From Octopus sinensis (Eukaryota), in contig NC_042998.1 of NCBI RefSeq assembly GCF_006345805.1, positions 119,536,001-119,600,000 on the forward strand: a stretch of DNA of 64,000 bases, in the 5' to 3' direction. Made by a program: the position numbers and the translations under genes. Shown here piece by piece: positions 1 to 64,000 of this stretch; within the stretch, counting starts at the first letter, position 1; each line of letters opens with the position of its first letter. Under the pieces are notes generated by a model that worked only from the letters and a program-made list of their open reading frames with translations, was not told the origin of the DNA and did no database searches.

Positions 1-189
1 AAGCAGTGCTGTTTCGCCTGGTCATGACTTTCAGGTGTTTTAACACCCGGTGTTTTGAAGGAGTTATTTCCACCACCCCATTCGCAGCCTACCGGCAAAA
101 AGACTGGGTGTATATGTTAAGTATGTGTGATCAATAATGTTTATTACACTAGTGCTGCTTAAGTGATCGAACCTAAATGCTTCCTTTTG

Positions 190-520
190 GCATATAAATG
201 GGATCATTTAATAGGGTAGATCTCTGCTTCATGGCCCTGTACATCTTAGGCGCGTTAAATAAGAAATTTCCTCCTACAACCTTTGATCTGTACAAAGAGG
301 ATACCATAGCACTATGTAGAGGTTCCAGTGAACATATTGTAAATAAACTATGGAAGGTCATCCAAGTTTTCAGATGTTCTAAACAAAAGATCTCCATAGT
401 GACTAACATAACTAATAGCCGACATCTTAAATGTTACACAATGTTTAGGCACTAGATTATACAAGCCCTTCGGAAAAATGAATGAAAAACTTGCGTTCAC
501 ATTATGTCTTATCACATAAC
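190..520 (+). mobile_element. Degenerate Penelope-like element reverse transcriptase fragment
   Basis: ORF 198-455 (MGSFNRVDLCFMALYIL..FDLYKEDTIALCRG..KISIVTN) is a decayed version of the PLE RT 'MGS.DGAE.C..GLY.L..GLYRDD' region and resembles 43340-43600. Confidence 0.6.
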
Positions 521-1552
521 TTCATTGTTTAAGAACCTAGCAAAAGGTGTAGGTGAATCTTAAATTTGTCCTCTGGTAATGAGATATTCGATACAGCGCC
601 TGTTTGTGGTGAACGGTTTCAAAGAGAATATTGTTTACACTCACAATCCGGACCCCGCAAAATGAAAACGATACTGCGAAGTCATTTAGTTTGCGCACTC
701 TTTCTCGTTAAATGTCAAATACATTACAGTTTAGATCTTACTTAGGTTAATTCATAGACATTTATCTCCCCTCCTCACTCCTAAATATAGAAAGATATTT
801 AATAGACACATACTTAACGTTTCCTTCATTTGCCAAGCCAACATAAAATAGTATATATTTCACACAGTTACTCACATTGAGGTGATACTTCATGCCCGCT
901 CAGTCATCACTACAATGTCAAGCAAAGTAGAACGACGTAAGCTAAATATGAAAAGCGAAAGCCACGAATCTTGATATCAGACGGAGACTGTAATACTAAC
1001 AAAAGCACACTATGCTAGGTCTGTATAACAGGAAAAGGACTGGTACTAAAATGAAGAAGAAAAAAGCCTGGAAACCCCTATAATATCCATGATTTCATTT
1101 TGATAAATGCCAACAAATATTGTTTCGTTTTCACTCTTTGTAGTACAATGCCAACAAATATTGTTTCGTTTTCTCTCTGTGAACAGAAAAAGTGGATCTA
1201 CCTGGTGCACTCTGAATCACGTGCGCTCTGCCAGTTCTATACGTGTGTGAATGTGTGTGTAAATATGTGTGGGCATATGTGTGTGTGCGCACGGTCCTAC
1301 GTAATTTGATACGTATGTCTGTTCAGGGGAAATAATTATTTCACATATTATTTCTATTAAGGGAGATAACTCATGTATTTAATTCTTTATTATTTATCTT
1401 GTTTAAAATGTATGGGAGTTAATCACTGTAAAAAGAAATTTTTGTGCTATTTTCAGTCCGTTACCTACATAGAAGCGTAGTTAGAACAAAGGTCGATAGA
1501 AGCGGTTTGGCCCAACCGATGTTTATATATATTTATATTTATATATATATAT

Positions 1553-1990
1553 ATGAGAATTTTTGATACCCAGAGGACACGTACTTTCTCAAACTTTCAT
1601 TCACACTACAAGACTCCTTTGAATGAACAGCACATAGAATTAATGTCTCCATACTATCCATCTGTAATAGCAAAATATGAATCGTATCTGAATTTACATA
1701 CTATGGACAAGAAACCTTTTAACCCATTCTACAGAACACGTAACACTTTCCTTGGATAATGGAACTGCAACTGTAACATCCAACATATATATTTTTTTCT
1801 CTTATTTCCCTTTATACTTCTTATATCTCTCACTTTCCAAAATAACTCTAATAGTTCCTTCTATTTAACTCTCTCATATTGTCTCTGATAAATGGACATC
1901 ACTCATATCCATGAAATAGGTGTAAGACTACCTTTCTCTTTATAAATGTCCTGGAAATTTTACACTACCTTGGCTGTGTTGACTCATTTT
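1553..1990 (+). mobile_element. Penelope-like pseudo-LTR fragment (same family as 7300-8020)
   Basis: Clear similarity to 7640-8019, including the hammerhead-like segment; flanked by (TA)n and (TG)n. Confidence 0.65.
1881..1928 (+). ncRNA. Degenerate minimal hammerhead ribozyme motif
   Basis: GTCT CTGATAA ..ATGGA..TCCAT GAAA TAGGTG TA AGAC; helix I GTCT/AGAC intact, G8 changed to A. Confidence 0.55.
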
Positions 1991-1995
1991 ATTTA

Positions 1996-2073
<78 letters not shown>

Positions 2074-2589
2074 TGTGTGTAGCGCGCGCGTGCGTGCGTG
2101 TGTGTGTGTGTGTTGTGTACGTGAATTTGTCTTGAGTGGATAAAATGTTGCACACCACTGGTCCCACTTCTCAGCCCAATAAGTTGTAAAACCAGTAGCA
2201 CAACACGGGTTGAGACGACTGGAAAGCAATTAAACTTCAGGTGTTTTTAGACGAGTTAACCTTCTTCTAGAAGGAAGCCCTAATGAGAACAAGAGGTCCT
2301 TCACTCTCAGTAATTCACATTTTAGTTAACCTATAGCTGGGACCATAAAAGATGCTACTACTCCGGCTCAGAGTAGAGCTCAGACAATCAGTAGTGGTTA
2401 AGAAGTTGTTCCATACTCCTCAAAACCCAGAAACTCTCGTACCAGAGTCCCTACTACCGAATGCAGTTTAAAGTCATATCCAGTACGTACATGCAATCAT
2501 CCATGCATCCATTCATCCATCCATCCATACATACATACATACATACATACATACATACATACATACAACATACATACATACACACATAC

Positions 2590-3145
2590 ATGAAAATCAA
2601 AGAAAAAGAGGATATCTATGGACAACTGCTTCGAAACCTCCAGCTTCTATACCCAGACTATGAATTCATATTCATAACAATAATAATTGGAGCACTAGGT
2701 TTTGTTAGTAAAAGAGGATCTGAATTAACTGGGATTTTCAGAAAAAGAAATCGAACGGCTGATTCGTACATTATAAGTGCAATCTGTAAGTGGAACAGTA
2801 AAAATATGCAAGACTTTTCTCAATTTCCAAATGTGAATTTGCCTATGTTTACATCCCAAAATGGAGCCTTGTGTCTTTGTTGGAAACCGGCTCCCTCTTC
2901 AGTGGGAGATTTCTAATAATTAAACTGTCAGTTTGGATAAGCTTGGATTTTCAGATAAAGAAAGTAAACCAAATAATTCGCACATTACAAATACATTCTG
3001 TAAATGGAACAGTAAAATTATGCAAGACTTTTCTCGGGTTTAAAATGTGACATTCTTTTCCTTATCCACATTCCAAAGATGTAGCTTTGTATCTTTGTTA
3101 GAAACCAGTTCCTTCTTCAAAGGAAGAATTTAAGTGATACAAAAG
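2590..3145 (+). mobile_element. Two tandem 3' fragments of an RLE-type (R4/Dong-like) LINE inside (TACA)n
   Basis: KEKEDIYGQLLRNLQLLYPDYEFIFITIIIGALGFV resembles an RLE-LINE C-terminus; the 3' end is repeated (about 2720-2915 and 2940-3130); flanked by (CATA)n arrays. Confidence 0.6.
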
Positions 3146-4029
3146 TGACATACATACATACATACATACATACATACATACATACATACATACATACATA
3201 CATACATACATACATACATACATACATACATACATACGTACGTACGTACATACATACATACATACATACATACATACATACATACATACATACATACATA
3301 CATACATACATAATACAGACATCACTGTAAATTATCAGGCGCAGCCCAGGTTGAAAAGTTGCTGTATATTACCCAGAATTGTTCTTCGTGAAGGCATATT
3401 CCGTTTTATATAACACTATCAGATTCTTTTGAAACTGTTTCCCAATAGGGTTATAGTAGTCTGGTGTGTAATACACTGCGGTACAGATAGACGTTCAATA
3501 TGAATAGAATATTTCGTAATTTAATTGTGCAAATAACATGTGCCTAATTGGAAAGTATTAAATAATACGCAAAAATCGAAGAACAGGGGGAAAGCACTGC
3601 AAAGCAAAAACGCGCCACGTAGAAGTACGACTTCAGTTGACGACACCAGTCGGCAGACTATGCCTAAGAGTCGCGTCAAGTGGCTTCTTGTGACGGAACC
3701 CTGAACTGCAATGAGCTTGTCCCACAGAGGTCATTTCCGGTTACTTTTGGGTAGCCACTCATATATCATTTTTTATTCTTGAAATTCTTTAATTCTTAAA
3801 TTAATTTTTTAAATGTATAGAAACAATCGTGTCGAGAGGTGACCCATCCGTGGAATTAAAACCATTCTTATAAAATGAGAATGCCGAAATGACCATAAAT
3901 AAAATTCACACTTTTAAATTTGATAACTGTAATACATGCAATGATAGGAAATTTAATTTAATGTTGCAATGAGTCGCAACTTATATTATATGAAATCTGT
4001 ACCTCGGCGATTAGGAATATTGTCAGGTC

Positions 4030-4890
4030 AGCATCTCCAGATGTACAATGTTTTGAGATTTACTAGCAGAGACATAATTAGATCACAGATGCCTCCAACA
4101 CTTGTGCAGCCTAAATAAAAGTGGCCATTAGCAAAATAGTCCAGAAACTGCAAATGTATGCCGTCAGGTTTTATTGGTTGATATGGTAAAGCTTGTGTTC
4201 TCGAAAGTGAAGTTTTCAAAATCGAAAAGGGGGTCTTATCATTTCCTCTCTTCTGGTGTACCAAATGAGAATAGTACCATCGATGGCATATAATATAAGC
4301 TCCTTAATTATTAGTCTTGTGCCATTGTACAACTACGGCTTTTCTAAATTACGTGGCAGTATTACTGAGATTCATTTCTTTTTTCTTTTTTTTTTTTTTT
4401 TTGCTGAAATCTGTGTGATGATAAACCTTAAGGTTCCAGCGACTTTTGATTTACGAAGGATTGGGAACTATTTCTTCCTAACCCACAATAATGTCAATTT
4501 GTTAGCAAGTATCACTATTTTCTGTAAGCGCCGACAATACCTGCTAGTTGATGCCGCTGACGCAAAAATCCGTTTTATTATCACATAGCAACTTTTGTGT
4601 TAATTAATGATGTTGAAGGTTGAGGAACAACTTCGACATCAATTCGTCCGCTGTCTTAACCACTGTGTTTTTAGGATCTGGTACAATGGTACCATAACTA
4701 CCAGAAGAAAATCTTCCCTCTCCAACTTGTAACAATTTTTTGACAACCTGATCAAACCGCTGATCTCTAGAAAAATAACTCTTATTTTTGAATGACGATT
4801 TAAGGCAAGCACATATTTTTGTTTCTTTTGAAGTTATTAGTAGGATCCAATGGATATCACCTGACAGCAGCACTACTACTCCTCCCACCT
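4030..4890 (-). mobile_element. Highly degenerate Helitron Pif1-like helicase fragment
   Basis: ORF 4604-4888 MGGVVVLLSGD..ACLKSS..LLQVGEG; ORF 4028-4264 GIHLQ..FANGHFYLGCTSV resembles Pif1 'F.HGQLYVA.SRV'. Confidence 0.6.
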
Positions 4891-5211
4891 TTCACTTTAC
4901 AAAGAAGTCATAGAAAGTAGTAGATATGTTGAGTGGCTTATACATATTTTCTCTAACAATGTCACTGTTACAACTTACGAACGTCCCAACATGATTAGCC
5001 TCAACTCTACATTAACCAACTCTTCTGATTCTAGAGGAACGGAAAAAGAGAAGCAGTGAGTTAAAATAGGTTTTGATAATATTTAGAGTGGCAGAGATAG
5101 AAAATAAAGACGATGAAAGATAGATAAAAGAAACAGAAAAGTCTGAACCAAAAGAAAAAAGATATAAAGATAAAGAAAAATAAGTGAGAAAAGATAGTCA
5201 GTCAGTCAGTC

Positions 5212-5279
<68 letters not shown>

Positions 5280-5602
5280 GGACAGGCAGGCAAGTAGACA
5301 AACAGAGAGTAGAGGAAAACCAAAAAGGAGAAAAGTAAAATGGTTTTATAAAAGTAGTGAAAGAGAAAGGATAAAAAGGAAAAGAGAGAGAAAGAAACAA
5401 ACAAACAAACAAACAAACAAAGAATGGAACAAATAAACAAATGCACCAAGTGGCAAAACTGTCAATGAGATGTAGACGGCTGTAATTTCTCCGCTGCCAC
5501 CACAGTGTTGCGCAGTGGGACGGAGAGATCTAGCAATATCTACACATAAAAGAGAGAGATGGGAAAATGAACATAGAAACAAATATAAACTTTTATCAAA
5601 AA

Positions 5603-6000
5603 CTAGCAGTATCGCCCGGCGTTGCTCGGGTTTGTAAGGGAAATAACTATATAAGCATTTTTAGAGAGTTATAGCCAAAAAATAGCAAAAAAATGCATTA
5701 AAAATGGGAAAAAAATGAAGGTAAATTTTTTTTTAAATCGTTGACTCATCGTAGACATTTTTAGAGAGTTACTTCCCTTATATAATAGCGAAAAAATGCA
5801 TTAAAATGGAAAAAAATGATGGTAATTTTTTTTTTAAATCGTAGACTCATCGTAGACGCGCGCTAATACCTAGAAGGGCTCGATATGAATCACGACTATA
5901 AGATACCCGGTTTTTGTTAAACTGCACCGCAAAATGTGGGAGTAGTTAGGAATCTAAATCGTAGGAGACAGACACACAACCTTACTTTTATATATAAAGA
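5603..6000 (-). mobile_element. Non-autonomous Helitron
   Basis: Minus strand reads A|TCTTTATATA...CCCGAGCAACGCCGGG (hairpin)..CTAG|T; no TSD; sister copy at 20659-21042. Confidence 0.8.
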
Positions 6001-7014
6001 TATAACTACCACCTATTTCAGAATGGCAGAGCTAACAAACTGCCTTATTTAATAGCTTCTCGTTTTTCTTGCAGGTATTGACCAACAGATATCATGGCAG
6101 AACATTAGCCGCATTCAGCCTCACCAATCTGGTAGGGCTTACAAAAAAAAACACCATGTGAATTGACCAAAAATTTGCTAAATGCAGCAACAATAAAACC
6201 TTAATATGGTCACTCGATCTCGTAGAAATAGCAGCCAAGCCGCACTTAAGTCCCTCCCTACCATCTTAAAAACAGACGATCGCGGTGGCTTATTTAATCC
6301 TCGATACACTCGATACAACACACGATAATAGCAGCTTGAACAGTTTTGATCAATCGTCTGAGTGATTTGAATTGGCCTGAGGTTAATTAATAATTACAGC
6401 TTTCACCTGTGACAAACGTTTTTTTATGAGGATCAATCATTTGTTGTTGTATTTCAGAGTCAGTTTTATCTATCTGGGGCACTAAGATGAAAAAGTAGCA
6501 GACGTTTCATCCAATTAGCTAATTGGTACAGCTTATAAAATAGAGTTTGATTAACAAGCCATTAGCTTTTGTCCTTTTTCTTTTATTTATCTTTTCATTA
6601 ATAATATATCTCAGTTTTCAGTTTATGCTATTTCATGGTTTAATTGGTTCGTAGAGAAGTGGCTGTACATATAAAATACCACCAGATATAATTGTTGAAA
6701 GATTAATGTTCCAAAGAATACACGCATTATCATTAAAATTAGATATTTCACCTTTTTATTATGCAAATGACACTAAAGCTATTTTCTATAGAATACAGTA
6801 AGGTAAATTCAATATCTGACCCCAAAATGAGAATCCAGAACATAAGCGTTTGTAAGACCGTATTCTCGTTTCTGACATGTATACAAGGCGTGACAAATTT
6901 AGAGAGGATAGAGTATATTCATTCGATTACCTTAGTACATGCCTGGTATATATTTTAGTAACCCTACCACCAATCTGCTTGTGTCTCTATTTACTATCAG
7001 AAAGTAATTGAGAA

Positions 7015-7237
7015 GGCATGTCCCATCTCTACGTTTGAAGTCAATGAGGATTAATCAACGGCTCACAAATTAACAAAAGTTTTAATTATTTTCAGTAATA
7101 TATATATATATAAATTAACAAAAGTTTTAATTATTTTCAGTAATATATATATATTACTGAAAATAATTAAAACTTTTGTTAATTTGTGAGCCGTTGATTA
7201 ATCCTCATTGACTTCAAACGTAGAGGTGGGACATGCC
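7015..7237. repeat. Long near-perfect palindrome centred on (TA)n
   Basis: ggcatgtccca...ttttcagtaata mirrored by tattactgaaaa...tgggacatgcc (arms about 85 bp), with an extra internal duplicate of about 43 bp. Confidence 0.9.
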
Positions 7238-7364
7238 CGGTTCGATAGTAGTATGAGTGAGGAGTCTTAATGCGTGTCATGAGTGAACGTGTATATGTTT
7301 AAAAAATGAGACAACAAAGCCAAGGCAGTGTGAAATTTCTAGGACATTTATAAAGAGAAAGGTA

Positions 7365-7412
7365 GTCTTACGGCTGTCTCAAGGATATAAAAGATATCCC
7401 ATCATCAGAGAC
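7365..7412 (-). ncRNA. Minimal hammerhead ribozyme (GAAA changed to GAGA)
   Basis: Reverse complement: GTCT CTGATGA TGGGATATCTTTTATATCCTT GAGA CAGCCG TA AGAC. Confidence 0.65.
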
Positions 7413-7906
7413 GATATGAGAGAGTTAACTAGAAGGAAATAGTAGAGTTCAGTATAAGAAGTAATTTTGGAAAGATATAAGAAGTACAAAGGGAATTATG
7501 AAGATAAAGTATATGTTGGATGTTAATCCTGTTGACCAATACCACTTTTCTTCCTTCTAACATACTTACCTATTCTCTTCTCTCTATTTACTTCCCCTTA
7601 TCAGTATATTCTCAAAATTTCATTTCTACTACAATATCCATTTGAATGAACAACACCTGGAATTAATGTCGGCAAACTATTCACTTGTAATAACAAAATA
7701 TGAACACCTATCGAAATTTACATACCATAGACAAGAGGCCTCTCTACCCTTTCTACACAAAACATTCCTTGAATAATGGAACAACAACTTTAACATTCAA
7801 CATATACTTTTTTTTATCCTCATACTTCCCTTTGTACTTCTTATGTCTTTCCAAAATAACTTCTTATATTGAACTCTACTATTTCCTTCTATTTAACTCT
7901 CATATC

Positions 7907-7954
7907 GTCTCTGATGATGGGATATCTTTTATATCCCTGAAACAGCTGTAAGAC
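7907..7954 (+). ncRNA. Minimal type-I hammerhead ribozyme with intact core
   Basis: GTCT CTGATGA T GGGATAT ctttt ATATCCC T GAAA CAGCTG TA AGAC; helix I GTCT/AGAC, 7-bp helix II, palindromic helix III ACAGCTGT, GUA cleavage triplet. Confidence 0.85.
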
Positions 7955-8030
7955 TACCTTTCTCTTTATAAATGTTCTAGAAATTTCACACTGCCTTGGC
8001 TTTGTTGTCTCATTTTTTAACACACACACA

Positions 8031-8100
<70 letters not shown>

Positions 8101-8550
8101 TCACAATAAGGGTGAAAAAATTGAATATTAATTAATAACATCAATTTAAAACACCAAGTGGCCCAGCGTATAAAAACTGGGATACAGTAAAAATTATTAA
8201 TACAAGTAATGAGAGAGAGTCCACATGTGGTCACTCTAACGCTAGATATAGATCCACGAAGGGAATCCACCACTAAAAGAATTGTTCTCAAGAATTAGTT
8301 CAACGCGCCAAGAATGTAAGCGAGCAGGACAAATGAAAAATAACGAAAAAACAGATTAACTCTATACAATTGTTTCACCGTTAATAGATTGTGTAATTTT
8401 ACTTACATAATCATTTTCAGATCTTCAGTAGAGTATATCAAAAAAATATAATTTGCTGAGTCGAACGCCAACATTCACACGAAGCCGAAAAAAGGCGAAT
8501 GGCACAGCCGATTATATCTGCAGTTACGTTCAAATCTAGCAGGCAGATAT

Positions 8551-8595
8551 CCAGTACCGATGAAGGGTAAAGACCCAGAAACCATGGTCTACTGG
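8551..8595 (+). ncRNA. Minimal type-I hammerhead ribozyme (CCGAUGA core variant)
   Basis: CCAGTA CCGATGA A GGGT aaag ACCC A GAAA CCATGG TC TACTGG; 6-bp helix I, palindromic ACCATGGT, GUC triplet. Confidence 0.8.
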
Positions 8596-8835
8596 TCTTG
8601 CCAAGTTGGAACGGAGTGACTCGCTCCCTTACTCACAATATATAGGACACTGGTTGTGTGTCGTTAACCAACTGGAAAAGACGTTTTCCTGAGGTTAAAA
8701 TGTAGTAACATAGTTCTTTATAGAACAGCCATGTGATAGTGGCAAAAAAAGCGTTACCAAGTAGTATTTTTACTACTCCCATTTAGAGGTTTTAGAAGTA
8801 TATATATGTATGTATGTATATGTGTGTGTGTGTGT

Positions 8836-8896
<61 letters not shown>

Positions 8897-8921
8897 ATAT
8901 GTGACAATTATTCGGTAGCCA

Positions 8922-8984
8922 AGATAAAACTCTAAGTTTCGGATGCCGAGGTGGAAATCCACACCACCATCTTTTCGGTTATCT
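8922..8984 (-). ncRNA. Degenerate hammerhead ribozyme with extended helix II
   Basis: Reverse complement: AGATAA CCGAAAA GATG..GTGGA tt TCCAC..CATC C GAAA CTTAGAG TT TTATCT; helix I AGATAA/TTATCT. Confidence 0.55.
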
Positions 8985-9469
8985 GGTCATCTGAAAAACG
9001 CTATGAAAAAAGACCGTTATACAAAGGGAAATTACTGTGTTATAGTCCGCTACTTATACAAAAGCGCTAATTCGAATGACCGCTAATTAAGATATGGTTA
9101 AAAGTTCATAGTATAAATGAGCGTGTCCAGACATGCAACTCTCATGACACTCTGTCGGTTAAGGCGATGAGGGTTTACAGTTGATCTGATCAACGAAACA
9201 GCCTACACGTGAAAGTAACGTGCATGTGACTGAGCACTCCACAGACACGTGTACTCTTAGCGTAGTTCGCAGAGAGATTCAGTGTGACATAGAGTTATAT
9301 AGTATACCGTGTCCATTAAGACAACTGTACTCCCTTTATCAGCCTCTTTCATTGTTATTGTTTTATCATCTGTTCAGCTCGACCCTTTTTTTGCTGAAGT
9401 CTGGCTTGTGTTTTTTTTGTGTATATGTTGATATGAGTAATGCGTCAACCTAATTTAGGGATCGGAGTA

Positions 9470-9800
9470 CTCCTTCAAGCAAGGTCAACGTTTTACAATG
9501 AAAAACAACTTCATGGGTGATTCGGGAAACCTAATATATGTGTTAACTTGCTCAGGGTATCGAGAGCAATACATAGGCCAAACCAAAAACAGTCTACGCC
9601 AGAGGATGACCCTACATAGATCCCAGATTAAAATTCGAGAATACAGAAAAATAGCACTTAGCGAACTCTTTGACATTTGCGCCACTAACGAACAACCCAA
9701 CTTCAGAATTTTTCCCCTCTATAAATTCAGGGACGATACAACCTATAATCAGTGCATTAGCAAAGAGTCATATTTTATCGTAAAATATAAACCCCTTTAG
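9470..9800 (+). mobile_element. Penelope-like GIY-YIG endonuclease fragment
   Basis: NLIYVLTCSGYREQYIGQTKNSLRQRMTLHRSQI..ESYFI contains the GIY-YIG motifs plus the conserved R, H and E. Confidence 0.85.
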
Positions 9801-10424
9801 AATGCTTCCACCACAGATGACACTACTACAAGCGCCTCAGAATAATACCCATGCAAATATTAAAAATGATATATTCAGAACAGTCACTCACCATGAATTT
9901 ATTCAGAACAATTCCAATCACTACTGCTATAACTACAACAGATCACTTAACCATTTAAAAAGACTCTACCAACAGTCTACTACTGTCATACCATTCCCGT
10001 CTTTTCCTTCTTCTTTCTCTTCTCCTTCTTCTTCTTCTTCTTCTTCTTCTTCTTCTTCTTCTTCTTCTTCTTCTTCTTCTTCTTCTTCTTCTTCTTCTTC
10101 TTCTTCTTCTTCGTCTTCGCCGTCTCCTTTTTCGGCTACTGTTGCTTAAATAATCACAATCCAGAACCAACAACCCTCATATTAAATATTTGTTCAGATA
10201 TGCTACTACCTAACTACTGAGACTTAACAAAAGTAAAAGAGAGAGAAACAGAAAAAGGGAAAATGTCCACCTATTTGAAAATTATGGAAATATTTTTTAA
10301 AAACATTTCATTTAATTTTTCCACAATTTAATTGTTTTTCCTGCCTCATTCAAAGTCGCAAAGGGGTACTAAAATGTTCTTCATGATAAAATTATTTTAG
10401 CATTTTCTAACTTGTCCCATTTTC

Positions 10425-10554
<130 letters not shown>

Positions 10555-10619
10555 GCATATCTATATATCTTTTATCTTTTACTGGTTTCAGCCCGGGGCT
10601 GAGGTCATGCTGGTGCACC

Positions 10620-11185
10620 ACTTATAGTTACTCGGTGTTGTTTCCGGTATTGTTTTTTGTGAAGTAGCGAATTGGACGGAGTTGCTCTTCTTTGTGTCTC
10701 CTGCTGCGATGTGGGTTCATCTGGTATCTCTAATAGAAACCTGTCCAGACGCTCCTTGAAAACTGCCACATCAACACCATGTAGATCTCTAAAGCTGTTT
10801 GGCATGATGGTGAACAACTGCAAGCCCTTGAAACCCAGACTATTGCAGTACTGTGCCCTTACTTTAGATGAGGAAGGCAGGATTTTTGGTATGATGCAGT
10901 GTCGTCCAGTTCGAGGTTTGGTATAGCTGTCAATTCCGAAATTGTGAGTTAAACCCTCTATTATCTTCCAAATATATATCACCGCATATCTCTCTCGTCT
11001 TCTCTCCAGGAAATAGAGACTCAACTCCTTTAGCCTCTCTCAGTAGCCCATCTTTTGCATCGTGCTAATCTTCTTTGTGTATTGGCACTGAATTGCTTCG
11101 AGTTTCAGATTTTGTTTCACACTCTCTGGAGACTATAGTTGGGAGCAGTAGTCCAAGCGGCTGAGACCGAAATTCCTCCATAGCC
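10620..11185 (-). mobile_element. CR1/L2-clade LINE 3' fragment
   Basis: LDYCSQL.S..LEAIQ..TKKI, then LERRRERYAVIYIWKIIEG..FKERLDRFLLEIPDEP, typical of a CR1/L2-group ORF2 C-terminus. Confidence 0.8.
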
Positions 11186-11951
11186 GTCTGGAAACCTCAT
11201 GGCATACTCAGATTGTTGCCAAAAAAATCGATAATAGGGCCCCTGGAAAGGATCCTTATATATATAGCCAAGGGAAATAACCCATTCATTTTCCTAAAAA
11301 ATTTGGTAAAAATGAAACTGAGTGTGCTTACTTCTTAGTATTTGAACTGTTAGAGTTATTTTCGCAATTTATCCAGTACAACCCTTAAACAAGTATTAAA
11401 CATAGTATTTTCCTAAACAATAGATCCATTTATTTCGTTTAGTGACTTATTCACGAATATACCAACACTAGCGCCTCTGAGAGTAATATTTTCTGGGAAA
11501 GCACAAAAGCCCTTTTCAGAGTTATTTACTTTGAATTGTTATTATCCCTTATCTGATTAGTCTGTTCTTACGAAACATACTTCTCGATTTTAGTATACAT
11601 ACCTTATTAGTATTTCCTCCTAGATTCTATATACTCTGGGAACGCATTAAAGCCCTTTTCGGGGCTACTTTATTCGAACTCTTACTATCAGGTAACTAAT
11701 TTCATGTTATTACATAACTGACTTCACAATTTGTGTATTCATAACTTATTGGGAATTCCTAAAAACAAGATCCTGTGCAAGACATTTCGGTATTCTCTGT
11801 GAATGCACAAAATCCGTTTTAAGGGCTACATACTTCGTATTGTTGTTATTGGGTTAGCGAAACAATTATGAGAACGGAACCAAGTGATATGCCCCATTTC
11901 CCCCGGGAATTACTGGTTACGTCAGCTAGTGTGTTTGTGTATATATATATA

Positions 11952-12039
<88 letters not shown>

Positions 12040-12399
12040 TGTATGTATGTATGTATGTACATACATACATACTACATACATACATACATACATACATACA
12101 TACATAGCAACCTTCTATATACCAGGCAAGTAAATTAGTTAGCATGAAAATCAATGAATAGGAAATGAATACGTGAATGGAAATAAAGAAAATAACGATA
12201 AAGATAAAAGAAGTGAAGTAGAGTAGAAAAGACAGTGAATTATATATAAAGATAGGGATGATACGGTTGAATAAAGAGAAGAGAGGCGGATAACTCCATA
12301 AAGTCAGGGTAAACAAAAACATGAAAACAATTATGGAGATAGACAAAGGCGGTATAAATGAAACTTTGTACGTTTGTATCAGTTTTTTATCTTTTATCT

Positions 12400-12830
12400 T
12401 TTCTTTTGCTCGTTTAAGTCAGTACATTGCGGCTATGCTGGGGAACCGCCTTGAAGGATTTCGTCCAGATGTTCTCAACCGGGGTCCACATGGCACTTGT
12501 GGGGTCCATGTAAGATTTCGTTGTTAAAATTTACATGCAATAATATGCAAAATATATTCTACAATATGCAAAATATATTGACAATTTTTAAATAAAACTT
12601 CTATTAATATTTAATATTAAAAATGTAATAGGACATCGAATGTTATTAGGGTACAGTAGAATAAAATGGGAATCACAAACAAATCGACCCTCAGTCCCTT
12701 TTTTTCCGAAAAGCATGGTACTTATTCTGTGGGTCAGGTTTTGCCGAACCGCTAAGTTACGGGGACGTAAAGAAACTAATACCGGTTGTAGAAACTAAAA
12801 CGGTGGTGGAGGAGAGGACAAACATAGATA
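12400..12830. repeat. SINE-like repeat interrupted by a short DNA-transposon fragment
   Basis: Contains 'ggtacttattct..gaaccgctaagttacggggacgtaaa', shared with 45960-46150 and 61580-61750. Confidence 0.6.
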
Positions 12831-13488
12831 CACACGCACACGCACACACACGCGAACGCACACATACTAGAGAGAGAAATAAATAGTAGAGAAAGTATAA
12901 GAAATTAGAAGGGAAGCGCATGAAGGTAGACCGGAGGAGGAGGGGACGATGGAGAGGGTGGAGAAGAGGAGGAGGGGTAGAGAAGAGGAGGGGGAGAAGT
13001 AGTGGTGGTGGTAGAGGAGGAAGAGGAGGAAGAGGAGGGGCGTAGAAAACTTGATAAAACTACAAGAAAACGAATAGTGAGAGGTGGGGGAGGTAACGGA
13101 TTATGATTGCTATTGTTTTTTGTCTTTATAGTTACATTTGTGTGAGTATATATGTTTGTATATGCGTATATGTGTGTCAGTGTATGTGTCTTTGTGTGTG
13201 TGTCTATACGTGGGTATAGACACACTCCCCCCCTTCCTTACTACACTAAATGAACAACCTTTTGCATCCCCTTCACATATTATTTCTCCCAACTGCGCCT
13301 GCTCAGTAAACAACCTGTTGTGCTCAGTACAAAATAAAACTCTACAGACAGAACACCACCAGAAACACAACCACCGCAACAGAATACAATACTGACATTT
13401 ATCTCACACTGTCTGGCCATCACGTCATCCATATTTATTTCAACTCAGCAAGAATTATTTCGTCAACCGATACCAAATAGAACCAGCC

Positions 13489-13570
13489 ATGTCGATCGAT
13501 CTTTTCGGGGGTAAATGGAAGCAAGACAATGTATTGCCTGATAATTTTGTAGAGTTTATGAACGCTGCAG
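13489..13570 (+). CDS. Intracellular lipid-binding protein (FABP/CRBP/CRABP family), exon 1
   Basis: ccagccATG context; MSIDLFGGKWKQDNVLPDNFVEFMNAA(G) has the GxW and NF..FM.A.G family signature; phase-1 donor cag|gtaaaa. Confidence 0.92.
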
Positions 13571-13913
13571 GTAAAAAAGAACCTTTTGGTCCCTTGTTAT
13601 TACTAATTTTGTTAGTTTTTTTTTCTGTTTCAAACTCTTCTTCTTCTACCTCCTGATTTTCGTTGATAGTGTTTGTGGACACTAAGGCTCTTAGACTTAT
13701 TCATACTAATAATATCAATCCTTCCTATTATAGACATAAGATCTAAAACTTTGTGGTGGAGGGGACTAGTCGATTACATCGATCCTAGTACCTCACTGGT
13801 ACTTTATTTTATCGAACCCGAAAGGATGAGGTATAAATTTGGCCTTGACTGGACTTGAACTCAGAACGTAAAGAAAAATAATAATAATGATGATAATAAT
13901 AATAATAATAATA

Positions 13914-13958
<45 letters not shown>

Positions 13959-13959
13959 G

Positions 13960-14300
13960 GGCCTAAGATACAAGGGGTAACACAAGACCAAATTACAAAC
14001 ACAAAAATAAGGTTAATGTCAGATCAAAAGAAATTAAGAAAAACAAGATGTAACTATTAAAAATTTCTATGAAAAAATTCCACATTAAGGAGACAGACAA
14101 GCAAAGGTAATTCGGTGAAAGCCCCACACGAAGGCCCACGTTTGCTCTGCCATATCCGGGGCATCAAAAGTACCATCTCCCAGTTTCTTTCCTCCTATTT
14201 TGTAAAGCATACTCAGGGTAGGCCCATTCGTCCTTGCTATCTACTCACTATCTACTCACTACATCTGTTTTTCATTAAACACACAAGAAGATAGCATTTC
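13960..14300 (-). mobile_element. L1/Tx1-like LINE 3' remnant
   Basis: Resembles 17500-17700 (HFKKLRVERN..RMGLP) with an A-rich tail on the minus strand. Confidence 0.45.
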
Positions 14301-16399
14301 TCTACCCTCAGTTTCTTAAAGTGGTTCTTGAAAAAGTTGATGAGAGCTAGACTAGTGAATAAAATGCTTGTTTTCAAACTTTTCCACCAGTCCACTGCAC
14401 AACTTTGGCCAAAATCCACCAGCTAGAGGAAGATAAGTGACCTTTCCTTGTTAAGAAATGTGGAACATATGTTTTCACTTCAGCCTTGGACATTAGCTTG
14501 ATTCGTTCTGCAATGCAACAGCAGCTGTTCGACACAAACCTGCAAGTAGGTAATCCACTAACACTGACGGCGTGCAAGAAGGTATTGTCGCCTTTGCGCA
14601 CATTTCGAAGAGGTTTGGCTATTGACACTTCCGTGCCAGTAGAGCTTGTCTCAAGCACGTTATTTCTCCTGAAGCACTTGCATGCCTAAAACCATTGAAA
14701 GTTATATATAGTCTCAGATTTGTAAGTTCTTTGAAATAGACTGTTCAGATTGTTTTAGTTAACGCCTAAAGTTCTTCGTAGGCCATTGCCATTCACACCC
14801 TCTACAAACCTGTAGAATACAAAAAGTGTTTTCCCGCTGATCACCAGCTTGTAGAACGCTATGGATACATAACAACATTCTAGATATCAAACACTAAACC
14901 TCGGTTCACGTTTGACACCAAGATTGCAGCTCAAAGATTCCCATGTCATTTCACTTTTGTTTTCGTCATCGTTGCTGTTGCAGTAGTCAGTATATTTCAG
15001 CAGCTCAACAGCCTCGGTGAGTGTCTGCATACCATCAGCGACGGAATCTCGAGACCACTGTGTCGTGGGTGTTGGTAACAGTTGAATTTGTTAACCAGCA
15101 GAACCTGTTCCTTCCATAAGAAGCGAAAAGATAAGCAATGTTACACAACCTAGGTAATGCCGACATTAGCGACATTCGTTTGATTTTTCAAGAACAATTT
15201 CCTCTTGACACTTGTTTAAATGTAATTTGACCACTGAACACATGCCGCTGTACAGTGTAGCGAAACTGACTACTATAGGGCAGCTGCCAAATAACGACAG
15301 TCGATCATGTTGAGCATTTTGAACTAATATAAATTGACCTGTAAAACTCCAAAATCAAATCTATTCTCGACCTGCTCTCGGTGTAGTGAATGAAGTGGAG
15401 ATTGTTGTGGATCGATCTGCCGGTGATGACAGATCTATCCACGACAGACGTCCCGACAACACTACCGACGACAATCTTGAGTTGGCTGCTTTTTGCTACA
15501 TGTATAGTACCTTGACTTTCTCCCTACAACTATCACCTGCATTTTTTCATTGTTGTCAAAAGACAAAATGGTTAGGATGCCTGTCAGGTTTTCAGGTGCG
15601 GCTAACATCTGCAACTCCAGCAATATTCCTGTTTTGTTTAGTTGAGGAGTTTATCCCACTGTTCCTCTACCATTACTATCACGCTTTCCTGGTCTCGGTG
15701 GTGTTGAATATTACTAACTTTTACGTCTGTCGCTATTTTGCCGTTGTTTAGAGGAAACGTAATAAATTCTTGGGATATGAAAACACTTGTAACCACTGTT
15801 TTGGCCTCTATCTTACTGCTTCAGATTGCAAAAACTGCCCCATGTCTTCCTCTTTCCAACTATGTTATTGTACAGTACACCTCTTACAAATTTTCTTTTG
15901 CAATCTGCGCAACTCTGAAGCATTGCAGTTTCTCTTCCATTAATGCACTTGTACATGGTCGTTCTCTTGTTTGTTTTGTTCACTTCTTCAGCTGTAAATC
16001 TCATAACGTCAGATCAAGTTATATCACCTTTGAATTCTGTCCACTGGGTTGTGACTGACGCAAACGGATTTTTTATTTTTGCTTTAGGCATCAACCCCTG
16101 TTGTTGTTGGTGTTGTTGTTGTTGTTGTCGTCGTCGTCGTCGTTGTTGTTGTTTTAGTTGTTGTTCATTTAGTTCTCTTCGTCATTATAGTTGTTAATCC
16201 TTTTGTCAGTAACTCAGAAAGTTACGCAGCAGTAACTAAAAAAAAACCAGTCGCCTTTATTCCACTGCCTTTCACCTTCTTTCTTCCTTATACACTCCCT
16301 TCAACTCCCCTTTTGATACATTTCTCACTGGAGAATATCATTATGCCTAATCAGTTTAACAGGGTTATGAACCTAACGTCCCATGACGTCGTCTGTCGG

Positions 16400-16700
16400 C
16401 ATCGACTTGCGTCCCCAGGTGCCAGAATAGCCCATCCATGCCGGATTTGCCTGGATTAATTTTTACCCCAGTTAACGCTTCCTATTCATTAAAAAAAATT
16501 TCATCACTTCGGCACCATTACGGTGGCATTGTCTGCATATGCTGACACGGCTCCCCTTCACGCCAGTTCCAACGAGGTGTCCCTCAAATCGTTAATTTTC
16601 TGTAGTGTGTCTTCAGAGTCAATAAATACATGATGGATGGAAGAGGACACACTTGACACAAATACGTGATTCGAAAAGGCTCCAGTAGTAAGTCATTTAT
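16400..16700 (-). mobile_element. L1/Tx1-like RT fragment
   Basis: Minus strand has degenerate RQVCPL..L.L..LLQK and AYADN motifs. Confidence 0.5.
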
Positions 16701-16819
16701 TCTGAATACTCAACATATGCACACTGAACTCAGAATGTAATGAATCAGAAAAAATACTGCTAGGCATTTTACCGGACGCATTAACGATTCTGCAACCGCT
16801 TTAATAATAATAATAATAA

Positions 16820-17212
16820 TTTTGGCACAAGGCCAGTAATTTCATGACGTGTGGTAAGCCGATTAGATCGACCCCAGTGCTCAACTGATACCTATTTTAT
16901 AGACCCTGAAACGATAAAAAGCAAAGTCGATCTCGGCGGTATTTGAACTCAGAACATAAAGACGGACGAAATGACGCTTAGCATTTTGCCTGGTGCGCTA
17001 ACGATTCTGCCATCTCGCCGCCGTACTAATAATGATAATAATCCTTTCTATTGGAGGCACAAGGCCTCAAATTTGAAATTTGTGGGGAGGAGTCTAGTCG
17101 GTTACATCCTACATCGACCCCAGTGTTCCACTGCTACTTAATTTATCGACCCCGAAATACCGCTAAGCATTTTGGCCGGCGTGCTAACGATTCTGCCAGC
17201 TCACCGCCTTAA
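16820..17212. repeat. Tandem SINE-like copies with (TAA)n flanks
   Basis: Repeated 'atcgacccc..tatttgaactcagaac..cgctaagcatt..gctaacgattctgcca..cgcc' also at 36950-37150, 39905-40080 and 63680-63840. Confidence 0.75.
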
Positions 17213-17213
17213 C

Positions 17214-17268
<55 letters not shown>

Positions 17269-17499
17269 GATGATGATGATGATGATGTTTTCTTTATCAA
17301 CCACGGGTTTACATTAAGAAAAACATTTTGGACAATACAGGACAAAATAAAGAATGTGTGTGATTGCGTGTTGTGAAAGTTTTGCGTGTAAACAAGTCTA
17401 ACAAATTTTTTTTTCAAGTAGGGGAAGAAAGAAATGAATTATGTGTAATCCTCAATAGGGAGGAGACGGTCGAGGGATGCTCATGGAAAAACCCCATAA

Positions 17500-18302
17500 A
17501 AAACCCATGGGCACCCTGACTTTGGGGGCAGTTGTCTTTTTTGTTTTCCTTTTTTTCAAACTACAGGTGTATGCTCAAGGTAGGCCCTTTCGCTCGCACC
17601 ATTCTCGTCACTTTTATCCATCTTTCAGAAAACTAGCTAGAAGATAACACTTCCCTCTCTATCTTTACTTTCCTTTTCAAGTGAAACTTGAAGGAGTTCA
17701 CCAGAGATTGGCCAAAGAGAAAAGCGTTTATCTTCAGCACCTTCAATCTCGTCCACCATACTACCTCTTTCGCCATGATCACCGGGCATATAAAAACAGC
17801 CTTTCCTTCCCGATTGAAGGAAGGCGGCAGGGCGATATTCACGATGGATCCAGTAGACAGCCGGATCCGTCCCGCACGCGACAGCAGGTGTTCGACATAA
17901 ACATACAGGTCAGCAATTCTCAGGCACTGGACGAGTGGATGCAGGATCGTCTCGTCGTACTGCGTACATCTCGGACATGCTCGGCTGACGGCACTTCCGT
18001 GCCTGTAAAGTTTATCTCGAATAGGCAAATCTCCCGGTAGCACTGCCGGGCCAGAGATTTTGGGACATTATCCATCGGTCCCGGCCCGAAAGTTTTCCGG
18101 AAAAGAGCGACTAGCTGATCTTCTTCGACGCCCAAAATCTCCTCAAGACGTCGTCGCACTTTTCCTCCACTAATCTTCTATAGAAAAGCTAAAGTAGACG
18201 TTCCACCTATCACACTGTCTGATTGGTTGAGGGCCGTGAGCGCTTGATGACATTCCACTTTCCAAATGCTTCTACTCGGTCTCTGTTTTACCTAGGACTG
18301 CA
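17500..18302 (-). mobile_element. L1/Tx1-clade LINE 3' fragment with zf-RVT zinc finger
   Basis: LPIRDKLYRHG..ACPRCTQYDETILHPLVQC..AKEVVWWTR is the zf-RVT C-terminus. Confidence 0.8.
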
Positions 18303-19510
18303 GTAATGATAATAATGGCTAATTGGGTAAAAGCCAAGAGAGACAAAAATCAGGTAGATTCCCTCTGTAGGTAATGTAAATCAGAAGAGGAAAGTGTTAC
18401 TCATATAGTTAGTGAATGTAGTATGCTGGCAGAAAAGGAATATAAGAAAAGACATGACAATTAGGGACAGCCAGGATAGTTAGGAAGATTCTTGCCATCT
18501 AAAGTTACTTATAGCCCGGGGTTAGGAATTTTTCTTTTACAACAGTCTAATCTGTTGTGCGTATATGAAAAAATAATAATAATCTCTCATTAGCCACAAG
18601 AGGCCTTAAATACATAGAAATAATTCATTATAGAAAAATATACAGTTATATAAAAAAAAATAAGCATGGAAATAAGGAAAGATGTAACGATTTACCTGCC
18701 ATTACCTCCGCCCACTCCCCTAAACGTTTTCTAGATCTAATAATGTTCTGCTTTTTTACTCGTAAAATTTACAATTGCTCAATCTATTCTCTGATACTTG
18801 TAATTTCTTCTTCCTCCTCCATTACCTCTTCTTCCTCTTCTCTTTCACCAGTCCCAATTTATTTATCTTTACACACCAGCTAAAATTTCTTCTCTCGCCA
18901 ACAAACAGTTCTGCCAGAAAAGTTAAATTTTTCTTCATGCAAGACAACATAAACCTTATTCCAATTATTTGAAATATATTTCTACGACGCAAAGAATTAC
19001 CAGTTTCCTCGGATTCTACTATTTTTAATTAAGTTGTGTAGACCCAGGATATCCCTGATCGAGCAGACATAGTACGAAGGAAGTCCACCAAATGATTAGG
19101 TGAGATCCACAGATCCACAGATCCATAGCTCCGGCCGTGTCAAAGTCTATTTTTTCATTTAATTTCACACTTTTCTAATAAACATTGATCTTTTTCTGAC
19201 TTAATCAGAAGAGGAAGAGCAATATCCATGACTGGTGACAGAAAAAGGAGGGTTAATCCTTAGACAAGAAACCTAGCTCAAATGCTCTCAAGAGAGTGAA
19301 CTCCACTAAAGGTACCTAAAAATCAAGTAGTGGTGTTAAACTGGACGAGGGACGAGGTTTATCACAAGAAGAAACAGGAACTGACTACTGTCACTAGTCT
19401 CGGATGACCTGCAAAGTTCACAAGGAGCACCCCTCCTTCTCCTCAGACTACACTTACTTTTTTTAAAAAAGCATAAAGTCATTATTTATAACGTTTCTTT
19501 TTCTCTGCAG

Positions 19511-19689
19511 GTATTAACAAGAACGTGCAGGACCAAGTTTCCCAAATTCGCTACATCAATGAATTTGAGGCTGATGGAGACAATTGGGTGTATAAGATCT
19601 CTGTTCAAGGAATGCCAGAAACGAAAAATTACCCCTTCAAATTCGATGAACCTTATTCATCCACTGATTTATTTGGTTCGCCTTTCAAA
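19511..19689 (+). CDS. Intracellular lipid-binding protein, exon 2
   Basis: Polypyrimidine tract then ctgcag|GT; (G)INKNVQDQVSQIRYINEFEADGDNWVYKISVQGMPETKNYPFKFDEPYSSTDLFGSPFK; DGD.W and F..DE motifs; donor AAA|gtaaga. Confidence 0.92.
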
Positions 19690-20658
19690 GTAAGAACATA
19701 TTTAATTCTTAAAACTTTTTGTCAAAAGCTACACTTAACTTTCCTTATTGTAAGCTTTACTGTTTCCCCGTTAGTTATAGCATATTAGGACAAGTACAAG
19801 AGCCAATGCCGAGCATGTTTTGGTCTTATTGGTATCTCTCCATTGAAGTATAGACGTCTCTGTAGCTGCCATAGAGAAGCTCTAAGTAAATGCACAATAA
19901 AGCACACTGGTTGACAAATAGAGTTATTCAGAGCAAAAAATTACTCGGAAACGTTCTTAAAGAAGTTTGACGTCTTATAACATTAAGAATAATGAAGGAT
20001 TAAAAGATTAGGAGAGAGAAAATTCGAAATGGAAGAAATATTATACAAAAAGAAATGACAGAAACCAGAAAAAAAAAAAGATGAACTTACTGAATATGTT
20101 GATAAAGATTTTAAACTCCTATTAGACTGCTTTGGTTTTAAATTACAATTGGAATGATAATAAAGTACTAAGAGAAGTACTATTATTTATTACCTGGTCG
20201 TGTTCAATAAACAGAAACGAACAAACACTATGGTATTAGATAGCTTCAAATTCATCAATGCTTCTATTTTCAAGAAAAAAAACACCTCTTTTCATCCTAT
20301 TTACTTTTTGAGTAGATGCTGAATCTCTTATGATTAGAATGAGTAGAATATTTTGTTATCAAAGAGCAGAAACATGACTGATGATGCATCAAAGTCCAAT
20401 ATCATTTCGTTATATAAATCCACGCCATCTTTAGTTGTTTCCATAAAAATGTATCATGATGGAAGGTCATTCGTCCACGTAAATATCTAAAACGAAGTAC
20501 ATATATGATGGGATAGTATAATAGGATTAGGGTAATAGACGGTTGCACAAAATTAGCTTCTGGTTGATTAAAATAATTTGGAGTGTTCTGAGGAGATGCA
20601 AAACATGGGAAGGGTACGCTGAGCTACAAAAAGTTGAGGCCCACTGTTTTAGTTATGA

Positions 20659-21042
20659 CTAGCAGTATCGCCCGGCGTTGCTCAGGTTTGTAAGGGAAAT
20701 AACTATAAAGCATTTTTAGAGAGTTATAGCCAAAAAATAGCAAAAAAATGGAAAAAAATGATGGTAAATTTTTTTTTGAGAGTAAAAAAAGGTTGAGTTG
20801 CGTCCCCTAGACAGTCTGTGGTTTGTTTTTTTTTATTCTCGACCCTATGTCGAATTATCGATTTTTTCAGAACTGGGGGAACTTTTCAAAATTTTCGCTG
20901 CGTTAGTTTTGAATTATGACATTGGGCTATGTGTGTGTCAAGTTTCATCAGAATCGGTTGAAAGCCGTGGTCAGGGTGAGGGTACGAGAAAACAGACACA
21001 CAGAAACACGCACAGACAAACTGCCGTTTATATAGAGAGAGA
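20659..21042 (-). mobile_element. Non-autonomous Helitron in intron 2 of the lipid-binding gene
   Basis: Same CTAG/hairpin 3' end and TC 5' end as 5603-6000. Confidence 0.8.
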
Positions 21043-21198
21043 TATATCTATCAGTGTTCATTTTCAGTGCGTGGTTTTGCAAAACATAATCTACCTATGA
21101 GTTTATTATCAGTGTGTGGTATTGTTATGTATAATCTCTGTGTCCGTTAGCAGAGTGTGGCATCGTCTGATAGAATTTTCGTATCTGTTTCTCTTTAG

Positions 21199-21309
21199 TG
21201 TGTGGTGACGAAACTTGCTGACAACAAAATACAGGAGACTATTACCGAATCGATTGGCAACAAAATGGTCGTAGTCAAAACGGTCGAGAATGATAGTACC
21301 ATGAGTACC
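21199..21309 (+). CDS. Intracellular lipid-binding protein, exon 3
   Basis: tttctctttag|TGT; CVVTKLADNKIQETITESIGNKMVVVKTVENDSTMST; donor ACC|gtaagt; 111 nt, phase 0-0. Confidence 0.9.
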
Positions 21310-22296
21310 GTAAGTAATATGACTGTGATATTTTATCATTGATTGGGTTATTGATTTAGAGTCAGTTAATTACTTCATTTATGAATTAGTTAATTAATTA
21401 GATTTAATTAGTTTTAATTAACTGCTTTGTCAGTCGATTTGTTAACAAGCAAGAGATAATGATTTACCAAGTTAGAAAATTAGCTGTTAGTTAATTAATT
21501 AAGTCGTTTGTTAATTAATAAGTTAATTAACTGCGTAGCTTGTTAGCTTTTTTTTAGCTAACTCGGCAACTAGAAAACTTGTTAATTACGTACTAACTTG
21601 GTTTATTATTCAAATAATTAGTCGATTTATAAGTTAGCTAATTAGTTAGAAACTAATAAGAGAAATAACTAATTAGCTCCTCAAAAAGTTGGCTACTTAA
21701 TGAGTTAGATAAGTAGTTATACATGTGTAATTACAGACAGAAATTAACTATTAACGTAAGTTACCAACTAAGTTAATGATTTAGTTAGCAGGTTAGTGTT
21801 GTAGTGGTAGAAACACGGTCAGAGCGCTGTTTTGTATCACTCAAACGTTATCTGCTTAACAAGGGTAGTAAACCCAAACACATTAACTAAGTGCGTAGTT
21901 ATGAAGTGAACAGCTTCTTGCACGTTGGGGAGAACTACTAACCAATTCTTGAAAACAATTAATTCTTGAAAATGTACCATGTAACGACAGAATTGCAGGG
22001 AGAATCTACTTCAACGAGGAACCGGTGAATAAGTATTCTACACATCGACAAAATGTTAAACATGGGCATATTGCCTGGAAACTGAGAACGACATCAATAT
22101 TAACAGGATGTGTATTCTCTGTTAATCACAAAAAAGTTACATGCCACATTTTGAAGCCTCATATTTTGTAATCTAAGAGAAAAACTTTCCAACAAAACAC
22201 TTTGAACAAAAAAAGATCAGTGAAGCCATTAACCAGTCAAATGTGAACAAAAATATCAATTATATTTCATGCAAAGGATAGACAATGTGTATATAG

Positions 22297-22525
22297 GCGC
22301 AAGCGTGGCTGCGTGTAGTAAGAAGTTTGCTTCCCAACCACATGGTTCTGTCTCACTGTGGGGCATCTTGAGCAAGTGTCTTCTACTATAGCCTCAGGCC
22401 GACCAAAGCCTTGTGAGTGTATTTGGTAGACGGAAACTGAAAAAAGTCCGTCGTGTGTGTCTTTGTGTCCATGTCTTTGTGTCCATATTTGTCCCCCACA
22501 ACCGCTTGACAGTTGACATTGCCGT
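22297..22525 (+). repeat. tRNA-derived SINE
   Basis: Head ggcgcaagcgtggctgcgtgtagtaagaagtttgcttcccaaccacatgg; related copies at 27750, 60190, 60870 and 61760 (minus). Confidence 0.75.
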
Positions 22526-22599
22526 AGCGGGAGATTATTCTCTCTCCAAAGCACTGCCGTAGCAACTGCATTGTTTGTCTTGCGGTATAAGCAGTTGCC

Positions 22600-22912
22600 C
22601 CATTTTGCTGGAATCATGTGTGAGGTCTACTTTGAATTGTCTTCACGTTCCCCAGACTTGACTAGCCCGGATTTTTTTCTTCTGGGGATACCAGAAAGAG
22701 AGGGTTTATATCAACAAACCGGAGACCCTGATGCAACTGAAGAACATCAATTGAAATATTAGAGAGATGGGATCTGAAACTCTTAAGGGTATTATGGTGC
22801 AAGTTTTCCATTATATCCTCTATATTGCATCAAAATGTCATGCATTTATTTGTAAAGTTAAGAAAGTTATTAAAAATTAAAACCCATAAGTGACTTTTGG
22901 GACACCCTGTAT
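22600..22912 (+). mobile_element. Tc1/mariner 3' remnant
   Basis: SRSPDLTSPDFFLLG motif; ends with TIR-like gacttttgggacaccctg followed by ta. Confidence 0.7.
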
Positions 22913-23656
22913 AATACCGTCTATAGAAAGAATTTGGGTTAAATATCAAAATAAGTATACCTCACATTGAGCACAGCCAAACTTAACTGTGCCAGGGATA
23001 TAACAAAATACCGGGTGAGCCAAAAGTCATGCATCGAGATTAAAACTCAATATATATTACATATTTCGAAAACAATTATTATTGTCGGTTCACAATATTA
23101 ATTGCCATAATTCTGCATTGTATTTAACTGAGAATAGATACTCAAATCATTAACTGAGCTAAGAAAGAAAATGTCATCTTCCCTTTGTAGCTCCTTAATA
23201 AACAAAGGCCATATGCATTGTTGTATAGACTTTCCCTGGGCGTGTGGTTCTCCTCGTGAGCCTAGAGTAGCTGGGTTGACCTACTTAAAACTTGGTGAAG
23301 AAATACTTATCATACCAGCAGTAAGTTATGCATAGTATCATATACCGAAAGATGGGGAATATCGAAAACACTGACAGGATTTGTAGCCTCTCCTGGACAT
23401 ACAACGTATACATCCTCACTTGGAAGGCCATGCCCCTGTTATTTAGGAGCGGGAAATAGCTATTAAGTATCTGATCAGCAAGAGACAATCGTCGGGGAAG
23501 AGCAGTCGACTATATAATAAGTTGTACTGGATGGCATATTACCAGTAGCACTCAAAACCACCTTAATGCGTACATGCATTCATTGGCATACATACATACA
23601 TACATACATACATACATACATACATACATACATACATACATACATACATACATACA

Positions 23657-23689
<33 letters not shown>

Positions 23690-23727
23690 GCAAACATATA
23701 TGTATACACTCATGTATACATATATAT

Positions 23728-24931
23728 ATCAGGCCATCCCATAAGTTTTGTCCGAATTTTGAATAAAGAAAATAAGTGATCAAATGTTATATTTAATTGA
23801 AATATAACCATCAGTGTGCTTTCCCTGATTATCTATAACTTCCTTCCATCTATTTACAAGCTTTTTAACCCCATCAATGTAAAACTCTTTTGGTTTCAAA
23901 GCAAAGAACTCTGAAATGTTAGTTTTGACCTCCTCCTGGCTTGCAAAAGTTATATCCCCCAAATGATTGTGTAAACTACGAAACATATGGTAGTCTGAAG
24001 GAGCAAGGTCAGGGGAATAAGGTGGAAGAAGAATTTTTTCCCAACCAAGCTCTTCGATCTTCTGTGATGTGATCTTTGCAGTGTGGGGTCGCGCATTGTC
24101 CTGATGAAACATCACTCCTTTTCGATTCACTAAAGCGGGTCTTTTTTCCTTCAAAGCTTGGTTCAAACGCTCTCCCACCAGATAAAGAGAAGAACCTTTT
24201 TCCAAAGAAGTTCCCTTCTCGGTTGTGGTTGCGCTTTTTTTCTTTTTTACCAAGCCACTGTTTACGATGTTTAACATTTCGATAGAAGATCCATTTTTCG
24301 TCACCAGTCACAAGTCTATCCAAAAAGGGTGAAATGAGTTCACGAGAATGGAGAAAAGAGCAGATGTCAACTCGGGATTTGCGGTTGCTTTCGGACAATT
24401 CAAGAGGCACCCATTTTCCAAGTTTAGGAACCTTTCCAAGTTGTTGAAGAAGATGATGAAAAGTTGTATGGTTTGAACTAGGCTTTATTGCCAATTCTTC
24501 AGCTGATAGTGCAGGATTTTATTCCAGTAATACCTCAAGGAGCTTATCATCAAACTAAACTGGACGTCCTGTTCGATCTTCAAGGCTGAAATCTCCACTT
24601 CTGAATTTTGCAAACCATCTTCTGCAAGTTCTTTCATTCAAGTATTCTTTCCCATAAACTGAGTATATGTTTCGAGTCGCTTCGGCTGCAGAGTTTCCAT
24701 TTTTGTACTCATAAAGCATTATGTGCCTCAAATGCTCTTTGGATACTAATATGTGAGAAAGGGTTTTAATCAAAGAACTTTTAATTCTATTATTCTGCAA
24801 AATAATATTTAATTAGTACACAAATGCATAAAAAAATAATTTTAATTCCATTAGACATCCTAAAATACTATTAAATTTCATTCAATTTTAAAAAAGGTAA
24901 AATCGGGCAGAACTTATGGGATGACCTGATA
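23728..24931 (-). mobile_element. Full-length mariner (DD34D) transposon with frameshifted transposase, in intron 3
   Basis: TIRs atcaggccatcccataagttttgtccga and tcgggcagaacttatgggatgacctgat in TA context; HLRHIMLYEY..RWFAKFRSG, WVPLEL, LVTGDEKW, HQDNARPH, then 34 aa to the D of YSPDLAPSD. Confidence 0.95.
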
Positions 24932-25093
24932 TATAAATCCCTATATACAGCTATACACGTACATGGACGCGCCTGCAATCATACATACCCACACACCCAC
25001 ACACACATACATTATATACGTATACATTCATACATACATATGACTATAAAACGTTTTCATAAATTTTTTCCTTAATTATCTTTTCTGTTTCAG

Positions 25094-25144
25094 GTAACAA
25101 CAGCTGGAGATGTGTCATGTAGAATAAAGTTTACAAAAATGTGA
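25094..25144 (+). CDS. Intracellular lipid-binding protein, exon 4 (stop)
   Basis: ttttctgtttcag|GTA; VTTAGDVSCRIKFTKM* resembles CRBP-II LTCGDQVCRQVFKKK; total CDS 423 nt = 140 aa. Confidence 0.88.
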   Translation, partial: VTTAGDVSCRIKFTKM

Positions 25145-25151
25145 AAATTCT

Positions 25152-25168
25152 AATAAAGCCATAATAAA
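25152..25168 (+). terminator. Polyadenylation signals (AATAAA x2)
   Basis: AATAAA at 25152-25157 and 25163-25168, just after the stop codon. Confidence 0.55.
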
Positions 25169-25201
25169 AGAACTCGATATCAAAAGAACCAGTAATTAAT
25201 G

Positions 25202-25274
<73 letters not shown>

Positions 25275-25542
25275 CCTCTTTCCCTCCCTATTTCAATGTA
25301 TCTATCTCTATCTCACTCCTCTCTCTCTCATTCGCTCTTTCTCTTTCTATCCAGCTCTACTTACATACACGCATGCATATGCATATACACGCACGCACGC
25401 GTAAACATTTATATTCATATCGAAGCTATGTCTCCCTGCTTTTGTCAGTTTGATTAGCACTATTAGGCAAAGAGAAAGAAAATTTTCAGAACAACTTTCG
25501 AATTCCGTCATAAATTTATGCATACAAACACACTCAATGACA

Positions 25543-25638
<96 letters not shown>

Positions 25639-25692
25639 ACACACATATGCATTATACATGTGTGTGTGTATCTACATATACATTATTATATA

Positions 25693-25750
<58 letters not shown>

Positions 25751-25799
25751 CGCATAAAAATATATCTATATATTAAATACCAATCAAAATGTACAGTAT

Positions 25800-26022
25800 T
25801 TTAGATCCATTTCAGCCAATTTGCCAATCGATTTCGCATTGGGTATTAAATAACCGGATGTTAGATGACAGCTTGATTAAGTAACACCACGTGCTCCTCA
25901 GATATGGCAAGCACGAGAAATAAGAAAAAAATACTGCTATCTATGAGGAGCACATGGGGTTAATCCAGTTATTTAATACCCAGTGCCAAACCGATTGATA
26001 AGATCGCTTAAAATGGATCTTT
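25800..26022. mobile_element. MITE-like foldback element (duplicated at about 26430-26640)
   Basis: agatccattt..gggtattaaataac..gtgctcctc pairs imperfectly with gaggagcac..gttatttaataccc..aaatggatct. Confidence 0.6.
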
Positions 26023-26131
26023 GATTAACATACCAACACGTGCGTGTATATTTTTCTGACTCTTGGATTCTTAGACGACTATGTGTGTATATATATATAC
26101 ATACACACACGCACACACACACACACACACA

Positions 26132-26173
<42 letters not shown>

Positions 26174-26174
26174 G

Positions 26175-26212
<38 letters not shown>

Positions 26213-27101
26213 ATATATATATATACTAAGCATAAGGGTTTATTTCCTCGAATATTTACATAAGACTACTTGGTGTAATTGTAATTTTTCCAAATTAAAT
26301 AATTCACCCTTCATTATTACGATTATATCTATATATATATATATATATTATATATATATATTATATATATATATATATATACGCATAAAAATATATCAAT
26401 ATTAAATACCATCAAATGTACAGTATTTTAGATCCATTTCAGCAATTTGCCAATCGATTTCGCATGGGTATTAAAACCCGGATGTTAGATGACAGCTTGA
26501 TTAAGTAACACCACGTGCTCAGATATGGCAAGCACGAGAAATAAGAAAAATACTGCTATCTATGAGGAGCACATGGGGTTAATCCAGTTATTTAATACCC
26601 AGTGCCAAACCGATTGATAAGATCGCTTAAATGGATCTTTGATTAACATACCAACACGTGCGTGTATATTTTTCTGACTCTTGGATTCTTAGACGACTAT
26701 GTGTGTATATATATTACATACACACACGCACACACACACACAACACACCACACACACATATACATATATAGATATATAATATATATATATATAATATATA
26801 TATATATATGGGTGTGGGTGTGGGGTGTGGTATGGGGGTGTATGCGTGTAATTAGATGTGTGAGAGAGTATCTGTTCGTTTATGGTAAATAACTTTATAC
26901 AACAGAGAAGTAAATACATACAAATTTAAATCATACAATCAGTAAAAGCTGTTTGTGTTCTGTATTAATCTGGTCTATTTTGATACCAACAAATATCTCC
27001 ACTGTAAGTTTATCTAAATAAAGATCATTCTCAGAACTGGTTGCTTTATTTTCTTATAAACTTTTCTTTTGATGTAAAAGTATACTGATGAGATAGGTAT
27101 A

Positions 27102-27623
27102 CCGTAAATCCTTGAGTATAGTCCGCCCTTGAGTATAATACGCAGGGGATTTTTAGGGGGATGTGCCTCTGAAAAACTTAAACCTTGTGTATAATACGCA
27201 CCCCTTCACTAACTTGAGTCGTGCGTAATTAAGCCAGCAACACCTTATCGAACAAACACTTCCGCGCATGCGTAATACTATAATGGTGATGTTCTTAACT
27301 GTTATATGGGAATGTAAATATGTTTGCAAATTCTTTTTGTTACATGTTATTCGATGTTCTGAATACTTTTATTTTAATAAATGTTGCTTACTGCAAGTTA
27401 TAGATGATTCTTTTAAGACTTCATTGCTTTCAGGCTTAGCTTAAGGTATTTTCGCGCCCGACATCACAAAATGCGTCTGAACAAACATTGCCGGGCAGCA
27501 AATAGAGACTCAGACATTGCTCAGAAAATATGTTTCATTTTTAACCTCGTATATAGTACGCACTAGGGATTTTGACCTTTAAATTTTGGGGAAAAAATGC
27601 GGATTATACTCGAGGATTTACGG
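27102..27623. mobile_element. pogo/Tigger-like MITE
   Basis: TA|ccgtaaatccttgagtatagtccgc ... gcggattatactcgaggatttacgg|TA; TIRs with TA TSD. Confidence 0.85.
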
Positions 27624-28351
27624 TAGACAATTTGGTTTCTTGCTTAAAACTGTTCCAGTTCATATTTGCTCCGAATAACAGGAAGGGTAGAATCGTGAAC
27701 GAACTCCACAACTTTTTTCTTTTCTTCTGTGTTAAATCTTCCTACAGGTGCAGGCGTGGACATATGGTAAGGATTTTGCTTCCCAACCACATGGTTCCGG
27801 GCTGGGTTCAACTGTGTGTCACCTTCAACAAATGTTTTCTAATATAGTCCCAGGCCAACCAAATCCTTAAGAATGGATTAGGTAGACGGAAACTGAAAGA
27901 AGACCGTCGTATATATATTTTTGTGTATCTTTGTGTTTGTGTTTGTCCCCCACTACCACTTGTCAACTATTGTTGGTTTGTCTACGTCCTTTTGATTTAG
28001 TAGTTAGGCATTAAAGATCAATAGAGTAAGTATCGGGCTTTAAAAAATAAGTACTGAGGTCGATTTGTTCAACTAAAACCCTTCAAGGCGGCCTTCTAGC
28101 ATGGCTGCTGTCCAGTGACTGAAACAAATTAAAGATAAAACGATAAGTAATAATTAACGGTTAGGATTTAATCTATATAATATTTATATATACAATATAT
28201 ATAAACAGTATGAAATAATATATGCATTAATTTAAAGCGGGAAAAGAATAATCCCTTCAACAGAACTTTAAATTCGTGCGTACAATCATACATAAATGTG
28301 TTTGTACAATGTGCGTGTGTGCGTGTGTATGTGTGTTTGTATAATTACGTA

Positions 28352-28550
28352 TAAGGGGTCGCTCAAAAGTTCCTGGCCTTAAGGGTAGGGCGAAAGGCCC
28401 TAGTTTTTTTACGAGTTCTTCTACACAGCTTAGAAAAACTGAAGGACCGCTGCAATAAGTGATAGGAATATGTTGAATAAAATCATAATTAACTGGTCCT
28501 CCTGTATTTTCTTTTACCCAAAACCAGAAACTTTTCAACACCTCCTCGTA
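28352..28550. mobile_element. Short mariner-derived MITE
   Basis: aggggtcgctcaaaagttcctgg ... ccagaaacttttcaacacctcctcgta imperfect TIRs. Confidence 0.6.
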
Positions 28551-30041
28551 CGTATGTCTGTGTGTGAATCAGTGTGTGAATCTGCATTAAAGAATTATTT
28601 CTTTAATATAATAATGGTCTACAATAATGGTTAATAATGGTTAATAGAAGGCTACAAATAATCAAGGAGTATTAGTTGAGTGTATTTCTCTCCAGTACTG
28701 GGATCGTCCTTGTTTTATCCATCTGAGATAGGTGAAAGGTAAATTTGAACTTGTCAAGATTTAAATCCAGAACGCAAAACAAAAAATACAAAGGTTATTT
28801 GCTAATTTTGCTATCTTCTTTCGTGTATTCGTGTAACAGACGAGTCCACCATTTTTTTTTTTTTTTTTTGCTGTCTTTTTAACACTGGATGGGTCTCCTT
28901 GCCAACAAATTATTTTAGCAGGTGGGAGGATGGAATAAATAAATCAGTAAGATGGAAAATAAGAAACAGGAGAATAAAGACAAGATGGATGAGAGGAAGA
29001 GGAATAGAAAAAAAGATAAGCAGCAGCGGGAGACATATGGAAATATTACAGAAGATTTAGGTAAAAATGCGTTATGGAAAACAGCTGAAATAGGATGTTT
29101 GAGCATAAGAAATTAAAAATAAAATGATAGTAAAGTAAATTATAGAGGAATTATTAGGCTTATTTCGAGAAAATTTCGAGTGAATTGTAGGAGAATCTTA
29201 AGAATATAGGGGGTGGGAGCGCAAATAACGAAGATATAGACAGAAATTATTGATAATATTTGGGTCAGGGATGATATTATTATAATGTAAAAATAAAGAG
29301 AAATAATCAAAACACAATAAAGTGATACGACAATAGATAATTGTGTAAACAAAGAATGGTTGTGTAAAGGTCATTTTACTAGCAATAATAGTAAAAAATA
29401 TTATAGAATAAGAATGATAGTTATATGATTGTGTTATGTAGTGATGTGGGGAAATTTCAAGGAGGATCTACAGGGAAAAGTATGAAGATGGTGGGCTAAT
29501 AGGAGTAGGATACGATTTTGAAGTACTTGTATGTTTTACAACGTTCATGGCTACATCAAAACAACCCGACGTAAAGTGTGATGAATAAAGGGTCCTTGGT
29601 CTGTAAAATCTCGAATGCTTCAGTGAGGCACGTATCATCCTTTCGCCAGAGATATTCACTAAAATGGGGAGTACTCACTAAACTCAAACCTTATTTATTA
29701 TCTTTTGCAATTCGTTCACCTTTTAATCTAAGAGTTTTCGTAAGATCAACTGATAGCGATAGTATAGAATATCCACAGTTTAAACAGGTCGGCTACAAAG
29801 ACGATAGATTTAAGACTTGCACCGTCGACTAAAATGGGACTGAAAATCGATTACTGAAAGTTGAATGCGTCTTTCCCCGTGTGCAAAGACTACAGAGACC
29901 GGATCACAAGGAGATGATCACCAACAAACGGCGGCGGGGCACTCTGAACAAGGCGACTGATGTATAATTGACAGCGTTTATCAAAGAAATAGCGGCAGAG
30001 CGAAATAGATTAGAGGAGTAATATAGAAGTTATATCTAGAA

Positions 30042-33000
30042 CAGTCATGGTCAACCTGCGGCTCGCGAAGCTTTCTGGTTGGCTTGCCTAAGTCAGAAAA
30101 GAACAATATTCGCCATCGCCAGACAACCATGTAGTTTTCAACGTGCCCCAGAGTCGATGTACAACAATCCAAATATTCAAGAGCGTTACAAACAGCATCT
30201 CTACTCGGGACACTAACTCAACGAAAGAAAAGTATTGATTTAATGTTCAATTTCTGATTCCACTGCTTATAACGGCTTGTGATAATTCAGCGCCTGTAAA
30301 CACACGTGGTATTCATGTAACCTTGTCAAGTAGGATTAACGGAATTTTCAACCTATAAGTGTGCAAAGCGCTGTATTTTTTAAATCTTAATTTTTAATGT
30401 CAAAGCTAATGGTTTTATCCAAAAAAAGAAAGATTTCTGAAGAAATGAGAAAATTCCGGAAAAACTGGACAGATGATTATTTATTTGTTGAAGTAAAAAA
30501 TAAACTAATGTGTTTGATATGTTTTGAATGTCTCCGCTTATAAAGAATTTAATATTAAGCGGTATTACACTTCAAAACATTCGAGATACGATAAATTTAA
30601 AGGAGACATTAGACAGCAAAAATTTGAATCCCTCAAGAAACAGATCGGCAGTCTAAATACGTTCTTTTCCAAAAAGCAAACCGGACTAAAAGAAATCATA
30701 CATGTTAGCTATGTTGTTAGTGGCAAAAGATAAAAAAAAATATTCCGAAGGTGAATTTGTAAAAGAATGTCTTTTGACAGTGGCTGAAATTTTGTGTCCA
30801 GAAAAGTTAGGAATGTTTGACAAGATTAGTTTGTCTCGCAGAACATGACGAGTTAAGGAAACTGCAGCTGATACCGTGATAGGAAAAAATAAGAGACCTT
30901 GATTTTTTTTTTTTTTTTTCACTCACTATCGACGAAAGCTCGGCCATATCCGATTCGACTCAACTGGCAATTTTCATACGTGGTATTGATAAGTCATTTA
31001 ATATCGCCGAAGAATTGCTTAGTGTTCAGACAATGAAAGACACAGTTACAGGATGTAAAATTTAAGAAGTGAAGAAAGCAACCTCGAAGTTGAATCTCCG
31101 GCTTGAATGATTCGTCACTGTAGCGACAGACGGGGTTTCAACGATGGTTGGGTCTAAGATAGCTTTCTTGCCAAATTAAAAGAAGAACTAGCACTATGAC
31201 CTGGCGTTGCTGGGTCTAGTGCTAGTGCTTGTTGTTCGTTGCCGGGTCGCAGTAAAAATTTCTCACTAAATCAAGAGCTAAGTTTCTTATCACATTTCAG
31301 CCCGGGCCAGTTTTGTTGTTTATGAGCTAGTTGGAGCTTATTATGAGAGTAATTAATATTCATTGGACTTCGGTTTTCACACCTGGAACGGCATAATCAT
31401 GGAAAATTAGCGGGACTGTACCCATGTCCTTAGTCGGACAAAAAAAAAGACAGAAGAAATCGAAAATCTCGAATTTGGCCGCAAAATAGCATGATTTTGA
31501 AAATACACATAAATCTCGTTTGTTGAGTTTTGGTTTCACACCCAACCCAGTTCTGCGCAATCAGTGTCGCGACGTGAAGGCATGGGTTGGGAGTTCGACT
31601 GGCAGAAGTGATCGAGTTGCACATGCCAGCCCTTTTGACAACAACCCCCCTCACATAACCCCCTCGTCCTATGAGTGAATAGCAATGGTGGGAAGAAAAG
31701 TGCCGATTCCGGCGAAAAGGCAGAGCACAAAAAAACAGCATTCAAAGTGATTTTATGAGTATGACGCATTGAAGCAAGTAACGCAGTAAAGTCAATAGTT
31801 ATAAGTTCATGATGCATAGAAGTACATAAGACATCAAGGTTAACTAAGGTATAAATAATAGGTATGCCTTTTCACCGGAAGGCTAATTGGGCTCCCGATC
31901 CACTGAAACGGGGGAGGTTAGGTTCGGAACATAACTAAGCCTTCAACTAAAACCTAGACTAATATTACAGAAGTGGGCTCGGGAGCCTTTAATAGGCAGC
32001 TTCTAATCCCGATCTATCACTAACCCATCCTAGGGGTTCTAAATAACATGGCTGTAGAGGAAATTGGCTGTGGAGATATGCATGGCGGGTTTGTTTCGGA
32101 GGAGGACGACTGCATTGGATTAAGGACCATTGAAGAATGTAGCTTTGGAGATCCGCATAAGCGAAACTTACCAAACGTTACCGACAGCCTTCACAAAAAG
32201 GGACCTAGCCCTTTAACCTAATTTGATAAACATCTGACAAAGTGAGAATTGTTTTCGTTGAGGGTAGCATTGGTATACCAATGCATTTATAAATGCTTAT
32301 CCAAAATCTCGTTGTAAACAATATTGCGGGTTATACCCTGAGGGGCATATACAAACAGGGCATTCCTACTTTCAACGCGGGAGCAGGCAGCATAAAGTTG
32401 CCCATGCGAAAAGCAGGGCTCCCCCAGATGTATTCCCGCGACTGAGAGTGTCTGTCCCTGAGATTTGTTTATTGACATCACTTAATGGCTTTCTGGGATG
32501 ACTGGGGAAATGAAAAGATCTTCACGACCACCCTCAGACAGTTTTGAAAACCCATAGAAAATACCAGCCTTTTACGTGAAAAACTGTGGATTTGTATAAA
32601 GGACACAAAGACACACAGAAATTGGCTGTGGAGATGTGCATGGCGGGTTTGTTTCGGAAGAGGATGGCTGCATTGGATTAAGGACCATTGAAGAATGTAG
32701 CTGTGGAGATCCTAACTCGTTAATTATTCCCTGCATTTCTCAAATTACAGAAGCTTGCAAGTTTGAAAGCCAAAACATATGATAATGCGTATTCGCAAAA
32801 CACAAAAATGCGCTGAGTCATACAGATTGTCTGCAAATGCGCATGCACATTCAACTGTCAGGGGTAAGGTTATTTCCATCCAATCAAAAAAAAAGCTGGC
32901 AGTCTATTCACGTATCTAGTTGTACGCATGCACCGCGTCCAAATTTCTATGTTTTAGCGATTTTGAATAGATATGCCCATAACTTATGGGCATAAAGGAT

Positions 33001-33362
33001 CGGTTTATCGATTTCTTTAATGGCTTTCTGGAGTGACTGGGGAAAGGAAAAGATCTTCACGGCCACCCTCAGACAGTTTTGAAAGCCTATAGAAAATGCG
33101 AGCTTTTTACGTGAAAAACTGCGGATTTCTATAAAGGACACACAGACACACAGATACACAGACATTTTGCCGTTTATAGATATAGAGATTAACTTCTTTG
33201 AATCTAGCAAATAGTAACTTTACAACGATCCACTAAAATTTGAGAATGTTGTGCGTGTGGTTCTTTCAACCATCAATTTTATAAAATCCCTAGCACTTAA
33301 CCATCACCAATTTAAAGAGTTCTTAGAAGAACTTGAATCAGAGTATGGTGACCTTGTATACC
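30042..33362 (+). mobile_element. Degenerate hAT (SPIN/GTF2IRD2-like) transposon split by a Helitron
   Basis: Begins cagtcatggtcaacctgcggctcgc; transposase remnants WTDDYLFVE..MCLIC..KEFNIKRYY..SEGEFVKEC..ISLSRRT..IDES..QLAIFIRG..ATDG, resuming after 33189 with INFIKSLALNHHQFKEFLEELESEYGDLVY. Confidence 0.85.
31188..33188 (-). mobile_element. Internally deleted Helitron with Pif1 helicase remnant
   Basis: A|TC..CTAG|T ends with subterminal hairpin; ORF 32287-32481 MSINKSQGQTLSVAGIHLGEPCFSHGQLYAACSRV matches the Pif1 C-terminal motifs. Confidence 0.88.
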
Positions 33363-34489
33363 TAAGTTGGCAGGGCCTACGGCAAGGAGAGACACTTTCT
33401 TATCCAGAAAGATGTCCAAACACATGATGAGGAACAGCGAGTGAGCTGGACTGTGAGGTTCGGGCAGTAGGGTGCATGGATACAGTGGAAGTGTGCAACA
33501 ACGCCGGATTGTATGACCAAACATAATTCAGGCTAACTGCTGTCGTTCTCCCAATCCCAACTAACATTCACATCTGGGACAAGAATGAAACACCATCCAG
33601 TCCATTCTACTCTAAAAGAAAATTCTTAGAGCATCTCCTCAGAAGCTACCCAAAGTTCTAGTGGAACGCGGTTATCTTTGGCCATGATTTGGTCATCAAG
33701 AACATAACTTTTGCCATCGATGTAAGCAAACACAACTACGGCCCAAAGGAGAAAATTAAATTTGTCAAAACTAGTAATAACCCCCTACTACAGACAAAAA
33801 CAAGGACAGATCTCTTCTATATAGCTTCTGGCTGACTTGCATGTTAATCTAGAAAAAAGAAGACAGGGAGAGAAAATAACCCTTTCTGTTATGATTACAA
33901 GGGCTAGTCGATTACCTCGATTCAGAACTCAGTTGATGCTTATTTTATCGCCCCCGAAAGGATGAAAGGCGAAGTCGACCTCGTCGGGGATAAAATGCTG
34001 CTAACGCTTCTGCCAGCGTTTGCCACCTTACAGAGAGAGAATAATAAACGATAAACTTGTAGGGAAGATAAAAGTCTACGAGTGTCTCCCACCTTAGGAC
34101 ATTTTGAAATCCAGTATCTACCAATTCTACCCTCATTCTTGGAGTTCTTACGCTATTAGAATATCACAGCGAATTACCATTGAATTATCTCCCCTGACTA
34201 CACTAGTTACGTTGTCCTTTTATCCTCAAACATACTCACACATTCATATACACACGCACAAACTAAAACACCCATACCACACTCACATACAGAAAAACTC
34301 ACGGACAGCCGACAACTGGCGAAGGGTCGTTCTTTATGTTACTTGTCTTGTTTTCCATTTGTTTCTCTCGTTCTTTGCGTACCCAACCTTATTTTCATAT
34401 TTCATGTTGTTTACGTTTTGTGATGTCCTGTACCCATATACACAAACACAAGCACATATATATACACACACACATAGAAACGTGCACAG

Positions 34490-34528
<39 letters not shown>

Positions 34529-34676
34529 TTCACACACCCATACACACACATATATATTCGATTACTGTATGAATTGCTTCTGTCTATAGATTTCTCTCTT
34601 TTATATGTTATATGTTGTTGGCCTTCACTTTTAGTCCCTACTTGTTTATCCCCTCAGAGATAGTTCCTATATCATT

Positions 34677-34758
34677 GGCGTAACCAGAGGAGTAGTACTA
34701 TAGAATTAAAAGTCTTCAGACTTTAAACGCGCTGAAACTACGCTTGAGTCTGGTCGCC
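34677..34758 (+). ncRNA. Possible degenerate hammerhead motif
   Basis: GGCGtaACCA (CT missing)GAGGA..GCGCT GAAA CT acgcttg AG TC TGGTCGCC; helix I pairs but the core is damaged. Confidence 0.35.
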
Positions 34759-35759
34759 ATGTTTATTTGTTTTTTGTCCTTTTCTCTTAATCGTTTCCTT
34801 ACTCCATTTCGATTTCTTATTAGAAAAAAGTATTACGGATACAGGTTGGGTATAGTTTATTGCTGAAGATGTCAGAGACATTGTAATTTTTGCAGTTGCT
34901 TCTTTCGACGAATAGTGTTAGCTCTGGTTTCCAGTGAGTTGTTGTTGTTGTTGTTGTTGCTGCGCTGCTGCTGCTGCTGCTGTTGCCGCTGTTGCTGCTG
35001 TTGTTGTTCTTATTCTTGTTGATGCTGTTGCTTATCTTCAGATATGCTCCGAATGAGAAGACTATGAGTACAGACTATGAGTACAGTCCTGATATCACCT
35101 TTCCATATTATTTACAATAAGAATGTCTCCAAAACTACGTTATTCAAAATGTTCTTTTAAAACAGTAAACTATGATTTGAGGGGAAGTTTGACTGCTAAT
35201 TCTGTTAGATCAACTCAAACCGTACAGCAAGGATGAAGAATCATTTTGGTGCAATAGACTACTTACTTAAAACTCGAGCTGTGTAACTGTACTAAAAATA
35301 AATTATGAATCATTGAATTAAATTTTATGCATTCATATTTTTGTAATTTATATCAAATTCTTGTTATTGACATCGGTTTTAGCTAGGTTTTTGCTGGTTT
35401 GTTTTAGAAAAGGCATTTTAGAAATTTGGTCACAGAGAGGATTCGCATTTTACTGTCGGTGAAGAGTTCTTCATCTCTAAAGGTGAAACATTCTCGTATT
35501 CCAGGTCATCGGTTGACTTGATTATGATGTAATCTGCATTGTCAATTCCACAATCCAAGCACTTACAACTTTCACTATAAACTATACAACGGTGATGCTA
35601 TTCATCACTTTAAATACAGGATAGAGAGGGAGCACTGCTAAAGTTGGCCTACTATTCGTGTGTGTCTATGGGCGTGTATGTGCGTGCGTGCGTGGGTGGG
35701 TGTGTTTAATTGGTTGTGAGGGGGTGTGTATTACCTAATATTAATCTTCACAGTAATTA

Positions 35760-36102
35760 AAAGTTTTTCAAGGATACACTCAAAGCCTCACTGAAGAGAT
35801 TTGAGATCAACCCCGACACCTGGGAAACGCAAGCACAAGATTGCCCTGCCTGGCGAAGCTACACCGACAGAGCTGGCACCTCCTACGAAGAGAACAGGAT
35901 TGCAGGGGTTTAAAGAAAATGCCAACTGCGCTAATCATGAGCCAACTCCTTACCTTCATTCCCAGCAGACCACCCGTACTCGGCCTGTGGCAGAGCCTTC
36001 CAAGCACGCATCAGACTGATCGGTCACAGCCGGACACATCGTGCCTCGTCTTCTTCTCCCATGTGATATCTTTAGTCATCGTCGACAACGACAGACGAAC
36101 TA
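35760..36102 (+). mobile_element. RTE-clade LINE 3' fragment
   Basis: FKDTLKASLKRFEINPDTWETQAQDCPAWRS is a typical RTE ORF2 C-terminus. Confidence 0.8.
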
Positions 36103-36379
36103 GTGTCGTGTGTGTGTGTGTGTGTGTGTGTGTGCGCAGGATTGACTCAGGAATAAATAACAATGATCGGTATTTACTTATCACAGGTTTTATTAGACTC
36201 ATTCAGAAACAGCAAATTTCCTCTATTCTCTGCATCAATTGTCCTAGTTTTGTGACGTGGCGGTTTGAAAATGTAGCAGACGTTTCATCTAATTTACAAA
36301 TTAACACAATGCATTAAACATAACCTAATTAGTGTACTATTTGTACTTTCTTCCTTTTTCTCAAGTTCTCTTTTTTCTC

Positions 36380-36446
<67 letters not shown>

Positions 36447-36842
36447 GCCTTAATTGGGAGGAAGCCAGACATAGTTTTAATTGAGAAAGAAAGCAAACTA
36501 TACTGGATCATAGATATAGCATGCCCGGCTGACAAGAAGGTATACGATAAGGAAGAAAGAAAAGTTGATAGGTATGACAGGTTAGCTTGGGAGGGGAAGC
36601 AGTTGTGGTCGATGAAAAAGGTGGTAGTGTCGGAACCCTGGGAACAGCTAGTAAAAATCTCGAGAAGTACATGGAACAAATAGGGGCTGCACTAAGGGTG
36701 AAGCACTTGCAGAAAACAGCACTGCTTGGAACCGCTCGAATACTCCGGAAGGTGTTCGAAAAATAAGAGGTGTTACCTTAGTTCACTGGTAGTGAACAGC
36801 TGACACCGTGGTACATCCCACGTTAGAAGCTTGTGCAAAGGC
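36447..36842 (+). mobile_element. R4/Dong-like LINE 3' fragment inside (TAA)n
   Basis: RKPDIVLIEKE..WIIDIACPAD..KE..KVDRY is an RLE PD..D/E..K motif; (TAA)n on both sides. Confidence 0.8.
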
Positions 36843-36866
36843 AATAAATAATCAAATAATATAATA

Positions 36867-36922
<56 letters not shown>

Positions 36923-37177
36923 TAATAATGATAATAATAATAATTCTTTTTCAGGACAAATTTCACAAGTCCTGAAATTTGAAAAGAGAGAGGCCAGTCG
37001 ATTAGATCGAACCCAGTACGCAACTGGTGCTTAATTTATCGACCTGAAAGGATGAAAGGCAAGGACAACTTCAGCGAAATTTAAACTCAGACGAAATATC
37101 GCTGTGCATTTCGTACAGCGTGCTAACGATTCTGCCAGCTCGCCGTCTTATATTATTTTATTATTATTATTATTATT

Positions 37178-37214
<37 letters not shown>

Positions 37215-37236
37215 TAATAATAATAATAATAATAAC

Positions 37237-39107
37237 AACAACTCAAGGGCTTACTAGCGATAGTCAAACAATTCAGTGACGACATCAGAATGCAATTCGG
37301 CCTCAATAAATGTGGCAAAGGCTACCTTTATCAAAGGAAAAATGACAGAAACATCTAACGGTAACCTTGACCAACAGAGTCATAAAGAACTAGACCCAGC
37401 GGAGAGCTACAAGTACCTAGGGGTAATTGAAGGGAACGGAATAAGGCATTCAAGATGAAGGAAAGGATCAGGAGAGAATGCTATCGAAGAGTGAGAGCAA
37501 TACTCAAGACAGAGCTGAATGCAAGAAACAGGATCGAAGCATCAATGCATTAGCTATACCAGTCGTGACTTACAGTTTCAATATTGTTAACTGGTCAATA
37601 CTGAAATATGTCAGCTCGACAGAAAAATAAGGAAACTGTTGACAATGCATAGAATGCACCACCCTAAGGCAGATACAGAACGACTCTATCTGCCAAGAAA
37701 AGAGGGAGGCCGTGGTCTTTGCAACTGGCAATAACAATGAAGATTGCTACAATTGGCCTAGACACCTACCTGAAAAACTCTGAGGACTGGATGTTAAAAC
37801 TTGTCTCAAAACATGAAAACAAGAAAGCATCATACTCAGTAACAAAACAGGCAAAGGAATATCTAAGTGAATTCCGATACAACCAATTTCGGAATTAGAG
37901 ATAGACATACAAGAAACAAGCACAGAAAAGCTAGGCGCATGAAAACCCTTGCCAAAACTGCGGCCTTAGATATTCTGAATAATAAATGGCAAGAAAAACC
38001 TCTCTACGGCAAATACCCAAAGAGAGCGAATAATGCAGATATCGACAAAGCCCTGACCCATCAATGGCTAATGGCCTCTGGCTTAAAATCTGAAACAGAG
38101 TGGTTTATCATAGCAGCTCAAGATCAATGCCTACCAACAAGAAACTACCAGGCCAACATATTAAGATCAGAAGCAGTCCAACGTGTCGTGTATGCAAGCA
38201 ACAAAATGAAACCATTGACCATGTGGTCTCCAAGTGCAGTCTTCTAGCGCCTACAGAGTATCTCAACAGGCACGATAGAGCTGCACAATATATTCACTGG
38301 GTAATCTGTAAAAACCTGGAGTTGCCCCATGAGAAAAACTGGTGGGAACACAAACCACCCCCAGTGCTTGAAAATGACCACATCTCACTCCTCTGGACTT
38401 CAAACACCATTCAAACTGACAGGAAGATAGATGCAAATAGGCCAGACATCATATTGAAAGACTTCAAACAAAGAACATGAAATAGAAATCAGCAAAATGT
38501 GGAAGCTGAAGACTAAAACAATACCTGTTGTCATAGGTGCCCTGGGAATGATAGCAAAAGGGGCTGATAGCTACCTAACTCAGATCCAGGAAACCCAAAA
38601 ATGGCAGAAGTTCAAAAGATAGTGCTCATGGGAACTGCTCATATCCTACGCAAAATACTCTCTATGTAACCTCAAGGTTTAAAACAACCATAATTTTCGG
38701 TTTAAAAAAAATAAAAAAAAATAAAAACTTTTTTTTTTTAGACATTCATTAGTCAACAATCCCCACCCCCCAAATATATGGCACACTAAGCATAACAACA
38801 ACATGAACTTCCAACCCTGTTGTCTCTTGAGGTCTCTGGGTGAGACTTGGAGCCAACTTGTACACATATAAAGCAAAAGTCAAACAAATAAATAATAATA
38901 ATATAATAATAATAACACAACATAATTTTCGGTTTAAAAAAAATTTTTTTTTTAGACATTCATTAGTACAACACCAAAAAACTCCCCCCCTCCAATATAT
39001 GGCACACTAGGCATAACAACAACATGAACTTCCAACCTGTTGTCTCTTGAGGTCACTGGGTGAGATTTGGAGCCAACTTTTACAAATATAAAGCAAAAGT
39101 CAAACAT
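37237..39107 (+). mobile_element. R4/Dong-like RLE LINE (5'-truncated, duplicated 3' UTR)
   Basis: FSDDIRMQFGLNKC..YKYLG, RLYLPRKEGGRGL, CCHC finger CRVCKQQNETIDHVVSKC, RHD, RPDI; stop about 38669; 3' UTR repeated at 38680-38890 and 38915-39107; (TAA)n flanks. Confidence 0.92.
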
Positions 39108-39109
39108 AG

Positions 39110-39142
<33 letters not shown>

Positions 39143-39176
39143 TAATAATAATAATAAATAATAATAATAATAATAA

Positions 39177-39722
39177 ATGCCCTGATGCAGTACCAGCAGT
39201 GTGTCTCATGGCATCTGATCTCAACTGGATTGGAAGTGTTATCATGTACATTGTTTTGTCTTGATATAAAAGATGGGCTACAGCAAATATTCTGCTCAAT
39301 ACCACAGATTTGCTTGGTAGTTGTTTGACCATAACCTGTTGACCATGTCCCTGAGTGGCTGACGATATGTGCATCTCTGATCACGAGCAGAAGTAATGGC
39401 CGTGTGTTGAAAGGAATTCTTTGGGGTTGGATAATTCTCCATTGGAAACATGGGTGTTTCGTTCAATATCCTTAAACAAGCTTATTCAGCGACCTTTTGA
39501 GCGGGATGGGCTACTCGACCCGAAGAAAATTCTAACTGAGCCCCATCTTAAGGTCATGCGCTGTTTATCTTGATATGAGATCACTATTTCGCGCACATAT
39601 AGTTGTGATGTATGTGCCTGGTGTACCCTTATCAGACGGGTAGTCATGATGAGTATACTGGGCTTCATAGTTTTTTTTTTTACCACAGTATTACTTTGAT
39701 GGCATGCACTGCTCTCTCACTC
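39177..39722. repeat. About 545-bp non-coding repeat, copy 1, in (TAA)n
   Basis: Highly similar to 40142-40690 over its full length. Confidence 0.85.
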
Positions 39723-39760
39723 AATAATAATAATGTGATGATGATAATAATAATAATATA

Positions 39761-39797
<37 letters not shown>

Positions 39798-40141
39798 TAA
39801 TAATAATAATGATAATATGATGATGATGATAATAATAATAATAAAAAAAAATAATAATAATAATAATAATAATGATAATAATAATAATAATGATAATAAT
39901 AATCCTTTCTGCTATAGGCACAAGGCCTGAAATTTTGGGGGAGGGGCCAGTCGAGTAGATCGACTCCAGTACGCAACTGGTACTTAATTTATTGACCCCG
40001 AAAGGATGAAAATCAAAGCCGACCTCGGCGGAATTTGAACTCAGAACGTAGCATCAGACGAAACACCGCTAAGCATCTTGCTAATAAAATAATAGTAATA
40101 ATAATATAATAATAATATAATAATAATAATAATAATAATAA

Positions 40142-40690
40142 ATGCCCTGATTCAGTACCAGGCAGTGGCTCTCATGGCTTCTGAGCTTAACTGATTGGAA
40201 GTGTTATCATTTACATTGTTTTGTCTTGTATAAAAGATGGCTACAGCAAATATTCTGCTCAATACCACAGATTTGCTTGTCAGTTGTTTGACCTTAACCA
40301 GTTGAGCATGTCCTTAGTAGCTAATGATATGTGCATCTCTGATCACGAGCAGAAGTAGTGGGGGTCATCATAGCCATGTGTTGAGAGGGATTCTTTAGGG
40401 TTTGAATAATTCACCTCTAGAAACATGGGTGGTTCTTCAACATCCTTAAACAACCCTTCTTCAGGGACCTTTTGAGCAGGATGGGCTACTCAACCTGAAG
40501 AAAATTCTAACTGGGCCCCACCTGCAAGGTCATGTGCTGTTTATTTTGATATGAGATCATCATGCCGCGCACATATGGTTGTGATGCATGTGCCTGGTGT
40601 ACCCTATCAGACGGTAGTCATGATGGGTATACTGGGCTTCGTATATTTTACCCCAGTGTCACTTTGATGGCATGTACTGCTCTCTCACTC
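40142..40690. repeat. About 545-bp non-coding repeat, copy 2, in (TAA)n
   Basis: Same termini (aatgccctga ... gctctctcactc) as copy 1. Confidence 0.85.
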
Positions 40691-40753
<63 letters not shown>

Positions 40754-43339
40754 TAATAATAAAATATCAATAATAATAACAACAACAATAATGATAATAA
40801 TAATAATAATAATGTACTTAACTTTTCAAATAAAGGTGTTTTATGATTTAATTAACTGTGAAGGTATGTGTATCACCTGATAGTAATTTTCATTGTAATT
40901 AGATATTCTCCTTTTTTATTATGCAAATGATGCTAGAGATATTTTCTATAGAATACAGTAAGGTAAATTCAATATCTGACCCCAAAATGAGTATCTAGGA
41001 CATTACAAGTCCATGTCATTTCTTACACGTATTAACAAATATTGACTTCTTATACTGGAGCACAGCGTGACAAATACCTGGTATAGATTTTAGTGACCTA
41101 CCCATCGAGAGTAGGTAGGGCAGCCCCAATATATGAACTGAGATAATAAATCAGAATAATTAAAACGAAAAGATGTTATCCTTTCATTCAGCTTCGGTAT
41201 TTGGCACGCTTCCGTTCTAAGGTGCGACCGCACCTTTCTCACGGGTCTGTAAGTTCTGTCAGGATGATCTTCGCCTCTTCAGACTATAGGACGACATCTG
41301 GGCTGAGGTTTAACTAAATGAACGAGGGTGAGAGACAACAACCACCTTTCCTGCTATACAATTGGCCCTTGTTCGTTTTTGCTGTGTTTGTCAGATTTTC
41401 TTCCTCCCTCGTAATCTTCATTGCTGACGTTGGGGAAACCTTCCCCTATGTTCGGTGTTTCTTACATTTCTCCTGCTCCATAGTTTTGGTAAGTGTCATG
41501 AACACATTTTCATGGCACCATCTGTATCTACCTTGCGTGATTACTGTTTGGGCCTCTGACAGGATCTACGCCAAATTTGATAACGTACCCTATTGGCTAA
41601 TTTCCGAACTGAAAACAGAAAACCATAACATTGATATCTTACTTTAGTACACGGTCAGAAATGTGTAGTGGGTCGGGAAGTTATAAATGGTTGAAAAAAG
41701 GACAGTATACTTAGCCCACATGTTAACACTACTTAATCATACGTACTTCTTTGACGTACAAACTTGACGTCACATATAGTTTGGGGAAAGTTTCCAACCG
41801 ACCGAGTACTGCAGCCAAATCGATCCACCTTTCTCTTGTTACCAACAAACTGAACGAACTTAAAGTTGCATCAGTTCTTCCTTGGTTGTTGATTTTTCAA
41901 CATGGAGTGATCACCAGCTTTATATTTAAGTACTTGATTTTCTGACAAGTATACCATTTCATGATGGGTTTTGCTTTGCCCGAAAACGTGTCTTTGGATA
42001 AAACAAAGACTTTAGATTTTATTCTATAACCATTACACTTTGCTTTAATTTTTTTTATAGGAATTTAATAATGTAGAAGTCTTCAGGTAAATTAATGTAG
42101 AATTGTGCTAATCCCTTTCTTTATGAATGACTACCGTTTCTGGAGGGTAAGAAAATCTTCCATGTTTCACACATCCACTATTTACTGTCTTGACATGATG
42201 ACCTTGTCACTTTACCAATGTTCCTCTGGAATCTTTCTGCCAGAACATTTCATTGAGGATGACACACCGTTACTCTTTATTGTCGAACTACCCTTTATTC
42301 TAAACACTCTAGACTCATAACTTATAAAATGTAAACCATTGTCAAAAACAATTCTTTATAGAATTCCCCAAGATGTAAAAAAAAAAAAAAAGAACCGTGT
42401 GTAAGAGTTCAAATCATGAGCACCAATCGATGGTATGACAATTGCTTCCGACCAACGTGGTGTTAAATTACATTGATGCTATCGGACATCTGAACTGCAA
42501 ACGTAGTTCTACCCATACTTTTAGCATCGTAGATTTTATTAAGGGTTCCAACGGCGGAGATGTTTCAAGTAACGTGCATATTAAACAATCCTTGATTTTG
42601 CACTCTGTATTAGTTGATGTTAGGCCTCCATAGAAGTTGCTTTGTTTTGTTTTATTTTTATTTTTGTTTTTTTATTGAGGTTTTTTTCTTATGACAGTAA
42701 TATCCAATAATTTTGTTCTTATTGCAAAACGAATAATACTTCAATTTCCACAGAACAATACCCGGTTTTTCTGTAAGTTCTAACAGCTAAATTTACTAGT
42801 TAGCAGTGCTTCCGCTATTGCTTGAGTAGTTGATTATTCTTTTGAATATTTTAACAAATTAGACAATATAACATTTACAAAATTGTCATTAACATAATCT
42901 GCTGTTACTATTAGTTAATGTGGCCGTACATCTGCCGGACAGGGAATATCTTTTATTAACTGTAGGAACCTATACAGTACCTTTATAAATAGGGTTACTT
43001 CTTTTTTCTACAGTAAATTAAAATGTGGTATGAAATGAGTAAGAAGTTGAGTAATACTTCTTAATTCATTGGACATCGTTACTAGACGTTTAAAGAGAGT
43101 CTCCGTATTAATTTTAACTTTCCATCATATTAACTTCTTTATATGAAACAATGACGCCGAAATATTCTGTCGTGCACCATACGTGCCGGTTTTGTGACGT
43201 AATACAAGATAATTGTTGTGTAACATTGTGAGGTGCCGATTTAATGTCACGTCATGAAGCTTTTTTTTTTAATTTGCAAAGACTAGAATATCGTCTTCAA
43301 TAAATACTTAGATTTAGATGTGAAAAGATTGTTAATAAT

Positions 43340-44400
43340 TTCTTGGTGGAGCAATCGACAGTGCTAATTCATGCGATCTTACAGTCTTTTTATTCTAGAA
43401 ATACATTGCAAGAAATTCCCCCCAGCCAACTTTGGCTTATATAGTGACGATGCCATGGCATTATTGAGATGGATAAACGACTATATACTCAATAGGCTCA
43501 GGAAAGACCTAACTCATGCCCTTAATTTTCATAGGCCCAAAGTCACAATAGAGACCAACTTGAAAATAGTTATTTCCTAGATGTTGCATTTGACCCAGAT
43601 ACCGGTACCTACAAGCCATTCTGAAAACCAAATGAGAGGCAGGCCTAGATTAACACAGCTTCCAGTCATCCAGCGGTAGTTTTCAAAAACCTAGTGAGAG
43701 TAGTTAACAGAAGAATTTTCAACATCTTCAAGTAAGGAAATCTTCGATGCTATGGTCCTGTACCATAACGAAGCCCTGTCTACAAGTTGTTTCGAAGATA
43801 GAATTAGTTATTTGACCAATCTTAATCACACCAAGAGAAAAGTCACCATAATATCATATGGTTTGCATACCCGTTTTTTACTTAATTTCAAAACTTGAGA
43901 AGGTATGATCTTCCTTAGTTTAGTGAATAAGCATTTTCCACAGAAACATAGGTACAAGAAATTTTTCAATGGGTATATTTTGACCGTCTCTTTCAGCTGC
44001 GCACTTAACATAAAGAAAGATTTAGTAAATAAACCCAAACCTAACATAGAAGCAGACTGTTCATGCAGAGGTAACCTCACATTCCCACTCATCGAGCAAT
44101 GTAATACAGAACCGCCGTGTTTGAAGTGGAGTTAATCTCAAACGATCCCAGTGGAGCAACGAATGTACCGAAATACGTCGGAATGACAGAAAGATTCTTC
44201 AAAAACAGGCTCAGCAATCACAGGTCCTCGTTTAATATCCAGATATGAAGTAATGTTACATCTGTAGTGAGATATATGTAGCTATTGAAAGAAAAAGTTG
44301 CACAATATAACATCAAGTGAGGACTACTGAAAAAGTTCAGACCTTACCTTAACAAATGTAGGTGGTGCAGATTTTGTTTAGCTGAAAAAAATCATATTAA
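43340..44400 (+). mobile_element. Degenerate Penelope-like element (RT plus GIY-YIG)
   Basis: NFGLYSDDAMA..RLRKDL..KVTIETNLKIV.FLDV..GTYKP..SSHP; CSCR..FPL..C; KYVGMTERFFKNRLSNHRSSF..CRFCLAEK. Confidence 0.88.
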
Positions 44401-44997
44401 AGAACTCCCTCTACCCAGGAGCCTACCTGAGCTTTAAAGTGAAATGTTTTCCTCCTGTCTCATGAGCGGAGGATTGTATTAGCCAGTTGACCGGATAAGT
44501 ACACCCTTTAAGTATAAAGGCTGTTTTTTTTTTCTCTGTGAGTATTTCTCTCTTCATAAATAAGGTCTTGATATTTCTTCCAGACTCAGCATTTCTATAT
44601 ACACACTCATACACATGATGTACACATCCACACATGCTTTGATAAAACCCTCCGTGCCTCTCTCTCATTTTGCATGCCCACCTCTCCTTCGAGCCGCTAT
44701 CCCTCTCACTCTTGTCCCCCTCCTCATTCTTGTTGTTCCGTTAGAGCTTCTTTAAAGACCAACTGAATTACAACTCGTGAAATGAATGTGTAAATTTCTT
44801 GAATATTCCACAGACACAAATACTCTTAACGTAAAATGTGACTGGTACTTTTTCAACCCGAAGGATTTCAAGGTGAAGTTGACTACGGTTGAGTTTGAAC
44901 TCAGCACAACACAACAGGATAACAATGTATAAATGTATGCATGCGTGCGTGTGTGCGTATGTGCATGCATGTGTGCATATGTGCATACAGGTGTGCT

Positions 44998-45030
<33 letters not shown>

Positions 45031-45440
45031 ATGTGTGTGCGCACGCGTGCGTGTGTGTGTTAATGTGTGTATATGAGTATGTATGACCGCACGCGTCTGT
45101 GTGTGCATCTCCATATGTGTCTGTGTGCGTGTGCGAGCATATTTGTGTTTGTATATCAGCGTACAAATTCTTTATGGTCTTATTTCTAAGGGTACAAATT
45201 CTTGAAGTTATTTAACTAACTAGGGGAAATAACTCTTTAAAACGGGAGACGAACGATTCACTGCCAGACAATAAATCGAAAGGGGAGAAAACACAGAAAT
45301 ATATACGAACGCGTGACCGTATGCATGTGTCTACGTATATGTATCACTCAAACACGGTAATGGTTGAATATATTCTTAAGTCCATCATTTCGTCAAATGC
45401 AGCAGCTTCCAAGCTTCACCACTAATTCACTATATATATA

Positions 45441-46181
45441 TATAGAACAAACATCAAATTCGTGTCAACGACTTTATATATATAACACCATACTTCCAAA
45501 CATTTTATCATATATAAATATTACCATGGTTCTTAAACATATAAAGTATACATATACAAAAAACACAGAAGGTAAAAATATATATATGCGAATAAAAATA
45601 CAGATATATAGAACGGCCTATCAAAAAGGTAAATACAACCGACTAAAAATTCTAAAGCTTGTCATACTTCTAAACATCTAAATAAAATAAAATATCATTC
45701 GACTAAAAGAATTTTCTTACTCCCTTCAAACAAAAGAGTACGTCAAAAAAGTTCAATTCATAAAAAAACATGGTAGGTTAGAGTCCAGGGGCAAAAAGAG
45801 TTCCACAAAATCAAGTCAAACATACCTATGGCCATTTCGGGAGTTCACTGTCGCGATTCAATTACAGTTAAAATGCATTTCAGCAATGATCCCCCTCATC
45901 AGGATGAACAAGAAACTCAAACATTAAAAGAAAAAAAAATGTTTGAGGGGAGTAACTCTTTTACTCGTTTCAGTCATTTTTACTGCGGCCATGCTGGAGC
46001 ACCGCATTTAGTCGAGCAAATCGACCCCATGACTTATTCTTTGTAAGCCTAGTACTTATTCTATCGGTCCTTTTTGCCAAACCGCTAAGTTACGGGGACG
46101 TAAACACACTAGCATCGGTTGTCAAGCGATGTTGGGGGGACAAACACAGACACACAAACATACACACACACACACACACAC

Positions 46182-46237
<56 letters not shown>

Positions 46238-46424
46238 ATATATATAATATATATATTATAGAAGGAGCTTCTACAGGACTAGAACTGTTTCATTCAAATG
46301 AAATCTTCAGAATGAAATAGTTCTAGTCCTGTAGAAGCTCCTTCTATAAAATAAATTAATTTACTCTGCTATGTATTAAGTACCTTATTAACTGTGGTTA
46401 ACTCCGACTCAACCCGGGACCTAT

Positions 46425-46457
<33 letters not shown>

Positions 46458-46741
46458 CTCACACAGCCACTCAAAAATATTTTTAGTCGATTGATATTTT
46501 ATTTTATTTAGATGTTTAGTAGCATAACACACTTTAGAATTTTTAATCGATTGTCTTTACCTATTTGATAGGCCGTTCTATCTGTATATTTATTCGCATA
46601 TATATTTTTACCTTCTATGTTTTTTGTATATATATACTTTATATGTTTAAGAACCATGGTAATATTGATATATGATCAAATGTTTGGAGGTACGGTATTA
46701 TATATATTAAGTCGTTGACACGAATTTGATGTTTGTTCTAT
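45441..46741. mobile_element. Foldback element with about 220-bp inverted arms and nested SINE/PLE pieces
   Basis: 45443-45660 is the reverse complement of about 46530-46740 (tagaacaaacatcaaattcgtgtcaacgact.. / ..agtcgttgacacgaatttgatgtttgttcta). Confidence 0.75.
46256..46349. repeat. 40-bp-arm hairpin derived from a hammerhead-containing unit
   Basis: ttatagaaggagcttctacaggactagaactgtttcattc / gaatgaaatagttctagtcctgtagaagctccttctataa; minus strand reads CTGAAGA..GAAA CAG..CTG TA. Confidence 0.75.
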
Positions 46742-46859
46742 GATCATTGTTTCTTTATCTCTGTCTCAATTTCATTTGACCACTTCTTTTTTTTTTTTTT
46801 TTTGCAGTCCTATAAACCGTTTTGTTTCCATAAAAAGAGACAAAAATTATTTCTTGTCG

Positions 46860-46899
<40 letters not shown>

Positions 46900-46992
46900 G
46901 TTCTCCTGTCTGACCACCTCCGTCCAGCCAGCCGCCGTGATCGACCGCTAAAGCTTTTTTTTTATTCTCTCTCTGTTTATTTTCGCGTGATC

Positions 46993-47028
46993 CTTTCTGT
47001 TGAAGAGCGTAGGCTCAAAACGTAAAAG
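46993..47028 (+). ncRNA. Minimal hammerhead motif (CUGUUGA core; GAAA changed to AAAA)
   Basis: CTTT CTGTTGA A GAGC gtag GCTC AAAA CG TA AAAG. Confidence 0.55.
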
Positions 47029-47822
47029 ACTTTCTCACCTTCCCGAGCGTTAAACTAATACACATGTTTGTTGTTTATACACCTGTCTTCGTCTTTTGTT
47101 TTTGTTTTTTGTTTCTTTTTTTCTTTTTGTAAATTCCAAATATATACTCATCACACACATGCACGCGCACGTGCACAAACACTCACACACACACACACAC
47201 ATGTACATTCATATACGCACATGAGCACACAAACACACACGTTCATGCATGATTGACAAAAAAACATACTGAATTAATTGCCATTGTTGATATGGCCAAC
47301 TAAAACCATTCAAGGTAGTGTCTTAATTTGGCCGGAATCCCAAAACTAAAACCAGTTAATGCATGAAAGATTGTGTTCGTATTTATATGAAATGTAAAAT
47401 AATAGTTAAGAAGCGCAAGAAAATGAAAACACACCAGACAACAAAAATGACATGGTGCAGGGGAGATAAGTCTGGAAAAAAAACAATATATTGAACTATT
47501 GGCAATAATTGTCTCCCTTGCATTATGTTTAGCTTTGTTGGTGGATATTTGATTTGTTGGTGTATAGCTCAACACGTTAATTTGTCATAAAATTTTTAAT
47601 GCTTTTTCCATGCATTCACATTACATCTGTTATGACAATGGAGGTGTTGTTTGATGAGGATGATACATTTGATAGTGTAAGATTGTTAGGCAAGTCGATA
47701 TAAAAAGAATATTAAATACATTTAATAGAAAAAATATACATGTGTTTACATATAAAAAGGTCCGACTAAATCAGAGTGGAAATGATATCAGGAATTAAAG
47801 GGGTTGAATAAGAGTTTTACGA

Positions 47823-47891
47823 GTCCAACAGCCGTTTCTCGGTGCTTGGTAGTCCAAATAATGATTGTAAATTGATTCCATCATCAGATAA
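47823..47891 (-). ncRNA. Possible degenerate hammerhead motif
   Basis: Reverse complement: CTGATGA TGG..long loop..CCGA GAAA CGGCTG TT GGAC; helix I poorly paired. Confidence 0.35.
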
Positions 47892-48031
47892 TACCAGCGT
47901 CCGTCTACAGAGAAGAAGTTTTACATTTGAGGTGTTGACAGAAAGGAGATTAAAGATGGAATGATTTTGTGGAGAACTAAGTGTATTAGAAGGAGGACAT
48001 ATATATATGTGTATGTATATAAATATTTATA

Positions 48032-48111
<80 letters not shown>

Positions 48112-48307
48112 GAAACGGGTTTCTAAGAAAAAAAGACTACACGCGGTATAAATAGGGGAAAAGTAAAAAGAAACAAAGAAAATGCACATGAGGTATAAAA
48201 CTAATGGCTTTTTTTAATATAAAAACAACGATATATACATACAAATAAATGATTTGAGGTGGAATTAAGAAGTATAAAAATCAGTATTATGAGTCATTAT
48301 AGAAAGT

Positions 48308-48348
48308 CAAAGTCATACCGGTTTCGTCAGAGCTGATCACTGACTTTG
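48308..48348 (-). ncRNA. Degenerate minimal hammerhead motif
   Basis: Reverse complement: CAAAGTCA GTGATCA GCTCTGAC GAAA CCGG TA TGACTTTG; 8-bp helix I, palindromic ACCGGT, two core substitutions. Confidence 0.5.
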
Positions 48349-48659
48349 CATCAACACCGATTTCCAAATGGTGTTGAGTTTAATAGTACCTGGGTGAAAA
48401 GATTGCATGCAAGTGGGGTAAGCAGTTCTGAAAGTGATGCTAGATATGATTACTAGAATATGAATGGTATATGGGATGTATGAGGATTAGTGGGATTATT
48501 GGTATTAGTAAGGTTAGTAGTGTCCCGTATTAAGTTGTGGTTGATATTTATTAATGGAAGTTGCCTTTTTATTCAATCTTTGCTGCACTGAGGTGTTCTG
48601 GGAATATTGGTAAAGAGGGAAAATTTGGAAATTTGTATGAAGGTTCCTAGCACATCTTT

Positions 48660-49397
48660 CTATGTGCTCACCATGACGCAATTCACTATGCCAGAAATTT
48701 GGAAGCGACATGCTGTACTGTTTGACATTACCGCCGGAAGCTACAGTACGAACATTTCAGAGTGTTTGGGTGTCAATCTGAGGACAGTACAATCTCAGGA
48801 CATGTACAGAGAGTTATAAAAATCGAACATCCAGTCAACACCATGATGTTTGGAGTGATCACTAGTGATGGTGACGTTATGCCTCCATAACTCAACACGG
48901 GGGCCTAAATCAAGTGCTGTCCTGGGTCAAGAGGGGGGCTGCTGGAAGACCCTATGTCTGGCAACAGGACTCTGCACCATGTCACACAAGGAGGAGAACC
49001 CAGTCATGGCTGTCAGACAATTTGTGCGACCACACCATCCCTAACATCTGGCCACCTAACTCCCCAGACTGCAACCTCTTTGATTATTATGTGTGGGGCG
49101 CAGCTGAGCGAGAGACCAACAAAATCCTTGTAACACCAAAGATGAACTGAAGGCAAGGATTATGGCAGCACTCACCAACTTAAACAAGGAGACCGTCCAG
49201 AAGAGTTGCAGGAGATTCTGAAGTCGTCTTGAGGCCGTGGTAGAATGAAGCGAATGGCGATTTTATTAAGTAAATTCACTCTATAGTATTTCAAGATATT
49301 TTTATGTAATTTTGGTAAATATATCTGTTAAAATGAGATATCAGTGTTATTTTCAATTTTACGTAATTTAGACGACAGTTTATTCACCGCACCCTGT
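48660..49397 (+). mobile_element. Internally deleted Tc1/mariner DD37D (maT-like) element
   Basis: WQQDSAPCH..WPPNSPDCNLFD has 37 aa between the catalytic Asp residues; 3' TIR-like ttattcaccgcaccctg followed by ta; 5' piece repeated at 49517-49586. Confidence 0.8.
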
Positions 49398-49398
49398 A

Positions 49399-49506
<108 letters not shown>

Positions 49507-49601
49507 TGTGTGTGTGTGTGCTCACCATGACGCAATTCACTATGCCAGAAATTTGGAAGCGATATGCTGTACTGTTTGACATTACCACCATACATTGACA
49601 T

Positions 49602-49633
<32 letters not shown>

Positions 49634-49637
49634 TATG

Positions 49638-49842
<205 letters not shown>

Positions 49843-49931
49843 CTTGAAATTTACAGAAAAACAAAAGACGAAGACAAGTGTATGAACAACAAGCAAGTGG
49901 ATCAGTTTGACGCTCGAGAAAGTGAGAAAGT

Positions 49932-49967
49932 CTTTTACGTTTCGAGCCTACGCACTTCAACAGAAAG
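49932..49967 (-). ncRNA. Minimal hammerhead motif (CUGUUGA core variant)
   Basis: Reverse complement: CTTT CTGTTGA AGTGC gtag GCTC GAAA CG TA AAAG; sister of 46993-47028. Confidence 0.65.
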
Positions 49968-50147
49968 GAATAAGAGGAAATGAATAAAGAGAGAATAAAA
50001 AAACTTGTGGATTTAGCAATCAATCATATATGTTTGTGTGTGTGTGTGTAGTGAATCTTGCAGTCATGAAATCGATTCGATCCACTATAGCCAAATTTCA
50101 AGTAACAATTCAACAAAACATTTCTCACTGTGGAACAATAGTTTTTC

Positions 50148-50899
50148 TGTGATAGCAGTTTTATATTTGCCAGATGCCTTAGCTTGGCCGAAATAATGTC
50201 TTCACCACTTGACCTTTCTAACCTCTCCTAGACCACCAAAAGCTAGAATTAAGATAACAAGACCACCAGCTAAATCCATTTTTCTCAATGATATGTCTAT
50301 CCTTCTGGATAGTTATAAAAGCAAGAACCCCAAGCAAAAATCAGTTAGTCGGCTCGTGACAACTCAATCAGTTAGTTAATGAATGACAACTAGAGTCAAA
50401 GACAGCTATCATGAGTTAGGGAGCGGAACACTAGAATCATGATCACAAGCAAAACAGCTACTAAAGACAATGGTCAAATGGAGAAATGAAATTTACTGTC
50501 AGCAACTATGAGACCCAACTTCCCACATTCTCTCACTTTCACTAACTCACTTACTCTTCGCTGCACATTACTATATCTCTCTCTGTGGTTTACTACTTCA
50601 TTAAGAACAGACTACTACAATAAGAACACACAGGCCGAAATTAACTTTCTTACTTCACATGCTTTTGGATTTTTATCACCTGCCCGTCGAGGCAAGGTAT
50701 TATGTATAATGTAACGGTAAAATAAATATTTTCTTTGCAACTTCAATCACTGTTCTTTCATTTTTATTATCAATGGCTATCAACGAAGGACCAATCTTTA
50801 CAAACAGATTACATTCAACCCTACTGTGTATCGACTATCGTTTTCCGTACTATTGTTTGCAATTTAATTCCAACCGTTACAAACTGGTGATCCCGACGT
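50148..50899 (+). mobile_element. LTR with tRNA-Trp primer-binding site (Gypsy-like)
   Basis: TGT..AATAAA..TTACA (50881) followed by TGGTGATCCCGACGT (50885-50899), complementary to the tRNA-Trp 3' end; LTR start uncertain. Confidence 0.6.
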
Positions 50900-50948
50900 T
50901 TCACAAAAACAGGCATCGTTACAAAAAATAATCTTCAAATAATCTTCA

Positions 50949-51025
<77 letters not shown>

Positions 51026-51128
51026 ATATAGTTAATCCAAACAAGAAAGCACAAAAAAACACAACAACGCGAGGACGTGGAACAAATATAGTATTACTGG
51101 ACGCTCAGGAAAGAAGGAAAGAAGGAGG

Positions 51129-51163
51129 GTTTAACGTTTCGAGCGGAGCTCTTCGTCGGAAAC
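51129..51163 (-). ncRNA. Minimal hammerhead ribozyme (CCGACGA core)
   Basis: Reverse complement: GTTT CCGACGA A GAGC tcc GCTC GAAA CG TT AAAC; palindromic AACGTT helix III. Confidence 0.75.
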
Positions 51164-51366
51164 ATAGGAGAAGGAAAGATCCAGAGAAGGGAAGACAGAG
51201 GAAAAAAAATCGCCAACGGTACACACTCGGTCATATATATATATATACCAGAGTAAGCACATAAATATGAGACAAGGTGGGAACAAATAGTACTCGAATA
51301 CCGGAGGTAGAGTAATATACTTTATTATCATAACGGCAAAAACATCACAAAAAAATATCACAAAAG

Positions 51367-51408
51367 AACTGCTACTCAGAGTTTCACGTTCCTGTTCGTC
51401 GGGCAGTT
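51367..51408 (-). ncRNA. Minimal hammerhead ribozyme (CCGACGA core)
   Basis: Reverse complement: AACTGC CCGACGA ACAGGAACGT GAAA CTCTGAG TA GCAGTT; 6-bp helix I, quasi-palindromic ACTCTGAGT. Confidence 0.75.
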
Positions 51409-51584
51409 GTGATCCAGAATGGATATATAGGTGTATGTATGTGTGTGTGTGTATACACACGCACACACACACACAGATCATGTCTATATTTCATTATTAT
51501 TATTATTGTTGTTGTTGTTGTTTTGTTGTTATCATTATTTTCATATACACTCAATAAATTAGACTGTTGGAAAAGAAACATCGG

Positions 51585-54500
51585 GCTACAACAAGTAACC
51601 TTAGATGCCAAGAATCCTCCTATCGGGCTACAACAAGTAACCTTGGATGCCAAAAACCCTCGTAAGTATCTTAGCTGTCCCTAATAACACTGTTTTCTGG
51701 AGGTGGTGTACTATAGTGGGTTTTATGCCTATTTCCTCTATCCATCTGTTCAGATCTTTAGGGATAATTCCCAATGCACATTTTATCCGCACTTTCCATA
51801 GTCTCTGTAATTCAATAGCTAGGTCCTGGTACTATTTTTTCTATACTTCTCGTATTAATGCTTTCATCATTGGGGACTGTAAAGTCAATTATCTGACACT
51901 TTCTATTCCCTTTATCTACTACTACCAAATCAGGCCTTCTAGCTGCTATTACTTTGTCAGTCTGAATGTTGAAGTCCCGCATCTTATATTTCTTATTTTC
52001 TAGTACTTTACTAGGTACGTGTTCATACCATTTATCAGTCTGTTCAAATCCTAGCTTACTACATAACTCCCAGGGGATTACTCTTCCTAGGTTGTCATGT
52101 CTTTTCTTGTATTCTTTCTATGCCAAGATGCTACATTCTCTTACTGTGTGAGTAACGCTTTCCTCTTTTGATTTGCATATTCCACATTGGGAATCTACTT
52201 GGTTTTTGCGTATTAGTCCTTAATGCATGGTCTTGTGCAGCAACTAACAAACTTCGTCTCCCTCTTCAGCTTTCCTTTCTGCAACCATAACCAAGTCTCA
52301 CTACTACTATTTGCTGAAACTATTTTGGGGAATCTAACAGGCAACACCTTCTCCTGCCAGTCAGATAATTTCTGGAGTTTTTTTTCTGCTTTTAACTTCG
52401 CTTGGGTTTTTGTTTTCCTATGTCTTGCTGTGACTCTAGCAGCTTTTAATAAACTTTCTTCACTATTACCTACATAAGAGTTTATATCTACTCTAGCTAA
52501 CTCCACACAGTCTTCTACTGATATTAAACCGCTTCTGTCTTCCTTTCCAGGTAGGTATATTATTGCTACTCCGGCCCTTGGGTAGAGTCTTTTTGTCCAA
52601 TCTACAAAAGCTGCTGAGTATCTAAGTAATGATACTGCTCAATTATTTACAGCCTTTACAAGATTCGGACCATTTAGCTTTGACTTCATTGTCTTCCTCA
52701 CCCTTCTGATGCATTCCTTCTCAATTTTCGTATTCATTTCTGTAGTTAGTATTTTGTCAGATTCTAATACTTCTAGATATTTATAACTCTCTCCTTTCAA
52801 TGATTTTAATGTCTGGCCACCTGGTAATTTGATACCTTTGCTGTTGACTACCTGTCCCCTTCTCATCATTAATATTGCACACTTATCTATACCAAATTCT
52901 ATGCCTATATCTTTGCTGAAGAGTCTTACAGTCTGTATTAAGGAATCTATCTCTTTTTCAGTCTTATTAAAAAGAGCAAATGGTTAATTTTTCCCTTATT
53001 ATTTCTGAACTGATACCCTGCCTTTGCCTTCTTTAACACTAAACTGAGTGGGATCAACCATAAGACAAATATTAAAGGGGACAACGATTCCCCCTGGAAA
53101 ATTTCCCTTTTGATATTAACTTTCTCTGACAGTGTGTCACCTGAGTAGATATCTACTTTCCATTTCTTCATGCTACGGCTAATTAATTCTCTTATGTTAT
53201 CCACTATACTGAATATACTCAACCCTTCACTTATCCATGAGTGTGGGAAAATGTCATAGGCTTTCCTATAATCCATCCTTGCTATTGTTAGAGTTTTCTT
53301 TCTAGCTTTTACTTCATTTAGAACTGCTTTGTCTATGTATAACAGATCATGCTTTCCTCTATCCTTCTTCCTGCAACCTTTCTGTTCTTCTGGCAGTAAA
53401 TTCTGGTTGTCAAGGTGCTTGTAAATACTTTCTGAAAGCATTCCTGTTAACAGCTTCCACACTAATGGTAAGCAGGTGATTGGTCTATAGTTACTAGCAG
53501 TATTACTCTTGCTCTTATCTTTCATGACAAGCATTGACCTGCCTCTAGCCATCCAATCTGGTATTATTCCTCCATTAAGACAATGTTGAAGTCGTTCTCT
53601 CAGCCTCCCATGTAAACTACTAAATTTCTTTAGCCAGTACCCTTGAACTAAATTTGGTTCTGGACCCTTCCAACTCGGCATTTTCCCTAACACTTTACTC
53701 ATTAATGCACTAGTGAGTCTTAGATCTGGCTGCTTCTCACTTTTTTTAACCATATTGCATCTCGATTATGATTGACTGGCTAATCCTAAATATTGCTCAA
53801 GAACTTTCTAGCTTCTTCTGCATTAGGTTTCTCATCTTCAGTACTTCGTTCTACACTATTTATTTGGTTATAAAATCTCCTCTGGTTTGTCTCAAATAAT
53901 CTATTCTATTGATACTGATCTATTCTTTTCTGTTATCTGGAGAGCTTGTCAGCTACTGCTATGATACACTGTTTCAACTCTTCTATTACTGTCCCAATTC
54001 CTTTCTCTTTGACTAAGTATCTTTTCTCGATCTTGTGTTACCTAACTTGTTCAACTTCCAGGCTTCTGTTCTACTCAGATTGTGTCTTAAAGTCTTCACT
54101 TTATTTTGTAGTCCCCTTTTCCACATTTGCTCTTTTTTAATCTTTCCCTGTGAGATAACTAATCTTCTAGAGACTACTACCCCTCCTGCATAGATCAGTA
54201 AATTAATGTCTCCTTTATTTTTAGTATCTATCCAACTGGTAACATGACTACTTTCCTAGTCATTTCTAGCAGCTTCCTTCTGATGGCACCTTTTAATGCT
54301 GACAATCTTTTCTTTTACTTCTTCACTCATTACTTCCTGCAACTCATCTAAAATCTTCAGAGCTTCCTCACTTACATCACTTAAGTCGCTGGTGCCAGTT
54401 ATCCCTTCCTTATTATTAGCGCTATTATTATTTTTTCCTTTAGATTCTTCTTTGGTTTGTGCTGTGTCTCTTATATGGGTGTTTGTCTTTCCTACTGTCT

Positions 54501-54632
54501 GGTCTTTCTTTTCCAGTTCTCTTGTAATCTCTTCTACCTCCAGTTCTGTCATTCACTTTCTTCTCCTAATAGCATTAGCTTGATCAACTAATCGCTGCTC
54601 AGTCACTTTAAACATACTCTTCTCTACCCAAA
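51585..54632 (-). mobile_element. R4/Dong-like RLE LINE, degenerate, about 3 kb
   Basis: ORF 52947-53753 RT (NYRPITCL, EEQKGC, DYRKAYD, IFQGESLSPL, INHLLF), then YKYLEV, WLQKGKLKRET and an RLE-like tail. Confidence 0.92.
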
Positions 54633-54896
54633 GTATTGTTGTTATTATTATTATTGTTGTTGTTGGTGGTGGTGGTGTTCAAGAAGACTGTCCACTACAG
54701 AATTGATACCAGTGTTGGTTCCGCATAAAAAGCACTCGGTGCCACGTAGAAAGCATCCAGCACACTCTGTAAAGTAGTTGGCGTTAGAAAGGGCATCAGT
54801 CATAGAAAGCATGTGAAAACAGGCAACCGGAGCCTGAACCGTCCAACCCATGCCAGCATAGAAAATGGACGGTAAACGATGATGATGAGCGCGCAC

Positions 54897-54979
<83 letters not shown>

Positions 54980-54991
54980 CGTGCGTGTGTG

Positions 54992-55747
54992 TGTAAGGAA
55001 TAGCTTCCTAGATTTTAAGCCAGGATTTGAAATCGAATCTACATTTTTCTATCAAGTCTCACTATTGTTGTTGGCTTTTGCAGTTAGAAATTTATGAGAA
55101 TCAACTGTCAACACTTAGTTCAGTTCTATTGTTTAAATTAGCATTCTTAGGTTAAATATAGTTTAAAAGAGATAAACTCATTACCTCCCATTGTTCTCCG
55201 ACTTACATGTAGCTTACAACATGTATAAATACAGTACCCAAATTCAGTTCTACCTCTTCTTCACTTGGCCGCCCGTCGAAGGGCTTCCCTCTTTCTTCCT
55301 TCACTTATGAATTGTCAAAGAGGGAGCGTATAACTTTCACCCGCTCCACTTGTTTAAATTCCTTTACTCTTTCTCTCTGGTAATCACTCACAGATGAACT
55401 TCACCTCCAAAATGGATAACGATAAATAATCCAACAAAATGGAAACGACAAATAATCTGAGTATAACAAGAACTCGAAGACGTTGTTTCTTACATTGTAA
55501 CTGAAATTAAAGGGCCATTCCTAGCAATATTTTCTTCCCACTAGCATAGCTAGAGTGTGTGCCGCCCTGGGGACCTTTTCACTTGCTACCCCCGGACCTC
55601 ACAAAAAAAATATATTGCCTACAGCATAGCCTACAACAGGATGGAAAGTGCCTCCCGGGGCGGACCTCCCCTACACCCAACCCCAGCTGCGCTAGTGTTT
55701 CTTCCTCTATTAATTACTACAAATAAATCGCTACAACTTTGGTGACC
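54992..55747 (+). mobile_element. Probable LTR followed by a truncated tRNA-Trp PBS
   Basis: TGTAAGG..AATAAATCGCTACA (55735), then TGGTGACC. Confidence 0.45.
55539..55697. mobile_element. hAT-type MITE
   Basis: TIR CACTAGC..GCTAGTG flanked by a perfect 8-bp TSD TTTCTTCC (55531-55538 and 55698-55705). Confidence 0.8.
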
Positions 55748-56059
55748 ATATCGTCACATATATACACACATATATACATATACGTGTGTGCGTTCAGTAA
55801 GAAGTAGAGTTCATTTGGTTTGAACCCTAACAAACACACACAAAAAGAACAGAAAAAAATAAGAAAAACGACCGCTATTTATTGACGGGGCCCGAAATAA
55901 GGCCTATTGAGGTAGAAACTCATGTACAGTTGTCGTTTTGTCCCCAGACGATAAAATTGTTTTCCTTAATGGCATGTCCATTTTGGAGAATTTTGTCCAC
56001 CTCCCATCATCGTTTGATAACTGATGTGCTTCAACTAGCGGTTCGACAAAAGAAATCGA

Positions 56060-56296
56060 GGTACTACTAGCGAACAGTGGTCCCGGTACGCGCACACGCA
56101 CATCCGCGCTAGCTAGTCGTAAGTAGTCGATCCTAAATAAGTTTTTAAAATAAGTAAATAATTATTTTTATAAACAAACTAAGGTTAGGGTTAGGATTAG
56201 GTTTAGGGTTAGGGTTAAAAAGTCGTTGTAGGATCGACTACTTACGACTAGCTAGCGCGGATGCGCGCACCGGGACCACTGTTCGCTAGTAGTACC
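56060..56296. mobile_element. Mutator-like MITE with internal telomeric-type repeats
   Basis: About 70-bp TIRs GGTACTACTAGCGAACAGTGGTCCCGG..; 9-bp TSD AGAAATCGA/ATAAATCGA; internal ggttagggttaggattaggtttagggttagggtt; inserted in a SINE. Confidence 0.8.
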
Positions 56297-57090
56297 ATAA
56301 ATCGATAGATAAGTACTAGGCTTTACAAAGAATAAGTCCTGAGATCGATTTGTGTGACTAAAAAAACCTCTTTAAGGTGGTGCTCCACCATGGCCGCAGC
56401 CAAAAGACTGAAACAAGTAAAAGAATAAAAGGAGAAATATATATATACACATATACATACACACCATAACTGAGGTTGGTATGATCAACGAAATCACAAG
56501 CGATACTGAGAACATTGCCTTCAAAAATTTCGGTGCTTGTTTTATCAAATTTATTCGTCTTATCACTAAGTTACGAGTTACATAGAGACGCATATAAAAT
56601 ATCGGTTGGTAATGTAAATATAACACACACATGTGTTTATTATTATCCTTATCGATCTAACAACAGTATTTCACGTTTCAACGAGTTCTTCTGACAGAAT
56701 AGTTTACCTCAGAAATCAATGAGACAGAGAGTCTGGGAATAGTTTATACGAGAGATATGATATTACATAGAAAGACAAGACAACTCTTGTAGAGAATACT
56801 TATAGTTACGTACTATTGGTTCTTCCCACCAATGAAATATCAAGTAACACTTACACTACTACCAAACTATTAAATATGCAACCAATCAACAACGTTGCCT
56901 ACATATTTTATGCAACATTTTCTACTGCAACTCTGGGAGAGTCTATTGTTATTGTGTAGTGGGTACCACAGCTTTTCCCAATGTTGACATTTCTTGTTTG
57001 TACATAAAGCAAAATAAAATTGATGATAGATATATATATAATACACAAACATCATATTTATATATTGTACATAAACACACACTATATATA

Positions 57091-57136
<46 letters not shown>

Positions 57137-57579
57137 TATGTATAAAGATCTAAATTAATATAGTTGTAATTTAACAATTAAAATTTTATATATTCAAAAT
57201 ATGTAATTACATATTTATCTTTTGTTATCTTACCGTTTTACCAATAAATTACATATTTATATATAAATGAATGTCTGAGTGCCCGCGCGTGTTTTTATGT
57301 ATATTTACAATTGATTTCTTTTTAATGAGAGAAATATCTTGAAAATATTTGTTGTAAAATTAAACGTGGGGGGAAAAACTCATGGGATTGTAAATAGCCC
57401 AGGAGTTATAAGGAAAACTGGAGACAGAAAACAAACGGGTAGAAAAAAAAATGTTTCGTACACGTGCTTTTGTTTAATGTTGACGATTTTGTGACAAGCT
57501 CTCTTGTGGAAGCTAGCAACACTGAACCGTCAAAAAAACATTTTTAGGTAGTTCATGATACAAGGGTACCTCAAAAGGT

Positions 57580-57763
57580 GAAAGATATGCAAATAATCGA
57601 TAAAGAATCGATTAAATAGGAAGAAATTTCGGTGATCGCGGCTGCGCAATGCTTAAATTCAAGTGTTGGCGCCCATTTCCGGCATTGGTTCACATGGTTG
57701 AATCCAATTTTAGCAAGCTCCTGCTGCCGAGAAAAAAAAAATATAGGTCTCTGTTCCGCAACG
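57580..57763 (+). promoter_or_regulatory. Probable promoter / 5' UTR of a second gene
   Basis: Locally GC/CpG-richer island with ATGCAAAT, GCGCCCATTTCCGG (YY1/ETS-like) and ATTGG/CCAAT motifs. Confidence 0.4.
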
Positions 57764-57821
57764 ATGGATCAAATACCGGCTGTTATGGACAGACACCTGG
57801 ACGTAATTCAGCATCGTAAAG
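57764..57821 (+). CDS. Probable first coding exon of an unidentified gene
   Basis: acgATGG Kozak context; MDQIPAVMDRHLDVIQHRK(G); consensus donor AAAG|gtaagt; no downstream exon identified. Confidence 0.5.
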
Positions 57822-58085
57822 GTAAGTAGTGATTTTACTGATAGAAATAGAAAAATTTAGTACCTATGAAGCATTTAATTTAGTTGTGCAATTAAGTAAA
57901 TTGTAAAGTGTCATGGAAGCTAGTTAAGTCTGTCGTTGGACGATTCAGACGACTTCGTTCGCACATCATTTATCGACATATATACATCTCTGATATAATG
58001 TTTTCTTTCTTAGAGTGGTCAGTATATCTGTGAACTCAACTTTTTCGTTATACGTCTTATTGTAATTGTTTTAACGAACCAAAGT

Positions 58086-58169
58086 GATTTAACAGCATGT
58101 CGTAGATGGGTCTTTCCAAAAAATTATATAGATATCTTCCAAGACCCATCTACGACATGCTGTGAAATC
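58086..58169. repeat. Perfect 23-bp inverted repeat hairpin
   Basis: acagcatgtcgtagatgggtctt (58092-58114) / aagacccatctacgacatgctgt (58141-58163), 26-nt loop. Confidence 0.9.
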
Positions 58170-61100
58170 CACTAACTTTGCATTATAAATTTGTGTTTGT
58201 ATGCTTGAATGACATACGTAAAGATAATTCTCAATGAATTGAAGTACATCGTCGTGGCTAGGTGTGTTTACAAGAAGTTCTACTTCACGAACTAATTGTA
58301 TAAAGAACTCAATACTTAGTATATAGCCAATCTATTCACAGTACCTTATCTAGAGACATGTTAGAGTGGTGGCTATAATGGTCAAAGCGAATAAAAATAA
58401 AGGAACACCAGCAGAGTTGTAAAAGTTTGATGGGTGAAGTAATGACAGGGAAATCCCAAACATATGCGTATATACATACACCAGCTCATATACATTGATA
58501 TAATCGATCGATCTGCTAGAAACCATAACCTTAATTGTGACTCATATAGCTGAAGCAACAGAATAAAAAGTGATAGTGATGAAGTAGATACCACCACTTA
58601 GCTAAGAAAGAATAATGCATCACTAGTTTCCTCGATACTGTTGTAATAGATATAAAATGTATATGTGTGTGTACTCACTGAATGTTTGTAAAACAGAATG
58701 AGATGTTTGGCCTTAGAAACCTGCTGTCCGTGACCATCCCGTGTATTTAATATTAGGTTCTTCCCTCTTTTAGACGATGGTGCTTTAAATTTAAATGGAG
58801 ATTTTGGTTGGTATTTCTAGCATGTTGTATGATTACGTAGAGGCTTCCTCGTGTCTTCTTCCCGAAAGAACACAAAGTAGAAGAGTATGAAAATAGATGT
58901 GAATTTCTTCAAACGATTCCTGTGGTTCCAAAGCTAACTGGGGGATATTAGTTCTGAATGAGAAGTAAATGTCCCACATCTTATCTTTTCATAGTCGATT
59001 ATTTGGTACTACTTAATTACAGAGGTCCTTAAAAATTAACCCTACGAGACCTGTATTTAAGTAATGCCGATCCCCCCCCCTTTTTTTTTTAAATGATTTT
59101 AAACTATTAAATGCTTATTTACCTAGAAGTCAATTTACTTCGAAATATAGGTACTCCATCGTTTTACACGTTTATGGAACTAAAATAGGCAGTGTTATCT
59201 TGTATTCTAAATATTTCTGACCTTTAATTTTGTTTAAAAATTAGTTATCAGTAAAGATAATTTGAAGTAGTATACTAGAGATAGATGTTTAACATTTATC
59301 TAGATCTTCGTGATAATTTTATAATCTTCTTTAACGCTGTGCCAGTCTACTGGTGACGATTTTCTCTCTTAAAGAATCCGTTACTGCCTTAGAAATAAAT
59401 AGTTCCTACAATGAATACAGTCAAGTCTTGCTTGATATTGAAAAAATTTCGGTAGAAAAGTACTAAGTTCATATGAAGATATTTAGATATTCGCTGTGCT
59501 ATGTTTGTAGATATAATTTCATTAGTTTTCATTAATCTTTCTTTTTTTTTTTTTTCATCGAAAAACTTGAGTTAATTGATAATTTGATTCCGTATCAAGC
59601 TTCAGTTTTTAGCCGGGATTAGTGCTTCTTAAAAGTTTGCTTTTTCAGTACATCATACAAACTGGAAAAAAAAAAACATCAAAAGCTTATTGTCTACACA
59701 ATACCTCTATTGTATTCTTCGTCATTTTAATGTCCAATATAATTCGTATAATCCCAAGAGCCACTTCACTCATGTCCTGGACAAGCCATGTGGATGCTCT
59801 GTGGTTCTTCGATATGCTAGAAATAGTAGCCAAATCTCGATCAAATTACATTCCACTGTCATACACTCTATTTCTTCAAAAGACAGGATGGTCATGGCAG
59901 GAATGCCTTTTATCTTGGGTCCTCATAGTTCTTATTGGTTGTTGTCGATGCTAAGCAGTTTCGCTCATATTGTTAGAACTTTTTAACCACTCGATTTGAC
60001 ATAGCTTGTGGTTCATACATCGTCCTTTGTCATTCTGCTTCAGATTTTTTTGTTGTTTTTCTCTATGTAGAAAACCGAAATTGTCTTACCACTGTTCTTC
60101 GTATCTGCATGAAGGGTGAAGGAGTGTGTGCGAGAGAGAGAGAGAGAGAGCTATGTTCTTATACTTCTATGTAAAATATGAGTGTAGTCATTGCCAAACG
60201 TTTAAGTTTGCTTCATAATGAGGTTCCAGTTTCAATCCACCTACGTGGAATTTGGGGCAAATGTCTTCTAATAGGCTCTGTAAGTGAAATTGGTTAGACG
60301 GAAACTGTGCGGAAGCTCGTTGGATGAACTGCTCTTGTAATTGAAAAGGTCAGCCTTGTCACACTGTGACATGGTAATTCTGTTTGAACATTGTATGAAG
60401 AGTACAAGTTTTTGTGGCATATTCAGCGACTTGCATTATAAATTCAGTGTTGAAAGCTCTCTTACTGAACAACGCTAATACCCTTCGTCGAAACTGATGC
60501 AAGTTCCAGCGCGCACACACGCGCGTTTGATATACAAACATAAGAAAAAGTAATCTACGTTAATTTATATAGTTATTAAAATCTGGGATTTTCACTGTTG
60601 CTTCTCACTTTTGCTACGAAATTTGGTAAAAAAAATATTTGTAGATGACAATTGCCCATTAGGATAGTTTGTGAAAGGTAAAAACTAAGGGTGGAGGTAA
60701 AGAATACGCACGCCATCCGTTTTCGGCGTAACCCTAACCACCGGGTGTGAGTATTCTTTATCTTCGCCGAAATTAAGACCAAAAAATGTACAATAGGCAA
60801 AGTCTGAGCCTTGGAGGGTCTAAAAACGATTGGAAATTCACAAGAAATACAGTAAAAAAGAGATGCCAGGCACGTAAAGACATTCTGCATGGTTAAGAAG
60901 CTTGCTTCCCAACCATGTGCTTTTAGGTTCAGTCCCGCTGCGCGGCACCTTGGGCAATTATTTTTTTACTATAGCGCTAGTGTTTTGAGTGGATTTGGTA
61001 GATGGAAATCGAAAGAATATTTTAATTTAAAAGTATATTCTTTTTAGTCATTGGAGTGCGGCCATGCTGGGGCACCGCAGCTCCAGCGACTATGAACAGA

Positions 61101-61579
61101 TCAATCAATTTATCTAATTGTCTTATAGAAAAACGTTTTTATCGAACAAAGGAGGAAAGATGAAAAAAATGGTGGTTGGTGGCGCGAGGTATGGATGATG
61201 TTAAAAATGTTTTGTTTTTTTCTAGAATAATTATATATATATATATATAGGTTATATAAACATTAAAAAAAAAGCGCAATGAAGTGTTAAGAAATTTGAT
61301 AAATGTGGATTTTAAAAATATTTTTGTAAAATGGGAAATTACAAGTGTTTCGGAATGTGTAGTATTGTAAAATGATAAAAAATACCGAAACAAAAATTTA
61401 ATCGTGACTGATATTCATTCCAAGGGGGTAAGAAGTTTGATAAAAAGTTAGAAATCTTTATTATTTTTAAAGGCCAATTACATGTGCTTTATAATGTGAA
61501 ATAGGTGATCTTTGGTCTGCAGATATGTTCCTAAAACCAAAGATCGCCGCGAGATACAAAATTCGTCATATTCTATCTT

Positions 61580-61905
61580 TTACTTGTTTCAGTCATCAGA
61601 CTGCAGCCAAGCTGGGGCAATGCCTTGAATTTTAATCAAGCGAAACGACTCCAGTATTCTTTTAAAGTTTGGTACTTATTCTATCGGGTCTTTTTGACGA
61701 ACCGCTAAGTTACGGAGACAAAAACACATCGGTTGTCAAGCAGTGGTGATGGACCGAATTTTTTTCAGTTTCGGTCTATCAAATCCATTCATGGTTTTTT
61801 GGTTGGTCCGCAGTTATAGTAGAAGACACTGGCCCAAGGTGCCACAGCAGTAAGGACTGAACTCTGAGCCATGTGGTTAGGGAAGCAATCTTCTTACCAC
61901 ACACT
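61580..61905. repeat. Composite SINE cluster
   Basis: SINE body as at 45960-46150 joined to a minus-strand tRNA-like SINE head (as at 22297). Confidence 0.65.
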
Positions 61906-64000
61906 AATATATCCGTGTGTGTTTGTTTAGAACATTCCAGTCGGCATGACTATTGAGTCTTTTTTCCAATTACTGCATTTGGGATCACATTTTTCAGTTT
62001 CTGTTTTATTTTTCAAGACTATACGGTATGATTTGAGAGCGATTTGGCTGCTATTTCTAGCATATTGAGTGACCACGTTGCTGCTTATTTTCTTAGCTGT
62101 GGCTATATGAGTAAGCAAACAATGTAACTATGTCTAAACCTTCAATTTTTCCTGAAAGTGTCAATTACTTTGCTTTATCGATATATTTTCTACGTATAAC
62201 AACTTATATGTTTTGTGCGACTCTTGTTTTATAGAATTCATTTTAACTTTTCCTTACAACTCTATTAGATCTTCGGTTCCAAGTTTTATCTCAAGTATGT
62301 ATTATTGAATAAAAAAAAAACTGTTTCTCGACTCTCCAAAACGAACCAAAGAGGGGTCCCATCAGGAACCCCAACCATCGGCCGTGGATCGTTTTGGTAC
62401 TGAGCCGCACAGAAAGAATTAAAAATTTTATTTTATTGACTCTCACAGTCAACAGGGTGTTTGTATTATGTAATAATTAAATTATTATGCATTTAATGTT
62501 TTATGTGCGTCATCCTCCGGTTTGTGAAAAAATAATCTTGCATGAAATCTGCCCGTGGTGCAGAAAAAGTTGGGGACCGCTACTGGACATGATGGCTCAA
62601 CCCAGTAGAAATAGCAGAGAAATCTATTAGAGGAAAGACATTAAATGATACAGACCGCTGCCTGACAAAACGTGCGATGATCACGGTTATAATGTCATTG
62701 ATCATATGTCGACTGGATTAGCTTTTCTATCCTGGGATTAAAAAATATTTTTTTGTGACAAATAATTTACATAGCTAAAATGTCACTCGTTTCGAATGAG
62801 TCTCTTATTCAGTTTTCCCATTGAAAATAGTCGAGAAGTAAAGAATCTATTTCCAGGAGGTTCTATGTAAGGTAACATCTCTCATTAGCCATCCCTACAA
62901 AATTCTCTAGTACATAACGAATCAACTTTGCTCTTACACGGTAAAGCATATTCATTCCTTTCGCGATACCGTTATGGTTCTTGTCCTTATTTCTTGGGCA
63001 AGACTTGCTGTTTCATCTCAAATTTTTTACTAAGAATACATGCCCCATTACACATACGCATTCTCTCTTTCTCTTCATTCATGAGTTGCCAAATTATTCT
63101 CTTAAACCGGTTAGACGCTTTGAGGCAAATGGCTGATTAACTTGATAATTTATTTGAATTTAATGAATTTAACATTTGCTTCACTTGTAAATTTGAAACT
63201 ACTTCATTAACTGTATGTACTAATAACATGCTCACGGCATCAATGTGAGAACATGTAAAGGAAGGAAAATGATGTATTAGTACTGATAAAGTATAGTTGT
63301 TGCCTTGGCTTGTCTTGATCGAGTAGACCAATGCACGTGGTACTCCAAAAACACTTTGCCTCTGCTTAGTGTAAAACTTAGATTGCTATCTAAAGTTTTT
63401 TTTTTACTTTGTCGTTCAGTACATCACCTATCAGAAGTATCTAAATTTGTCATTAGACCATTTGAATTATTTCTCTTTCTTTTAAACTGTAGTACCTTAT
63501 GCAATAGGATTCGTTTTTATCGTAATTGGAGTGAATTTTAGCGTCGTCGTTCAGTTCCTATTTTACCGTCGTATAAGAACAAATGAAAGATATATTTTCA
63601 TTATTGAATTCTTTCGTCTAAAGCACATTTTAAATCATTTTAAGCTCAAAGCCAACTACTTTTAAGTTTAGTCGATTGTATATTGATCTTAGTTTTTGAC
63701 GGCTACTTTATTTTATCTACCTCACATGAAAGGCAAATCTAAACTCCACGGGATTTGAACTAGGAAAGTTGCAAGCCAGAAGAAATATCATAAGGCATTT
63801 TTCCGACGCTCTAAATTTTCTGCCAATCGACTGCTCTTAACGCGCATTTTAAAATAATGCGAAGTCCTGAGTGGGCATCAACATTTATTTCACTTCCAAT
63901 CCCACTAAATATGGAAGAAATTACTGCTGAGGTTCACCGCTGCAATAAGTATATCCTGCAAAACCTACTAAACGGGCTATTTGGCTTGTTGCTCGACACA

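What the first reader, a model, noticed from the sequence alone, without database searches (positions are those of the whole stretch)
13489..25144. Lipid-binding protein with a natural 'rhodopsin-mimic' pocket: Lys/Ile/Phe replaces the Arg/Arg/Tyr triad
Seen: the C-terminal segment KTVENDSTMSTVTTAGDVSCRIKF aligns without gaps to human CRABP-II RELTNDGELILTMTADDVVCTRVY (recalled from memory). This places K114 at R111, I135 at R132 and F137 at Y134 (CRBP-II Q108/Q128/F130). Established: R111/R132/Y134 bind the ligand carboxylate, and engineered CRABP-II R111K:R132L:Y134F and CRBP-II Q108K mutants bind retinal as a Schiff base with tunable colour. E100 aligns with CRBP-II C95 and might face the pocket as a counter-ion. 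Inference: this may not be an ordinary fatty-acid carrier but a natural covalent retinal/aldehyde or pigment-binding protein, which would be notable in an animal with a retinochrome-based visual cycle and photosensitive skin.
Basis: partly seen in the sequence, partly recalled or inferred. Interest (0 to 1): 0.75.

Follow-up and report, generated by a model that had tools for sequence, protein, structure and literature searches.

The report
Octopus lipid carrier with buried lysine
This intact, spliced octopus gene encodes a small barrel-shaped lipid-binding protein with a lysine where engineers place one to capture retinal, but most of that pocket is inherited from an old mollusc subfamily, so it is likely an ordinary non-covalent carrier of an uncharged lipid; covalent retinal binding remains an untested, cheap-to-test long shot.

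Summary
Four exons give a 140-aa intracellular lipid-binding protein (O. sinensis XP_036354918), spliced in 4 of 4 runs laid. K114/I135/F137 align with CRABP-II R111/R132/Y134, and K114 and E100 are predicted to face inward.

Among 32 dereplicated relatives, Arg at 135 is rare (4/32), Phe at 137 is the commonest residue (11/32) and an acid at 100 is the norm (25/32). E100 and the lost Arg/Tyr clamp therefore predate the lysine; E100 likely pairs with an ancestral Arg114 (27/32). K114 is a one-base AGA-to-AAA change against a head-to-head Arg paralogue 91.5 kb away. Lys recurs in Argonauta and Mytilus, always beside an acid. The mimics' stabilising Trp is Val here, and cephalopods already have a retinal shuttle of another fold.

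Best reading (0.6): a non-covalent carrier of a neutral-headed lipid with an internal Glu-Lys ion pair. A natural covalent retinal or aldehyde binder (about 0.12) is not excluded: pocket-lining residues are held while the surface drifts, and a Lys-Glu pair is the opsin arrangement.

The parts
13489..13570 (+). exon 1 (ATG; GxW motif G8-K9-W10; helix I); phase-1 intron follows
   Evidence: transcript loose ends
19511..19689 (+). exon 2 (helix II, strands B-E; Y42 codon 19552-19554 aligns with engineered P39Y; N44, I57, K66, S78, D80)
21199..21309 (+). exon 3 (strands F-I)
21235..21237 (+). E100 codon (GAG), strand G; acid in 25 of 32 dereplicated relatives; predicted ion-pair partner of residue 114
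21271..21273 (+). V112 codon; position of CRABP-II W109 / CRBP-II W106, which stabilises the cis protonated Schiff base in the mimics
21277..21279 (+). K114 codon (AAA; AGA = Arg in the paralogue), strand H, equivalent to CRABP-II R111
25094..25144 (+). exon 4 coding part (strand J; I135 at 25124-25126, F137 at 25130-25132; TGA stop)
25152..25168 (+). two AATAAA polyadenylation-signal matches just after the stop
   Evidence: use not tested

Best explanation
The gene encodes an intact, spliced cytosolic lipid-binding barrel protein of a mollusc subfamily that lacks the fatty-acid Arg/Tyr clamp, and it likely carries an uncharged or weakly polar lipid non-covalently, with K114 predicted to be a conservative stand-in for the subfamily's Arg in a buried ion pair with E100. 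Shown: gene structure, splicing, fold, residue equivalences, the residue distribution in the clade, and the Arg paralogue. Inferred: the E100-K114 contact (same face of neighbouring strands G and H; acid and base kept or lost together); a net-neutral pocket floor like that of the retinol-binding CRBPs; ligand class (sterol, alcohol, monoacylglycerol, carotenoid or retinoid, not identified); specialisation of the ligand after tandem duplication.
For: Fold: pLDDT 91.8, ten strands and two helices; best structural match Schistosoma Sm14, Z 20.9, rmsd 1.7 over 134 residues, tied with FABP7, P2 and FABP4. In 32 relatives dereplicated at 70%: position 100 is E/D in 25; position 114 is R 27, K 3, S 1, Y 1; position 135 is R in only 4, all with Q100 and Y137. 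Acid-100 and Arg-135 never co-occur (0/25 vs 4/7, Fisher p = 0.001, rows not independent). All 3 Lys lineages keep an acid at 100, and one octopus lineage lost both (Q100/S114). The paralogue differs by AGA vs AAA and lies head-to-head 91.5 kb away. The three octopod Lys proteins are rejected as one clade (p-AU 0.0013). The strand-J Arg marks iLBPs that bind acids, and CRBP1, which binds neutral ligands, lacks it (PMC10197203, passages). An FABP-like neutral carotenoid carrier exists in sea urchin (PMC4156332, passages). Cephalopod retinal shuttling is assigned to RALBP, a CRAL-TRIO protein (PMC8628405, passages).
Against: No ligand or tissue is known. Engineered R111K mimics outscore wild-type CRABP-II against this protein (E 2.6e-7 vs 5.5e-5), and it matches M2 at K, F and Y and in kind at two more of its six changes. 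Between O. sinensis and O. bimaculoides only 4 of 35 inward strand positions differ, all mildly, against 10 of 35 outward (p = 0.13), so the Lys pocket is being kept. Side-chain contacts were not measured, because the tool returns no coordinates. A Glu beside the Lys is also what opsins use (recalled).
Confidence: 0.6

Rival explanations
1. Natural covalent retinal or aldehyde binder: K114 forms a protonated Schiff base with E100 as counter-ion. The clade's earlier loss of Arg132/Tyr134 and gain of Glu100 would have left it one base change from a rhodopsin-like pocket.
For: K114, F137 and Y42 are identical to three of the six M2 mimic changes; I57 and I135 are similar in kind. The CRBP-II K40 position that must be removed for Schiff-base formation (PMC13224928, PMC11334107, passages) is non-basic N44 here (equivalence through CRABP-II V41, numbering recalled). 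An acid near the iminium raised its pKa to 11.2 in an engineered variant. Lys recurs in O. bimaculoides, Argonauta and Mytilus. The gene diverges faster than its paralogue (29/140 vs 6/140 differences, p = 4e-5) while keeping its lining.
Against: E100, the nonpolar or small residue at 135 and F137 are shared with Arg114 relatives, which cannot form a Schiff base there; 4 of the 5 relatives with nonpolar 135 plus F137 have Arg. Y42 is not shared by the other Lys lineages (L, T). W109/W106 is Val. An acid at another nearby site (K40E) gave no protonated Schiff base. The mimic-first ranking does not hold for the O. bimaculoides orthologue (Sm14 E 4e-7, mimics 4e-3) or the Argonauta Lys protein, and no CRABP-II entry is among the top 50 VIA rows. 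RALBP already fills the shuttle role.
Confidence: 0.12
2. Fatty-acid or other anion carrier working in the intestinal-FABP (FABP2) mode: the strand-H base alone (K114, Arg in relatives) anchors the carboxylate, without the strand-J clamp.
For: FABP2 ligands contact the strand-H Arg R106 (PMC10197203). A base is kept at 114 in 30 of 32 relatives. R122Q in FABP1 only moderately lowers fatty-acid binding. The family matches Pfam Lipocalin_7 in 24 of 36 members.
Against: The adjacent acid at 100 is predicted to neutralise the base, and D80 adds a second inward acid. Loss of the strand-J Arg abolishes acid binding in CRABP2 and cuts it more than tenfold in FABP4.
Confidence: 0.22
3. A duplicate under relaxed constraint, in which K114 is simply tolerated drift and the ligand is the same as the paralogue's.
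For: About five times more change than the paralogue between the same two species. dN/dS against the paralogue is 0.285/0.585, about 0.49. Arg and Lys alternate within the octopod subclade.
Against: Intact frame and spliced transcripts in four studies. The lining is conserved between species, yet 13 of 35 inward positions differ from the paralogue, which suggests a different ligand.
Confidence: 0.06

Closest known systems
Annotated octopod iLBP models: O. sinensis XP_036354918.1 (this gene), O. bimaculoides XP_014767887.1, Arg paralogue XP_029658036.1, Argonauta GAB1606537.1 and GAB1598891-3
   Same: Identical or 38-79% identical; same clade
   Different: Automatic names only; no ligand, tissue or pocket study found
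Engineered rhodopsin mimics hCRABPII M2 (R111K:Y134F:T54V:R132Q:P39Y:R59Y; PDB 4YFP, 6Z2U) and hCRBPII Q108K:K40L
   Same: Same fold; Lys at 111, Phe at 134, Tyr at 39, nonpolar residue at 54, no Arg at 132
   Different: 26% identity; Glu at the 95 position and Val for Trp109; several lining residues differ; imine formation shown for the mimics only
Canonical FABPs (Schistosoma Sm14 1VYF, squid ReP1-NCXSQ 3PPT, FABP3/4/7, P2) and CRABPs
   Same: Closest solved folds (Z about 20); four-exon gene
   Different: They keep the Arg/Arg/Tyr carboxylate clamp; this protein has K/I/F plus E100
CRBP1/2 and the sea-urchin echinenone-binding protein EBP (PMC4156332)
   Same: iLBPs that carry uncharged polyenes non-covalently; CRBP1 lacks the strand-J Arg
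   Different: CRBP1 uses Gln108/Gln128 rather than a Glu-Lys/Arg pair; EBP's pocket residues were not compared here; no orthology shown
Cephalopod RALBP and molluscan RLBP1 (PMC8628405)
   Different: CRAL-TRIO fold, unrelated to this protein

Membership tests
iLBP/FABP family | Ten-stranded barrel with helix-turn-helix lid | tested here: met
   10 strands, 2 helices; Z 20.9, rmsd 1.7, 134 aligned
iLBP/FABP family | N-terminal GxW motif | tested here: met
   G8-K9-W10; G8 and W10 nearly invariant
iLBP/FABP family | Four exons, three introns | tested here: met
   canonical structure per PMC10197203 and PMC3796463
iLBP/FABP family | Pfam Lipocalin or Lipocalin_7 above the curated cut-off | tested here: inconclusive
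   PF14651 20.8 bits vs cut-off 25.4; the family profile hits FABPs at 1e-28
Canonical acid-binding FABP / CRABP | Strand-H Arg plus strand-J Arg-x-Tyr clamp | tested here: not met
   K114, I135, F137
Schiff-base rhodopsin mimic (works-like comparison) | Inward Lys at CRABP-II 111 / CRBP-II 108 | tested here: met
   alignment and strand parity; no coordinates inspected
Schiff-base rhodopsin mimic (works-like comparison) | No competing Arg132/Tyr134 and no second pocket Lys at 40 | tested here: met
   I135, F137, N44; K66 is of inward parity on strand D and was not resolved
Schiff-base rhodopsin mimic (works-like comparison) | Trp106/109 stabilising the cis iminium | tested here: not met
   V112
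Schiff-base rhodopsin mimic (works-like comparison) | Forms a retinylidene adduct with red-shifted absorbance | not testable with these tools
   needs recombinant protein; retinal is not an available ligand in the complex tool
Visual-cycle retinal shuttle | Expression in photoreceptor or skin cells | tested here: inconclusive
   runs are coded and hold contigs only
RALBP/RLBP1 | CRAL-TRIO domain | tested here: not met
   the iLBP barrel covers residues 1-140

The most novel reading that the evidence does not exclude
Octopods, and independently mussels, evolved a natural soluble rhodopsin-like pocket: a mollusc subfamily that had already swapped the carboxylate clamp for a buried Glu gained a Lys by one base change, giving a protein that binds retinal or another aldehyde covalently at the very site later chosen by protein engineers.
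Probability: 0.12. Interest if true: 0.8.

Novelty: new variant of a known kind. Interest (0 to 1): 0.36.

Why it matters
If K114 forms a Schiff base in vivo, this would be a natural counterpart of two decades of engineered iLBP rhodopsin mimics. It would add a soluble covalent retinal store or photoreceptive protein to cephalopod biology and a new scaffold for fluorogenic tags. If not, the useful result is smaller: a widespread molluscan iLBP subfamily has replaced the Arg/Tyr clamp with a Glu-Arg/Lys floor, its ligands are unknown, and this gene with its Arg paralogue makes a natural test pair.

Tried and rejected
Tissue test. The run search listed no holder on record as RNA, and samples are coded. 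All 4 runs that hold this transcript also hold rhodopsin. Contig depths were 6970, 251, 576 and 5 for this gene and 241, 2151, 488-885 and 14 for rhodopsin. They do not rise together, but contig depth cannot rank genes, so this is not used as evidence.

Single exons found no iLBP match in PDB or Pfam (one search tested exon 2 only). The Crass_capsid hit is below its cut-off and rejected given the fold. 'The top PDB hit is a rhodopsin mimic' was rejected as a robust signal after controls with the paralogue, the orthologue and the Argonauta Lys protein. The tree cannot fix the order of events: grouping this gene with Argonauta P0012/P0049/P0015 is not rejected (p-AU 0.47), so Lys was either gained twice or gained once and lost. 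No further copy of the family was seen in the window or in 200 kb fetched around it. Orthologues from more octopod genera or squids were not identified by name.

Literature. No paper holds the six accession terms searched. The listings showed no natural Lys/Schiff-base iLBP and no description of this clade; these were listings only, and subscription papers are not searched. Four primary mimic papers were not held. bioRxiv supplements are closed and no supplements were read, so expression tables there could bear on tissue. Four look-ups in earlier findings showed nothing relevant. No cavity volume, pKa or docking was computed, because no coordinates are returned.
Full report
Observation. The finding's span runs exactly from ATG to stop of a four-exon gene (13489-13570, 19511-19689, 21199-21309, 25094-25144; GT-AG introns, phases 1, 0, 0; 140 codons). 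The product is identical to XP_036354918.1, 'fatty acid-binding protein-like' of Octopus sinensis. Contigs of 4 of 4 public runs laid, from four studies, skip the 1509-base intron 2, and their loose ends read exons 1 and 4. The runs' RNA status is a guess by the tool, but the splice joint shows a processed transcript. AlphaFold2 gives a full iLBP barrel (pLDDT 91.8, ten strands, two helices). The best structural matches are Sm14, FABP7, P2 and FABP4 (Z about 20).

Residue mapping. The pairwise alignment to solved CRABP-II chains is ungapped over the C-terminal segment and puts K114, I135 and F137 on 111, 132 and 134. It also puts Y42 on engineered P39Y, I57 on T54V and V112 on W109. E100 maps to the C95 column by family profile and to Q97 pairwise. 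I assigned strand faces by alternation, anchored on these pocket sites. The inward set is more hydrophobic across the family (mean Kyte-Doolittle 0.72 vs -1.07), and it includes E100, K114, I135 and F137. This is inference from parity; no coordinates were available.

What the relatives show. Searches returned 35 representatives and further proteins; the named ones are from octopods, scallop, oysters, mussels and a chiton. Of 60 aligned domains I dropped those with gaps at the four key sites and those 70% or more identical to a row already kept, leaving 32. Position 135 is Arg in 4 of 32, and all four have Gln100 and Tyr137, the canonical type. Position 100 is Glu or Asp in 25 of 32, never together with Arg135 (0/25 vs 4/7, p = 0.001). 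The rows are related and were chosen by similarity to the query, so this may reflect one ancient change. Position 137 is Phe in 11 and Tyr in 8. Position 114 is Arg 27, Lys 3, Ser 1, Tyr 1. The Lys rows (this gene, Argonauta GAB1606537, a Mytilus protein) all have an acid at 100, and one octopus lineage has lost both (Gln100/Ser114). Two of the three 'mimic' changes, and the proposed counter-ion, are therefore older than the lysine and sit in proteins that keep Arg114.

Origin of the lysine. The closest paralogue in the same genome (57% identical) lies head-to-head, its start codon 91.5 kb from this one, with the same exon lengths. It has AGA where this gene has AAA. The three octopod Lys proteins do not form one clade (p-AU 0.0013), but grouping this gene with the Argonauta trio, one Lys and two Arg, is not rejected (p-AU 0.47). 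Arg and Lys have thus switched at least twice in a small subclade, and separately in mussels. Between O. sinensis and O. bimaculoides this gene differs at 29 of 140 residues against 6 of 140 for the paralogue (p = 4e-5). Only 4 of 35 inward strand positions changed, all mildly, against 10 of 35 outward (p = 0.13), while 13 of 35 inward positions differ from the paralogue. This fits a duplicate that took on a different ligand and now keeps its pocket; it does not single out K114.

Mechanism. In human iLBPs the strand-J Arg marks binders of acids; R132A or R132Q abolishes retinoic-acid binding in CRABP2, and CRBP1, a binder of neutral ligands, uses Gln (PMC10197203, passages). E100 on strand G and K114 on strand H share a face and, by the hairpin register of solved FABPs (recalled), are diagonal neighbours. 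I infer a buried ion pair that leaves a net-neutral, hydrogen-bonding floor, suited to a hydroxyl or carbonyl head group held non-covalently (0.6). A natural FABP-like carrier of a neutral keto-carotenoid is known in sea urchin (PMC4156332, passages). A FABP2-like mode, with the strand-H base alone holding a carboxylate, is the main ordinary rival (0.22).

The covalent reading. In its favour: the Lys is at the engineered site, the clamp is gone, the CRBP-II K40 site is Asn, and an acid near the iminium can raise its pKa (PMC13224928 and PMC11334107, passages). Opsins pair their Lys with a Glu (recalled). Against it: the Trp that stabilises the cis iminium is Val; an acid at another adjacent site prevented protonation; Y42 is not shared by the other Lys lineages; and the mimic-first ranking fails for the orthologue and the Argonauta protein, although mimics still precede wild-type CRABP-II for the orthologue. 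Cephalopods already have RALBP, a CRAL-TRIO shuttle (PMC8628405, passages), and the main text of a squid visual-system atlas does not mention FABP, CRABP or lipocalin (PMC12240821, term search). No tissue evidence was obtained. I put an in-vitro adduct at roughly one in three and a physiological covalent role at 0.12; both are judgements.

Papers seen. Passages only: PMC13224928, PMC11334107, PMC8906800, PMC10197203, PMC8628405, PMC3796463, PMC4156332, PMC4581086, PMC12669781, PMC12240821, and bioRxiv 2023.11.03.565439, 2022.02.16.480777 and 2026.02.02.703354. All others were seen as search listings. No supplements were read. The mutant compositions come from PDB titles.

Verdict. A real, expressed, already annotated iLBP gene with a correctly spotted and uncommon buried lysine. 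It is best filed as a new variant of a known kind, inside a molluscan Glu-Arg subfamily whose ligands were not found described in the searches made. Interest 0.36: the likely answer is ordinary, but the striking alternative can be settled with one expression and one absorbance experiment, using the Arg paralogue as control.

Noticed in passing
alignment A3 and relatives: A widespread molluscan iLBP subfamily has an acid at the CRABP-II 95 position and lacks Arg132; acid-100 and Arg-135 are mutually exclusive in 32 relatives. Octopods hold at least five paralogous lineages.
   Followed up: partly
G000:C2:119433901-119457938 (-), loci L014, L015, L005: Intact Arg114 paralogue (XP_029658036), head-to-head with this gene, same exon lengths.
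   Followed up: yes
P0035, P0059 (Mytilus): Mussel proteins with Asp100/Lys114 and Trp at 98: an independent Lys version worth testing beside the octopus one.
   Followed up: no
window 23780-24518 (-), intron 3: Broken DDE-transposase (Pfam DDE_3) remnant, Tc1/mariner-like by recall, over two frames.
   Followed up: partly
window 17633-18067 (-) and 52947-53765 (-): LINE-type reverse-transcriptase remnants (zf-RVT below cut-off, RVT_1 above).
   Followed up: partly
window 20660-21050, intron 2: A repeat that is very deep in three of the four laid runs, likely an abundant transcribed SINE- or MITE-like element.
   Followed up: no
P0004, P0005 (O. vulgaris, O. bimaculoides isoform X2): Shorter 120-121 aa models replace exon 1 with another start and lack strand A and helix I; real alternative first exon or prediction artefact not tested.
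   Followed up: no
bioRxiv 2026.02.02.703354: Octopod SF1 venom-peptide arrays are reported to be flanked by an FABP gene; whether it is this cluster or another was not checked.
   Followed up: no
L025:2159-2254 (rhodopsin exon): Three single-base differences (two A>G, one C>T on the + strand) between run contigs and the genome; most likely alleles or species differences.
   Followed up: no
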